Both the position numbers and the translations under genes were made by a program. Positions 1-64,000 of a stretch of DNA of 64,000 nucleotides are shown here, in pieces. The stretch lies in assembly GCF_963853765.1 (NCBI RefSeq), contig NC_088858.1, positions 6,696,001 through 6,760,000 on the forward strand. Reading direction: 5' to 3'. Within the stretch, counting starts at the first letter, position 1. Each line of letters opens with the position of its first letter. A model generated the notes under the pieces. The model did no database searches, was not told the origin of the DNA, and saw nothing but the letters and a program-made list of their open reading frames with translations. This DNA comes from Magallana gigas. Lineage: Eukaryota.

Positions 1-122
1 AAAGAATGAATGTGATTCATTATTTTATATGAAATTCAATCTGCATTACAGACATCTTAATCATGGTAAAGTAAGGAAAACTGTTGGGTTTTAATTTCAA
101 GATTAAGTCTTTGTTATTTTAG

Positions 123-3100
123 ATAGTACAAATATTGGATATTGTTGCCAAGTTACCTGATGCCATGCAGTATGATGAAACTTTATCTTTAAAGTAAGTA
201 TAATATAGAATAAGTCAACATAAAAATTAAAATCCCCAGAGTTTGAAAATCAGTGCATGAGCTTGATATTTTAATGTTCGTTGTAACAGTTAAAGTCTCT
301 ATCTTGAAGAGTTCACTTTATAAAAAAAATCAGAAATAGAATATGTCATAATGACAAAATAATCTAAATTTAAAACATGAATTTTTACGTTGACAAAGCT
401 TCAAATATTGATGTCATGATAATTTATTCACAATCCCTCATTTCAATATTGACTGCTAGGTTTACAAAATCAAATCAAGAGGTTTTGCATATTTTCAATA
501 GGATTAACGCTCAGGATTGGCACCTTTTTGGCAGATTATTCCCTGACAAGTATTCAGATTATTAGCAAGTTCTTGATAGTATGGGAAAGTAGAACTTCAG
601 CCAAACTTTGATATTTCGAACATTGATATTTGGAATACCATTGATATCAGTTGAAGTCCCAAACACTCTGTAATTCTTTATGTATTTCAACCCAAATATC
701 TCAAATTCTTTCATATCTTGAAGTTTTACCTAATTCAGATGAGTTTGAGAAAATTAGGTTTTACTGTATCAATTCTGATTAATAATATAAACAAAAGTAA
801 ACTAAAACTGTGAAAGTGGAAACTGTCATTGTGATTCACACTAATTCAATTAACAACAAGGGGAAATATACACATATGTCTAAGATACTTCTTTTGTTTC
901 AAATCGCAAGAATATAAAATCACAAACATGGAACTTTTAGACTAAATTTTTATAGTTCTCAACTCTCAGAAAATAAAGTGAGATTTTTGAGATGGGTGCT
1001 TTTTGTGAATTCACGTGAATATTAATTCCTTCCTCCAGAGTTCTTAGTCCAACATTTGAGCTATGCAAGGAGGACAGAGAAATGTTCGAGGAGATACAGA
1101 GTGTTACTGAAGACTTGGTGCTGTTTATTTGTCAGGACTGGGATATTCAGCTGACTCCCGAGGAAATCAACAAATGGTAGAACTAACCATCCATACAGGA
1201 ATTAACTAACTAAACACTGTACAATCAATGTTTCTTTAAGAAGGTGTTTTATATTTACAAATATATGTAGACCATACATTCATTATGTGGTGCAGTCTTT
1301 TTCAGGTGTTTAGTGATGGGAAAGTAATAATCAAGCTTTGTTTGAAGGAGAAACTCTCTACTCTCTATAGATTCAGTGCCAACCAACAAATTTCCCAGGT
1401 ATTATCATACGAGCATTCATATATGTTAAGTCTACATGTGCTATCAAGTATGATTAATGATGTTTGAAAAAACTTACTGTATTATAAGTCTAGACTTATA
1501 GTTATCACCTTTTTAGCTCACCAAGACGAAGTCAGGGGGAGCTTATGCTATACCCCCGGTGTCGGCGTCCAGACCTGGTTAAAGTTTTTGTTGCAGGTCC
1601 TGTATCTAAGTTATTACTTGTCCTATCTTCACCAAACTTGCATAGATGATGCATCTGGACCTCCCAATGGACTTGAAAGACTTGGATGCTGAATCAGAAT
1701 CCTGAATTTCAGATGCTGGAGAAGGTTAAGGTTTTTGGAGCAGGTGCCCTTTGATAGCAATATCTAAGTTACAACTGCTCCTAACTTCACCAAACTTGTA
1801 TGGATGGTGCTTCTTGTGATACTGATGCACCAGAGAGGCTTGAATGCTGAATCTGAGCCATAGGTTTTGGATACTGGAGGAGGTTAAGCTTTTTAGAGCT
1901 GGTTAAAGTTTTTGGAGCAGGTGCCCTATGATGAATATATCTTAGTTATTACTGCTCCTAACGTCACAAACTTGCATGGAAAGTGTGTCTGATACTGATG
2001 CACCAGACAGGCTTGAATGCTGAATCTGAGCCATAGGTTTCGGATGCTGGAGAAGGTTAAGGTTTCAAGAGATGGTTAAAGTTTTTGAAACAGGTGCCCT
2101 CTGATGATGATATCTTAGTTATTATTGGTCCTAATTTTACCAAACTTGCATGGATCGTAGCTTCAGATGCAAAGCCTGATCTCCATTATCAAGGATGCTA
2201 AAAAGTATATCTTAGTTACCGTATTTTTGGCACTATGGATGATGCATCTTATGATACTGATGCACCAGACAGGCTCGAATGCTGAATCTGAGCCATAGGT
2301 TTCGGATGCTGGATGAGGTTTAGTTTTATTGGAACAGGTCACATGTTTTATAGATAATAGCTTACATAGTTGATTTAACTATGATATAAATGATTCGTAG
2401 AGGAAGCTTCAGATGCAGAGGTTGATCTCCATTATCAAGGATGCTAAAAAAAATCTCCTCACCCAAACCTGCTTGAAAGATGTGTTTGTTGTTAAATGAT
2501 ATAACATGATTCGTATGATATAGTATTGTATTATATGAAACACTTATTAATATGATACAATATAAAACCATATGTTATATTGTAAAAAGTTACATGATAC
2601 GATATAATATTGTATCAACTTTTTTTTTATTCAATGATATGATATTGTTTCATGATATTGTATATTATGATACAATGTTGTGCAATATAATATTGAATCA
2701 TTAATATATCATTTTTTCACATGATACTGTTACATATGATATTGCAATATATAAAAAATAAGGATATGATATTGTATATTATATATTGTTATACTTTCAT
2801 GTTAAATACTGAAATCTGATTGGTTAAGACGCAGTTAATAATATTTACTATTACCCTCAGCGTTAGCAACGCACTTGGCAACGGGTAACATTAAAAAATG
2901 TTACATGCGCGAAAATTATGCGCGTACGGTTCGCTGTAGAATTCACGTTATTCCTATATGAAAGCAATAAAATTTTCTTAAAATTTTTAAAAAAGACATT
3001 CAGTATAACAAAATAAATAGTGCCTGTTTGGGAGGATAACAGTTGAAATTGACACCCCTCGAAAACCATTGTCAACCTCTGCTTCGCGTCGGTTGACAAT

Positions 3101-6100
3101 GGTTTTCTCGGGGTGTCAATTTCAACTGTTACCCTCCCAAACAGGCACTATTTATATAATATCATATCATACAATATTGTATAATATGATATTGGTTTAT
3201 AACATATATATTTATATCACATGAAATTGTATAATATGATATTGTTATATATAATATTGTATCATATGATACAATATGTATAATATAATATTGTATTATT
3301 TAATATTTAACTAAATCACATGATATTGTATCATGTGATCTAATATCATATTTGATCAAATATGATACAATACAATATCATACTATATTATACAATGTGA
3401 TATCATGATGTACAATATTGTGATGTTTTGTGTGAGATGATATTGTATCATATAACACTATACAATGTCATATCATGTGTTACAATATCACATCTCATCA
3501 TTATTTATTATCATATTTTATTGTTTTATTTGATATACATTGTAAGTATGATAGGATGCAATATTGTATTTTATATTATTGTATTAATAAACATTGTATC
3601 TTACAATACTGTATGAAATGAACATAATTATGATTATCATACATTTTTATAACAGATGATATACAATATTGTGTCAAAACATATCCATGAATATCCAAGA
3701 ACAAAATTATGATTTTTATATAATATGATAAAGTTGGTCTCATAAAGGTGATGCCTTATAAAGGTGATGCCTCGTCTGGGTGAGCTTTGTAATCTGTGAT
3801 TACCTATGTTTAATTAGCATGACGTTGATACAGGTGAAATACAGCTTGTTGATCTGGTCTCTGTTATTGTCGTCAGGCATCTAACAGTCACATCAGTGGA
3901 CGGACAGGTGCTTGTCTGGCGGAGATTGCTGGTCTGTTGACTCGAGTGTTGACAGAGCTAGAGTGCATGATTGTACAGGTGCTGAGTGCACTAAGGTCAA
4001 GACAGGAACAGCTGGAGAAGAGGCTACTCAGATCCAGACAGAGGGACAACCTTATGCGGCTCATCAGAGGGTACAGTTATAACATATGTGTACAAGACTC
4101 ATCAGGGGGTACAGTTATAACATATGTGTACAAGACTCATCAGGGGGTACAGTTATAACATATGTGTACAAGACTCATCAGGTGGTACAGTTATAACATA
4201 TATGTACAAGACTCATTAGGGGGTACAGTTATAACATATGTTTCCAACAGGTTGTACAAATATTACGTACAGTACAGCTTTTACATTACACGTTACTCAG
4301 AGGTTACAACTATTACATATACATATCNNNNNNNNNNNNNNNNNNNNNNNNNNNNNNNNNNNNNNNNNNNNNNNNNNNNNNNNNNNNNNNNNNNNNNNNN
4401 NNNNNNNNNNNNNNNNNNNNNNNNNNNNNNNNNNNNNNNNNNNNNNNNNNNNNNNNNNNNNNNNNNNNNNNNNNNNNNNNNNNNNNNNNNNNNNNNNNNN
4501 NNNNNNNNNNNNNNNNNNNNTATTGAAATTCAGGGGACCATGCAAATTATTTCAATATATCCGTATTTCAATATAAGCGAAATTGACTGATGTGAAGCCG
4601 CCATTTTTGAAAGTTCAATCCCGATGTAAGCATAGAAAACCAAACCCGAACAAATTATTAGATCATCATTTATCTATTACAATAAACGGATTACATGGAA
4701 CATTAGTCTTTGAAAGTTTGATTAAAATTATATCCGAAAGTTTTGTAAGTTTCGTTTTGTTACTATCTTAAACCTCATCATAATCTCGGATCGCATTCCT
4801 TTACGTTTTAGAAAAACGTTAGAGAAAAATCACCACATTCAAACGCTTCAAATATTGCTGAACGCTGCTTGTATATCATCGTCAGTGTACACGCGATAAT
4901 CTCAAAATCCTTAGCTATTTCGAATTTAGGCTTTGTTCTTTCATCAACAGCCATAACTTGTTTGTATTTAGCGTCCGGAGATAAGGTCTTTATTTTCCGT
5001 GGGGTTTCCATATTACGTCTAGCCTCAATACATCCGTATTCGTAAAAACAAAAAATTAAACAGTGAATAAATTTTACTTTTTGATAAAAGTATAAAAACA
5101 CACATGAAGAGAACTTATCAATTCACACCTTTGTATATCAACCGGTCAGTCTGGCACAATTACTGTCACCAACCGTGACGACAGCCGCCAGGGAGAACTT
5201 CAATATAACCGTTATAAAAACAACTAATTATCACCTTTGGGGACCGACCAGTGGCTTCAATATAAGCGATATTTCAAAATAACCGATTTCATTATATCCG
5301 TGAAATCAATGCAAAGAATATGAGAGGTAAAAACTGGGGATTTATTTCTATTTCAAAATAAGCGGAATTTCAAAATAAGCGAGNNNNNNNNNNNNNNNNN
5401 NNNNNNNNNNNNNNNNNNNNNNNNNNNNNNNNNNNNNNNNNNNNNNNNNNNNNNNNNNNNNNNNNNNNNNNNNNNNNNNNNNNNNNNNNNNNNNNNNNNN
5501 NNNNNNNNNNNNNNNNNNNNNNNNNNTGTAAGTCTATTATGTAAGTCTTAGACCTACATAAAGATTTTAAAATACCAACTCATGAGATATTTACATTTAC
5601 ATTAGACCCCCGCTCTGCAGCAGACCTTTAGAAATCAATCTATTAATTCATCTGTCTGTTCTGTTTATCCACCTGTCCATCCAGTATCATGTACCTGAAG
5701 TATAGGATCTCTTTCCTTGACCCAGTCTTAGTCTTTCCAATACATGTACTTTATCCAAGATTGCTCATATGTCAAGTGTGTTCAGTGAACTTGATTCAAC
5801 TTTCTAGTTTAACGGTCAAATTCAAAGCAGATACCCGAGTAAAAATTCTTGTCTGGAGCATATTTTCTCTTCCTTTTACCCCAAATCAACCCAAAAAGTG
5901 CTGTTTCAGTTAGTTAAGGATGTGCAGTAACTTGAACCAAACATTCTTGCTCAAAATGTCAAAGAACTGCGAACGCTAACGCCCGTTTCCCGCCTACATT
6001 TTACATCCAAATATTTCGGAATTTCTGTCAGATATTCAAAAACTAAGTTTTCAACTAAAAAGTATTATCAAATCCTAATCAATTTATATAAAAGTAAAAT

Positions 6101-8485
6101 TTTTAATCGAATTATTTATTTTTAAACAAAAGTTTTGGTAACGCGGGGTCTTAAAATTTTTTTCATTGAAATCGGTCTTTATGAGTGAGGAAAATATTAT
6201 TTAGCAGCCAATACTTGCATAAAAAGTTAATAGTAACATATTTACGATATATATATTAAAGTAAAATTTCATTTGAATTCATATCTGTTAATTATTTTTC
6301 GAAAATTTACAAAGCAAAATTCTTTTTTTGGAATGTATTTCGGTCTGTAGACATTATATGTTTCCCCCCCTCCCCCCCCCCCCCCCCCTGTGAAACAACA
6401 AACCCTTTGGTAAAAATATGCTAAATAACAATAATTATAACCCCTCAAAAGGAATTTTTGTTTCACTGGGGGGGGGGGGGGGGGGGAGATGTTTTAAAAA
6501 ACATTTCCGTTTTCTGTTATTTTCTATTATGAAATGAGCTATTTAACCCAAAATACAAAGTTATCTCTCTTCGTTTGATCAAATAATTTATATATAATGA
6601 AAATATACATAAATGTTTACATTTTTATAAAAAAATTACTTTAATTAGACAACTTTCAAAAAATGACTTTCAGTTAGGCGGCTAGACAATGCTATCGTTC
6701 GCAGTCCTTCAAAACTGTTCTCTGTGTAAAATCTGTGTCCAGAGCATATTTGCTGTCCCATTGACCCAATATTGTCCATACCCAAAGAGCACTCCTTTGT
6801 AAATGGTTCACAGAGACCTTAGGCCTATGTCAAGGTCCAATGTTAGATTCGAATTTCGAAAATCTTTGTTTTGAGCATAGTCGCCACGTATACCACAACA
6901 TATGGGGTGTATTCTATGTTGTACATGGAGTGTATGGTCTCGAAGCAGCGGAAAGGAGGTCAAGCGACCATTTTTGTTTATTTTCTATATTTATGAACTT
7001 AGTTTACTGGTCAGAATGTGCTTACGAAAGAAAGCATTTATTTTGTTATTTTGGATTAAATAGTCGCATGTGATTCCATCGTGCATGTTCTAGATTTCTC
7101 AAACACCTCAACACAATTTGGACAGTCAGAGCAAATTTGACTGTGTGTCTGTGTGTGCTAAGTACTTTCAGTCACAATATAAGGTTAAGGTCAAAGCATA
7201 GCACTTTTAACAAACGTTCTGTTGATCCTTTGCTAGAAGTAAAGCCCTTTGATATGGTCATTGTCTCATTGATATCTGGTTTTGATTATTGTAATGTAGT
7301 TTAATTCAAATTTTCAGTTCAAACATATGACTATAACTGTCATTATTGTTGATTTTTTTCAAAGATTTCTATAAAATGATGTAAAATGATGTTTGATAGA
7401 ACCCTCTATTGTACAGCTGTCCATTCTTTCACCACTGTGTACACTTCGTATTGCTGGTCTGTTCCTGGAAGCTGCTTACTCTAAACAAGCAGACAGGTCC
7501 CAAACTTATCAGGTAAAGTAAGTCACAAAGTATTCAGAAGTAGAATACTCCTCTCAATGTTTCTAAGCAGTCATACTCATTATAGCTACTTGATCAGATA
7601 TTTGGCCAATATTGTATCTAATGATTTATTGTATAAATTTCTATTTAAACAAAAATCAAATTTTTATGAAATTTCACAAATAGAATTGCTTTATATTTAT
7701 TAAAAAAAAATAAATTTGAAGTAAGTAGAATTAAGTAATGGGTTACTCACACAGAATATGCACAAACAAATCAAAGTTTGGGTCTACATTGTAAAAGACT
7801 TGCACTAATGCTATTTCAATAGACTGATACATGTGCTTTTAATTAAGTTAATGATTCTATTTGCTTTTTGCCATTTTAAGTTATTATTTAATTAATTATC
7901 ATCCTATCCAAATATGTTTTTTTAATTTTAGATCAATTCTTCTGTTATTCTGGTTAATTTCTGGCTATCTAATTGGCTGATATCCAACTTTAAATAGATT
8001 TAGAATTTCCAAAATGCTACAATTAGTTTTCCAATGAAAGTCTTGCTTTCTTACTTTGTTTTGGGGAAGTTCATCAATAAGTTAAAAGTTGAAATATTTT
8101 CCTTACTTGAAGGCTTAGATTTGATACTGCATCAGTTGATTGCATAGATAAATAGAGTATACTGTAGGTCATCTACGCTATACTGTAGGTCATCTACGCT
8201 AGCCAAGGGTTCATGATCCACTCGGCTCCTCTACTCTCTCTGTAGTGGAGCAGAGTGGATCGTAAACCCTTGGCTAGCGAAGATAACTGTAGGTAATTTG
8301 TTTGGTTTCTTTGTTGTTTTTTCAGGTTTCTGAAGCAGCTTCTACAGTTTGTCGAAAACCTAAGGACATTTACCAGTTCAGACAAAAATAAGTGGACAGA
8401 ATGTGTGTCCTTGTACAGGGAGTTCATACCCAAGGTCAAGGTCACATTGAGTGATCTTATGAACACACCAACCTCCAGAAAATGA
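123..8485 (+). CDS. 3' part of an unidentified multi-exon gene encoding a helical protein (about 247 C-terminal aa visible)
   Basis: Phase-consistent AG/GT exons: 123-193, 1039-1176, 1314-1398 (alternative acceptor at 1296), 3877-4070, 7417-7512, 8326-8485 (TGA). They join to IVQILDIVAKLPDAMQ...TFELCKEDREMFEEIQ...LAEIAGLLTRVLTELECMIVQVL...GCPFFHHCVHFVLLVCSWKLL...FLKQLLQFVENL...KVTLSDLMNTPTSRK*. Further exons could lie in the N-gaps. The C-terminus weakly recalls condensin II subunit NCAPG2 (unverified). Confidence 0.7.
1510..2460 (+). mobile_element. Helentron/HINE-like non-autonomous element with central tandem repeats of about 150-175 bp
   Basis: Starts TTTTAGCTCACC. The unit containing GGTTAAAGTTTTTG..CAGGT..ATCTTAGTTATTACTGCTCCTAACTTCACCAAACTTGCATGG recurs 4-5 times. 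The architecture resembles oyster Helentron-associated satellite carriers (recalled family resemblance). Confidence 0.6.
2500..3720. repeat. AT-rich low-complexity satellite (TATGATATTGTA-like), interrupted by an insertion at about 2790-3160
   Basis: Degenerate ATATGAT/ATATTGTAT motifs repeat throughout. The short ORFs here are compositional artefacts. Confidence 0.75.
2790..3160. mobile_element. Non-autonomous element ending in a long palindrome (arms 3014-3077 and 3091-3154)
   Basis: The 64-bp arms TAAATAGTGCCTGTTTGGGAGG...CATTGTCAACC / GGTTGACAATG...CCTCCCAAACAGGCACTATTTA have about 3 mismatches. A degenerate right arm recurs at about 15240-15320, so this is an interspersed repeat. Confidence 0.7.
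4060..4241 (+). repeat. 38-bp minisatellite, about 4.8 copies
   Basis: Unit CTCATCAGGGGGTACAGTTATAACATATGTGTACAAGA starts at 4060, 4098, 4136, 4174 and 4212. Confidence 0.95.
4700..5011 (-). pseudogene. Decayed pogo/Tigger-type transposase fragment (CENP-B/psq-type HTH)
   Basis: METPRKIKTLSPDAKYKQVMAVDERTKPKFEIAKDFEIIACTLTMIYKQRSAIFEAF fits the Tigger N-terminal HTH pattern, then the frame breaks. It is flanked by repeated TTCAA(T/A)ATAA(G/C)CG subterminal motifs at 4545-4580 and 5200-5383. Confidence 0.65.
5961..6710. mobile_element. Possible degenerate TIR element
   Basis: AAGAACTGCGAACGCTA near 5962 is an imperfect inverted match to TATCGTTCGCAGTCCTT near 6693-6710. No clear TSD. Confidence 0.3.
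8197..8279. repeat. Short palindromic (MITE-like) element next to a 21-bp direct duplication
   Basis: CGCTAGCCAAGGGTTCATGATCCACTCGGCTCC..CTAC / GTAG..GGAGCAGAGTGGATCGTAAACCCTTGGCTAGCG. ATACTGTAGGTCATCTACGCT is duplicated at 8159-8200. A related fragment lies near 37830-37860. Confidence 0.7.
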
Positions 8486-9589
8486 AAAGGTAATAACAGT
8501 ATGTGACAGGTTTTTGAATGGTCCTACCATCCCTATACAAATAAGAAAATAGTATCTTTTAATTAATTAAATCATGAATATTTTCTATGATACATTTTAG
8601 ATTAAAATCTCTCTGTTAGAAATTAAAAAAATTCCATATTAGCAGGCTATTTTCTTTCCGTAATGATCAAAATCATTAGTTTATTTGATAATCCAGCTAA
8701 ATTATTTTAATGTTTAGTTAGAAATATTAAGTTGATATAAATAAAACATATTACTGAATAAATGTATCTTGTTACGAGGCGAGATTTACTGAAATAGGAA
8801 TACTATGTCAACACCGAGGCAACATTGAGAGTACATGTACTGTATGTAACTTGATCTGAAATTATTTTTACATTTTGTAGCAAGAGCATTACTCTCAGTA
8901 ATATGGTTTAGTGTTCAGCAAGACTTAAAATTATGTATATGTCCAAATAAAAAATCAATGTGCACTACAAGTATTAATAACCATAAATCTGAAAATTTTC
9001 CTAAACTTTCCCAAATTCTGTGTTTGTACATGTATATGAGTTTACGTTTGTTTATACGCATTTGGGTTTTGAGGATTAATTTTTCATGTGCTAAAGGAGA
9101 CAAAATCAATTTTTTGTCATCTTTCGTACACGCTTCTTGTTCTCTCATCACAAGTAATTCCGTGACACTGGATCTACCCATTGATTTTTGACTTAAGTAA
9201 AGACACGAATGATGATTAATGGCACATCTCTGTCGCACACTCCGAATGAAAAACCTACCTGTCGTAAATTTGTGTTAAGACGAAAGCCTGGTATAATGGT
9301 TAATGGATAGGAATGAATTTGTAAACAATTACTGCTTATTCGTCTTTAATATTCGTCTTCCAAAAGTTTTAGTTGTCTTTAAAACTTCAGGAGTAATCAG
9401 CTGAAGGTGCCAAAATTCCGACCCCGAGTTTTTTGTGCAATAGTATCGAGCAATCCGAAGGTCTGAGTAAACGAGAGTGAAAAGGCCAGTAGGCCATGCT
9501 GTACGTAGAAGGAGACGTAGGCATATGTGATAATTAACAGCTATATGGCAATTCTTATCTTTCAAGATTAGTCACTAAGAAGCAAGGCG

Positions 9590-10870
9590 ATGGAGAACGT
9601 CTCGTCTTCGGCTGGAGCTCTAGAGAGCCACGCTCCTCACAGTTTCGGCGCCTTTGACTACGGTTACATTGTGATCACGGCGCTCCTGACGCCTTCCGCT
9701 CTGTGTTTCAGCACTTTGGTCATCGGGGTCATCGGCAAATTCAAACGACTGCAGACGCCGACGAACTTCTTCATCGCTTCCCTCGCCTCGGCGGATATTT
9801 TGGTGGCGTTGATGATTCCACTGTTCACGACGTCGTTACTTCTTCCGGCTAATCTGACCCACGAGCTGATATGTTCCGTCTCCACTCGTCTGCTCATCCT
9901 GTCCTGTGGTGCTTCAATTTTGTCTTTGGCAGCTGTGGCTTTTGATCGCTACATTGCTTTAACAAATTCTTTAGAATATGTTCAGATCATGACAAAAAAG
10001 AAGACGTTCTCTTTAATAGCTGCTGCCTGGTTTTACTCTGGGCTGGTGGTTTCTATCCCGCTGACTTTCACAGAGGAGAATTCCGGGAAGAGTCTAAAAG
10101 CGAAATGTGGATTTGGGCAAATCCATCCGCGAGTTCACCTTCTCTTCGCGAGTATGTTGTTTTTCCCTGCATGTGTGCTCATATTTTTCTGTTATTATAA
10201 GATTTTCACCATTGCCAAACATCAAAGTCGAGCTATATATGATCAAGAACAGTCTTTGGCGAATGTCATCCACACCCGGTACGTGAACCGCGACTGTAAG
10301 TACGCCAAGACTCTGGCCGTACTGATCCTGGTGTTCATCGTCTTCTGGTTCCCCTTCCAGTTCACTCTTCTTTTGATCGCTCTTTCAGACATTCATGTGA
10401 ACGACGAAGTATTGAATTTCCTCCTCTTTCTGGCAACATTCAACAGCGTGATGAACCCTTGGCTTTATGCTTACAAGAACACCCACATTCGATCTGCCTT
10501 CCGAAAAATTTCTTCATCAGTATCGTCTGCGTTTAGGCAGACCACGCGCCATGATTCTTCGTCAACGCCAGAAGAGCCCTCTGTGTCGTCCGACTACAAA
10601 CTTAATCAGCCGGACAGTCGGATGGAGCCGGTGGATATTCTACAACAGCTCGATTTAAACTCAGACATGTTTGCGGAAGACTGTTGGGCCTACGAGCCGA
10701 AGAAAATGTCCGTCCATTCCGTAGGCTCCACCATAACTCAGAACGGGCGCAAGATCGTGGTACCCAGTCTCGTCATTGAGGACATGGAGGGAACGCCGGA
10801 ACTCAAGATGCAGAAGACAGAATCAGTGTCAACTCAGGACCAGTCTGTTGACTTCATGATTCATATGTGA
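9590..10870 (+). CDS. Intronless class A (rhodopsin-like) GPCR, adenosine-receptor-like, orphan; 426 aa
   Basis: Seven hydrophobic segments. Motifs: TM2 NFFIASLASADILVAL, C3.25, AFDRY, TM6 KTLAVLILVFIVFWFP, TM7 NSVMNPWLYAY. Position 3.32 is Leu rather than the aminergic Asp. The C-tail is long and Ser/Thr-rich. Confidence 0.93.
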   Translation: MENVSSSAGALESHAPHSFGAFDYGYIVITALLTPSALCFSTLVIGVIGKFKRLQTPTNFFIASLASADILVALMIPLFTTSLLLPANLTHELICSVSTRLLILSCGASILSLAAVAFDRYIALTNSLEYVQIMTKKKTFSLIAAAWFYSGLVVSIPLTFTEENSGKSLKAKCGFGQIHPRVHLLFASMLFFPACVLIFFCYYKIFTIAKHQSRAIYDQEQSLANVIHTRYVNRDCKYAKTLAVLILVFIVFWFPFQFTLLLIALSDIHVNDEVLNFLLFLATFNSVMNPWLYAYKNTHIRSAFRKISSSVSSAFRQTTRHDSSSTPEEPSVSSDYKLNQPDSRMEPVDILQQLDLNSDMFAEDCWAYEPKKMSVHSVGSTITQNGRKIVVPSLVIEDMEGTPELKMQKTESVSTQDQSVDFMIHM

Positions 10871-11029
10871 ACGAGAAGAAACAAGTCTTAGAAAGTAACG
10901 GGTCATCTCTATCTTTGGGAAACCAGCCTAATCATTGACATGGAATTCTAGCATGTGTTAGTCTTGAAAATGACAGAATAAATTTTAATTAGAGGGATCA
11001 ACTCTAAAAACAAATATACTTTTTAATAA

Positions 11030-11105
11030 ACACAAAAGTTCCTATTCTGTTTTTGAACTCAGGACCTCTCGGTCATTAGACTGAAGCTATACCTACTGCA
11101 CCACA
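11030..11105 (-). mobile_element. Degenerate tRNA-derived SINE head
   Basis: The reverse strand reads TGGTGCAGTAGG...GTCTAATGACCGAGAGGTCCTGAGTTCAAA (A- and B-box-like). No complete cloverleaf. Confidence 0.4.
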
Positions 11106-12597
11106 AAAACAAAGTTAACACACATCCACATATTGCGTTGAAATTGCCAAAGACGTGAGGGAGTGCAGCGTACAAATACGTGCAATTCTAAATCTACACC
11201 TGCCAAGAAATTAAAGGTTATAACCACTTGGCCACGAAGCTCATATTATGAGCGCAATGCTATAACCTATCTGCCTGTGTAACATTCGATTTAGTACCTA
11301 CCTGCCTGTGTAACGTTCGATTTAGAGCAGAAAATTAAAAACGTGATTAAAGGTGCATGAACTTGATATAATCTCTCTCTCTCTCTCTCTTTAACTGATG
11401 ATTACTTTGTTTTGAGAAGTGATTGTTATTTGTTTTTATATGTTATTTGTTTATAAGTGGTGAATATAAATCCCTGAAAACAAGGCATTGTGTTCTTTGT
11501 TAGATTTTTTTTGGAAAAAAAAACAGTCTTATGAAAGAAAATGTAAATTCTAAATCACCGCGGTTTCCAAATGTCAATTAACTATAGAGTTATACGACCT
11601 CTAAGTGATAAATATAACAACAACACTAACACATCCATGATCCCTGTACGCACACATATACTACATGTAGTAGTCGATAAAAACAAACATGTGACGTTTA
11701 GATTTTGCGATGTATAATAAAAATACAGCATATTTACTCTTTGAAAAAAAGAATGATTTTAATATCGTATATTATATTAAACACGTTCACAAATAGCAGA
11801 GAAAAATAAATAAATCAAAAATGATTTTATTTCTCAATGGATTGGTAGGTGAATGTCGTCACGGTGCGTCTCTAATTTGTGTAAAAGGAGGTGCCATATA
11901 ATGTTTTTTTAGGGCGTGATATCCACATCTTGGATTTAATTACTAATCCCTTTGTAAATTCTTAATCTGCATTATCTTTGAGATACATGAGTTTCGTTAA
12001 TTTTGAGATGATAAGATTGTATATCCCAGGATGATCAAATCCGAGTCCTCGGTGAAAAAAAACCCCACTTTTTAATAGTACATGCTTTTCAATGCTACTG
12101 ATGATATACTAGTATCCTATAAAGTGGATTGAAAAAATCATTGTAGATATGAAATAAACAGGACTGAGGGCTTTAACTTGGCCAAGCCTATTATTTTTTC
12201 AAAACTTAGATTTTTTCAAAACTTAGATTTTGCATGTACTTTTAAGATGCGTTAGGCTACTAAATTCACATTTTCCAACAACTAAAGCAAAAGAAATCAA
12301 TTGTACACAAGCTATAATTATATTTAAATGTGTTTTTCATCATTATCGTCCACCTTAAACTATAGTCTAATAGACACTAAAATAAAAAAAAAAATTCATA
12401 ATCCATGATTTCTTGGATAGGAAGTTCCTTTTATTATTGTAAAAACTCAAACTTGGGAGAAATATCACATGATCATTACAGAAATATTGGAAGAAATAAG
12501 CTATGTATGGTTAACGATTCCATATTTAAGGTACCACATTCGCCTGATAAGAATGATAACTGCATAAAGTTTTTCCGTTAGAAAAATCGGAAAGAAA

Positions 12598-12723
12598 TGT
12601 TTCCTGTCAAACATGTACCATCAACAACTCGTAATACATGTGCATTACAAATATAACACATGTTTCCTGTCAAACATGTACCATCAACAACTCGTAATAC
12701 ATGTGCATTACAAATATAACACA
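12598..12723. repeat. 63-bp direct tandem duplication
   Basis: TGTTTCCTGTCAAACATGTACC...CAAATATAACACA occurs at 12598 and 12661. Confidence 0.95.
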
Positions 12724-12860
12724 TTGGTCTATGCTATTTATATAAATAAGTTTACGAGAAAGACAATTAAAAAAATACAGCCTCAATAAACAAGAAAATG
12801 TATTTTAAAAAAATCATAAAAAACCACCACAAAATATAATAGTATTTTTATACTGTTTAC

Positions 12861-13056
12861 AAAGGTCTTGAATAATTTGACAATGACAATTGCCATCGAT
12901 CCCTCCAGATCAATTACTACAGTCAGTCCTAAGTTTCTCTCACTTTTTGATGAATTTGAACAAAAATACAAATACAGCGCTATACCTGTCAATGAAGTAT
13001 AGTTGAAATCGATGTTCGTTGGAAGATTTCTTCACTTACAATTCATCTATCTTTAC
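12861..13056 (-). pseudogene. Isolated exon or relic resembling a Sec14/CRAL-TRIO domain (Trio/SESTD1/PLEKHG4 type)
   Basis: Acceptor at 13057 is followed by (G)GKDR*, then a frameshift. A clean 125-nt AG..GT block at 12985-12861 encodes GIALYLYFCSNSSKSERNLGLTVVIDLEGSMAIVIVKLFKTF, resembling the Y..SIP..E.R.LG.TV.ID motif. Confidence 0.4.
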
Positions 13057-14407
13057 CTGGAGAAATTAACATGAACGAAAACAAAGGAGAAGAGCGTACA
13101 ATGCCTGTCGAATCCCCCGCACCTAGGATATTTAAACGACTTGCGTACATCTCATATAAAAGATTCTTACATTTGAAGATGTGCACCCGTACGTGTATAA
13201 TATACAACTGCATTATCTGACCATTAGCAAACATATATTTATACTTATCCTCTTATTTTCATTTCTATGATTATTTTCTTAACTTTACAACGTGATCTCA
13301 AACAATCTTTGACTGTACTAACGCTATTGTTTATTAAACAATTATTATTATTATTGTTTATTATTTTGAATGAGCAAGATCATTATGTATTTTTTGTCGT
13401 TATCTGAAGAGTTTGTTTCCAAAATAATTCTGGATCTATTACATAAAAATTCTATCACAGTAAATGATCAAGATTTAGGCACAATACGTCGTGTGGCTAA
13501 ATTTGGAAACCTATATTTCTTGTGTTTTTAGAATGAAAACACGTTATTGACATGCATCGTGAAAATACCATAAACAATGTAAACAAGACAAGAATACATA
13601 TTTTATTTACATTCGAACAAGGTCCTTTTTAATTGCTTCAATTAGGAGTTATGTAATGCTTATACGCCCCTGTCCTTTCTTACGGAGATTTATAATGGAG
13701 AATATTTACATCTTTTCTCCATTCGGAAATATTCGGGACACCTCACACAATTGTTCAATGTTATCCGGTTATTTTTCATTCATTTGCAATGCAAAATCCC
13801 TGTAGACTTTCTATTTTGGGTTGTGTATTGAAACTTGAAGCGGCAGAGGGGGTGCATCAAAACAAAAAATCTGGTTCTAGTGGATAAACGTTGTTTGGGC
13901 ACGAAGGTATTTATAATTACCGAGATATTAAGCAAAAAGTGGTTGAAGCAGAAACTTAGGACAGAGTATAGTATAGAGAATTTTAACTACTACAAAACGA
14001 CCAAAATTAATGTTATTTTAATATAGGTAAAAAACGCAAGATATGTTTCATCTAATTCTTCAACGTATAGATTCGTCGAGATTGAAAAAAATTGACTAAT
14101 CTCGAGAAATGTGTGTTGTGAAAGGGATGACCAGTTTATTTTAAAAATGTGGGAATTTGTAACCAACCCTAATGTGTGTATTATGAAACAAAACAATTCA
14201 ATTATCAAACAAGGAATGGATCACATGACCATGCTGACACACTTTACATTGTTCTTTCTTATAAAGAATGATCCATATTGTTAATGATAATCTTTTCAAA
14301 TAAATTAAACCAAATTACGTTTTGGAAGTTAATAAGATATACATGAATAAGAGTTGTTTTGCCATGTACGCATTATGTTGTATCACACAAGTTGCAAAGC
14401 AGAACAC

Positions 14408-14445
<38 letters not shown>

Positions 14446-14481
14446 GCAGCTTTAAGGTTTCACAATCAGAACATGTTCTTT

Positions 14482-17400
14482 CTAACTTTCGTCTAGTTGA
14501 GCTATACGTAGCAGGGTCACGCTCCCTGTCTCCTGATCAATGCCGTTAGAGGGCGCTTCCCACACTTTGCCCTTTACGCTAGATTTGACGTTCGCCGCTG
14601 TTTTGTAGACAGACTTGCCGGTTTTTGATAATTCTTGTTGTAGTCTAGACACCTCTGCCTGAAAGTCAAATAAGAAACTTTTAACCATTTTGATAATATT
14701 TGTTTGTATTTTTTGGTTATCGTTTTCCTTGTCTTATCTTAAAAATACAAACTTAGCTGATCAATTGCGTTGATAACGTTTCCGACACTTCGCTTTAACT
14801 ATGTTTTACTGTATGCAAAAAATCTGTGTTATGTTGGCTCGTTTTATGTTGTTGCGTACATAAATTTGATGAATAACAAAACAAAATGAAATGAGTCAAA
14901 CACTTTTATACTGTTTAAGCATTGTAAACAATAAAAATGAAGTAATAACATTTTAATAAAGAATTGTTTAAAGTGTTTGGTCCGATTTTATATACGCTTT
15001 TAATCGATGATTATGTTAATTTATGAATAATATTATACAATCCGAAATATCTGACATTTCGTGGCCTAAATATGATTTCGATATTTTACATATGTCAGGA
15101 AAACGCCAGAACCGGCGTCATTAGGAAAAAAAAATGGAAATTCGCCGCCCCTAACTGGAGGCGGCGTTGTCGTCTCGATTTTAAATAATGGCGAGATGAA
15201 TCACTAAGTTGTAATTAGCACCCCTAGATAACTATTGCAACACGACGCAAAGCGGAGGATGACAGCGGTTTTCGAGGGGTGTCAATTTCAACTGTTATCC
15301 TCCCAGTCCCACTATTTACCGTCTTTCTTGGAAGAGGTATAAAGAGTAAGTGTTGAAATAATTTACAGTGTCCGGGTTGTGGTCTTCCTCTCCTTTGTGA
15401 TTGTTAAAAAAATACATGATGTAAAATTACACTGATTTCATTAAATGAAATACCGTTTGGCGAAAGGGAGATAATTTTCTGGTGACCTTTTTTTTTTACG
15501 TATGACTCAACAATTTTCGTTATTTCATTTCTTTAAAAGTGAAAAAAATAATTAAAAAATTTTCTATGACTGAATTTCAGGCTTTAAATTTTCAGTACAA
15601 CCTGTTGTAAGCAATATTGTAAAGTATCCATTAAAATAATACGTTCTTTTCTTTTTGTATTGTTCGTGCAAATACAAAAAAAAATGTGAAAATTTGATAC
15701 AGTGTGACTTACATCTGTAAACAAATTTGCATATATGATCGGTAAAACTGATGTCAGTAAACACTGAATGTAGTGGTATTAACTTTGATTTTATTAAAAT
15801 AATACGACCTTTCCTAAGACCCCATTTACCTACTGTAGTCGATCTGAACTATCAAGCACGTTGCACACATTTCTCAAACTTAGGCGCGCATCCTTAAACA
15901 GCACATACATGTACACTCAACAAAACTTCTAAGCGTTCACCCTAATAAATAAAATAATTTTGAAATAATGAAATAAAATGTTGTGAAATTGTCAACGTTT
16001 TGGTAACTGATATGTCTTCGCATCAATAGCACATATAAAATAAAACAACACCGATTGAAATAATTTACCCGTGAAAAAACGTCAAAACATAAAATTGGTA
16101 TTTTTCTGCGCATGCTTAATATGACTGTCATTATTTTGTGATTGATTTTAGTCTTTGGTGATAGTTGAAAAGAAAACCACTTAACACTTAAACACCCCTG
16201 CGAATGTGTTCGGAATGTTTTCTTTATCGTTGCTAAGTATGTAATAAATCCAGAGGTGCTCGAATGAAAGTTCACGAGACTTCACCGAGATTTGTTCAGT
16301 TCCTGTGAAATTTGGAGCGGAAGTATAAGTGTTCGGATAATATTCTCAAAATACGTTAGTACTGGCCGATTTTCATATCATATCCTACTTCGATTTATGT
16401 TAAAACATCAAAATCTTTTAAGATGTATGTCTTATTTCACCATCTAGCGGTTATTTAAATTAAACGATGATATTCAGAACAGAGTTATCGTTCGTGTTCA
16501 ACCACGTGTAGAGAGGTTGAAAATATAAACATTGGGTTGCTTAATAAATGGCGGTTGATGCTTTTGGTATGCATTACCATGCTTTTTAAAAAATGAATGG
16601 ATGTCTGTTTTGAATTAAAACTTAGTATATCGAGCCAATTTCAAGGAACATTCTGCATAAAATAGAAGAGTCTGTTTCACTACTGATGTTATTACTAGGT
16701 CAGGCGCAGGTCGAAAATTAATTTTTAGGGGGGGGGGGGATCTCTACTACGCATTGTTGCAACACCTGGAAAAAAAACTATTTTTTGTATTGTCACATTT
16801 ATTTCTAAAACACATTTTATCCACCAATTAATGAAGGTAAAGTTTAAAATCAATAAATCTAGAATTTATATTTGACTACAAGTACCTAGATTCTATAAAA
16901 TAGACTATAAACACGATGCGCGATTTTTACTGCAAAACTGAAAGGGTCAAATCAAACCACGTGGTCTAAAAATTAAATGACAATAACCTTCGCAGGGGTG
17001 TTAAAGGTCAACATGTCGCAACCTGAGGTCAAGGTCAATGCATTGTTCTTAACAATTTGAAAGTTCAGTGGAAATCAGTCACCCTGACGGCAAGACAAAT
17101 GAGTGTGTTTATTTTATATATGAAATACATTATACTGGGTGAACACTTAAAAGTTATGCCGAGTGTATACTAAAGTTCCACACGCCATGTAGGTTCCCTT
17201 TTCTAAACATTCCCATGATGCAGTTTGGTTTGTTTGTTTTTTGTTTTTTTTGAACATATTTTTGTATGCCCATAAAGAAAATATTTTATTTAATTTGAGT
17301 ATTTACAACTTTAAAAGGAGACCAATCTGCTGGTGTTAATTGGCGAAAGTCTATAACTTTCTGAGATAATTGGTTTGTTTACAAAATTATTTGATACTGT

Positions 17401-20400
17401 AAGAGCGAAAAAATATCGGACAAATATGTATAAGCAGAGACATAAATAAGTTGCCAATCACTGTTATTATGTCTCTGGTATAAGTATTATATAAGAGATA
17501 TATATATATGCGTCATTTTATGCCACCTTTATGTATTTTGTATTCGAGAACTTATCACAGATTTACCTCTAGTTTCTCTTTTGTGAGTCGCTCCATTTCT
17601 TCAGCCTTCTTAATGAATACATTGGAGATGTAGTTTATTAGAAGCGATAAGTAGGCCAGACCGAACAGAATCCACACGTAGGTGACCACACGGTACACGT
17701 CCTCCAGACCACGGGTACCCAGGCTGTTCTCCGACATAGCTGTCATTCAGAGAGAGATGTTCAAAAAATGTCAACCAAGAGAAAATATCGTCGTAAAGCA
17801 CTAATTACGATGCAACAAAATATTTAGCAATAATTATCATTTAAAAGATTTTTTTATCTCTTCTTATTTAAGATGCATGCATAATTGCATATGTGTAGAT
17901 CTATATTTACGGGTATTTAACTATTTATCTCTACATTTCAACACTAAATCTACCTTTTTTTTGTTCACGTCAACTTTTGATATTTCATTATATTTTACCC
18001 ATTTGTACTGATTATGCAAGTAACCCAATAATCACATCCATTATGATTTGTTGGAATTTACTCTTAATTATGAGACTATGTTGTAACATATCATAGGCGA
18101 CGGAACCGGGAGGGGGGGGGGGCTTACCCCCCCCCCCCCCCCCCACCACTTTTTTGGAAAATTTAGACCTAACCATTAGGCACATAGCATAATAGAGGGT
18201 TCAGCCCCCCCCCCCCCCCACTTTTTCTCGCAGCAAACATAATTGATCTGGAATTTACCTTGAAAAGATTGAAGTATTGAAAAGTTGTAGTTACAGGTAT
18301 AACCCCCCCCCCCCCCCCCCCCACGGATGAGGATTTTCATGATTTTGGGAATTAGGATTTGTCAAGATTTCTGAGGATTAGTCTAGCCCCCACTTTCAAT
18401 TTGCTTCTTCTAAATTTAATCACGTGACCGACCGATATTTATTTCGCCATAAATGTCAAAGAATAATAATCACGTTTACTATAAATTAAAACACGCGAGT
18501 ACCTGCTATATAATCTCCAAATCCTATAGTACTGAGAGTAACGAAGCAGTAATAGAGCGCCTCCAGGACCGTCCAGTCCTCGAAGTAGCTGAAGGCGGAG
18601 GCTGGGAGGATGAACAGGATGGTCAGCCCCAGCATCACAATCAGTACCATGTTCAACACCTTGTTGACTAGCGGCTTGGCCGAGCACAGCCTGCACTTGT
18701 TGACCCGGGTAGAGAGCCGCGTCAGCAACTGACCCAGGTAGTTCAGCATGATTAGGGTGATGGGGATCCCGATCAGGGCGTAGACTACCAGCGCCACCTT
18801 GCCGGGATACGTCCGGGGAGCGAGGTTTCCGTAACCTGGAATAAACCGAAAGAACGTACATCTGAATTATACACCTATAGATACATGTACAGTTCGATCT
18901 GAATTATACACCTATAGATACATGAACAGTTCAGTCTGAATTATACACCTATAGATACATGAACAGTTCAGTCTGAATTATACACCTATAGATACATGAA
19001 CAGTTCAGTCTGAATTATACACCTATAGATACATGAACAGTTCAGTCTGAATTATACACCTATAGATACATGTACAGTTCAGTCTGTCGTCGATACAATC
19101 TCACCTTCTCGGAAGTTTCCGACAGAGCTAAAAAAAAACCCACTCCGAGGTTTGATTTTTCAGTTGTCGGAAAGGCCCGAGAAGTAGAGTGTGTTGTCGT
19201 GAAACTGATGACATAACATGATATAATGACAATGTTCTTTAGCTTTATAATTGACATTGTGAAGATGAGGCGAAGGAGGAATTGGACACTACCTTCTTAT
19301 AGCGTTCTTTCTTTAAAAAAAAAACCTGACTACATCTTTAAAATATATTTTTTTTCTTCGATTGTTTAATGTTACAGCACTGTTAAAGGGGCATGGTCAC
19401 GATTTTGGTCAAAAATTATTTTCCGATTTTAATGTTTACAATGATTCAGTAAGGCAACCGAATAGAGTGTCATTCGTTGAGCTATAAGCGAGTTACAGGG
19501 CTTGCAATTCTTTGCGATGTAAACAAAGCTTTTTGTTTACATTTTGAATATTGAAGTGAATATTCCAGTTTTAGACCTTAAATGAACGTGTAAAACGTAT
19601 GAAACTGTATATTTATGCTTAAAATGAATATGAAGATAAAGAAATCAGCTTGAAAAAGATTTTTTACTAGTATATTGAACCTAAGTAAACAAAAACAGGA
19701 CACGAACCTTGTTTTCATGACAAAGAATTGTGACCCCTGTATCTTGCTTATAACTCTACGAGTGACTTTCAAATTTCATTTGAACATTATTGTAAATAAT
19801 AAAAACAGAAAAATAAAATTTGACCAAAATCGTGACCATGTCCTTTTAAGTTAATGACGAGGCGTCAATGTGTAATCTGTAAATTATGAGTTTTAGTCCG
19901 ATTGGGATCTTTTTTTTTTTAACATTTTCCTTTAATATAAAGATATTTGAAAAACATTTCATGACCGACTGGCGAGATTTGATATTTTAAAACCATTAAA
20001 TCTAGGCAAAAATCCCACATTCCACCTTTAAAGTTTAAACATTCCATAACTTAATCCTTATCAACTCACTATGTTAAATAATTTTATTGAATCTATATGT
20101 CTGATATTGTAAGGAAAACCTGATTAACTTTGGGTATATTATTAAGGTGGTATGACATCATCACAAATAGGCTGATCGAAACGAAATTTCGTTTTATTGA
20201 GAGGATGTTATCGACGGCAAAATGAAATAATTCCATAGCCGAGTGGATAAAGTGTCGGGCTTCTGATTCGCATATCCCGAGTTCAAATTCTGCAGGGGAT
20301 CTTGTTGTTACTTACTGAATTGGATATTTAAGATATTCATTTTTTCCAAACAACAATTTTTCCGACATATTTATCATTATAACTTTCATAATAAAATAAT

Positions 20401-21483
20401 TTACTGTTAAGTTAAGTGACTTATTCCAGGTGTGTAATTCCACCTTAACCTAAAAATGTCAATGACGTAGAAACCTTTCAATAAAAGAGAACAAAAAACA
20501 AATACTAGGTCAAATGTATTAACATGTGGGTTTGTTTCGAGATTCAGCTTACCTCAGAGTAATGTTTACAGATTATAGTTTTCAAGATAATGAATTTCAA
20601 AAAGATAACAATTATTAATTAAAATGCACACAATTTTAGCCTGCAGCTTTTGGCAGTGATAGCAACTCTTTGAAAGAGAAATGGATTGTAATCTATGTCA
20701 GAGTTATCTCCCTTATTGGGGGTACAAACTACCTTAACCCACCAGCTTTACGCATGCGTCATCACCTATAGTAGTCACGACCGTGACAACGAAAGAAAAG
20801 GCGCCAGTGAAATCCCACTGGGTGTACACTGTTCTGTTACGTAGAGTGTTCAGTGCAAACGTGAACTCCTGATTCACCTCGCGTAATACCCCAATCAGAT
20901 CCTCGTGGTCCAGGCAGCTGTGGTTACCTGTGTCAAAAGGAGTTTATCTTTATTAGAACAACAGTCTTTGTTTAGACCTAAATCAAAAATCACCACGAAA
21001 TGTCACAAGTTAGTTACTACACGTGACTAAAGCATTTTTTGTAAATCAAGTGAAAACGAAGTCAAATGTCCTTGGGCTTTTGTTAGAAGAGCATGCATTC
21101 CAGACATATTGTGACAAGAAAACAACCATTAGTCGTATTGTTATCGAAAATGTCAATTCGTAATGGAAAAAGGTTCACTTCCGCTATGACATTAGTACTA
21201 GAATTCCAACTAGAAATTCCAATGGGAAAATGTTTCAACAATTGCATTAGTTCAAACGAAATATTATGAAAAAGAAAGGGGAAAATAACTACTTGTACAA
21301 AGGGCAATGAATTACTTGGATACCTATGAAGTTTTTGAGGAATGCCTCTAGCTGGAGGCGTCGTTCTATTTCTGGATCGCCCTCAATATGGCTGAAGATA
21401 GCAGCTCCCACGCACAAGTAAACGACCACCAAAACAAACAGAACTACCATCCGCTTCCACCCCGGACCGTCCGACGTCATCAT
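14482..21483 (-). CDS. Two-pore-domain potassium channel (K2P/KCNK family, TALK/TREK-like); 334 aa
   Basis: Exons 21483-21324, 20927-20766, 18835-18503, 17739-17567, 14658-14482. All introns are GT-AG and phase-consistent (1005 nt). Features: TM1 VVLFVLVVVYLCVGAAIFSHIE, cap Cys NHSCL, pore 1 WDFTGAFSFVVTVVTTIGYGNLAPRT, pore 2 EALYYCFVTLSTIGFGDY, TM4 VTYVWILFGLAYLSL. Confidence 0.95.
18861..19086. repeat. 37-bp minisatellite, 6 copies, in K2P intron 2
   Basis: Unit TCTGAATTATACACCTATAGATACATGAACAGTTCAG starts at 18861, 18898, 18935, 18972, 19009 and 19046. Confidence 0.95.
19387..19845. mobile_element. Kolobok-type non-autonomous DNA transposon (459 bp)
   Basis: TTAA flanks at 19383-19386 and 19846-19849. 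The TIR AGGGGCATGGTCACGATTTTGGTCAAA / TTTGACCAAAATCGTGACCATGTCCTT is about 27 bp. RR..YY termini with a TTAA TSD are the Kolobok signature. Confidence 0.8.
20146..20444 (+). mobile_element. TTAA-flanked GGTGG..CCACC element carrying a tRNA-like cassette
   Basis: TTAA|GGTGGTATGACA ... ATTCCACC|TTAA. Internal A-box TAGCCGAGTGG (20236) and B-box GAGTTCAAAT (20279). Confidence 0.65.
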
Positions 21484-22399
21484 CGAGGGGGGCACGGTAT
21501 TGCTGGTCCAAGACTTTTAGGTAACGTCAATCCTTAGATTCTCCATCTAGGTCACTACGTCATCAGTTTCAAAATTTTAAATTCACATCCTTTTCGAACA
21601 TTCTGATTGACAATGATAGGTTCTCAGTTTTGAAAATATCACTGTCTGGATTAAAGTTTCTCACAGAAATGTTACGTATCTTTCCACGCTGTTCTTTATT
21701 CTGGGGAATCTGGCAGGAACTGGGATGAGATGGTATCACTGCCGAGGGCGAGGTTTTCGATGTGTATTGTTTACTACAGTGATGCCGATTTCCGAAGCAC
21801 CAGTCGTACAGTGAGTCGCATGCCTATAGTAGACTTCTCCAATAGTGTCACCAATTGCTATTTTCACATCTCCCCGGCTGTGGAAGCCGGGGATTTAACA
21901 AATTGTCTCTTTCATCTCTGCGACGTGCAATTGTTGTCTGCGACAATTACTCAAAAGTAATTACTCAGTGAAAGAATTTCAAGCATTCTTGCGATTCAGT
22001 CAGGACAATATTCTGTAACGCTACTTGAAATATTCATTTGTAAAAGAGATCGACTCAATTATATATCCTATGGATAAAGAATTCTCTTTGATTCAAACGT
22101 GTTGGTTACATGACTAAACTCGTATATCTTTAATTAAGTCAGACTTATAGGCATGCTTTTTAGTTAATGGTTTTGAAACTATTTACGAACTGAAATAATA
22201 AGTCTTTGTATTACGACTGTTGGAAGGTTTCAGACGTTGCAATTGACCGGAGGAACTTTGTTTATCTTGCGTGGCGAAATACATTGCAGATTTGAATTAG
22301 GTTTCCAGTATATTCTATCAAGATGTATGAAGAAATTTTGAGTTAAACAAACAATAAAAACAAGTATAATTTTATAATTTTTTTTCCTTTTCATCTAAC

Positions 22400-22592
22400 A
22401 ATGGATCTGTAAGTCATTAGATTGTCTCTTCATGAGTTCGAATCCTGTTTGGGATTTCAATTTTTTTTAACATTTCCAAAACTTTTTAAAACATTTTTTT
22501 TTTTGGTTACATATAGTAAAATTTGAAAATTTGAAACCAATTGTAATTTACTTTAATTCACATTAATATCGACAGATGTCCTATACCACCTT
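22400..22592 (+). mobile_element. 5'-truncated copy of the tRNA-cassette TTAA/TIR element
   Basis: Retains the B-box GAGTTCGAATCC, the AT-rich body and the right end ATATCGACAGATGTCCTATACCACC shared with 25101-25415. Confidence 0.6.
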
Positions 22593-24414
22593 CAACTTTT
22601 AAGTGCGATCGATTTTTTAAACTATATACCGGTATATTGTAGCTTAAAACTTTAAATAGTTTCCTATAGCATTATATAAAGGTCTCCTTCTTAGGAAGTT
22701 ATATATAGTCTAAAAATGGTCACAGCCATCCAGCGCTCTTAACGTCTGAATAAATGTATAACTATGATAATATTGCGAAACTTTTAGAAATTATTGCAAA
22801 TAATTGTTCTCTTGCTAGCGTTCTACTGAGATTTTAAAAACTTGGTCACTGACATTGTTTTGTTAAAATAAACAAATTTTTGTTTATTGAATCTCAAAAA
22901 CCCGGGAAAAAAATTCCCACTGAACATATTGCAGTGGCAGTATGCACCCCTAGTGACCATCAACGAGATAATTTGGATGAGTAAACAGACTTTCCATTGA
23001 TTTCCCTTAATATTTCATAACAATTTATTGCATGCATGAGATAGATGAATGTAAAGCGTCTAATGCACGTGACATGCAAATGAGGGAGGCCCTCGCAAAC
23101 ACCCACGTGGTAATCAAGCTGCACATCACCAACATGTTGGAATATCGACTAGCGCCAACAAATGATCGAATTATGTAACATCCCTGCTTAAAACCAATTT
23201 ATTCCAGGGAGGGTCACTTTTGATTTTCATGTTACCCATCAAAACTAACAGAACCGTTATTAAAAGTACTGGTAATCTGTCATTAACTCGGAATCAAATA
23301 CTTCAATGTAGATACTGTCTTCATACACTCCAGTCTTGGTCTTGTTTTCAATTTTTATTATTCTATTAAACTGAAAGTACTAGTTGTTTTTGATGATTTT
23401 ATTGACTATTAAGTATCATATACCCAGAAATGATCTATTCTATACAAAATATGTATATCACATTAAAACATCATATTCCAATAAATAAAAACACTCTCTC
23501 TCACATTAATACACCCAATATACGAGATGATTCATAAAAAGTATACACTCCACTCTCTCTCTCTCCATTGAAATCTTAGAGGCTGCGGAATTCACAACAA
23601 TTGTGTTTATTTTAATGATCTCTCCCACTGATGTGTTTATAACAATCAGTGATCCATCTAATTCCAATCTGTAATGCCATGACCACAACACAGTTACTAC
23701 TCTACAGAATGTCACAAATAGGGGAATGCTTTAAGATTTAATAAAAAGGATATACCCAACTATAAATGCAGTGGACATATCATAATCATATTAGCAACAG
23801 TTAAATTAAACAGATGTTAACTTTAAGTTAATACATTTATGCAAGTTACATGTACTTTTCAAATACAAAGCCCCCAGATTGTATTTGAAACTCTAATTGC
23901 TTCTTCCTAAGAAAACAATTTCAAATGAAGGCATTGGTAATATCTTTGACATAATGTTCATGATGAAATAAATCATTTCCCATTCAAAATTTTGTATTTT
24001 TAGATTATTCTATTAATAACGCCACTTCCTTTTATACAGTTACAATTGAAATTGGGTTAAAAACATTTATAAGCAGACAATGGAAATTGACATGGATGAT
24101 CCTGAAAGATTTCAAATCAATAAAGGAAATGTAAATGTAACATTGTTCAAATGAGATCGTAAAACAAAATGAGTGATATTTTAATTAGATGTAAATATCA
24201 AACTGAAATGCAAGATTGAGGGTAGGAGGAGGGGTGTGTGGACCACTTTCAATTAAAACAATGCACAATTTGAATCCATCACTTATTTATGAATACATAA
24301 AACGGTCGGTAGGAATTCATCAGACATCGGTTTATGCTGTAACTCTTCTGTTAAACAACTGCCAGTTTATCTCCCTTGTTAAAAGTGACCAATAAAATGC
24401 AGAGAGAATGACCT

Positions 24415-36400: not shown

Positions 36401-39400
36401 TAGATTTTTTTTGAATGGGTATCCAGTTTTATATGTTTGTTGATGAGGGCATCAACATAATTGCGCGGGGGAGATATGTAATGGTTAAAATTATACGTGG
36501 TATTTGCGCGAATCGCGTGCCGTATATTTTACCTGTGTTTATTCTATTTATAGAGTTTCTGTTCAGCGCAAATTCTTTTTTTTAGAGATTATGTTTCTTT
36601 AAACTTATTAAAAATATCTTTTGAACATTTATCTAGTTGTTTTCGATTCTATTATGATAATCAGCAAAGTGAGACTAATTTGTGAAATTATTTATTTACT
36701 TATTATAATATTTGAGATTTAAACTAGTCTAACAAGTTTATACGGAGTCTCACTTCGCTGACGCCCTTGAGAGTGTTCAGGTGTGAAACGGGTGAAACGT
36801 GTGAGTGATACTAGTACCTTACATTATTTACGTCATACCTGTTGGAAGTGAGTGCGCTAGTCTACTAATTGACTGTGTGTGGCACCGCCGCCATATATTG
36901 GAGTAGCTCATTGCCAATAAATTTAATATTTAATTGAAATAAAGAACTTGAACAGAATAAGCGATTTTATTCTATTACATACTGATACATATGTAACAGA
37001 GACACTTATTGCCTCTGCTGGGGTTTGAACCCAGGTGCTCTGGCACACCAGTCCAGCACTCTACCGATCGAGCTAAAGGGTTAACCCGCTAGCCAGAGCT
37101 AGTAGGAATGCCATATACCTGACTCTACCACATTGTCCCCCTCCAAGGAGAGAGGTGTCCCGACTCTCCTGGAGTGCCAGCACCTATGGGGCAAAGTACA
37201 AGAGACAATATCTCTCACCCGCCAGAGAATACCCAGGTCCCAATGTGGGCGTCAAATGTAACAGAGACACTTAATGCCTCTGCTGGGGTTTGAACCCAGG
37301 TCCTGCCAGTCCAGCACTCTACCGATCGAGCTAAAGGGTTAACCCGCTAGCCAGAGCTAGTAGGAATGCCATATACCTGACTCTACCACACATATTGTGA
37401 TAATTTTCATACATCATATTTTTTTGCAAATATGAATCTTGAAAGTTCATCGCACAATAAATAGTTTTGTACAAAATAAATGCAAAAGTGTGAGTTTTTA
37501 CTCCTTTAGAATTTGTTAACTCATTTTATTATAAAAACAAAACAAAATAATAAACACACACAGACTGAAGTTTACTTGTAAAGACAAACAAATTGCCAGA
37601 AGACTTACCCCTGTGTTGTTGATTCTTTATTCTGAACATAATCTTCCAATACAGCTACTGACTCCACAGAAGGGACATCTCCAACATCCTCAAGGAAACA
37701 ACTCGTCACAGTTCTGTCAGACAGCTCATCCACCTAGTGACGGAGAGACAAAAAATATATAAAACCAAGCATTGTCCAAAACCGTTTTTGCTGGCTTAAA
37801 ATTTATGAGTTAACTGCTTTTCTCCTCTGGAGAGGAGTGGATCATAAAACCTTGATTAACAAAGGTGGGTCCAAAACAATATCAACAATTCTTTAACATA
37901 TGCCAATGTTTTCCTTTCTTAATAATTCCATTCATATCTAAGATATCTTTAGAAAGATCATTTCTTTGACCTACTGTATAAGAATCATTACGGTATATGT
38001 AGTTCACCTTTTCACTTTGTCTAGGTTGAGGTGGCTCAGGTTCATCAAAATCTCCAAAGTCCCCGAAATCGTCCCCACCCCCCTCCTGCCACTCATCCTC
38101 CTCCCCGTCTTTCCACTGACCACTGCCCTGGTTGCTCCATTCATCCTTGGGATTTTCAGTATCATCTTTAGCTACTGTGTTCTCAGTGGTTTCCTGAAAT
38201 GAAGCCCAATTACCACTGTCTTCCCCAGTTGCCTCCCCTGAAAAGGCTGCAAACTGACCATCGGATTCACTCCTATCAGCATCTCTTTGAGCTGCAGAGT
38301 CAAAATCAGCAAAGTCATCAAAATCATCGTCATCATCATCATCATGTTTTATCACAGTACTTTCACTTTTGATGATATTGTCCTCTGTTGGGTCTGCAAA
38401 CTTTAGATCAGGATTTTTTTCATCTGATTCATTATTCTCACTGATTACTTCTGTATTATTAGATGGGGAAGAGTTTAAATCTGCAAAGTCATCAAATTTA
38501 TCATCATCTTCATCGTCATCATCATCATCATCTTGTTTTAGCACTGTACATTCACTACTAGTTTTAGTGTCCTCTGTCAAGGGAGAGGACTTCTCCTGAT
38601 CATCTAATTTATTTTCACTGTAAACCTCTGTATCCTCATTGGATGGAGAAGAGTTAAAATCAGCAAAGTCATCAAAACCATCATCATTATCAGGTTTAAT
38701 TATATCACTCTTTTTATTTTCCTGAGCCTCGGTTTTGTTATTTTCTTCATTAGCCTGCACTTCATCACTAAATGGAGCAGAGTCAAAATCTGCAAAGTCA
38801 TCAAATTCATCATCCTCTTCAGCATTGTTTGGAACACTGGTAACACTGCTGTCAGATATCTCCTCTTTCTCCTTGCATGCATCAATAACATCTCCTTTTG
38901 TATGAGCAAGATTTTGATCTTTTTCAATTGATAATGATACACCCTTTGAATGAACTTCTGTTGTAGTTAAGACATCATCTTGCTCTTCTTCATTCTCACA
39001 ATATTTGTCATCCCCATTTGAACTTGTGTTTATAATGGCCCCATTTTTCATTTCAGAGATATCTTTTATACTTTCACTTTCCTGATAAAGGTCCTGAGTC
39101 TGGGTTTTCTCCTCAAAATATGAATCAGATAAAGATGAAGGGTTCTCATCTGTTTCACTTATTTCTGCCTCAAAGTTTTTACTTTGAACTGATATGGATT
39201 TCTCATTTTCCTTATCTCTTATATCTAAAACATCAGATGTAGATGAATTTATGTTTTCATTTAAATTCCTACTGCCCTCCCCTTCAGAAATGGTATTTGT
39301 ATTTCCTTCTTCATTGCCTTTACCAGTTTGGGGATCATATGTAGAAGTAGAGTCTTCATGAATACCAGCTTTACTTTTATCACTCACAGAGTCTTGCACT

Positions 39401-40035
39401 GAGATTTCAATCTCAGAATTCACTGTTTGATTGGAATCAAACTTATCCGTTTCTGATGAACCAGAAGTATGGATGTCACTATGATCTTCAACTAAAGATT
39501 CAGGGCTGGTTTCAAAGTTTCTAAAATCCCCATTAGAATCTTCATTTAGAACTTCAGATGGACTAGAAGGATCGATGGGTTCATGAAGGGTTTTTCCTGC
39601 ACCATTACCCTTATCACAATTTTTAAGAGGATCACTGGGTGAAACCTCTGAGCTAAAAAGTCCGGAGTCAACATGTGGAACTGTGCCTAATCCCTTTTGC
39701 AACACACTTTCTATACAATGACTACTGTTCAGATCTAATCCAGAATCACTACTTGTTATCAAACTACTACCATCTGCATCAAGTTTGAGTTCCATTGACT
39801 TTGTAGAAATCTTTTCCTCGGTAATGTTAGAATTTTCCTGTGTTGATGTGGCATTTTTTGTGGGAGTGTTATTTGAGCCAGAATCAGAAAAGGCTGCCCA
39901 GTCCTGCGACACACTGTTCTCTGATACATCATGACCAGCTCCCATGAAGTTTCCAAAGTCTTCATCCCAATCATCACCCTCCTCCTCATCAAATGGGGGA
40001 GGCGATGATGACACCATTGGATATACCCCCGACAT
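24415..40035 (-). CDS. AFTPH: Aftiphilin (AP-1/clathrin accessory protein); 916 aa, 920 with the microexon
   Basis: Exons 40035-38008, 37733-37609, 30013-29893, 29770-29633, 29100-29043, 27642-27571, optional 26971-26960, 24623-24415; phase-consistent (2751 nt without the microexon). Hallmarks: N-terminal MVSSSPPPFDEE, WAAF/DDFGDF/DDFADF motifs, KWSQSRSSKQLLSSLHIDTRNI, PIYASNLTLLEPTK, PPVQFDWSSSGLTNPL, clathrin-box-like SLDLDF, C-terminal LPDLSFMQAKVLMFP. Confidence 0.95.
25101..25415 (+). mobile_element. Kolobok-type 315-bp TIR element with an internal tRNA-like Pol III cassette
   Basis: TTAA flanks at 25097-25100 and 25416-25419. TIR GGTGGTATAGGACA / TGTCCCATACCACC. A-box TAGCGCAGTGG (25210-25220) and B-box GTTCGAATCC (25253-25262). 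Confidence 0.8.
25549..25622. repeat. Short palindromic element
   Basis: TTAGACTTGTAGATCCGCTC ... GAGCGGATCTAAGTTCTAA imperfect inverted arms. Confidence 0.55.
26211..26760 (-). mobile_element. Helentron/HINE-like element, reverse orientation
   Basis: One end reads GAGGTCCATGGGCCACATCACTCACCTGAG and the other AAGCTCATTTTGGACTTCAGCTCTGGTGAGCTAAAA, the reverse of the TTTTAGCTCACC terminus at 1510. Confidence 0.6.
26960..26971 (-). CDS. AFTPH: Candidate 12-nt microexon of AFTPH, adding EWDW
   Basis: The reverse strand reads GTTTCTTTTCTATTCACTGCTAATTGTAG|AGTGGGATTGGG|GTAAGC: pyrimidine tract, CTAAT branch-like motif, AG, 12 nt, strong donor. It is frame-preserving between two phase-1 boundaries. 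Confidence 0.7.
30097..30599 (+). repeat. 5' LTR of the Gypsy element
   Basis: 503 bp, TG..CA ends, AATAAA near the 3' end. No difference from the 3' LTR was found by eye. Confidence 0.98.
30603..30620 (+). promoter_or_regulatory. Primer-binding site, probably tRNA-Ser
   Basis: TGGCGTCGTGGACAGGAT lies 3 nt after the LTR. Its complement ATCCTGTCCACGACGCCA has a CCA end and a G discriminator, as in tRNA-Ser 3' ends. The tRNA identity is inference. Confidence 0.75.
30975..32078 (+). CDS. gag: Gag polyprotein (capsid plus CCHC zinc knuckle); 367 aa
   Basis: Open frame from ATG 30975 with an N-terminal coiled coil, a capsid-like region (EWLDDARQHL...MLKERFVEGIRD) and the knuckle CFRCGGKGHKEQDC. 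Confidence 0.93.
   Translation: MPTKNEIKELFDREREKSDQLESEVLLLHRRLKKAEHELSLKDEEMKQKSDSNPNKTVFVAREKKIARLCGRPVKESDPDVAEWLDDARQHLKVINDNDARIDFLMDNLGGQAKDEIRLRPRLERDTAERILEIIKSVFASTETLGALQQQFYQRDQKHGELLQNYSLALMKLLDKIVAKDENAVTDFDEMLKERFVEGIRDSSLRREIRRFSFEKKAMSFGEFRQKKLQWSEDYKNEPLSKSFSAHEITSQESVKSKVVKDQSEDQLSEILKILKLQQTQIDENQKELKKLSEAMKTSKPQYENKYLQGRQFPNVRQSHITCFRCGGKGHKEQDCSTQLDTSSFSRKGKSQGASFSNLPLNEKRLL
32048..36355 (+). CDS. pol: Pol polyprotein (protease, RT, RNase H, integrase) in the -1 frame relative to gag
   Basis: The frame opens after TAA 32045-32047 and has no stop until 36355. Motifs: protease LIDTGSQVS, RT LRLCVDYRRLN and YLDDILIF, RNase H VETDASYDGLGAVL, integrase HHCC (HDSSGH..CERC) and DDE core (MDF, LHSDQG, ERFNRTL). 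Confidence 0.97.
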   Translation, partial: SSFKREASVVESRPADERAETKDSIDQRIIDRVIGQCPVVTVQIEGKPISCLIDTGSQVSTITESYFRDLLKSEPKLIDVTKWMKVSGANHLPIPYIGYIEVVIDTAHGSVPNVGVLVVNDTTDQYGKQKKLQVPGVLGSNFFRILKEQVEQNLYSVTEHNDQLLNTLSIFEMSTSISGSKKLSFVKVAGQDPIKIPANSMKVVIGTTRQTSRNFSGLVQAVHGNYGTLPKNTLLIDTYADVENGKIPVRVVNIGDEDVWLNPKSRLGILHDVEVEFASQPNCHAEIEVRNQEINVSIESIQKWKDHDVKAVVSTKNAIQIHGVEVDIGENLSVEEKERLISILNTHQDVFSKNSDDLGFTDTVKHKILTSDEVPIKLPHRRIPPNQIEEVKSHIQTLLKQGIIRPSTSPYGAAVVLVRKKDGSLRLCVDYRRLNLKTIKDAFPIPRIEEALDALHGAKFFSTLDLAQGFYQVQMDEHDCHKTAFRVGPLGLYEFVRMPFGLCNSPSTFQRLMEACLGDKNFEILLLYLDDILIFSQSFDEHLERLVFVFDRLRAHNLKIKPSKCHFFHKEVNYLGHVVSEDGVKVNPDKIAVIKDWKTPQTEKDLRSFLGLAGYYRKFIKGFSQIAAPLHSVLTKQEKKVTGKKMVTKEIPFKQKWNADCDNAFEKLKSCLTSTPVLGFPNFSSPFIVETDASYDGLGAVLSQQQESGKVVISYASRSLRPGERNMSNYSSMKLELLALKWAITEKFRDYLLGSSFIVYTDNNPLSYLKTSKLAASELRWASELAQFNFDIRYRSGKANKNADSLSRMYRESNSEEILADFSQSTSLREIITDYQRLETDKDLEITERKELTPILPGYTNEELRKLQTEDPDINRVFQWLETGHKPTSRQISRERREVRKFLRKFHLLQLKNGVLYMTSKGLDGEYLQLAIPECLRPQIMESLHDSSGHQGRERTMALIKKRCYWPGMIADVVRWIERCERCMIAKTPIPTIRPSLGNLLAKRPLEILAMDFTLLEKTSDGFENVLVLTDVFTKYTMAIPTKNQKASTVAKHLVNEWFHKIGIPSRLHSDQGRNFEGEVVKELCKIYGIKKSRSTPYHPEGNSQCERFNRTLHDRLRTLDADQKRKWTMYLPELVYVYNVTPHSSTGFSPYYLLYGREPKLPVDFLLGINNDSESFEVDEWLHTHRERLRYAWAAAEKNTEKSAEKRREFHERKSTHCSIDVGTKVLLRNHVQGRNKIQDVWKPDPYIITEKLQENVYKVKSADGYDDVKVLHRNEILDTKEKAQNDIDPCEEPDSDEEIKTFEVTEIENEGDNPDPESQVSLDENDNKQESMPPEDNIAENKQSDILDSPLQLTPGQSPTDNKVSVGHGQEIPLRRSNRSTAGKHPNPFNLPKSVLSRNMSVNADSSSSEFQDFGNAVAALGASLSASLSQTF
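32054..32118 (+). promoter_or_regulatory. -1 programmed ribosomal frameshift signal
   Basis: Slippery heptamer T TTA AAC at 32054-32060 in the gag frame, 6-nt spacer, stem CGTCTGTTG (32067-75) / CAGCGGACG (32088-96). Loop GAGTC can pair with downstream GACTC (32114-18). Confidence 0.85.
36465..36476 (+). promoter_or_regulatory. Polypurine tract of the Gypsy element
   Basis: G-rich GCGGGGGAGATA immediately precedes the 3' LTR. Confidence 0.8.
36477..36979 (+). repeat. 3' LTR of the Gypsy element
   Basis: 503 bp, matches the 5' LTR, followed by the TSD TACT. Confidence 0.98.
36992..37390 (-). mobile_element. Miniature LTR retrotransposon (TRIM) with tRNA-like LTRs, Helenus/TRIMp3-like; 399 bp
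   Basis: Direct repeats at 36992-37132 (141 bp) and 37257-37390 (134 bp) with TG..CA ends and a 4-bp TSD CATA. On the minus strand there is a PBS-like TGACGCCCACATTGGGAC after the 5' LTR and a PPT GGAGGGGGACAA before the 3' LTR. Each LTR holds the A-box TAGCTCGATCGGTAGAG and the B-box GGTTCAAACC. Confidence 0.9.
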
Positions 40036-40644
40036 TCTGTACTGAATGTGAGGTTCAAGTTTCACTGATTCTTCATACTGACCTACAGACAGTATAACAA
40101 CAAAGTTAGCATATAAAACTTCATCAAGATCATCAAAGTATTAAAAACAGTGAAACATGAATTGAACAGCTGCTATTCACAGATGACAGAGAGAGGATGT
40201 ACATCAAAGATTAAATCATAATTAACATATATTAATCGTTTCATCACATTGTGACGAAACCGTTAATTTAAAGAAGTGCTTATTTCACTATAGCTGAAAG
40301 CAAAATTGTACGCAAATCATACCGAAAGTGTCAATTCAGGAACTAAGGTACACCTGTCTGTAAATTTGACAACTCCCGTCATGCAATTCATATCCTGAAT
40401 TTTTAGTAAAGCGTACTGTTTCTTTTCGGACAGGACAACCAATAAATCTGTCCACCATATTTCACCGAAATACTATATATGTTCGCCATTGTAATTCATA
40501 AGAGAGAACTAAAGTCGTTATTCAAGAAAAATGCACAAAAAACTAAGAGTGCTGAGAAATTTGCCAAAATATGAATGTAATATGAAATATTGGACATTTA
40601 AACGTACAAGTTAACTTAAATTTTACTTTCATTTTAGAAAAAAT

Positions 40645-43305
40645 ATGGCGGCTGCAACAGGGCGAGTTGATGAACTCGTAAAAGATTATTTATTATACAG
40701 AGGTTGTACAGCCTCTTTAAGAAACTTTGAATATGAACTCAAGATTGACAAAGATAAGGGTTTGCGTGCTGACAAGATTTTAGAGCAGTTTCAGCAGTAT
40801 GTCGGAAGTCACAGCTTATCTAACCTGAGAGACTTCTGGACCCACTTGAATGGTCGCCTCTTCTGTCGATTGGAGCAACGTTACATACCAAGTGTTAAAA
40901 AGCTTGAAGTTGGACTATTAAAGCTTTATGTTGTTAATGCATGTCAGAGTAACAGGCAAGATAAAGTTACCGAGTTTTTCGACAAAATGGCAGGCGATTT
41001 GCAACAGCAGCCGGAATTTAGGGAATGGTTCTGTTTCCCTTTCATTAAAAATCCTGAAGAGAACAGCCACTTTGCGATGTACTTCACAAAGACGTGGCAA
41101 GAAATGTTTTACTTATCACTCTTTAATTTTCTGAGTGTCATTATCAACGTTATGCCCGCACCAGTTCTTCTGAACTTTGATATTGAACACAAAAGAATGA
41201 AAAATTTACAGGAAGAAAATGAGATGCTGAAAACCCAGTTACTCTCTGCAGACAGAACACTAGCACTGAAATCAAGCTGTACAATGGAAAGAAAGTATGT
41301 TGGAAGGGGTGCAAATTCTGCAGAATTGTGTTATGATTTTAGTGACTTGGGAGATGAGAGTTTAGAGATTCAGAAGCAGCAGAAACCTAGTCGAAAGATT
41401 CCATTTTCAAATTCGCCGTTATTCAACCGCAAACCAAACATTTTAACATCCAACAAAAGTCCAATTAAGTCTCAGAGTAAGGCAAAGACAGGAAAATCTC
41501 AAGCAATGAACATAAAAAAAGAAAATGGTAGCACAGCTTTACCTTCCAACCAAGGCCATCCAGAATATACAAGTAGATCACTTAGTTCAGGAGCAGCAGC
41601 TCAGAAAGTAGGGCACCCTGAAGCTACCTCAAGGTCTTTAAGTCATCAAAATAAGCCCATCCAACCTAATACTCCAAGTGAAGCCTCAAGAAACAAAGCA
41701 GTAACCTCCCAAGGAAAAGCAAGTAGTCTACCAAAAGTTGAAGAGTTCACTGCTTCCTCCGCTAGTAATGCACCTGTACCAAAATTAGAAAATCTTGATC
41801 AAAATCTTATAGGGGTACAAAAAAGTCCAGATAATACTTCAAAAGAAGTACTTGCTAGTAGAAGGACAACAAAAGAGTTATCTTATGATGCTCAGGAGGA
41901 TTTGACACCTGTTAATGAGAACAGATGTTTATCGGAGGCCTCCAAACCTAAAAGTATCATTGACAAGTCAGACTATATAGCAGATGACCAGGGCCCATTC
42001 CTTCTCCTTAGTCAAGAAGATTATAAAGAACACAGATCTGCCATTTCTTATGCTAGATTTAGTGTGATGGGGCAATATGTAGCAAGCGTTGACGTAGATG
42101 GAATTGTCAAAATATGGTCATGGAGTCCCCAACCAGTAACTTGCGCAACAGTCATGTCAAAGTCAGCTTTTCTTTCACTGGAGTGGGCAAGCAAACAAGA
42201 CCGATGGTTGCTGCTGGGTAATCGGTCAGGAAATATACGTCTGTTTGATGTCAAAGAGATGAAATCATTTTATGAGGCAACTTCAGATTCAAGCTACCCT
42301 CGAATTGTAAGCCTGAGCTCTAACCAATCAAATGGCACGTTTGTCTGTTCTGCTACAGTTAACAGAGCACGCAGTGCATCTGGAAGTGATCTACAAACAT
42401 CAACCAATGCACGCGTTGGAAAACTCTCACTATGGGATCTACGATCTATGAATCAGTTGAAGCACCTTGAAGTCCAACCAGGACCTGTAACCATAAACTG
42501 TTGTTCCTTCAACCATAACGGACATCTCCTGTTGACGGGAGGGGTTGACGGAACCATCCGGCTTTTTGACATGCAGCAACACAAGGTGATTTCTCAATGG
42601 GAAGCCCATTCTGGAGAAGTCCAAACTCTACAGTTCAGTTCTGACGAGACTAACTGTTACAGCATTGGCACAGACGGGAAGGTAAGGAAAAAATACCTCA
42701 ATGTATACTGAATATGATACTGAAAATATTCTAACGTAGTATTCAAGGATTGAATTTAAAAGTAATGTTTTAGGTCTGATGCAACAAATGATTGCTTGCA
42801 CACTTTTGCAAAGTTAATAATTATGTTAAAATGATTCATGTAATAATGGATTGTTTTCCCAAATAACATCAGTTTAATTTTGTTGTTGATAGGATTTGAA
42901 AATACAGTATTTTAATGATACCTTTAATATTCTAATTTTATTCAAATTATTCCACAGCTCATTCAGTGGAGTCTCCACAAACAAGGGGTCATGACAGATC
43001 TTTCCATACACAACGGGGCCTCCCTGCCCTTCCTCCCTGGATTGCAAGGAGGGCTCAAAGAAATACCAAGGGGGCAAGTGTTCACCATGGAAGCTGATGG
43101 AGATTACATGTTGACATGCGATAAGACCCGAGGATGTATGTACAAGGTCAAGGACAATTCCTTGTCACATGTCATGAATATTCAGGGCCATGCATCGTTT
43201 CTTACCACAGTTGACTGGTCACCAAATATAGACACAAAAGTTTGCATGACTGGGGCCACTGATGGAACCATCAAGATCTCAACTCTTCTGTCCACACAGA
43301 TATGA
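40645..43305 (+). CDS. WDR91: WD repeat-containing protein 91 (Rab7 effector); 794 aa
   Basis: Exons 40645-42681 and 42958-43305, joined in phase 0 (AAG|GTAAGG..CCACAG|CTC). The N-terminus DELVKDYLLYRG..DKDKGLRADKI..EWFCFPFIKNPEEN..YFTKTW..SLFNFLSV..PAPVLLNFD matches WDR91. C-terminal WD40 repeats are present (ASVDVDGIVKIWSW, LTGGVDGTIRLFD, TGATDGTIKIS). Confidence 0.95.
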
Positions 43306-44530
43306 TGTATCAAAACAATACATCTGTTTATACAATATTTGGAGTTTTTATATTGTCATTGATTGAGATGTAGGTTTAAGATAACTGGTAAAATTTTATC
43401 ATCATCATAGACTTGTACATTCAAGACTCATTTTGATGTATACATTTTCAAATTTTTGGATATATATATGAAGTAGTATGTCATTTTTTTATGTTTCTTA
43501 CAGTATTTTAAAATTTACATAGGTAAGTAATATTCCTGGTAACCAGTACAATATGTTCATTAATTTAGTTGTTATAGTGGTATTCAGCAGTAGTTTGGTT
43601 ACAGATAAGCTCAATTTAGAAAATAATCTCCATTAAAATGTGAACAAATGCGTTGAATATGGATCAAGTTGAAAATATGGCAAATTTTATGTTTTTTAAA
43701 TATTATGTATTATAAAACTGTGCAATAGCATTTGCTTCATCTGTCTGTTTGTCTGCCTGTCTCTTTTTACACACTTTATTTCCATGATTTCAATTTGATT
43801 CAAGTTTTGAAGTAATGAGATGAATGAAAAATGACAGCATTTGATGTATTAATATACATGTATGTTAATGTATGTAAGTGATAAACAACTTTGATGTTTT
43901 GGACCTTTGGTGGTTGTCGGCTGAAAGACTCGGACATTTTGATGAACCAATTGATTTCAAAAATTGTGCATTTTGTGTTTTTTTATTAATATCAAGAAAC
44001 TGTGTTGTTATGAGGGACAAGGAAAATCCGGGGTTAATTCCATGATAATCTATTTTATATAAAATATGTTGGTTATTTAGATTTGTTCTGGTATTTTTTT
44101 TTTTTTCAAGACATCGTTTTCACAATTTTCACCATACACCAAAAATTGTCTAATACAATGTACTGTGGGAACTGCGCAATATTAGTTTTTTTTAAAGTAT
44201 ATTTTAACTTAATTTTCCAAATTATTTATGAAGAGATAATTATCATTTCAGATACCTTTACATTGCATATTTTTTTTGCATCAGACTTACCAGGTTTAAT
44301 TGTAGACTATCTGCCATGATAAGTTTATCATTCCTAAAATATTTTATGTTTATTCAGATTATTTATTTGTTACAGTAATTATTAATTAAGTTATTTCGAA
44401 TAAATTAAAAAATTATCAAATCTTTATTGTTGTTAAAAGCAGTAAGTTATTTGATGCATAATGTCATTTTGTAAACTAGTATATATATTCGATTTTAATA
44501 ATGTGCACTTTGTTCTTATTCTGATTGCTT

Positions 44531-44531
<1 letters not shown>

Positions 44532-44567
<36 letters not shown>
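44532..44567. repeat. (TC)n microsatellite; others at about 11373-11390, 14408-14443, 49153-49178, and a compound (GA)n at 50284-50375
   Basis: Directly visible dinucleotide runs. Confidence 0.95.
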
Positions 44568-44570
<3 letters not shown>

Positions 44571-45767
44571 CCCCAAAGGAACATGGATCTTTTTCAGTAT
44601 TTATAATGAAGAGGTACATGTATGCAGAGGTAAATTTAAGCAGTGTTTCCATTCTACACGTCTTGCACTTTTACACATAACCTCAGAGATTTTGCGAAGT
44701 TAAGTTGCATTAAATCAATGTCAAAGGTTATTAATTATCGGCTCCTTGTTAACAATCCACCATCTTTATTTCTGGTCCAATTTTTTTTTTAACATGTATC
44801 ACATCAATAGCTGGCAAAAATATCATCTTTAAAATTTTTTAATGTTATTGTAAATAACTTAAAAGGAAGGAAAATCTTTTTATACTATATAACTCTTATC
44901 AGATATATAAACGTATGTGTAAGTATTTGACCTCTTTCACAACAACACCATCCAATGTATAGGCCCATATCAGATATGATTGCGATAATCCTCGCATAGT
45001 AAGATCAAATGTATGAAATAAGACATACATCATTTAACGTCTGAACACTGCTAAATAATGATAATATTTATATATAATAATAATATTTATTGTATAATAC
45101 ATGGATCAAGCAATACAATTCAACAACGACAACATTTATGTACTAGTATTTCATACACTAGTATACAAATAGTCTTCGGCAATATACTTCAGACGCTACG
45201 CCGACGTAGATTTTGCATTTGAAGTCAGTTTTAAAAAAGCTCATACGAGGTCAAACTATTCAGATGGTGATTCGACTTTGTCGGTAGCCATACGACCACT
45301 TACTTATTTTTTAAATAAAAAATAGGGAGAAAATTATTGGTTGACGTAAATACACCCTATTATCCCCTGCCTGGACTCTGCTTAATCCACAGTGGTCTTC
45401 AAAGGAAGAACACGATGAAGCAATGTGGACAAATTTCGTATTAAAACGTTTTTGATATTTATTATTCAAAGTTAGTAGTGGGTGTGGCATGTACTGGTTT
45501 TATATTGTTCATTTTCATCATAGAACACGACCAGGACTGATCCTTGGTTAATTATTCAATAATAAATAAACAATGCAACAATCTCTCTCCTTGAAATCAA
45601 GTAGAGGCGAATAGCGATGATAGTTTTTTTCTTCTTTAATTCTTTTTATGTACACAATATCAGTGAAACAGTTCTTTTTATGAGTACTCCGGACTTGCCC
45701 TCAGTTAAATATAATCAATATCTTCCTCCTTGAAAAAAAGATCAAATGGAGACAAATAACGGTGATA

Positions 45768-48700
45768 TCAGTGAAATAGTTCTTTGTTGATGAGTACTCC
45801 GGACTGGCCCTCGGTTAAGCGACAGTCGTACTCTATCCAGGATAGAGCGTTGCCCCATCGACTGTGATCGGTCTCTGGCTGGGGGTAGAACTTACACTGG
45901 AGTAACGTTGTCAGTGTTACCTCCCCGTCAAACTACAGGAAAATATCATAAACATAACGGAATCATAAACAACTTCACGTCAGATAAAAGGAAACCTATT
46001 TCTATAGATATAATAAAATTTAATTTTACACAAGGAAGGGATTTCTTCAAGGTAATTCTACCGACACATTAACAAAAAACCATTTTTATTTTTATAATGA
46101 TCAGGAAACACGCTTTTCAGGGCTTGTTGTATTGATCAAGGAAATTGTCCAAGAAAAAGAGGTCTAAAAGTGTAAGCATGTGATTGCGGCTGAAGATGTT
46201 TTTTTTTTCAATAGCAGGACTATACATTTTTTCAAAGGGGAAAACTATTTAGTTGGGTATAGCTAGAAAGATAAAATTAAAACCAATGGAAATAAACAGC
46301 AATTAATATTGTCACATCATTCGGATATAATGACCCAGACATTTCGATCTTAACAATTCACAAAAAATTCTCTTATTGACACATTTAGATATTTCTCAGG
46401 CCGGTCCTTATTAGAAGGGATTATTTCGGTGTTTACAGTTATGACAAATGACTTGAGTGTTTAGTGTCAGATTTAGCCGTAACTTTAGATGTTGTACACC
46501 AAAATGAACATGAATTAATGCACCAATGTACATGATTGTATGAATGTAAATATTAATTCAAATAAGTAAATTTTGATAATCTTAATATATTCACCATAAG
46601 AACAACCGTGACATTTTTTCGGTTATTTCTTTTCTCCACGGCAAACCCCGATGTGTTGAAAACGGCAGAGAACCGGAAGTTATCATCTGATTTCTTGCCC
46701 GTTTCCGGTCTCACTTCCTTCAGCTCATACTTTTCTCCTTGAATCATTAAATCTCTGCAAGTGTCAACATTTAAATTCGTTAGATTTTTGGGTTTTAAAT
46801 GAATGTTTTATTGTTTTGTTTTATTTAATCTGTTTTAAAGGTATAAATTTCTAAATACGCTATGCAATCAAAACCCCTCGATAACTAGGGGGATTTGTCT
46901 ACATTGTTACAAGTACACCTGCAGGCTTGTTCACGAAACTTTCCTAAGATGTGACCTAAGTGTGTTCCTAAGATATGACTTAGGAAAAAAGTTAGGAACA
47001 TCCTAAGATCAACTTAGGACACGTCCTAAGATGTAGCTCGACGGTTACTTAGGAACATCTTAAGTTACTTCTACATCCATTAATATTTTTCACAATTATT
47101 CATTCAGATCGAATTTGAGAGACTTGTGTAGGGATGAATCATTAAACATTTTGCCAGAGAAAATTGTACGTCTCGGTAGTTAACACAAAAGGCCTAAAAC
47201 CAGTAATTTTAATGTATGCATTTTAATAATTTTACATTTACCTAAATATATATCAGTTACCAATAACAATTTAGTTTGTCCCCCCCCCCCCCAAAAAAAA
47301 ATTAAAATAAAAAATATTACAAGCCCCAAAAAATAGCTGTTCTTTTTAAAAAAAAAAAAAGAAGAAATATTTATCAGGACATAATTGGCTTACAAGCAGA
47401 TAATTATGTAAACAAGACGTGTGTATTGTCATTTCATAATTAACATTTGAGAATATTATCATTCAAGTATATGGAATACATAAACACGTGGTTTTCATAG
47501 AATTTGAAACATTATATGAAGAAACAAATGTACTCGTACAAACACAACCAATTTCCCTTTAATCTGCAATATATAGAATACACGAACATGTTAAATAAGA
47601 AATAAGTTGTAATATATTTCGAAAATATATACCGGTAAATACAGTTCATTCAACATTACAAATGTTTTAAAGATTATTGTGATAAAAATTAGGAATGATC
47701 ACGCATTGTATGTGCAACCCGATGTAAATTTACTTTTTATAGCAAAGGACATTTAAATAATTGTTATCAAAAATTATCATAATCAAAACAATGAATGTAA
47801 CTCATTTAGTGTACAATGTAGATTAAAAAAAATAAGTGAATAACTTTCATTCGTCAAACAGAGAAAGTATTTGCAAAAAAAAATCTTAATTTGTCAGCTC
47901 CAAGGCAGGCATGTAGCAACGGGGAAGTGGTGAGAGTTCGATGCCCCCCCCCCCCTCCCGGATAAGAAATTTGATGTTTGTCGAAAATGCTGGAACTGTG
48001 GAAAATATTGCCTTATTCTACCGGTCTTAAGAAAAGGCTTCACAAGATCCCAATATCCCTAAAAACGTGATTTTATAGCTTTAGGATGGTCTTAGGACAA
48101 GGTAGGTGATGTCTTAAAGTTAGGACAAAGTTATGGCGGTTCCTAAATTTAGGAGAGCTTCGAGAAACAGACTTAAGACTAGGACATGTCCTAAGATGTA
48201 CTTAGGACACACCATAGTCCTAAGACAGCTTCGTGAACATGCCTGCTGGTGTAGATGATTTACACTTTATAACAAGCGCAATTTGGTGTAGTGTACATTT
48301 TTAATATGAACGCCAAAGAAATGAAGGCTGCTGAGGAGTTCCGTTTTTAAGGCAATTTTTTCATTTTAAAAGTCTTTAAAAATACATAATTTTTGTAATC
48401 CATTGTGGCAATTATGTATTGTCAGTTTTCAGGTACATGCAAAATACAGTATGTTTTTGCTTCTTTGGGCTTAGGAACTTTATTTAGGAGAGATACAAGC
48501 AAAAATAAATAAATAAAGTGAATTTACTTACTTTACAACTGAATAGTTTAACCAAAATTGCTAGAGAGCTAGTGCATTCATATGCATTGATAAATAAATG
48601 TGTTATAACGCTGTAGAACTTGGACAATTGTTCAATATTTTGTTAACATATTTTTCTCGTGTCTCTGAATGTACACATCATATGTTATCATTTTCTTTAT

Positions 48701-49902
48701 TGGAAAAGACATACGTTTTATAGCTGTTATAATGATAAACAATACAGAAAAAAATACAGGCAAAAGTGGATGGTTATCGAGGTAATGTGNNNNNNNNNNN
48801 NNNNNNNNNNNNNNNNNNNNNNNNNNNNNNNNNNNNNNNNNNNNNNNNNNNNNNNNNNNNNNNNNNNNNNNNNNNNNNNNNNNNNNNNNNNNNNNNNNNN
48901 NNNNNNNNNNNNNNNNNNNNNNNNNNNNNNNNNNNNNNNNNNNNNNNNAGTGGAGGGGGCAGACTCATCCAAAAAATATAACTTCAATTTCAGTGTTCAT
49001 TTTTTTTATTTATTAAACTTCAATTTTTCACTTGGTATAAAAAAAGGGGACCGTAACTCCTTGATAATTCACCTTTAATGTATGAAAAATCTTTTCTGCG
49101 ACACAGGAAGGGGGGGGGGGCAGACCCTCCTGGCCTCTCTGATGCTACGTCTCACTCTCTCTCTCTCTCTCTCTCTCTCAATTCTATATTTTTTTCCTGC
49201 AAAAATCGTTCAAAATCAAATTAAATTTGCCCATTTGATCACTTCTTCCATTACTATATTTTATTATCAGAATCTCGAGAGTCAAGTCAGATCGTAAATT
49301 CGTGTACCAGTCAGTGCTTGTAAAAGTAAACATTTCAATGTGATCAAACAATGATGAGGCGTGGATCTATTCTTGGGTGCTAATGAAATACTTTTGAGTT
49401 AACTGTATTAGATTATCATTTGTATCAACCAGGACAATCAAATTCCAATTATCGGTTTAAAGCACAATTGACAGCCTACTAAGAGAATAATCCACATGAG
49501 TCGGCAATTTTATCAGTTGCTACCATCGCGAAGCTCACGTTAAGGATTTTTTCATGTTTCTAATTTATTTTTTACTTAATTGCTGAATAATCTCAATGTG
49601 ATCAGGGTTGGCGGGTCCATGCGTCGTTATCTTTTAAGCATGCTACATTTATCTAGGCAGACTCTTACATATACACCTGTCGGAGCAATATTTTCTATGT
49701 ATGGCGAGTAAGCGAGGGTACGATGTTCACCTGAGACTTACCTGAGAAGGAGAGGAGACTGTACGGTGATTATGTAGTCCGTATCCTGGTTCAGTTTGAG
49801 GGTGTGAGGGTGGTCGAACCTCTCCCCGTCATGTTTATAACACACCCCGCCCCCGCCCTCCTTTTGCCGGAGGAAGAGGAGAACCTTTAACTGAGAGGAC
49901 AT
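45768..49902 (-). CDS. CNRIP1: CB1 cannabinoid receptor-interacting protein 1 (CRIP1a) orthologue; 161 aa
   Basis: Exons 49902-49742, 46754-46595, 45932-45768 (486 nt, GT-AG, phases 2 and 0). Translation: MSSQLKVLLFLRQKEGGGGVCYKHDGERFDHPHTLKLNQDTDYIITVQSPLLLRDLMIQGEKYELKEVRPETGKKSDDNFRFSAVFNTSGFAVEKRNNRKNVTVVLMFDGEVTLTTLLQCKFYPQPETDHSRWGNALSWIEYDCRLTEGQSGVLINKELFH. Family motifs recognised: YK.DG.RF, T.KL, Q.KFY, H..WG, IEY.C, NKE.F. Confidence 0.92.
46922..48245. mobile_element. Non-autonomous TIR DNA transposon (1324 bp) with a 3-bp TSD, in CNRIP1 intron 1
   Basis: TIR CAGGCTTGTTCACGAA / TTCGTGAACATGCCTG. TSD CTG at 46919-21 and 48246-48. Dense subterminal TCCTAAG/CTTAGGA motifs at both ends. 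The superfamily (PIF/Harbinger or Academ type) is uncertain. Confidence 0.85.
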
Positions 49903-50958
49903 CTACTGACTCTTTCCCCCCTCACGCCCCTCCGGAATATCAGTATGCAGCGACGAGCACTTCAGAGGACGGTTGTAAACAGGCGCTCGTCATATAAACG
50001 ACCTGTTTCTGTCGTTTTGCACAGCGATCGATGAAACAAAATTCTTTCATGGAGCAAAATTTCTTAACATGGATAGGACAAACCAGTGTGCTAGGATAAT
50101 GCCATTTATCCCGATGCTATCTCTGCACTGGCTTTATATACCTTTTTATTTTCATTTTAATTATATCCGGTTGGGTTTTTCGTCCTTTTTCTCTTTCTCC
50201 TTTCTCATTTCTCTCTTAAACTGTCTTTCTGGTTTAACTCGGATAGAAAAAGAAAAGAGTTGGACGGGACAATCAGAAAATTGTCAGAGAGAGAGAGAGA
50301 GAGAGACAAAGAGAGAGACAGAGACAGAGAGAGAGAGACAGAGAGACACACACAGAGAGAGAGACAGAGACAGAGAATGGTCCCTCATTTCTTCAAATTT
50401 TGTTTTTGTCTAGTTTTAGCAAACTTGTAAATAAACAAAAGAATATCCATAATGCAACACGAACCCTAGAGTTTAAATATACGTAGGTAACTAAAACGTC
50501 TTGAATGACCCATGAATATCGACCCGTGCAGAAATTGCCTTATATTGATTTGCCTGAACTGCGCATAGAATTGTAAGTACTTGTTGTATACTAGTATCCT
50601 ATATAATGTCATCTGTGTCCAAACTGATACACAGAAGGATTCCCATGCAGAGAAAGCTTTGCATTATTTTTTTAATGAAAAATATTCATCTAGTAATAGT
50701 ATTGTAATGGATTTGACCAAACATTTCCAAATATTTTGGAAGATCGATAGCAAGAGGCATGTAAACCTCAGTGCTCACCTTACCTAACACTTGATCAATA
50801 ACTGCTTTTTATTTGAGGATGCTAGGCAGAGTTGACACTGTCAACTGAATATTATTAGATGTTCACATTTGAAGAATTTAGGATGATACATTTTCACGTC
50901 AAGACCAGGGTCTAGAATTTAAAAAAGCATTTTTACACTCAACTCTTCATTATTATGA

Positions 50959-51933
50959 TTAGCTCGCCTGGGCCGAAAATTCAATTGAGCATTTCTGATC
51001 ATCGATGGTCCACGTGTTCCCACGGAACCACTGTGCCAGACTCGAAAAAAAAAACCCAGTATGATTTAAGGTATATTTGTAGAGATGTAGCTCTACGGGG
51101 AAATCTGGGTTCAGGGACAGTAGAGCTTAAGTTTCGTACATTAAAAAATCTTGCAGTTTACGGCGCATAAAAACTGCGCTAATTTCTTTTCCTTCGCTTT
51201 TAAGCATCCTTGTAACTATTCAAAGGTTTTCCAATATGCGTGTAAAAACTAATTTATTACAAAAGTCATGTGTGTACTTATGTTGTGAAAGAAGTAAATT
51301 CAATACAAAAATGCGCCAGTTTTTTTGTTTATTATTAATCTCACTTCCTAAAATAAATCAGAAGACTTACAATTAATAATTTCGTCTGTCTCTCTTTTTT
51401 TTTAAACCCAAAACATCTTGTCTAGCCAACTTGCTTCTTAAAAGTAACTCTCTATCTGCGCAGAGGTCTGTTTTTTGCTTGTCAATAAGTTTTTGAGTTG
51501 TAAAATATTTCGGTTTTTTTCTCTATCTCTCTCTCTCTTTGGGGGAAGTCCTCTGGATCATCATTCATCATAATTTTATTCTAAGTTTGTCTGATTGACA
51601 ACAAGAGTAGAGAAAATGAAATATTTTAGTAATGTGTCATGACCAAATGAATAAGGCATCAGAGCCTGGTGAGGGTCATAAGTTTTAATCCCTCTTAATC
51701 TTGAATTGAATCATATGTTTGAAAGCTTTAGTGATGAACATACTTCTATTATGTGATTTTTTTTTATCAGTCTTGTAATATCTTTAACTTGTTTAGCTAA
51801 GCAATGTATCTTCGATCAGTTCATTTTACTTTTTATAATAATTGTGATAATAAAACTCTAATGGTAAGGACTCTTAACATGTACCAGTAAAATGTGTAAT
51901 ACTCAGGTGACTGTTAAGGTCATTAGGTCTCTT
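50959..51933 (+). mobile_element. Degenerate Helentron/HINE-like element
   Basis: Starts TTAGCTCGCCTGGGCCGAAAATTCAATTGAGCATTTCTGATC and ends AATACTCAGGTGACTGTTAAGGTCATTAGGTCTCTT, like the termini of the other copies. Confidence 0.45.
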
Positions 51934-53114
51934 TAAAAAAAATTATTGGGGCAATTTTCATTAAAAAAAATCATTGCATACATCTTCAAGGAATGTTGAG
52001 ACATAAACTCAAGATTTAGTAGTCCAAATTAGTTCATATATATAAATACATGTATTAATTGTTTTTACAACACGTAATAAAATGGCGTTCACATAGACTA
52101 GGCCAAATGTTTAAGTGAGAGAGAGAGATGGTGCAAGCGCCTAAAGATGCACAAACATTAATTAAAAACCCTGTTTTTGATCTCCTAAAAGAAAAAAAGC
52201 CAAATTAATATGTAAGTTTTTATTCAAAGTAGAAAAAAATGCAGAATGAAAAGTAGAATAGTAAACAAACATGCAGACTTTGAGACTAAATAAAAGCTCC
52301 GAACAACATCTGGTACATGTAATTTAATCACAGCATCCTGTACAACTTAACAAAATCATTTTAATGCAGGTTACATTTGTATGACAACCATACATAAATA
52401 GCTGTAGTATTTGTATTAAAAAAAATGAAGAAAAAAAACTTCATACATGTCCAAGAATTTCCTTTGGTGTATCTCTCTCACCATGATACCTAAATCATAC
52501 AATATTTCTAAAGTTCTAAACCCTCAATAATCACAGTAAGGTTTTGCTTGGTTTAAATTTAAAAAAAGTTATTGCATATTTTATATACAGTCTTGAATCC
52601 TCTTACTTGCATAAACAAACATGATTTTCAGGACCCATAAGTGACACAGCCCATCGTTATAGATTTACAGTACAGATAGTCATGCATTCTTGAGCAAAGT
52701 GTAAACAAACAAACTACAACAAACCTTAACAACATTCAATCAGGAGAGATAACTCTGGACTCCAGTTTTATTTTAAACATCAATAAATACTGGAACATTT
52801 CACTTAGCAACACACTGTAAGGTTTACGGTATATTTTGAGGAGTTTTTAGAGATAATTGCACATCATCATCAATAACATATAACCTTGTTTACGAACACA
52901 GACAAAAGATCTGAAAAAAAGTTATTACGGTAAAAAGATCACATACAATATATTTTACTTCTGGAATGATAGTACTAGTATGCATAGATAACAAAATAAT
53001 CCTTTACTACCTACATGTGCATAAGCTTGCATGAATAACCAAAATTTTTCCTTGAAAAACATGAGATCAAGAAACATGTAAATAAAATAACAAATTGATC
53101 CTGAGTTTTCCCAA

Positions 53115-56100
53115 CTATTCAGCTTCACCTTGAAGCACAGAATATTCTACATTGTACTTTTTTTTCTCTCTTTGTCCACGTCGTGCAAAAGAAAAGGTAA
53201 CCACCATCACAGCTAACAAGCTCAGAAACAGAAAGAGCCACCAAAATACAGAGCTAGGCCAGGCAGAGTTCCGATAATTCACATCAGAGTGGACGTCAAT
53301 GCCCCATACGTCGTCCAGCAGACTGAAGGCCTTGTTTGAGTCGTGTCCAATCCCCCCTACAACGTACAATTCATTCCACGTATGAAAAGATATGGCATCA
53401 GTGCGGCAGCTTGGGTATTTCCCGTTCTCAAACTCGTTGTTCGCTGAACCATAACTTCCAGGGTCACTACCCATGTTGGTGCCACCCATCCATGACCACA
53501 TCTTATAGTCCAGATCAAAATACCACAGGTCATTCAAAATAACATCTGGTAACTCACTGGAGATGGATTTGGATTCTGATGATGCTCCCTCTCCCCCAAA
53601 CATCCACAGATGCCCCTCGCTATCAGTCCAACTGATGGCTCCTCTCCGGCATCCTGGAATACTCTTCTTATTCGCCTTTCCTTTCTGTCCATAATAACCA
53701 GGTAAACATTTGCTCTCTCCCATTAATTTTTCCCATGTGTTTTTCTTACAATTGAAATTCCATAAATCGGTTGAAAACCCAGAGTTATGATGAGAATCAA
53801 TCTTATTCTCATTTTGGCTATTTCCAGCAAACAAATAAAGCTGTTCATTATGCCCTACCCATGCTGCTGCCCCACTACGGCCGCCCGGATAAGAAATGCT
53901 GGGAGGAATTATGCCCTCACGGTGAAGTTCTGCTGATAGTTTTTCCTGTCGCCAAGTAAGATCAACCAAACTATACTCCCACATATCATCCAAAAGAGCA
54001 GAATTTTCTGATATTCCTCCATAAATCATCATCTTTGTCTGCATACACCACAACACAGCATCTGCTCTGGGATTAGGAGAGTCAACCACAGATTCATTCC
54101 GAAGTTTTTTCAACATTTCTGCGAGAGGAAGCCATTTCTTTTCTTTAAATGTGAAGATCCAGGTGTCTCCAAACACTTGCTTGTCTTTATTCATTCCCCC
54201 AAACAGCACAATCAGCACATTGGGCACCCCGCACATTGATGCCAACCTCCTTGCAGCAGGTACCCTTTGATCTTTGGAAGACACATCTGACTTTTCAGAT
54301 CCAGGATGTTCAAGAGTCCACTCTCTCTTTATTACATTATATTTCCAAAGGTCATTCTTCAGAGCTGATTTTCCATTGTAAATTCCTTGTCCCCCAAACA
54401 CCCACGTATTAAACACATCCTCCTGCCAGAATGCACCCCCTCCTCGTGAGCCAATGGAGTTCTGGGTTGATTCCTGATTTCCATGACTGTTTCCATATGA
54501 CCATCTAAAGCGTACACCTGTAATATATTAAAACTGTATAAAAATGCAAGCTCCACAATAAATTTTAAGTACCGGTATAAGTGTTTACTGCATTATCATT
54601 GGTTTACCATAACTAGCACTCACAACAAGTGGACAGTTAGGCTATCTTTAAAAATAAATTTTGTTTGAAATTGCCGCATGGGGGTTTCTAGACCCGAGAG
54701 AGAGGGAATTTTTTTAAAAATACATAACTGCATATATAAAAGAGTTCTTTATTTTTTGCTAATAAAATCTTATCAGCGGGGAATACATGTATTTCAATGA
54801 GGCAAGCAAACAATAATTTTATTTTGGCCTTAGATGCTTGAAATGGCATCAAGAGACTTTGTACCCAATATGAGTTGAGTTGAACATATTTTATTGACTA
54901 ATGCCTAATATGAGTACAAATTCTTAGTTTTGTTAGTTTTCTTCAATAGTAATTGTTGGTAGCTTTGTAATTTATATTCATTTGAATTTATTATATTACT
55001 TTAAAAAATCAATTTTCCAAAATCTGATTTAAAAATGTTCTTTAAATAAAATGTTTCACATATTTTAGACTCAAGATTATTCAGGGCAGTAATCTCAAAT
55101 GACAAGTTGTTGGAAATTATGAGAGAAGGGTGAAAGAAGATTTAAACTAAATTACCAATCAAAATCAAACAGTAAGTAATTACAGGTAACTTAAAAAAAA
55201 AAAATGGGTTGTGGGGTGTGTGAATGGGGGGAGTTATTACAAAATCATAAATTTTTCTCCTTGTGTGAAATTTGTCGTAAAGATATATTGTATAGGCTAA
55301 CATACCCTTTCACAGTAACTGCAGTCTTCTTTCTTGCAGGCAAAATGAGATCATTTAGTGAAATATGTAATACGCATATCATTATTTGCTTATTCTATGT
55401 CATTTAATTCTCTACTTCTTAAACTTCCCAAAATTAATCAATTAGCTCTGCAAAAAAGCAGTATTGCATGCAGTTACTGTGAAAGGGTCTCTTTATACAT
55501 TGTATCTTAGATATTGACTGAAATGAGTGAAGGTTAATGACTTTAAAGGGACTATATACATCAAAAGACTTTTAGCGCACATGGTGATGTACATATAATC
55601 CAAAGTTTTTCTATACTACAGCACTCATTAAGTGTAAAAATGTGGAGTACAGTGATTTTTCTCTGTTTTTAAAAGGGACCTGTGGCTTTTAAATTGGAAT
55701 TCAAATTAAATTGTCAGTTAGAAAAATTTTACTAATAGACCCCTTCACGATAATTGCGGTACTGCTATCTTGCAGGGCAAAATGATATACTTTGCCGAAA
55801 TTTCAGTAGGAAGATAATTAAATGACGTAAATGAAACAATTGATGTTACGTCATATTTCACCAAATTATGTCATTTTGCCCTGCAAAAGAGCAGTACCGC
55901 AGTTACCGTGAAGGGGTTAATAAATGTAGATAAACTATCCAGTAAATTAAAATGATTTGTTTTAATTTTATCTGTTGTATATTGTATTATCATCAATCAT
56001 TTCTTGTGCTGCTCATTTAAATGAACTTTAGGAATACAAAATCCATTTTTTTTTCTTGGCATTAAAAATTAAGGCAGCAAAGTGCAGGTTCAATTGAGAA

Positions 56101-56918
56101 AACCTGTATTAATTGCAAGGGGAAAGTGACAAATTTTAGACCTAAATATCACTGTCAAGACAGCACTTAGATTAGGGAAATAACAGCTAAAGGTAGTTAG
56201 CTAATGGATTTCCTTTTAAAATGGTATAGGCCATAGGCGCTCCCCAGCTAATTTTGTAAATGACAAACGGCATCAGATCTATTTATATATGTCTACCCTC
56301 TATACAATTTTATAGTATGCATGAATAGATATCGTTCGTCATTTACAAAATTAGCTGGGGAGCGTCTATGGTATAGGCTATATAACCATGGGAACAGTAG
56401 ATGTGTCCAGTGAATGTTGTTGTTATTTTTTGTTTGTTTTTTTTTTACTGGAAATGAGTTTTTGAAGTTAATTTAAAAAAATAAATTAATGATACAAACG
56501 ACATTATTATTACTGTAAGAGTCTTGTGCTTATATTTTTAATAAAATAACACCCCACTTCAACTAAAAAATTCATTTTGAGAGAGTTAACAAGAGAGATT
56601 TTATTTATACATGTAACCTGGTAACGACCGTAAAAATATTACTTCTGTTCCCTAACTGTCAAAGAATCTAACGTGAAAGTTTCGTCAACCACAGAAAAAG
56701 TAAAACTGCTCTCACTGTCAATAACAGCGTCTGCACGAAGGACGGCAACTCAAAGCACAGAAAAAACCCCAGAAAAATAGATTGCAAAATTTCTCTGATA
56801 AGTTGAAATTTAACAAAAAAGAGGTGATAAAATATACTTAAGTAAAGGTAATTTAGATTGACTTACCGCTTATTTGAGGGGCTATCAGAATCACAAGACA
56901 TGAGCAAATAAATTGCAT
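53115..56918 (-). CDS. Kelch-repeat (beta-propeller) type I membrane protein; 484 aa
   Basis: Exon 1 (56918-56867) encodes the signal-peptide-like MQFICSCLVILIAPQIS with donor G|GTAAGT. Exon 2 (54517-53115) joins in phase 1. About six kelch blades (WVFGG..NDLWKY, VLFGG..GDTWIF, MIYGG..DDMWEY, YLFAG..TDLWNF, WMFGG..NDLWYF, YVVGG..DDVWGI), then TM VFWWLFLFLSLLAVMVVTFSFA and tail RRGQREKKKYNVEYSVLQGEAE. Confidence 0.88.
55304..55917. mobile_element. Two neighbouring copies of a MITE of about 180 bp (55304-55488 and 55739-55917)
   Basis: Both carry the TIR ACCC(T/C)TTCAC(A/G)..AA(C/T)TGC(A/G)GT / its complement GTTAC(T/C)GTGAA(A/G)GGGT, with similar inner GCAAAATGA motifs. Confidence 0.75.
56231..56371. 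mobile_element. 141-bp MITE/hairpin
   Basis: Arms CCATAGGCGCTCCCCAGCTAATTTTGTAAATGAC / GTCATTTACAAAATTAGCTGGGGAGCGTCTATGG (34 bp, 1 mismatch). Confidence 0.8.
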
Positions 56919-57449
56919 TTTTGTACATGCATTTACGATACCCACGGGTGTACCCATTGCGAAATAGGACTTTCAATCCTGGTCAGATCGACGCTTAACC
57001 AAATCGGCACGAAGAATGGGACACTTTCACAAGTAATAGCTTGCACGTCGCTAAAATTCTGACTTCTTCACACTTAGCTAAAACTGTGATTTTCACACCC
57101 GAGTGAGCACTGAGACCCTATAATCCGTTTTAGGTGTGAACTACATGTATAATAATTTTGTTAGATATTCTTGACAATATGGAAAAATTAAAATTTTTAA
57201 AACACACGTGTCTTTAACCACATTGACAATGAACAATATAATAGTGATACCACAAGGAACCGCAATGAATAATGAACCACAGTAATACTTCAATAAACTT
57301 TATTAAGGTGATAATGTCAAAAAATATAACTACAGTTTCAGCATTTAAGAACAGCCTCAAAAATATTATTAGTAAAAAACTGAATATGCATAAAATTTAT
57401 TTAACCATGACAAAAGATTAGAAAATATTTGGCATTGTCATTTGAGAAA

Positions 57450-58581
57450 TACGAAAGCCGAATAGGGCCACATAAAAAATATTTTTATCTCGTAATTACG
57501 AGAAAAGATCTCGTTATTACGAGTTAATTATCTCGTTATTACGAGAAAAGATCTCGTTATTACGAGTTAATTATTTCGTTATTACGAGATAATTTTCTCG
57601 TTATTACGAGTTAATTTTCTCGTTATTACGAGAAAAGATCTATATAAAATGGTGCGTTTCTGAAAAGGATTCGACTGGATCACACTTTCAGTCTATCTTT
57701 TTCATGCCAGAAACGTTGATTAAATTTTGAATAAATATTTAAAAATAACAACGATCATTATTCATTAATTTCTACATATCAAAATGATTGGATTTGACAT
57801 TTTATCTGATATTAATAAAAGGAAAGAGCTTCATGTAATTTTTCTATTCAACTTATATATATTATAATCCCACTCCGAAGTAAATACCAGGTAGTCCTAA
57901 AGTCGTAAAAACACAATTTTATTAGTTACAGATAACTTTAATGACTATATAGTTTCAGTCATGGATATGGATATACAGGATTTACCCGAAGATAATTGAT
58001 TTTGTATATTAACATTTTGGAGTCTGAAAACAAATTACACGTATCTTTCTTAATTATTGACAAATAGTTCAATGAATTTATTAATCAATCTGCTTTGCTA
58101 ATATTTCCGAAATTTCTTTAAAACTGCTTGGTCCGATTTTATATCAAATTATGCGTTTTAAACGATGATTATGCAAAGTAAGTGTATATTAATAGACATT
58201 GCAGTAATTCATACACTTTACATAAAAAGAATAGAATAATGAAACGCGCCATTTTAAAAATAGATCTTTTCTCGTAATAACGAGATAATTAACTCGTAAT
58301 AACGAGATCTTTTCTCGTAATTACGAGATAATTAACTCGTAATTACGAGATCTTTTCTCGTAATAACGAGATAATTAACTCGTAATAACGAGATAATTAA
58401 CTCGTAATTACGAGATCTTTTCTCGTAATTACGAGATCTTTTCTCGTCATAACGAGATATTAACTCGTAATAACGAGATATTTTCTCGTAATAACGAGAT
58501 AATTAACTCGTAATAACGAGATCTTTTCTCGTAATTACGAGATAAAAATATTTTTTTAAGTGGCCCTATTCGTCTTTCGTA
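57450..58581. mobile_element. Non-autonomous DNA transposon with long TIRs and palindromic subterminal arrays, IS3EU-like
   Basis: Termini TACGAAAGCCGAATAGGGCCAC / GTGGCCCTATTCGTCTTTCGTA. A 6-bp direct repeat GAGAAA lies at 57444-49 and 58582-87. Arrays of about 21-bp TCTCGT(A/T)ATTACGAG units sit at both ends. TAY..RTA termini with a 6-bp TSD is the IS3EU pattern as recalled. Confidence 0.8.
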
Positions 58582-58587
58582 GAGAAA

Positions 58588-58850
58588 TAACATTATAGTA
58601 ACTTAAATGCTGACCTTTACTCACACCACCTTGTCAGAAGTGCTTTCTTGAAGTGGAAGACTCTAAACATTATTTCTTACACTGTCCATCATATGCCTCC
58701 CAAAGAAAATCTCTATTTGATTATATGAACGACAATTCCATACCAATCACAATTAAGAATCTACTTTTTGGAATTGATAAACTAACATTTCAAAATAACT
58801 TAATAAGTATGCTGTAAACATTTGTTTTTAACAGATTTGAAGATTCTATT
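58588..58850 (+). pseudogene. 3' fragment of a CR1/L2-type LINE ORF2
   Basis: Encodes SNLNADLYSHHL...EDSKHYFLHCPSYASQRKSLF...IKNLLFG, the typical C-terminal region of these LINEs. HCHLRN continues to the left of the TIR element. Confidence 0.65.
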
Positions 58851-61800
58851 CTTCAATGAAATGATAGAATATCAGAATGACTATCAGCTTATAATACTAA
58901 ATTGGAATAAATATTTATACTAAAATTGATATTGCTTAGCACGCATTTGCTCTAATTTTCTTAAATTTTGATTATTTTTTTATGCTTCCAATAATAAAAT
59001 ATTTCTGATTTTTATGTATTATAAAGACACACTTTATATTAAGATAAAAATTGACAGAAAAGCTAATATATTGACCATTTAATAAGAGAGAAAAACTGAT
59101 TTTAGTGATTTTTTTCACAAAAATCAATGTATAGAATTGGCGCTTTAAAAAGCTTATAAAAATGTAATTTGATAGGCAAATCATATATTAAAAAAATGTT
59201 CTGAAACCCAAGTATCATATCATTAATTCACATAAGTAAAAAAAATCCAACATTAATGTTATTGTTTTTAAAATCATAGTGCTAAAATAGACTCATTAAT
59301 CTGCAGCAATTCTGAGTTGCGAAACATTTGATATTTTCCTAAGCCAATATTACGCCAAAAAATAGTCCTTGTTAGATTCTTAGCCATTGATTACTTTTGC
59401 TATGCCAAGTTGTACGATGATAAAAAAGAAAGAAAATATACTATTTTAAATGCGAACTTAAGGAAGAAATATTACAAAAATGAAAAATATGTGTCCATTA
59501 TATATCTCAAAAATTTATGACGGCATGGTATATTGCAGAATTAATGCATTTTCAATTATTTAAATGTATGTTCAGGTACACATGCACGTCGTATTTCATT
59601 CATTCGGAATTCAATTATTTTAGGGCACTAGATGATAGCCCGCGCAAGCGCGGGAATTAACACTTTACACATTATGATATGATGCTTAATATATTGAACC
59701 ATTTTTTGTTGTTCATTTTTCTTTAAACTTTGTCCGATTTTTTCCTATCTTATTCTTTAAAATTGAAATAAAAAACAAACCTCATTGTTGGATATTTTGA
59801 GGAGCGGGCAAGATAATATTATTATTACTCGTACTTGCCTACGTGGCCTTTATTCTGTTTGTTGCAACTGCGTGTAAAAGAAAAAAAACTTTTTTTAAAA
59901 TTGTGTTTATTTCAAACCAGTAATTTGATTTGATTTAAGGAGGGGGTGTAAGTGGTATACCTATAACTCCAAATCTAAGAAACTAAAAATGAAAAAATAA
60001 ATAAATCATGAAATCTCTAATCTAAAGGGTGGGGCTAAATCATGGAATTCCCATTCCGTTGGGGAATGGTATACCCCTAACTGCAGTTTTTAATATATAA
60101 CTCTCTTATATCACTCTTAATTTCGTTATTTTCATTTCAATATCTTACGTGCTACCAAAAATGTGGGGCGGTGGTCAGCTGCGTGATACATGTACTTCAA
60201 TTTCTCATTTGTAGATTTAAGAAAAATATGTTTGCTGCGTGAAAAAAGTGGGGACTGGTCCCTCCCTGATGCTACGTGCCTAAGAGTTATGTCTAACTTT
60301 GCCCCAAAAAATTGTGTCCCCCTCTCCCGGTTCCGATGCCTATGCAATAACTATAGTTTACTGTCTATGAACTACAGTTTACATCTATCGACTCTGAAAC
60401 AATGTTGAACTCATCTTTGTGAATATGGCGCGTGCCATACAGATAAAATTTAGATTAGCATTCGCAAACTATAGTCGATAAAACTAGTTTTCATTTTTTG
60501 TAAACTTGGCGTGCCATACTGTGTAGTTTCAATCGATCAAAAATAATCATAGCAAAGTTAACATTAAAAATGAAAATATATGAACTATGTAAACATTATT
60601 TATGATAGGTTTTGAATTATGATTGATATTCAATACTTGTCGACATTTACAAATGGTATATCAAAATATTTTAAGCAATATAATGATAAAATGTAGTACA
60701 TTCATTCTCATTTATATGACTCCATTTTGAAATATCACTGTCGCTCAAGTTAAGATCGTTTTTTCTTTAAGTAACGGGATTATATTATGTATATTGTTTT
60801 GGAGAAAGTGATTTTGGAAGCTTATATATGTAATTTATAAACAATGAATTGCCTTTAGAAAATGAATTATTATTATTTTTCAGCCGAATTATAGATGTCA
60901 CTGATTTCCATATGTCGCCATATAGGGTAGTGATAATGTTTGTCCATTTTTCAGCTACTGAGGTCGGGAAAGGAAAAAAATAAAAATATAGATTTTTGAT
61001 GTAATAAATATCCAACATTTTAGAGAGTATTTGCCACTCGTCAATATATTTTTAACCAAGGTTTAATAAAACCTGTCGCAATGTTAGCATTAACAAGCGT
61101 TACCAAAACTTACCCTCCAATAGGAACTAAACCAAAAAACGATCTTTTATGAATCAAGTTTTATTTGAATATATCAATTTTATAGGCAATTAAGTATATA
61201 ATCCGTTTTCACTATGTAACATTTGCATTGTTCAAAAACTTGGCATATATCCGATTCTTTTCACTGTCATATGATTAAGGATTAACAAGCGTTACCGCTT
61301 TTTCTCTGCGTAAACAATATACTCTAAATAATTCCATCCTATATACCTTTTAAATAGTTGTATAGCTTCAGTTTTTTGCGATATTCAAACTAAATAAAGC
61401 AATGATATAAAGAAAAACAATGAAATATATGACTTTTTGTTAACAAGCGTTACCTTTAACAAGCGTTACTATCTTTTATTTTTTATATGAATATTACAAA
61501 TCGGGAATATTCAAATATCTAGGCATCCATGACGTAATAGTAAAGTAAAAACCACTAGTAAGAACGAATTTACCACAACAGCAGCATTTTTGAAAGGTCC
61601 CAACATTTGTTTAAGTTTTTATCTTCATGTATACTAGTATATTCGATTATAGATCATATAACATTTATATATACACAAATACATATATTATTGTTTTTTG
61701 ACAGTGTACATATTTGAGTACATGTTCATGTAACGACATCCATTGGAAGCTGTATATATTTTCTTTTCGGTAAAATATGCACTTACTAAGTATTATTTTA

Positions 61801-63325
61801 AAAAATCAATGGTAACGGATGTTATTGAGCTTGGTTATATATAAAGAAGATATAATACAACGCCCGTTGTCGGCTTTATCACTCAAAGATACAATTTCAA
61901 GTTATTTCTTTATCGGCAAAGTGTTTTTCGTTGTTCATACATTGATATGAAAAGACACATTTCAATATTAATCTTGTAATGATTTATAAGCAATTTCTCA
62001 AACATGAATAGTTTATTGAATGAAAAATTTGGTCACGGTGTATGTGAGGATCTATATGTGCGGAAGGGGAGGGGTCCGGATCTCATCTGAAAAACTATAT
62101 TTACATAATCGAAATTAGGACCGGTGTGAATCCCCCCCCCCCCCACCTTCTCAAGCAAACATAGATATTCCTCTGACCCCCGCCCCCTTCGAAAAAAAAA
62201 TAATCGCCTTGTTTGTTTTACATGTAATGAAGACTAATCCATACATGATTGAGATTGAAAATGAAAACGTCATATAAATTAGTTTGTGATATTTGCATTC
62301 ATAATAGTTAATATCTACAAGTATATGTTAATTAAACGTTACCTAATTTAATTAAACATGAATTTCTTATTTTTCTCGATATCAACCGCCAATATCGGGA
62401 AATATAAATCAAGAACAGCTAGGTTGGAAATATATGAAATGAGACTGGAAAAGGAAATTTTATGTTTTGCAATTTGTTTTGTCAATTACCATTATTTGAC
62501 AGATCAATATACTGGGTAATCAGCAATATTGACTGTAAAGGAATACTATGTACCCCCCCCCTCCTCTCTGCCTCCCCCCCCCCCCCGCACCACTGATTAT
62601 TATTTTCTTTGCTTGTCAAGATATTTTGGATGAGATTAAATTACTTATTGAAGAAATACTTATATAAAGGAATGTAGTTTGTGAAGTTTCATTTAACATG
62701 CGTTACTTTATCTTTTCATTTTTCATTTTGTACCAATCTTTGAAATGTTTTTTTTTTTAAATAAAACTGAACAATATCCTTTCATAGATATTTCAGGCAC
62801 ACATAATTTCGCCTTTAAGAGGCAAATACATGTATATATTCCTCACATTAAAGTAACTATCATTAAAAGACTTTCAAATGGGTCTCTGTCGATTTCCATG
62901 CGTGCTGCGCATTCAATTTTTTGGCAGTTTAATGAAAATTGTCCTTGCTTTTCAAGATTAATTTTAGTAATAATTAAACTTCTTTATAATTTGAAATATA
63001 TAGATAATTAGTGAATTTTAAGACGTTTTATTTATTTATTGCTGGAATAAAGCACTGCTTCGATAAGTTTACCATCCGTTACTGTGACTTTACCCCCATG
63101 CAAAGAATCTGAGCTAGATTTGTAAATACATTTATGTGGGAATAATTTTCAGAAGAAATATCATAGATGATGTTCTTTTGGAAAACCAAATTATTAAAAC
63201 ATTCTGGCAGTTTTGATTTTTTTTTAACAATGTAACCAGTGTAATGGAGTAGCAATTCTGAGAATGACTGAGTAATTGCTTGATTTTATTTTTTATTTCA
63301 CAGTGTGTGTCTAATGATTTTTTTT

Positions 63326-63577
<252 letters not shown>

Positions 63578-64000
63578 TAGTGTCAAGAATGTTAAAGGAG
63601 TCTGATAAATGTTTACTTTTTACACCTCAACTTAACGTGCATACGCCCATTACTGCAGATTATGACAAGTTTGTTTCATTTTGATTTGTTAGGTATTTAT
63701 TTGATTAATGATTTAAAACCTGCGTTTATGCACAATGGTTGTAAATAATTATTTTGTTTCAATCATTTTTTCCAGTGCAAACAATGTCAGAATTGTAGAG
63801 GCAAATTTGATTTTTTCAAAAGAAGAAAGGTGTGTATTATTATTTTTTAGAAATATTTTTATAACATTTACTTCTATGTCATTAATAGAATAGTTTTTTT
63901 CATATGTCAAGAAACATAAAGTAATATTATCCGGATGGATAGGTGCTATAATGAAAACACATTTTCATAAAATTAGTTTAGTGTTCATTTGATCAACCTT

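Follow-up and report, generated by a model that had tools for sequence, protein, structure and literature searches.

We asked what kind of element occupies positions 36992-37390 of a 64,000-nucleotide stretch of the Magallana gigas genome (assembly GCF_963853765.1, contig NC_088858.1, positions 6,696,001 to 6,760,000 of the forward strand; hereafter, the window). The locus carries two short direct repeats, each with a tRNA-like sequence, and could be read as tRNA genes, as a duplicated SINE, or, as proposed in a first-pass annotation made from the sequence alone, as a miniature LTR retroelement. In the last case, two further questions follow: which RNA polymerase would transcribe it and which element would supply the enzymes for its copying. 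The best explanation overall, which we hold with high if not complete confidence, is an insertion of the known family Helenus-1_CGi together with the copying route proposed below.

Anatomy of the window element

The 399-nt element lies on the minus strand; its length is the sum of a 141-nt LTR, a 124-nt interior, and a 134-nt LTR. In minus-strand order, it consists of the 5' LTR (37390 to 37257), a TT dinucleotide, a PBS-like 18-mer, the remainder of the interior, the PPT, and the 3' LTR (37132 to 36992). The 3' LTR (36992-37132), found by a repeat search, is the 141-nt copy and runs from TGTGGTAG to CTGTTACA; the 5' LTR (37257-37390), identified as its direct repeat and by LTR alignment, is 134 nt long and has a 7-nt deletion in the anticodon arm of its tRNA-like module. 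Both repeats have TG..CA termini, whichever strand is read. The TSD, CATA (TATG in the orientation of the element), is present at 37391-37394 on the 5' side and in identical form at 36988-36991 on the 3' side. Between the LTRs lies a non-coding interior (37133-37256), which opens, after the 2-nt TT spacer, with the PBS TGACGCCCACATTGGGAC (37237-37254) and closes with the PPT GGAGGGGGACAA (37133-37144). The PPT, recognized by reading the sequence and also present in the published interior consensus, directly abuts the 3' LTR. The direct repeats, interior, TSD, and PPT of the first-pass annotation were thus all recovered, as were the two palindromic features that it had placed on the minus strand of the LTRs, the hairpin CTAGC-TCTG-GCTAG and the palindrome GGGTTAACCC. 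With two short LTRs, a short non-coding interior, and a total length below ~1.3 kb, the architecture is that of a terminal-repeat retrotransposon in miniature (TRIM).

The LTRs of the window copy differ from each other by one 7-nt gap and one to three substitutions, depending on the alignment. The copy is decayed, with the 7-nt deletion in the 5' LTR module, two changes in the PBS, and 12 in the interior, and it has probably lost its mobility. As a possible packaging signal, RNA structure in the interior was considered and dropped, because the predicted fold of the window interior was no more stable than that of shuffled sequence (z = -0.35).

The tRNA-like module is not a functional tRNA gene

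The Rfam tRNA model (RF00005) matched both window LTRs on the minus strand. In the full-length 3' LTR, the match (37018-37075) covered model positions 8 to 63 of 71 and scored 31.8 bits, compared to a gathering threshold of 29; in the deleted LTR, the match (37283-37333) covered the same model positions and scored 17.9 bits. Boxes A (TRGCY..YGG) and B (GGTTC) are present, and within the 3' LTR module they read TAGCTCGATCGG (~37064-37075) and GGTTCAAACCC (~37021-37031), respectively. All the parts of the pseudo-tRNA that had been described from the sequence, namely the D-arm GCUC/GAGU, the anticodon loop CUGGUGU, and the T-arm CUGGG/CCCAG, fall in the Rfam alignment, and the acceptor stem that had been called broken lies outside it.

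Could the modules nevertheless be functional tRNA genes? One of the two does exceed the gathering score, but its match is confined to the partial stretch of the model given above, at most three of the seven acceptor-stem pairs are able to form, and other copies score only 17.9 to 21.9 bits. ARAGORN called no tRNA in the window or in eight other loci of the family, and no complete cloverleaf with a paired acceptor stem was found. We therefore assign a negligible probability to functional tRNA genes, in line with the earlier expectation of a pseudo-tRNA.

Two details of the module required comparison with other copies. The loss of 7 nt from the anticodon arm of the 5' LTR, which had been reported to spare both promoter boxes, does leave boxes A and B intact, and it is private to the window copy among 26 aligned LTRs. 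The T-arm had been described as perfect; this holds for the window copy and some others, in which it arises from a C>T change, but not for the family, since the T-arm of L005, the youngest copy seen, contains a mismatch. The module of L005 scores only 21.9 bits, below the Rfam threshold. In another copy, L011, the 5' LTR is also 134 nt long, by coincidence the same length as that of the window. A recurrent 5' LTR deletion was considered as a signature of reverse transcription errors and rejected, because the 7 nt missing from L011 were lost from the T-loop rather than the anticodon arm.

The element is a copy of Helenus-1_CGi

Kojima 2024 (Biology 13:119, PMC10886601) described Helenus as TRIMs with tRNA-derived LTRs and, in animals, 4-bp TSDs, and reported 51 Helenus families in pteriomorph bivalves, including Crassostrea gigas. 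The first-pass annotation, which had pointed to Helenus/TRIMp3 elements with these two properties, agrees with that account. It had left it undecided whether this particular family was catalogued; a search of the Kojima 2024 supplement with short motifs of the window element led to Helenus-1_CGi, whose consensus is given in DataS1 (PMC10886601), and so settled the matter. Compared by eye, with no machine alignment, the window 3' LTR is identical to the consensus at 137 of 141 positions, and the interior, which is of equal length, at 112 of 124. Two of the four LTR differences are C>T changes at CpG.

Table S1 of the same paper lists an LTR of 141, an interior of 139, and a TSD of 4 for Helenus-1_CGi. 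The printed interior carries 15 nt of LTR at its end, so the true interior is 124 nt, and the window element and the published family therefore agree in LTR length, interior length, and TSD length. They also share the TT spacer followed by the PBS TGGCGCCCACGTTGGGA, the PPT, and the LTR termini; the window copy departs from the consensus in its private 5' LTR deletion and in two G>A changes in the PBS. All five features expected of a Helenus element (TRIM organization, boxes A and B, PBS, PPT, and 4-bp TSD) were found. Helenus-1_CGi is a family of non-autonomous LTR retrotransposons, and, as judged by this sequence comparison, the minus-strand element at 36992-37390 is one of its insertions. 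The locus should be annotated as a Helenus-1_CGi copy; it is neither a tRNA gene nor a dimeric SINE, and it does not represent a new class of element. Both class and family were published in 2024, and nothing is new at either level.

Independent insertions across the genome

We searched the genome (564 Mb in 29 contigs) for related sequences and obtained at least 42 scored matches from 297 candidates. For motif counts, up to 3 mismatches were permitted and reversed sequences served as controls. An LTR-specific 29-mer was found at 229 sites and an interior-specific 30-mer at 50 sites, whereas the reversed LTR and interior motifs were found at 0 sites genome-wide, which excludes chance as the source of the matches. 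These numbers are of the same order as the 219 LTRs and 28 interiors reported for Helenus-1_CGi in oyster_v9 (Table S3, PMC10886601).

An LTR-interior-LTR unit of the same dimensions recurs in the fetched loci and occurs on all ten large contigs (C1 to C10). At least 13 independent insertions, the window copy included, have perfect 4-bp TSDs that differ from one another; in addition to CATA, we observed TATA, ATAA, CTAT, TAAG, GTAT, ATTA, CAAA, TTTC, GTTA, CTAC, TTAC, and CCTA. These copies bear directly on whether the window locus is a local tandem duplication of a tRNA-derived SINE instead of an LTR element, the outcome that the first-pass annotation would have accepted had no other copies with TSDs existed. 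The tRNA-like head does resemble those of SINE2 elements, which are likewise short, non-autonomous, and equipped with A and B boxes, and the two repeats lie close to each other. However, a SINE has no LTRs, PBS, or PPT; its tail is A-rich or LINE related, and it is propagated by the target-primed reverse transcription of LINEs, with TSDs of variable length. Here, there is no A-rich or LINE-like tail, the PBS and PPT are positioned precisely at the edges of the LTRs, and the whole LTR-PBS-PPT-LTR structure recurs genome-wide. Since at least 13 independent copies have different TSDs, a local SINE duplication has next to no probability.

The LTR pair of L005 is identical, and those of L003 and L006 are one base apart; such pairs indicate that the Helenus-1 family was active recently. 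In L004/L007, a tandem LTR-interior-LTR-interior-LTR array is enclosed in a single TSD. Two further loci, L039 and L040, were considered as a long element with Helenus LTRs and a third type of interior. This reading was rejected, because the two share the same upstream flanks and their "interior" is common repeat DNA of contig C1; they are one truncated Helenus copy inside a segmental duplication.

Relationship to other small retroelements

The closest relatives look like an orthologous lineage in other oysters, as judged from published sequences. Helenus-2_CVi from C. virginica has the same type of PBS, the same PPT, and an LTR that is nearly identical from approximately position 17 to 122. 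It diverges in the 16 bases at the start and the 20 bases at the end of the LTR and in the 3' third of the interior; the window copy matches the C. gigas version, which the copies in this genome follow in the first 16 LTR bases. Helenus-3_SaGl from Saccostrea glomerata measures 141/125 nt, and its PBS line in Fig. S2C is the same.

More distant systems resemble Helenus-1 in organization. Kojima 2024 (PMC10886601) grouped Cassandra of plants and Ajax of a nemertean with Helenus as TRIMp3, and all have a TRIM chassis with a Pol III-type small-RNA module in both LTRs. In Cassandra and Ajax, however, the module is derived from 5S rRNA and has a type 1 promoter (box A, IE, and box C), while that of Helenus-1 is tRNA derived with boxes A and B; moreover, their TSDs are 5 bp, and their sequences are unrelated to Helenus-1. 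The biv-TRIM element (Satovic et al. 2019, PMC6934838) is also a bivalve TRIM with the Pacific oyster among its hosts. We considered and rejected its identity with the window element; biv-TRIM is a separate family without a canonical PBS and with the conserved interior motif TGATCCCAAAGGAC, and no tRNA-like LTR was reported for it.

[quoted passage not shown]

The PBS of the window copy had been noted as matching the tRNA-Lys PBS at about 13 of 18 positions. The assignment to Lys was right and the score too low; compared to the 3' end of the host's own tRNA-Lys(UUU), including CCA, the match is 16/18. To find this tRNA, the genome was searched for a box B followed by the predicted 3' end of a PBS-matching tRNA. 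Twenty sites were found, mostly in a tandem array on C6, and ARAGORN identified these genes as tRNA-Lys(UUU). The last 18 nt of this tRNA, counted with CCA, are the exact complement of the PBS TGGCGCCCACGTTGGGAC, and 8 of the 13 full Helenus-1 copies analyzed have this PBS at 18/18.

In LTR elements, plus-strand strong-stop synthesis regenerates the PBS with the primer tRNA as template. One copy, L013, has the PBS TGGCGCCCAACGTGGGGC, the exact complement of the tRNA-Lys(CUU)-type 3' end of the same genome. Such a switch would be expected of a PBS that is renewed from the primer in each cycle, and it is indirect evidence that a tRNA-primed reverse transcription step truly occurs in these elements. 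The published alignment of Helenus-1_CGi (PMC10886601) placed its PBS against Aplysia tRNA-Lys-CTT with a gap, while the match to the oyster's own tRNA-Lys(UUU) is ungapped over 18/18 positions. The exact primer tRNA, Lys-UUU, and a copy apparently re-templated to Lys-CUU are new to the description of the family.

RNA polymerase III or RNA polymerase II

The combination of a SINE-type promoter with LTR-type replication is what gives the Helenus class its interest. According to the first-pass annotation, neither transcription nor a mobilizing partner had been demonstrated experimentally; Kojima 2024 (PMC10886601) says likewise and notes that Pol III transcription of Helenus lacks validation. 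Within the set of papers searched, no later one uses the term TRIMp3.

In the route that we propose, RNA polymerase III would initiate the genomic RNA at approximately LTR position 45 to 50, directed by boxes A and B of the 5' LTR. The transcript would read through the element, which is free of T4 runs, into the 3' LTR and would thereby carry the terminal repeat that strand transfer requires. Across copies, boxes A and B are retained, and their key invariant positions are kept across Helenus families as well. Strong LTR conservation between oyster species, seen in the C. gigas and C. virginica consensus sequences, also counts in favor of Pol III. No TTTT run is present on the sense strand of 11 of the 13 full copies. 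We considered this absence as proof of Pol III readthrough and rejected it as such; it is compatible with readthrough but carries little weight, because the copies share a single ancestral sequence. From these sequence features, we judge Pol III slightly more probable than not to be the main polymerase of Helenus-1.

Alternatively, the same Helenus-1 TRIM may be transcribed by RNA polymerase II, as ordinary LTR elements are. A TATA-like element at LTR positions 16 to 22 and an AATAAG near the LTR end would then serve as signals, and the tRNA-like module would be either a relic left by an inserted SINE or a sequence with another role, such as R-region structure, packaging, or processing by RNase P/Z. 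The signals are suitably placed: TATATGG lies ~30 nt upstream of the start predicted for either polymerase, and 14 nt separate AATAAG from the LTR end. The cloverleaf of the module is also imperfect, with 21.9 bits in the youngest copy, and minimum-energy folding of the LTR does not yield a cloverleaf. Furthermore, the near identity of the C. gigas and C. virginica consensus LTRs from ~17 to 122 is not confined to the boxes; the entire LTR is conserved between the oyster species. Against this alternative stand the retention of the invariant box positions across copies and families and the T4-free sense strand. The size of the element also falls within 311 to 1263 bp, a range that Kojima 2024 (PMC10886601) relates to Pol III processivity, and Pol III-type transcripts of the analogous plant element Cassandra have been reported, according to work cited there. 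We consider Pol II transcription plausible but somewhat improbable, and Pol III remains our preferred reading.

A candidate Gypsy partner

Helenus-1 would be copied by tRNA-primed reverse transcription, and an autonomous Ty3/Gypsy element would provide, in trans, the reverse transcriptase and integrase that insert it. Kojima 2024 (PMC10886601) inferred Gypsy dependence for animal Helenus and gave Gypsy-125_CGi as the tRNA-Lys example in C. gigas. We used the 22-nt junction formed by the LTR end, TT, and PBS to look for relatives and found 114 genomic sites with up to 3 mismatches, 21 of them exact. All of the exact sites are in Helenus-1 contexts except for three, which belong to one full-length element on contig C3 and two chimeras.

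The C3 element (C3:1738768-1747876, minus strand) is a 9.1-kb Ty3/Gypsy element with the TSD TTAT. Its LTRs are 1075 nt long, run from TGTAGGAG to CCCCTGTTACA, and are 99.8% alike; the element has a TT spacer and the same PBS as Helenus-1, and the PPT is AAAAGGAGGGGGAGTT. The reading frames are uninterrupted and comprise gag, with a PNMA-like capsid and a zinc knuckle, and PR-RT-RNaseH-INT in Ty3/Gypsy order. Helenus-1 and the C3 family have in common the final 8 LTR bases CTGTTACA, the TT spacer, the PBS, the PPT core GGAGGGGGA, and a 4-bp TSD. The family is small, with one full-length copy, ~15 solo or related LTRs, and an interior at only one other place. The PBS match of Gypsy-125_CGi is much poorer than that of the C3 family. 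We infer from these shared sequences that the C3 family is the best partner candidate for Helenus-1 in this genome; these results and the chimeric loci described below agree with the Gypsy dependence that Kojima inferred and narrow it for Helenus-1.

The PBS alone does not single out the C3 family, since at least five Ty3/Gypsy families with the PR-RT-RNaseH-INT order, the C3 family and four more, have an identical PBS of 18 nt; TSDs of 4 bp were found in the three of these four for which an LTR pair was mapped. The partner could thus be another tRNA-Lys(UUU)-primed family (of the L047, L050, L048, or L049 type) or several of them. The mapped LTR pairs of these families are near-identical, the L050 family also has the same PPT (AAAAGGAGGGGGAG), and a small chimera, L043, joins a Helenus LTR end to an interior of the L049 family, while the C3 family is represented by a single full copy. 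Their LTR ends and spacers, on the other hand, are unlike those of Helenus-1: CTGTAACA plus TTT, CTGTTTCA plus T, GTTACA plus AAATT, and GTAACA plus GAAA. The exact ACA-TT-PBS junction, and indeed CTGTTACA plus TT, is found only in the C3 family among the PBS-matched families, and only for this family was the tRNA-like module seen inside its own LTR frame. We regard a partner among the other families as a real possibility, if one falling a little short of even. New here is the set of Gypsy families that match in the PBS, among which one stands out as the closest at its LTR ends.

The C3 family and Helenus-1 are also tied together by one recombinant locus, which is likewise new. At L042:989-1099 on contig C6, a chimeric LTR-like unit of 111 nt combines the LTR ends of the C3 family with the Helenus-1 module. 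Its first 25 nt are the start of a C3-family LTR; from TCGATCGG on, it contains 59 nt of the Helenus-1 tRNA-like module with one mismatch to L005; and it closes with the C3-type CCCCTGTTACA. Next come TT, the PBS, and interior sequence of the C3 family over 2.6 kb (95%). The chimeric junction is unique in the genome, and the locus is truncated. Its sequence may record either template switching between co-packaged RNAs or a rearrangement at the DNA level. That the C3 family is the autonomous partner and that the C6 chimera is a template-switching fossil of co-packaged Helenus-1 and Gypsy RNAs is, taken as a whole, a tentative and rather doubtful proposal. If true, it would provide the first concrete helper-parasite pairing for an animal TRIMp3 and would show the way in which tRNA-like modules move into new LTR frames and found new Helenus families.

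The window itself contains a complete Ty3/Gypsy element on the plus strand (30097-36979), only 12 bases upstream, in window coordinates, of the Helenus-1 copy. This element was considered as a helper and rejected, because its PBS, TGGCGTCGTGGACAGGA, and its LTR ends are unlike those of Helenus-1 and sequence criteria lend it no support. It has the TSD TACT and LTRs of 503 nt that are identical, which suggests that it arrived after the Helenus copy next to which it lies.

Candidate helper elements of Helenus-1

The candidate helper of Helenus-1 belongs to a 9.1-kb Ty3/Gypsy family whose only full copy found in the genome of the window (G000, large contigs C1 to C10) is locus L041 (G000:C3:1738768-1747876, minus strand). 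Its LTRs are 1,075 nt long and 99.8% alike, its target site duplication (TSD) is TTAT, and it is identical to Helenus-1 in the primer binding site (PBS), the TT spacer, and the last 8 LTR bases.

The two families are also joined in a chimeric element, single in the genome, which begins at L042:989-1099 and extends to about L042:3749 (G000:C6:42466988-42469748). Its LTR-like unit, 111 nt long, carries a Helenus-1 tRNA-like module between the ends of the C3 Gypsy family; after it come the PBS common to both families and 2.6 kb of the C3 family interior (95%), which is cut off by unrelated repeats. At L043:1036-1086 (G000:C8:2170035-2170085), a 31-nt near-palindrome, TGTAACAGAG..CTCTGTTACA, is made up of a Helenus LTR end in inverted orientation and then an LTR end in direct orientation; downstream are TT and the PBS, and beyond these lies the interior of a different Gypsy family, which is 98% identical over 2 kb to L049.

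Only 12 bp from the Helenus-1 copy of the window lies a complete Ty3/Gypsy element (window 30097-36979, plus strand), with gag (PNMA-like; 30951-32078) and pol (32276-36355) ORFs. The two 503-nt LTRs are identical, with termini TGTAATGG..TCTATTACA; the TSD is TACT, and the PBS is TGGCGTCGTGGACAGGA. Since its primer and LTR ends are unlike those of Helenus-1, this neighbor is, judging by sequence, probably not the helper, and it was rejected as a candidate. It likely inserted later than the adjacent Helenus-1 copy. A 727-amino-acid open frame situated 0.5 kb from the same copy (window 37882-40065, minus strand) had no Pfam matches at an E value of ≤1e-5.

Primer tRNA

The source of the Helenus-1 primer tRNA is a tandem array on C6 (G000:C6:42917733-42956287) with units of ~2.3 kb, the tRNA content of which, as read from one unit (L058), is tRNA-Arg(CCU), tRNA-Lys(UUU), tRNA-Ala(UGC), and tRNA-SeC(UCA). 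[quoted passage not shown]

Duplicated and rearranged copies

Four loci at G000:C8:35.06-35.20 Mb (L012, L014, L016, and L017) represent one Helenus-1 insertion: all share the same flanks and the TSD TTTC, and they are spaced ~45 kb apart, forming a tandem segmental duplication with a unit of ~45 kb. A recurrent rearranged form on C1 (L031, L032, L034, and L035; 0.78-3.74 Mb), in which a full LTR is followed by 152 to 383 nt of foreign sequence, the interior, and an LTR truncated at position 78, probably belongs to a larger duplicated unit. At L004/L007 (G000:C5:21770121-21770792), a single TSD (TATA) encloses a tandem array of Helenus-1 with the structure LTR-I-LTR-I-LTR.

What the first reader, a model, noticed from the sequence alone, without database searches (positions are those of the whole stretch)
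53115..56918. Kelch-only cell-surface protein with bacterial-style blades and a YxxL sorting tail
The hidden signal-peptide exon turns an apparent cytosolic kelch ORF into a type I membrane protein: signal peptide, one propeller, TM, and a 22-aa tail ending YSVL (an AP mu-subunit-type motif). Known animal extracellular kelch proteins (attractin, MEGF8) have many additional domains. Blades such as PGCRRGAISWTDSEGHLWMFGGEG and WSWMGG resemble repeats I associate with bacterial secreted kelch proteins, and the whole propeller is one exon. It is a candidate uncharacterised lectin/cargo receptor, possibly of horizontal origin (inference).
Basis: partly seen in the sequence, partly recalled or inferred. 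Interest (0 to 1): 0.7.

Follow-up and report, generated by a model that had tools for sequence, protein, structure and literature searches.

The report
Ancient kelch-propeller surface receptor gene
This oyster gene is real, expressed and already annotated; it encodes a membrane protein with one outward-facing kelch propeller and a short tail carrying a conserved tyrosine motif, it is shared by corals and molluscs, and it is not a recent gift from bacteria.

Summary
A minus-strand two-exon gene encodes signal peptide, six-blade kelch propeller, one transmembrane helix and a 23-residue tail containing YSVL. An RNA contig and two raw reads show the 56867/54517 junction.

Corrections:
- The start is probably 39 nt further upstream, at 56957. 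This gives 497 aa, identical to a RefSeq protein of Magallana gigas / Crassostrea angulata.
- YSVL is followed by five more residues, so the tail does not end there.

The blades do resemble bacterial repeats. Outside animals, all named hits are bacterial, and the similarity is strongest over blades 5-6.

Recent horizontal origin is not supported. Bivalves, gastropods and stony corals carry the same architecture and the same phase-1 intron before the propeller. They share three invariant cysteines, a conserved N-glycosylation site and an invariant tail tyrosine. Several also keep the same neighbours: ZFYVE21 head-to-head and CNRIP1 downstream. In a quick tree the animal proteins form one group apart from bacteria.

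The gene is therefore at least as old as the cnidarian-bilaterian ancestor. A still older bacterial origin stays open.

Most likely it is a cycling surface/endosomal receptor. An ITIM-like signalling tail is the main rival. The ligand is unknown, and I found no paper on the family.

The parts
56867..56957 (-). Exon 1: start codon (56957; alternative ATG at 56918) and the hydrophobic signal-peptide region. It ends in phase 1 at a GTAAGT donor.
   Evidence: Sequence read. Translation is identical to RefSeq P0292. It is spliced to exon 2 in RNA contig X11 and in X21 reads. A homologous signal-peptide exon exists in Babylonia, Potamilus and Acropora.
54518..56866 (-). Intron (2349 nt, GT..AG, phase 1) containing dispersed repeats.
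   Evidence: Joint 'skips 2349'. Splice sites. Repeat-like depth spikes in both orientations at 54641-54954, 55740-55920 and 56211-56367.
53115..54517 (-). Exon 2: the whole propeller, transmembrane helix, tail and stop codon.
   Evidence: Covered end to end by RNA contigs of runs X11 and X13.
53289..54517 (-). Six-blade kelch beta-propeller ectodomain (residues about 31-440), closed by the N-terminal strand.
   Evidence: Pfam kelch families, best 1.1e-38. AF2 model pLDDT 80.4. LZTR1 kelch Z 36.0, rmsd 2.4 A over 305 residues; KLHDC3 Z 35.8.
53301..53786 (-). Blades 5-6 (about residues 275-436), the long-loop 'bacterial-style' blades with W-x-W, YG, PGCRR and FGGEG motifs.
   Evidence: The best-scoring domains of the non-family proteins listed (top 70 rows) nearly all map to model positions about 264-425. 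Coordinates are converted approximately from model positions.
54090..54098 (-). N-glycosylation sequon N171-E-S, the only sequon in the protein.
   Evidence: On my reading of the alignment, a sequon stands at this aligned place in at least 20 of 24 family members, corals included.
53187..53249 (-). Transmembrane helix (about V454-F474).
   Evidence: Hydropathy maximum 2.49 over 19 residues. Helix in the AF2 model. Basic residues follow it.
53118..53186 (-). Cytoplasmic tail (A475-E497).
   Evidence: Translation. Aligned tails.
53133..53144 (-). YSVL (Y489-L492), a tyrosine-based motif.
   Evidence: Tyr is invariant in 23 of 23 tails. L, I or V stands at +3 in every tail of the printed alignment.
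52943..53114 (-). 3' UTR (RNA contigs end at 53033, 52950 or 52943).
   Evidence: table 8.
63461..63577 (+). First coding exon of the head-to-head neighbour ZFYVE21. This is context, not part of the gene.
   Evidence: tblastn 61% identity, E 5e-12 and 5e-11, to the first exons of genes called with FYVE + ZFYVE21_C in Babylonia and Acropora. Pfam itself finds nothing in this short exon.
49759..49890 (-). An exon of the downstream neighbour CNRIP1 (context).
   Evidence: Pfam PF15043 at 2.7e-09, 37.2 bits against a cut-off of 27. tblastn to the coral CNRIP1 neighbours.

Best explanation
The gene encodes a single-pass type I membrane glycoprotein. A signal peptide on its own small exon takes the chain into the ER. 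A six-blade kelch propeller faces the lumen or outside; it is probably disulfide-bonded and N-glycosylated. One helix spans the membrane. A 23-residue cytoplasmic tail carries a tyrosine motif, (V/I)-x-Y-x-x-(L/I/V), about 15 residues from the membrane.

The gene is single-copy in oysters as far as the searches show, and it belongs to an old animal family shared by molluscs and stony corals.

The most likely mode of action is a receptor that binds a still unknown ligand with its propeller. It would be taken up or sorted between the surface, the trans-Golgi network and endosomes when clathrin adaptors bind the tyrosine motif, as for the YSVL motif of sortilin.

Shown: gene model, splicing, fold, domain content, cross-phylum conservation, intron position and gene neighbours. 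Inferred: signal-peptide cleavage, glycosylation, disulfides, adaptor binding, and any ligand.
For: - Gene model and splicing.
- Domain content and fold: only kelch domains; six-blade fold.
- Extracellular topology:
  - an N-terminal hydrophobic exon in every full-length orthologue;
  - one sequon conserved in place in at least 20 of 24 members;
  - Cys126, Cys188 and Cys320 invariant in 24 of 24;
  - basic residues after the membrane helix.
- Tail motif: Tyr489 is invariant in 23 of 23 tails and L, I or V stands at +3 in the printed alignment, from corals to oysters.
- Precedent: sortilin's Y14-S-V-L17 is described as a canonical AP-1/AP-2-binding motif that is important for its endocytosis (PMC6965034).
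- Age and orthology:
  - the same phase-1 intron in oyster, Babylonia, Potamilus and Acropora;
  - ZFYVE21 head-to-head in the oyster window and in four other loci;
  - CNRIP1 downstream in oyster, two coral loci and one further bivalve-like contig;
  - animals form one group in the tree, SH-aLRT 100.
- Purifying selection: 5 of 7 coding variants seen in RNA contigs are synonymous.
Against: - No signal-peptide or topology predictor was available. The residues at -3/-1 before the exon boundary in M. gigas are not a textbook cleavage site, so the N-terminus could be an uncleaved anchor.
- YxxPhi is a short motif. The conserved V/I at -2 also fits an ITIM.
- No ligand, location or adaptor binding has been tested.
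- The conserved propeller residues are mostly structural, so nothing points to a binding site.
- One RNA contig keeps the start of the intron.
Confidence: 0.55

Rival explanations
1. The tail tyrosine is a phosphotyrosine docking site of ITIM type, (I/V/L/S)-x-Y-x-x-(I/V/L). The protein would then be a signalling, inhibitory receptor that recruits SH2-domain phosphatases rather than a cycling cargo receptor.
For: V or I stands at -2 in 19 of 23 tails, including all corals and all oysters, by my count from the alignment. A plain YxxPhi signal does not require this. Coral tails are conserved over about 20 residues around the tyrosine, which suggests a more specific partner.
Against: Four members have G, A or T at -2. 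The ITIM consensus is as loose as YxxPhi, and the two roles are not exclusive. No kinase or phosphatase evidence exists.
Confidence: 0.2
2. The gene entered animals from bacteria by horizontal transfer. In its strong form this happened recently, in oysters or molluscs. In its weak form it happened before the cnidarian-bilaterian split, with later gain of the signal-peptide exon, the membrane helix and the tail.
For: - After the animal family, every named hit is bacterial, at 24-31% identity.
- Single-propeller bacterial proteins score higher against the oyster protein (217 bits) than the coral orthologue does (139 bits).
- Solved eukaryotic kelch proteins score far lower, best 30 bits.
- The propeller lies on one exon in every species examined.
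Against: - The strong form is contradicted by orthologues in corals and molluscs that share intron, neighbours and derived residues.
- In the tree, animals form one group that does not nest within the sampled bacteria.
- GC3 of 0.42 is not unusual here.
- The weak form could not be tested. The hit lists are capped and filled by repetitive bacterial proteins, so other eukaryotic relatives may simply be unseen. Consensus-like bacterial repeats also inflate scores.
Confidence: 0.12
3. It is a membrane-anchored enzyme, such as a NanM-like sialic-acid mutarotase or a galactose-oxidase-like oxidase, rather than a receptor.
For: Many bacterial relatives are auto-named N-acetylneuraminic acid mutarotase. 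YjhT/NanM is a good structural match, Z 31.3.
Against: The Pfam NANM score of 34.7 is below its cut-off of 45. Galactose oxidase matches much worse, Z 19.8, and from general knowledge it has seven blades. The bacterial names are automatic COG labels.
Confidence: 0.06
4. It is an ordinary cytosolic kelch adaptor, as the RefSeq name 'kelch domain-containing protein 4' suggests, and the N-terminal exon and hydrophobic C-terminus have no topological meaning.
For: The automatic RefSeq name. The best fold matches are cytosolic ubiquitin-ligase adaptors.
Against: The hydrophobic N-terminus, the membrane helix, the conserved sequon and the invariant cysteines are kept across two phyla. No BTB, BACK or other adaptor domain is present.
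Confidence: 0.03

Closest known systems
Attractin / MEGF8 (animal type I membrane proteins with an extracellular kelch propeller)
   Same: Signal peptide, an outward-facing kelch propeller, a single membrane helix and a cytoplasmic tail. Pfam's ATRN/LZTR1 propeller family is hit at 1.4e-24.
   Different: From general knowledge, these are very large proteins with CUB, EGF, PSI, C-type lectin and laminin-EGF domains. Here Pfam finds nothing but kelch.
Sortilin / Vps10p-domain sorting receptors
   Same: One beta-propeller ectodomain, one membrane helix and a short tail. The same four residues, YSVL, lie about 14-15 positions from the membrane. In sortilin this is a functional AP-1/AP-2 motif (PMC6965034). 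This is the best model for how the protein may work.
   Different: There is no homology: sortilin has a ten-blade Vps10 propeller plus the 10CC module. The tail here lacks the acidic-cluster dileucine motif of sortilin.
Bacterial secreted long-loop kelch proteins (Acidobacteriota, Bacteroidota T9SS cargo and others, auto-named 'N-acetylneuraminic acid mutarotase')
   Same: The same blade pattern: W-x-W, a loop with YG, PG-x-R, FGG-x-G, NDLW. Identity is 24-31% over most of the propeller, strongest over blades 5-6.
   Different: They often have many repeats and T9SS or other C-terminal domains. They lack the eukaryotic membrane-helix-plus-tail arrangement. In the one bacterial example I read, the invariant animal Cys in PGCR is Ala (P0006). 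They fall on the other side of a 100%-supported branch.
LZTR1, KLHDC2/3/10 kelch domains
   Same: The closest solved folds: six-blade kelch, Z 36.0 and 35.8, rmsd 2.4-2.7 A over 305-314 residues.
   Different: These are cytosolic ubiquitin-ligase substrate adaptors without a signal peptide or membrane helix. Sequence identity is about 19-22%. The RefSeq names that borrow from them ('KLHDC4', 'LZTR1 homolog') are misleading.
NanM / YjhT (periplasmic N-acetylneuraminate mutarotase)
   Same: An extracytoplasmic six-blade kelch propeller, Z 31.3.
   Different: The Pfam NANM score is below its cut-off, 34.7 against 45. Catalytic residues were not examined.

Membership tests
Kelch-repeat beta-propeller superfamily | Significant matches to kelch repeat or propeller profiles | tested here: met
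   PF24681 at 1.1e-38 (133 bits, cut-off 50); PF24981, PF13418, PF13415, PF01344 and PF07646 all above their cut-offs.
Kelch-repeat beta-propeller superfamily | Closed propeller of four-stranded blades | tested here: met
   The AF2 model has six blades, the last completed by the N-terminal strand. LZTR1 Z 36.0, KLHDC3 Z 35.8.
Attractin / MEGF8 | CUB, EGF, PSI, C-type lectin and laminin-EGF domains beside the kelch propeller | tested here: not met
   Pfam at E up to 0.1 lists only kelch families and a sub-threshold DUF4381 hit (E 0.0055, 17.5 bits against a cut-off of 27.2).
LZTR1 (name given to the coral orthologue) | Two BTB-BACK domains after the kelch domain; cytosolic | tested here: not met
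   No BTB or BACK hit in the oyster protein. The coral protein has a hydrophobic N-terminus, a membrane helix and a tail instead.
KLHDC4 (name given by RefSeq to the M. gigas protein) | Orthology to vertebrate KLHDC4, a soluble kelch protein | not tested
   No KLHDC4 sequence was at hand. The signal-peptide exon and membrane helix do not fit a soluble protein, but that comparison rests on general knowledge.
NanM (N-acetylneuraminate epimerase) | Score above the Pfam NANM gathering threshold | tested here: not met
   34.7 bits against a cut-off of 45.
Galactose oxidase / AA5 | Seven-blade propeller with copper ligands and flanking domains | tested here: not met
   The model has six blades. Galactose oxidase matches at only Z 19.8, rmsd 4.3 A. 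Copper ligands were not examined.
Type I receptors sorted by a YxxPhi signal (functional class, e.g. sortilin) | Y-x-x-(bulky hydrophobic) in a short cytoplasmic tail, conserved among orthologues | tested here: met
   Tyr in 23 of 23 tails; L, I or V at +3 in the printed alignment.
Type I receptors sorted by a YxxPhi signal (functional class, e.g. sortilin) | Binding to AP mu subunits and motif-dependent internalisation | not testable with these tools
   Needs pull-down or uptake assays.
ITIM-bearing receptors | (I/V/L/S)-x-Y-x-x-(I/V/L) in the tail | tested here: inconclusive
   Met in 19 of 23 tails; four have G, A or T at -2. Phosphorylation is not testable here.
Horizontally acquired bacterial gene (recent) | Restricted to one animal lineage, nested within a bacterial clade, no shared introns or synteny with other animals | tested here: not met
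   Present in bivalves, gastropods and corals. Shared phase-1 intron. Shared ZFYVE21 and CNRIP1 neighbours. Animals and bacteria are separated by one branch, SH-aLRT 100.

The most novel reading that the evidence does not exclude
A bacterial long-loop kelch gene was captured before cnidarians and bilaterians split. It was turned into a surface receptor by gaining a signal-peptide exon, a membrane helix and a tyrosine-motif tail. It has since been kept head-to-head with the endosomal FYVE protein gene ZFYVE21, about 270 bp apart in corals, since the cnidarian-bilaterian ancestor, as one co-regulated endocytic module.
Probability: 0.1. Interest if true: 0.7.

Novelty: new variant of a known kind. 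Interest (0 to 1): 0.42.

Why it matters
Single-pass receptors with a propeller ectodomain and a tyrosine sorting signal are well known (sortilin, the LDL-receptor family). Extracellular kelch propellers in animals are known from the large multidomain attractin and MEGF8.

A minimal receptor made of nothing but one kelch propeller does not seem to have been described. It is conserved from corals to oysters and carries automatic names that hide its nature.

It is a tractable candidate for an unknown ligand-uptake or recognition pathway in marine invertebrates. The lasting pairing with ZFYVE21 gives a concrete hypothesis to test.

It also shows that 'best hits are bacterial' is not enough to call a horizontal transfer.

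Tried and rejected
- No SignalP or DeepTMHMM was available. Topology rests on hydropathy and cross-species conservation.
- The exhaustive HMM search returned a top-150 list filled by long multi-repeat bacterial proteins. It added six family members but could not show or exclude distant eukaryotic relatives.
- The look-up of encoding contigs had no record for the Montipora protein P0328. Acropora and an ENA coral contig were used instead.
- Three Pfam calls failed because a tblastn-derived CNRIP1 stretch contained a stop. The ZFYVE21 first exon gives no Pfam hit, so its identity rests on similarity to exons of genes called ZFYVE21 elsewhere.
- Literature searches by accession, by architecture words and by phrases such as 'extracellular kelch' found nothing on this family.
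- NanM, galactose oxidase, LZTR1, KLHDC and attractin membership were considered and rejected or left open (see the membership tests).
- No paralogue is present in the window.
Full report
**What is in the sequence**

On the minus strand an ORF listed from 53115 to 54416 stays open upstream to an AG acceptor, so exon 2 begins at 54517. About 2.3 kb further upstream, a short exon ends at a GCG|GTAAGT donor, with its last base at 56867. Joining 56867 to 54517 keeps the frame; the intron is phase 1.

A second in-frame ATG lies at 56957. The 497-residue product from that ATG is identical to P0292, a RefSeq protein recorded for Magallana gigas ('kelch domain-containing protein 4') and for Crassostrea angulata ('uncharacterized protein LOC128176481').

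The window is therefore Pacific/Portuguese oyster DNA, and the two-exon model is already in RefSeq. The MG(T/N) start is shared by the Crassostrea virginica and Ostrea edulis orthologues, and C. virginica has no second Met. I therefore prefer 56957 as the start. The one spliced RNA contig stops at 56947 next to adapter sequence, so 56918 is not excluded.

**Is it spliced and expressed?**

Yes. A 1589-nt transcriptome contig of run X11 (depth 104) covers 53033-54515 and continues at 56865-56947. The joint skips 2349 bases with CT..AC ends on the plus strand, which is GT..AG on the minus strand, and the cut fits equally two places further on. Two raw poly(A) RNA reads of run X21 show the same joint.

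A contig of run X13 runs unspliced from 52943 to 54903 and breaks in an intronic repeat, so some intron-containing RNA exists too. Of seven coding differences seen in the RNA contigs, five are synonymous.

**What the protein is**

Pfam finds only kelch families. The best is PF24681 at 1.1e-38; the NanM family stays below its cut-off. An AlphaFold2 model built on seven mollusc sequences has mean pLDDT 80.4 and pTM 0.79. It shows six four-stranded blades, the last completed by the N-terminal strand, then one long helix.

The nearest solved folds are six-blade kelch domains:

| Structure | Z | rmsd / aligned residues |
|---|---|---|
| LZTR1 | 36.0 | 2.4 A over 305 |
| KLHDC3 | 35.8 | 2.7 A over 314 |
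| KLHDC2 | 32.0 | 3.1 A over 301 |
| NanM/YjhT | 31.3 | 2.3 A over 290 |
| Galactose oxidase | 19.8 | 4.3 A over 307 |

The strongest hydrophobic stretch is residues about 454-474. It is followed by RRGQREKKK and a 23-residue tail, in which YSVL (489-492) is followed by QGEAE.

**Relatives**

Close relatives come from other oysters. Named cluster members identify C. virginica (78% identity to the oyster protein), Saccostrea echinata (74%) and Ostrea edulis (71%). At 31-33% identity there are Mactra, Mya and the gastropod Babylonia.

The exhaustive profile search added Nucella, the freshwater mussels Potamilus and Sinanodonta, and four unnamed members. A protein of the coral Montipora, named 'LZTR1 homolog' by RefSeq, matches over 94% of the oyster protein at 26% identity. 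It has the same layout. Using it as a query recovers a family across stony corals, Acropora included.

After the animal proteins, both the oyster and the coral queries drop straight to bacterial and metagenomic proteins at 24-31% identity. Named ones are from Acidobacteriota, Bacteroidota, Nitrospiria and others, and many carry T9SS sorting domains.

The best-scoring domains of the non-family proteins listed map almost entirely to model positions about 264-425, which is blades 5 and 6. Solved eukaryotic kelch proteins match mainly blades 1-4, and much more weakly.

**Why this is not a recent horizontal transfer**

Five lines of evidence agree.

1. *Architecture.* Every full-length member, coral or mollusc, has a hydrophobic N-terminus, one propeller, one membrane helix and a short tail.
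2. *Intron.* Oyster, Babylonia, Potamilus and Acropora each have a phase-1 intron in the codon just before the first propeller strand. Everything downstream lies on one exon.
3. *Neighbours.*
   - In Acropora the gene lies between ZFYVE21 (head-to-head, about 260 bp between the called genes) and CNRIP1.
   - A second coral contig has both neighbours.
   - Babylonia and the locus of P0250 have ZFYVE21 head-to-head.
   - The contig of P0246 has CNRIP1 downstream.
   - In the oyster window, CNRIP1 lies downstream at 45774-49890 (Pfam PF15043, 2.7e-09). A ZFYVE21 first exon lies at 63461-63577 on the opposite strand.
   - CNRIP1 is inverted in oyster relative to coral. Mactra has a different upstream gene. 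The block is therefore conserved but not rigid.
4. *Derived residues.* In a 24-sequence alignment Cys126, Cys188, Cys320, the GHD triplet at 421-423 and the tail Tyr489 are invariant or nearly so. On my reading of the alignment, an N-glycosylation sequon sits at the same place in at least 20 of 24 sequences. In the bacterial protein I read, the PGCR cysteine is alanine in every repeat.
5. *Tree.* In a quick maximum-likelihood tree of 24 animal and 26 bacterial or presumed bacterial (metagenomic) proteins, animals and bacteria are split by one branch (SH-aLRT 100). Molluscs (98) and corals (100) are each one group. The animal genes do not nest inside the sampled bacteria.

The gene was therefore present in the common ancestor of cnidarians and bilaterians. 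Whether that ancestor, or an earlier one, obtained it from bacteria cannot be decided here. The hit lists are capped and dominated by repetitive bacterial proteins, and I could not survey other eukaryotes.

**How it most likely works**

The separate signal-peptide exon, the conserved sequon, the three invariant cysteines and the basic residues after the helix all point to a propeller that faces the ER lumen and then the outside. This topology is inferred from conservation, not measured.

The tail tyrosine is invariant in 23 of 23 tails, and L, I or V stands at +3 in every tail of the printed alignment. That is the YxxPhi pattern read by the mu subunits of clathrin adaptors. Sortilin is also one propeller plus a short tail, and it uses the very same residues, Y14-S-V-L17, as a canonical AP-1/AP-2-binding motif important for its endocytosis (PMC6965034).

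I therefore favour a receptor that cycles between the surface and endosomes and binds an unknown ligand on its propeller. The main rival is an ITIM-like phosphotyrosine signal. V or I stands at -2 in 19 of 23 tails, and coral tails are conserved over about 20 residues, more than a bare sorting signal needs. The two roles are not exclusive.

An enzymatic role (NanM-like or oxidase-like) and a cytosolic adaptor role are unlikely.

**Comparison with what is known, and novelty**

The protein is a member of the kelch propeller superfamily. It is not a member of the attractin/MEGF8, LZTR1, NanM or galactose oxidase families. I could not test orthology to KLHDC4, but the architecture does not fit a soluble protein.

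In function it most resembles propeller-ectodomain sorting receptors. The gene is annotated, so the 'hidden exon' is not new. I found no paper on the family.

Extracellular kelch domains are thus not unique to this gene in oysters.

I rate it a new variant of a known kind, of moderate interest. The conserved pairing with ZFYVE21 is the most intriguing lead.

**Limits**

- No topology predictor was available.
- No N stretch lies in or near the gene. The N runs at 4328-4520, 5384-5526 and 48790-48948 were left untouched.

Noticed in passing
window 63461-63826 (+) and 45774-49890 (-); L001, L004, L005, L006: The kelch receptor gene sits head-to-head with ZFYVE21 in oyster, a gastropod, two coral loci and one unnamed mollusc-like locus. 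The gap is only about 270 bp in corals, which suggests a shared bidirectional promoter. CNRIP1 lies downstream in oyster, corals and one further contig. CNRIP1 is inverted in oyster relative to coral.
   Followed up: partly
window 54641-54954, 55740-55920, 56211-56367 (inside the intron): RNA depth here is up to about 10 times that of the exons, in both orientations, with many loose ends of differing sequence. These look like dispersed repeats transcribed from many copies elsewhere. A consistent loose end at 54905 (14 reads, agreement 0.99) marks one repeat boundary or an insertion polymorphism.
   Followed up: no
window 52943-54903 (-): A 1947-nt contig of run X13 runs from the 3' UTR through the acceptor into the intron without splicing. 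Intron-retaining or precursor RNA is therefore abundant enough to assemble in that run.
   Followed up: no
P0292 (oyster), P0328 (Montipora): The automatic RefSeq names 'kelch domain-containing protein 4' and 'leucine-zipper-like transcriptional regulator 1 homolog' are attached to proteins with a signal peptide, a membrane helix and no BTB domain. The names are misleading.
   Followed up: partly
L002:10998-12491 (Mactra antiquata): The Mactra gene model has two extra small exons that add about 27 residues found in no other member. This is probably an annotation artefact.
   Followed up: no
coral proteins P0328, P0342-P0360: Coral tails are about twice as long as mollusc tails and are almost invariant around the tyrosine (VVKYKPVKVEM, followed by a proline-rich stretch). 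Corals also have extra conserved cysteines just inside the membrane. This hints at palmitoylation or a specific cytoplasmic partner.
   Followed up: no
window 52961: A 14-base deletion in the 3' UTR relative to the window appears in the X13 contig. It is a length polymorphism or a difference between related oyster taxa.
   Followed up: no
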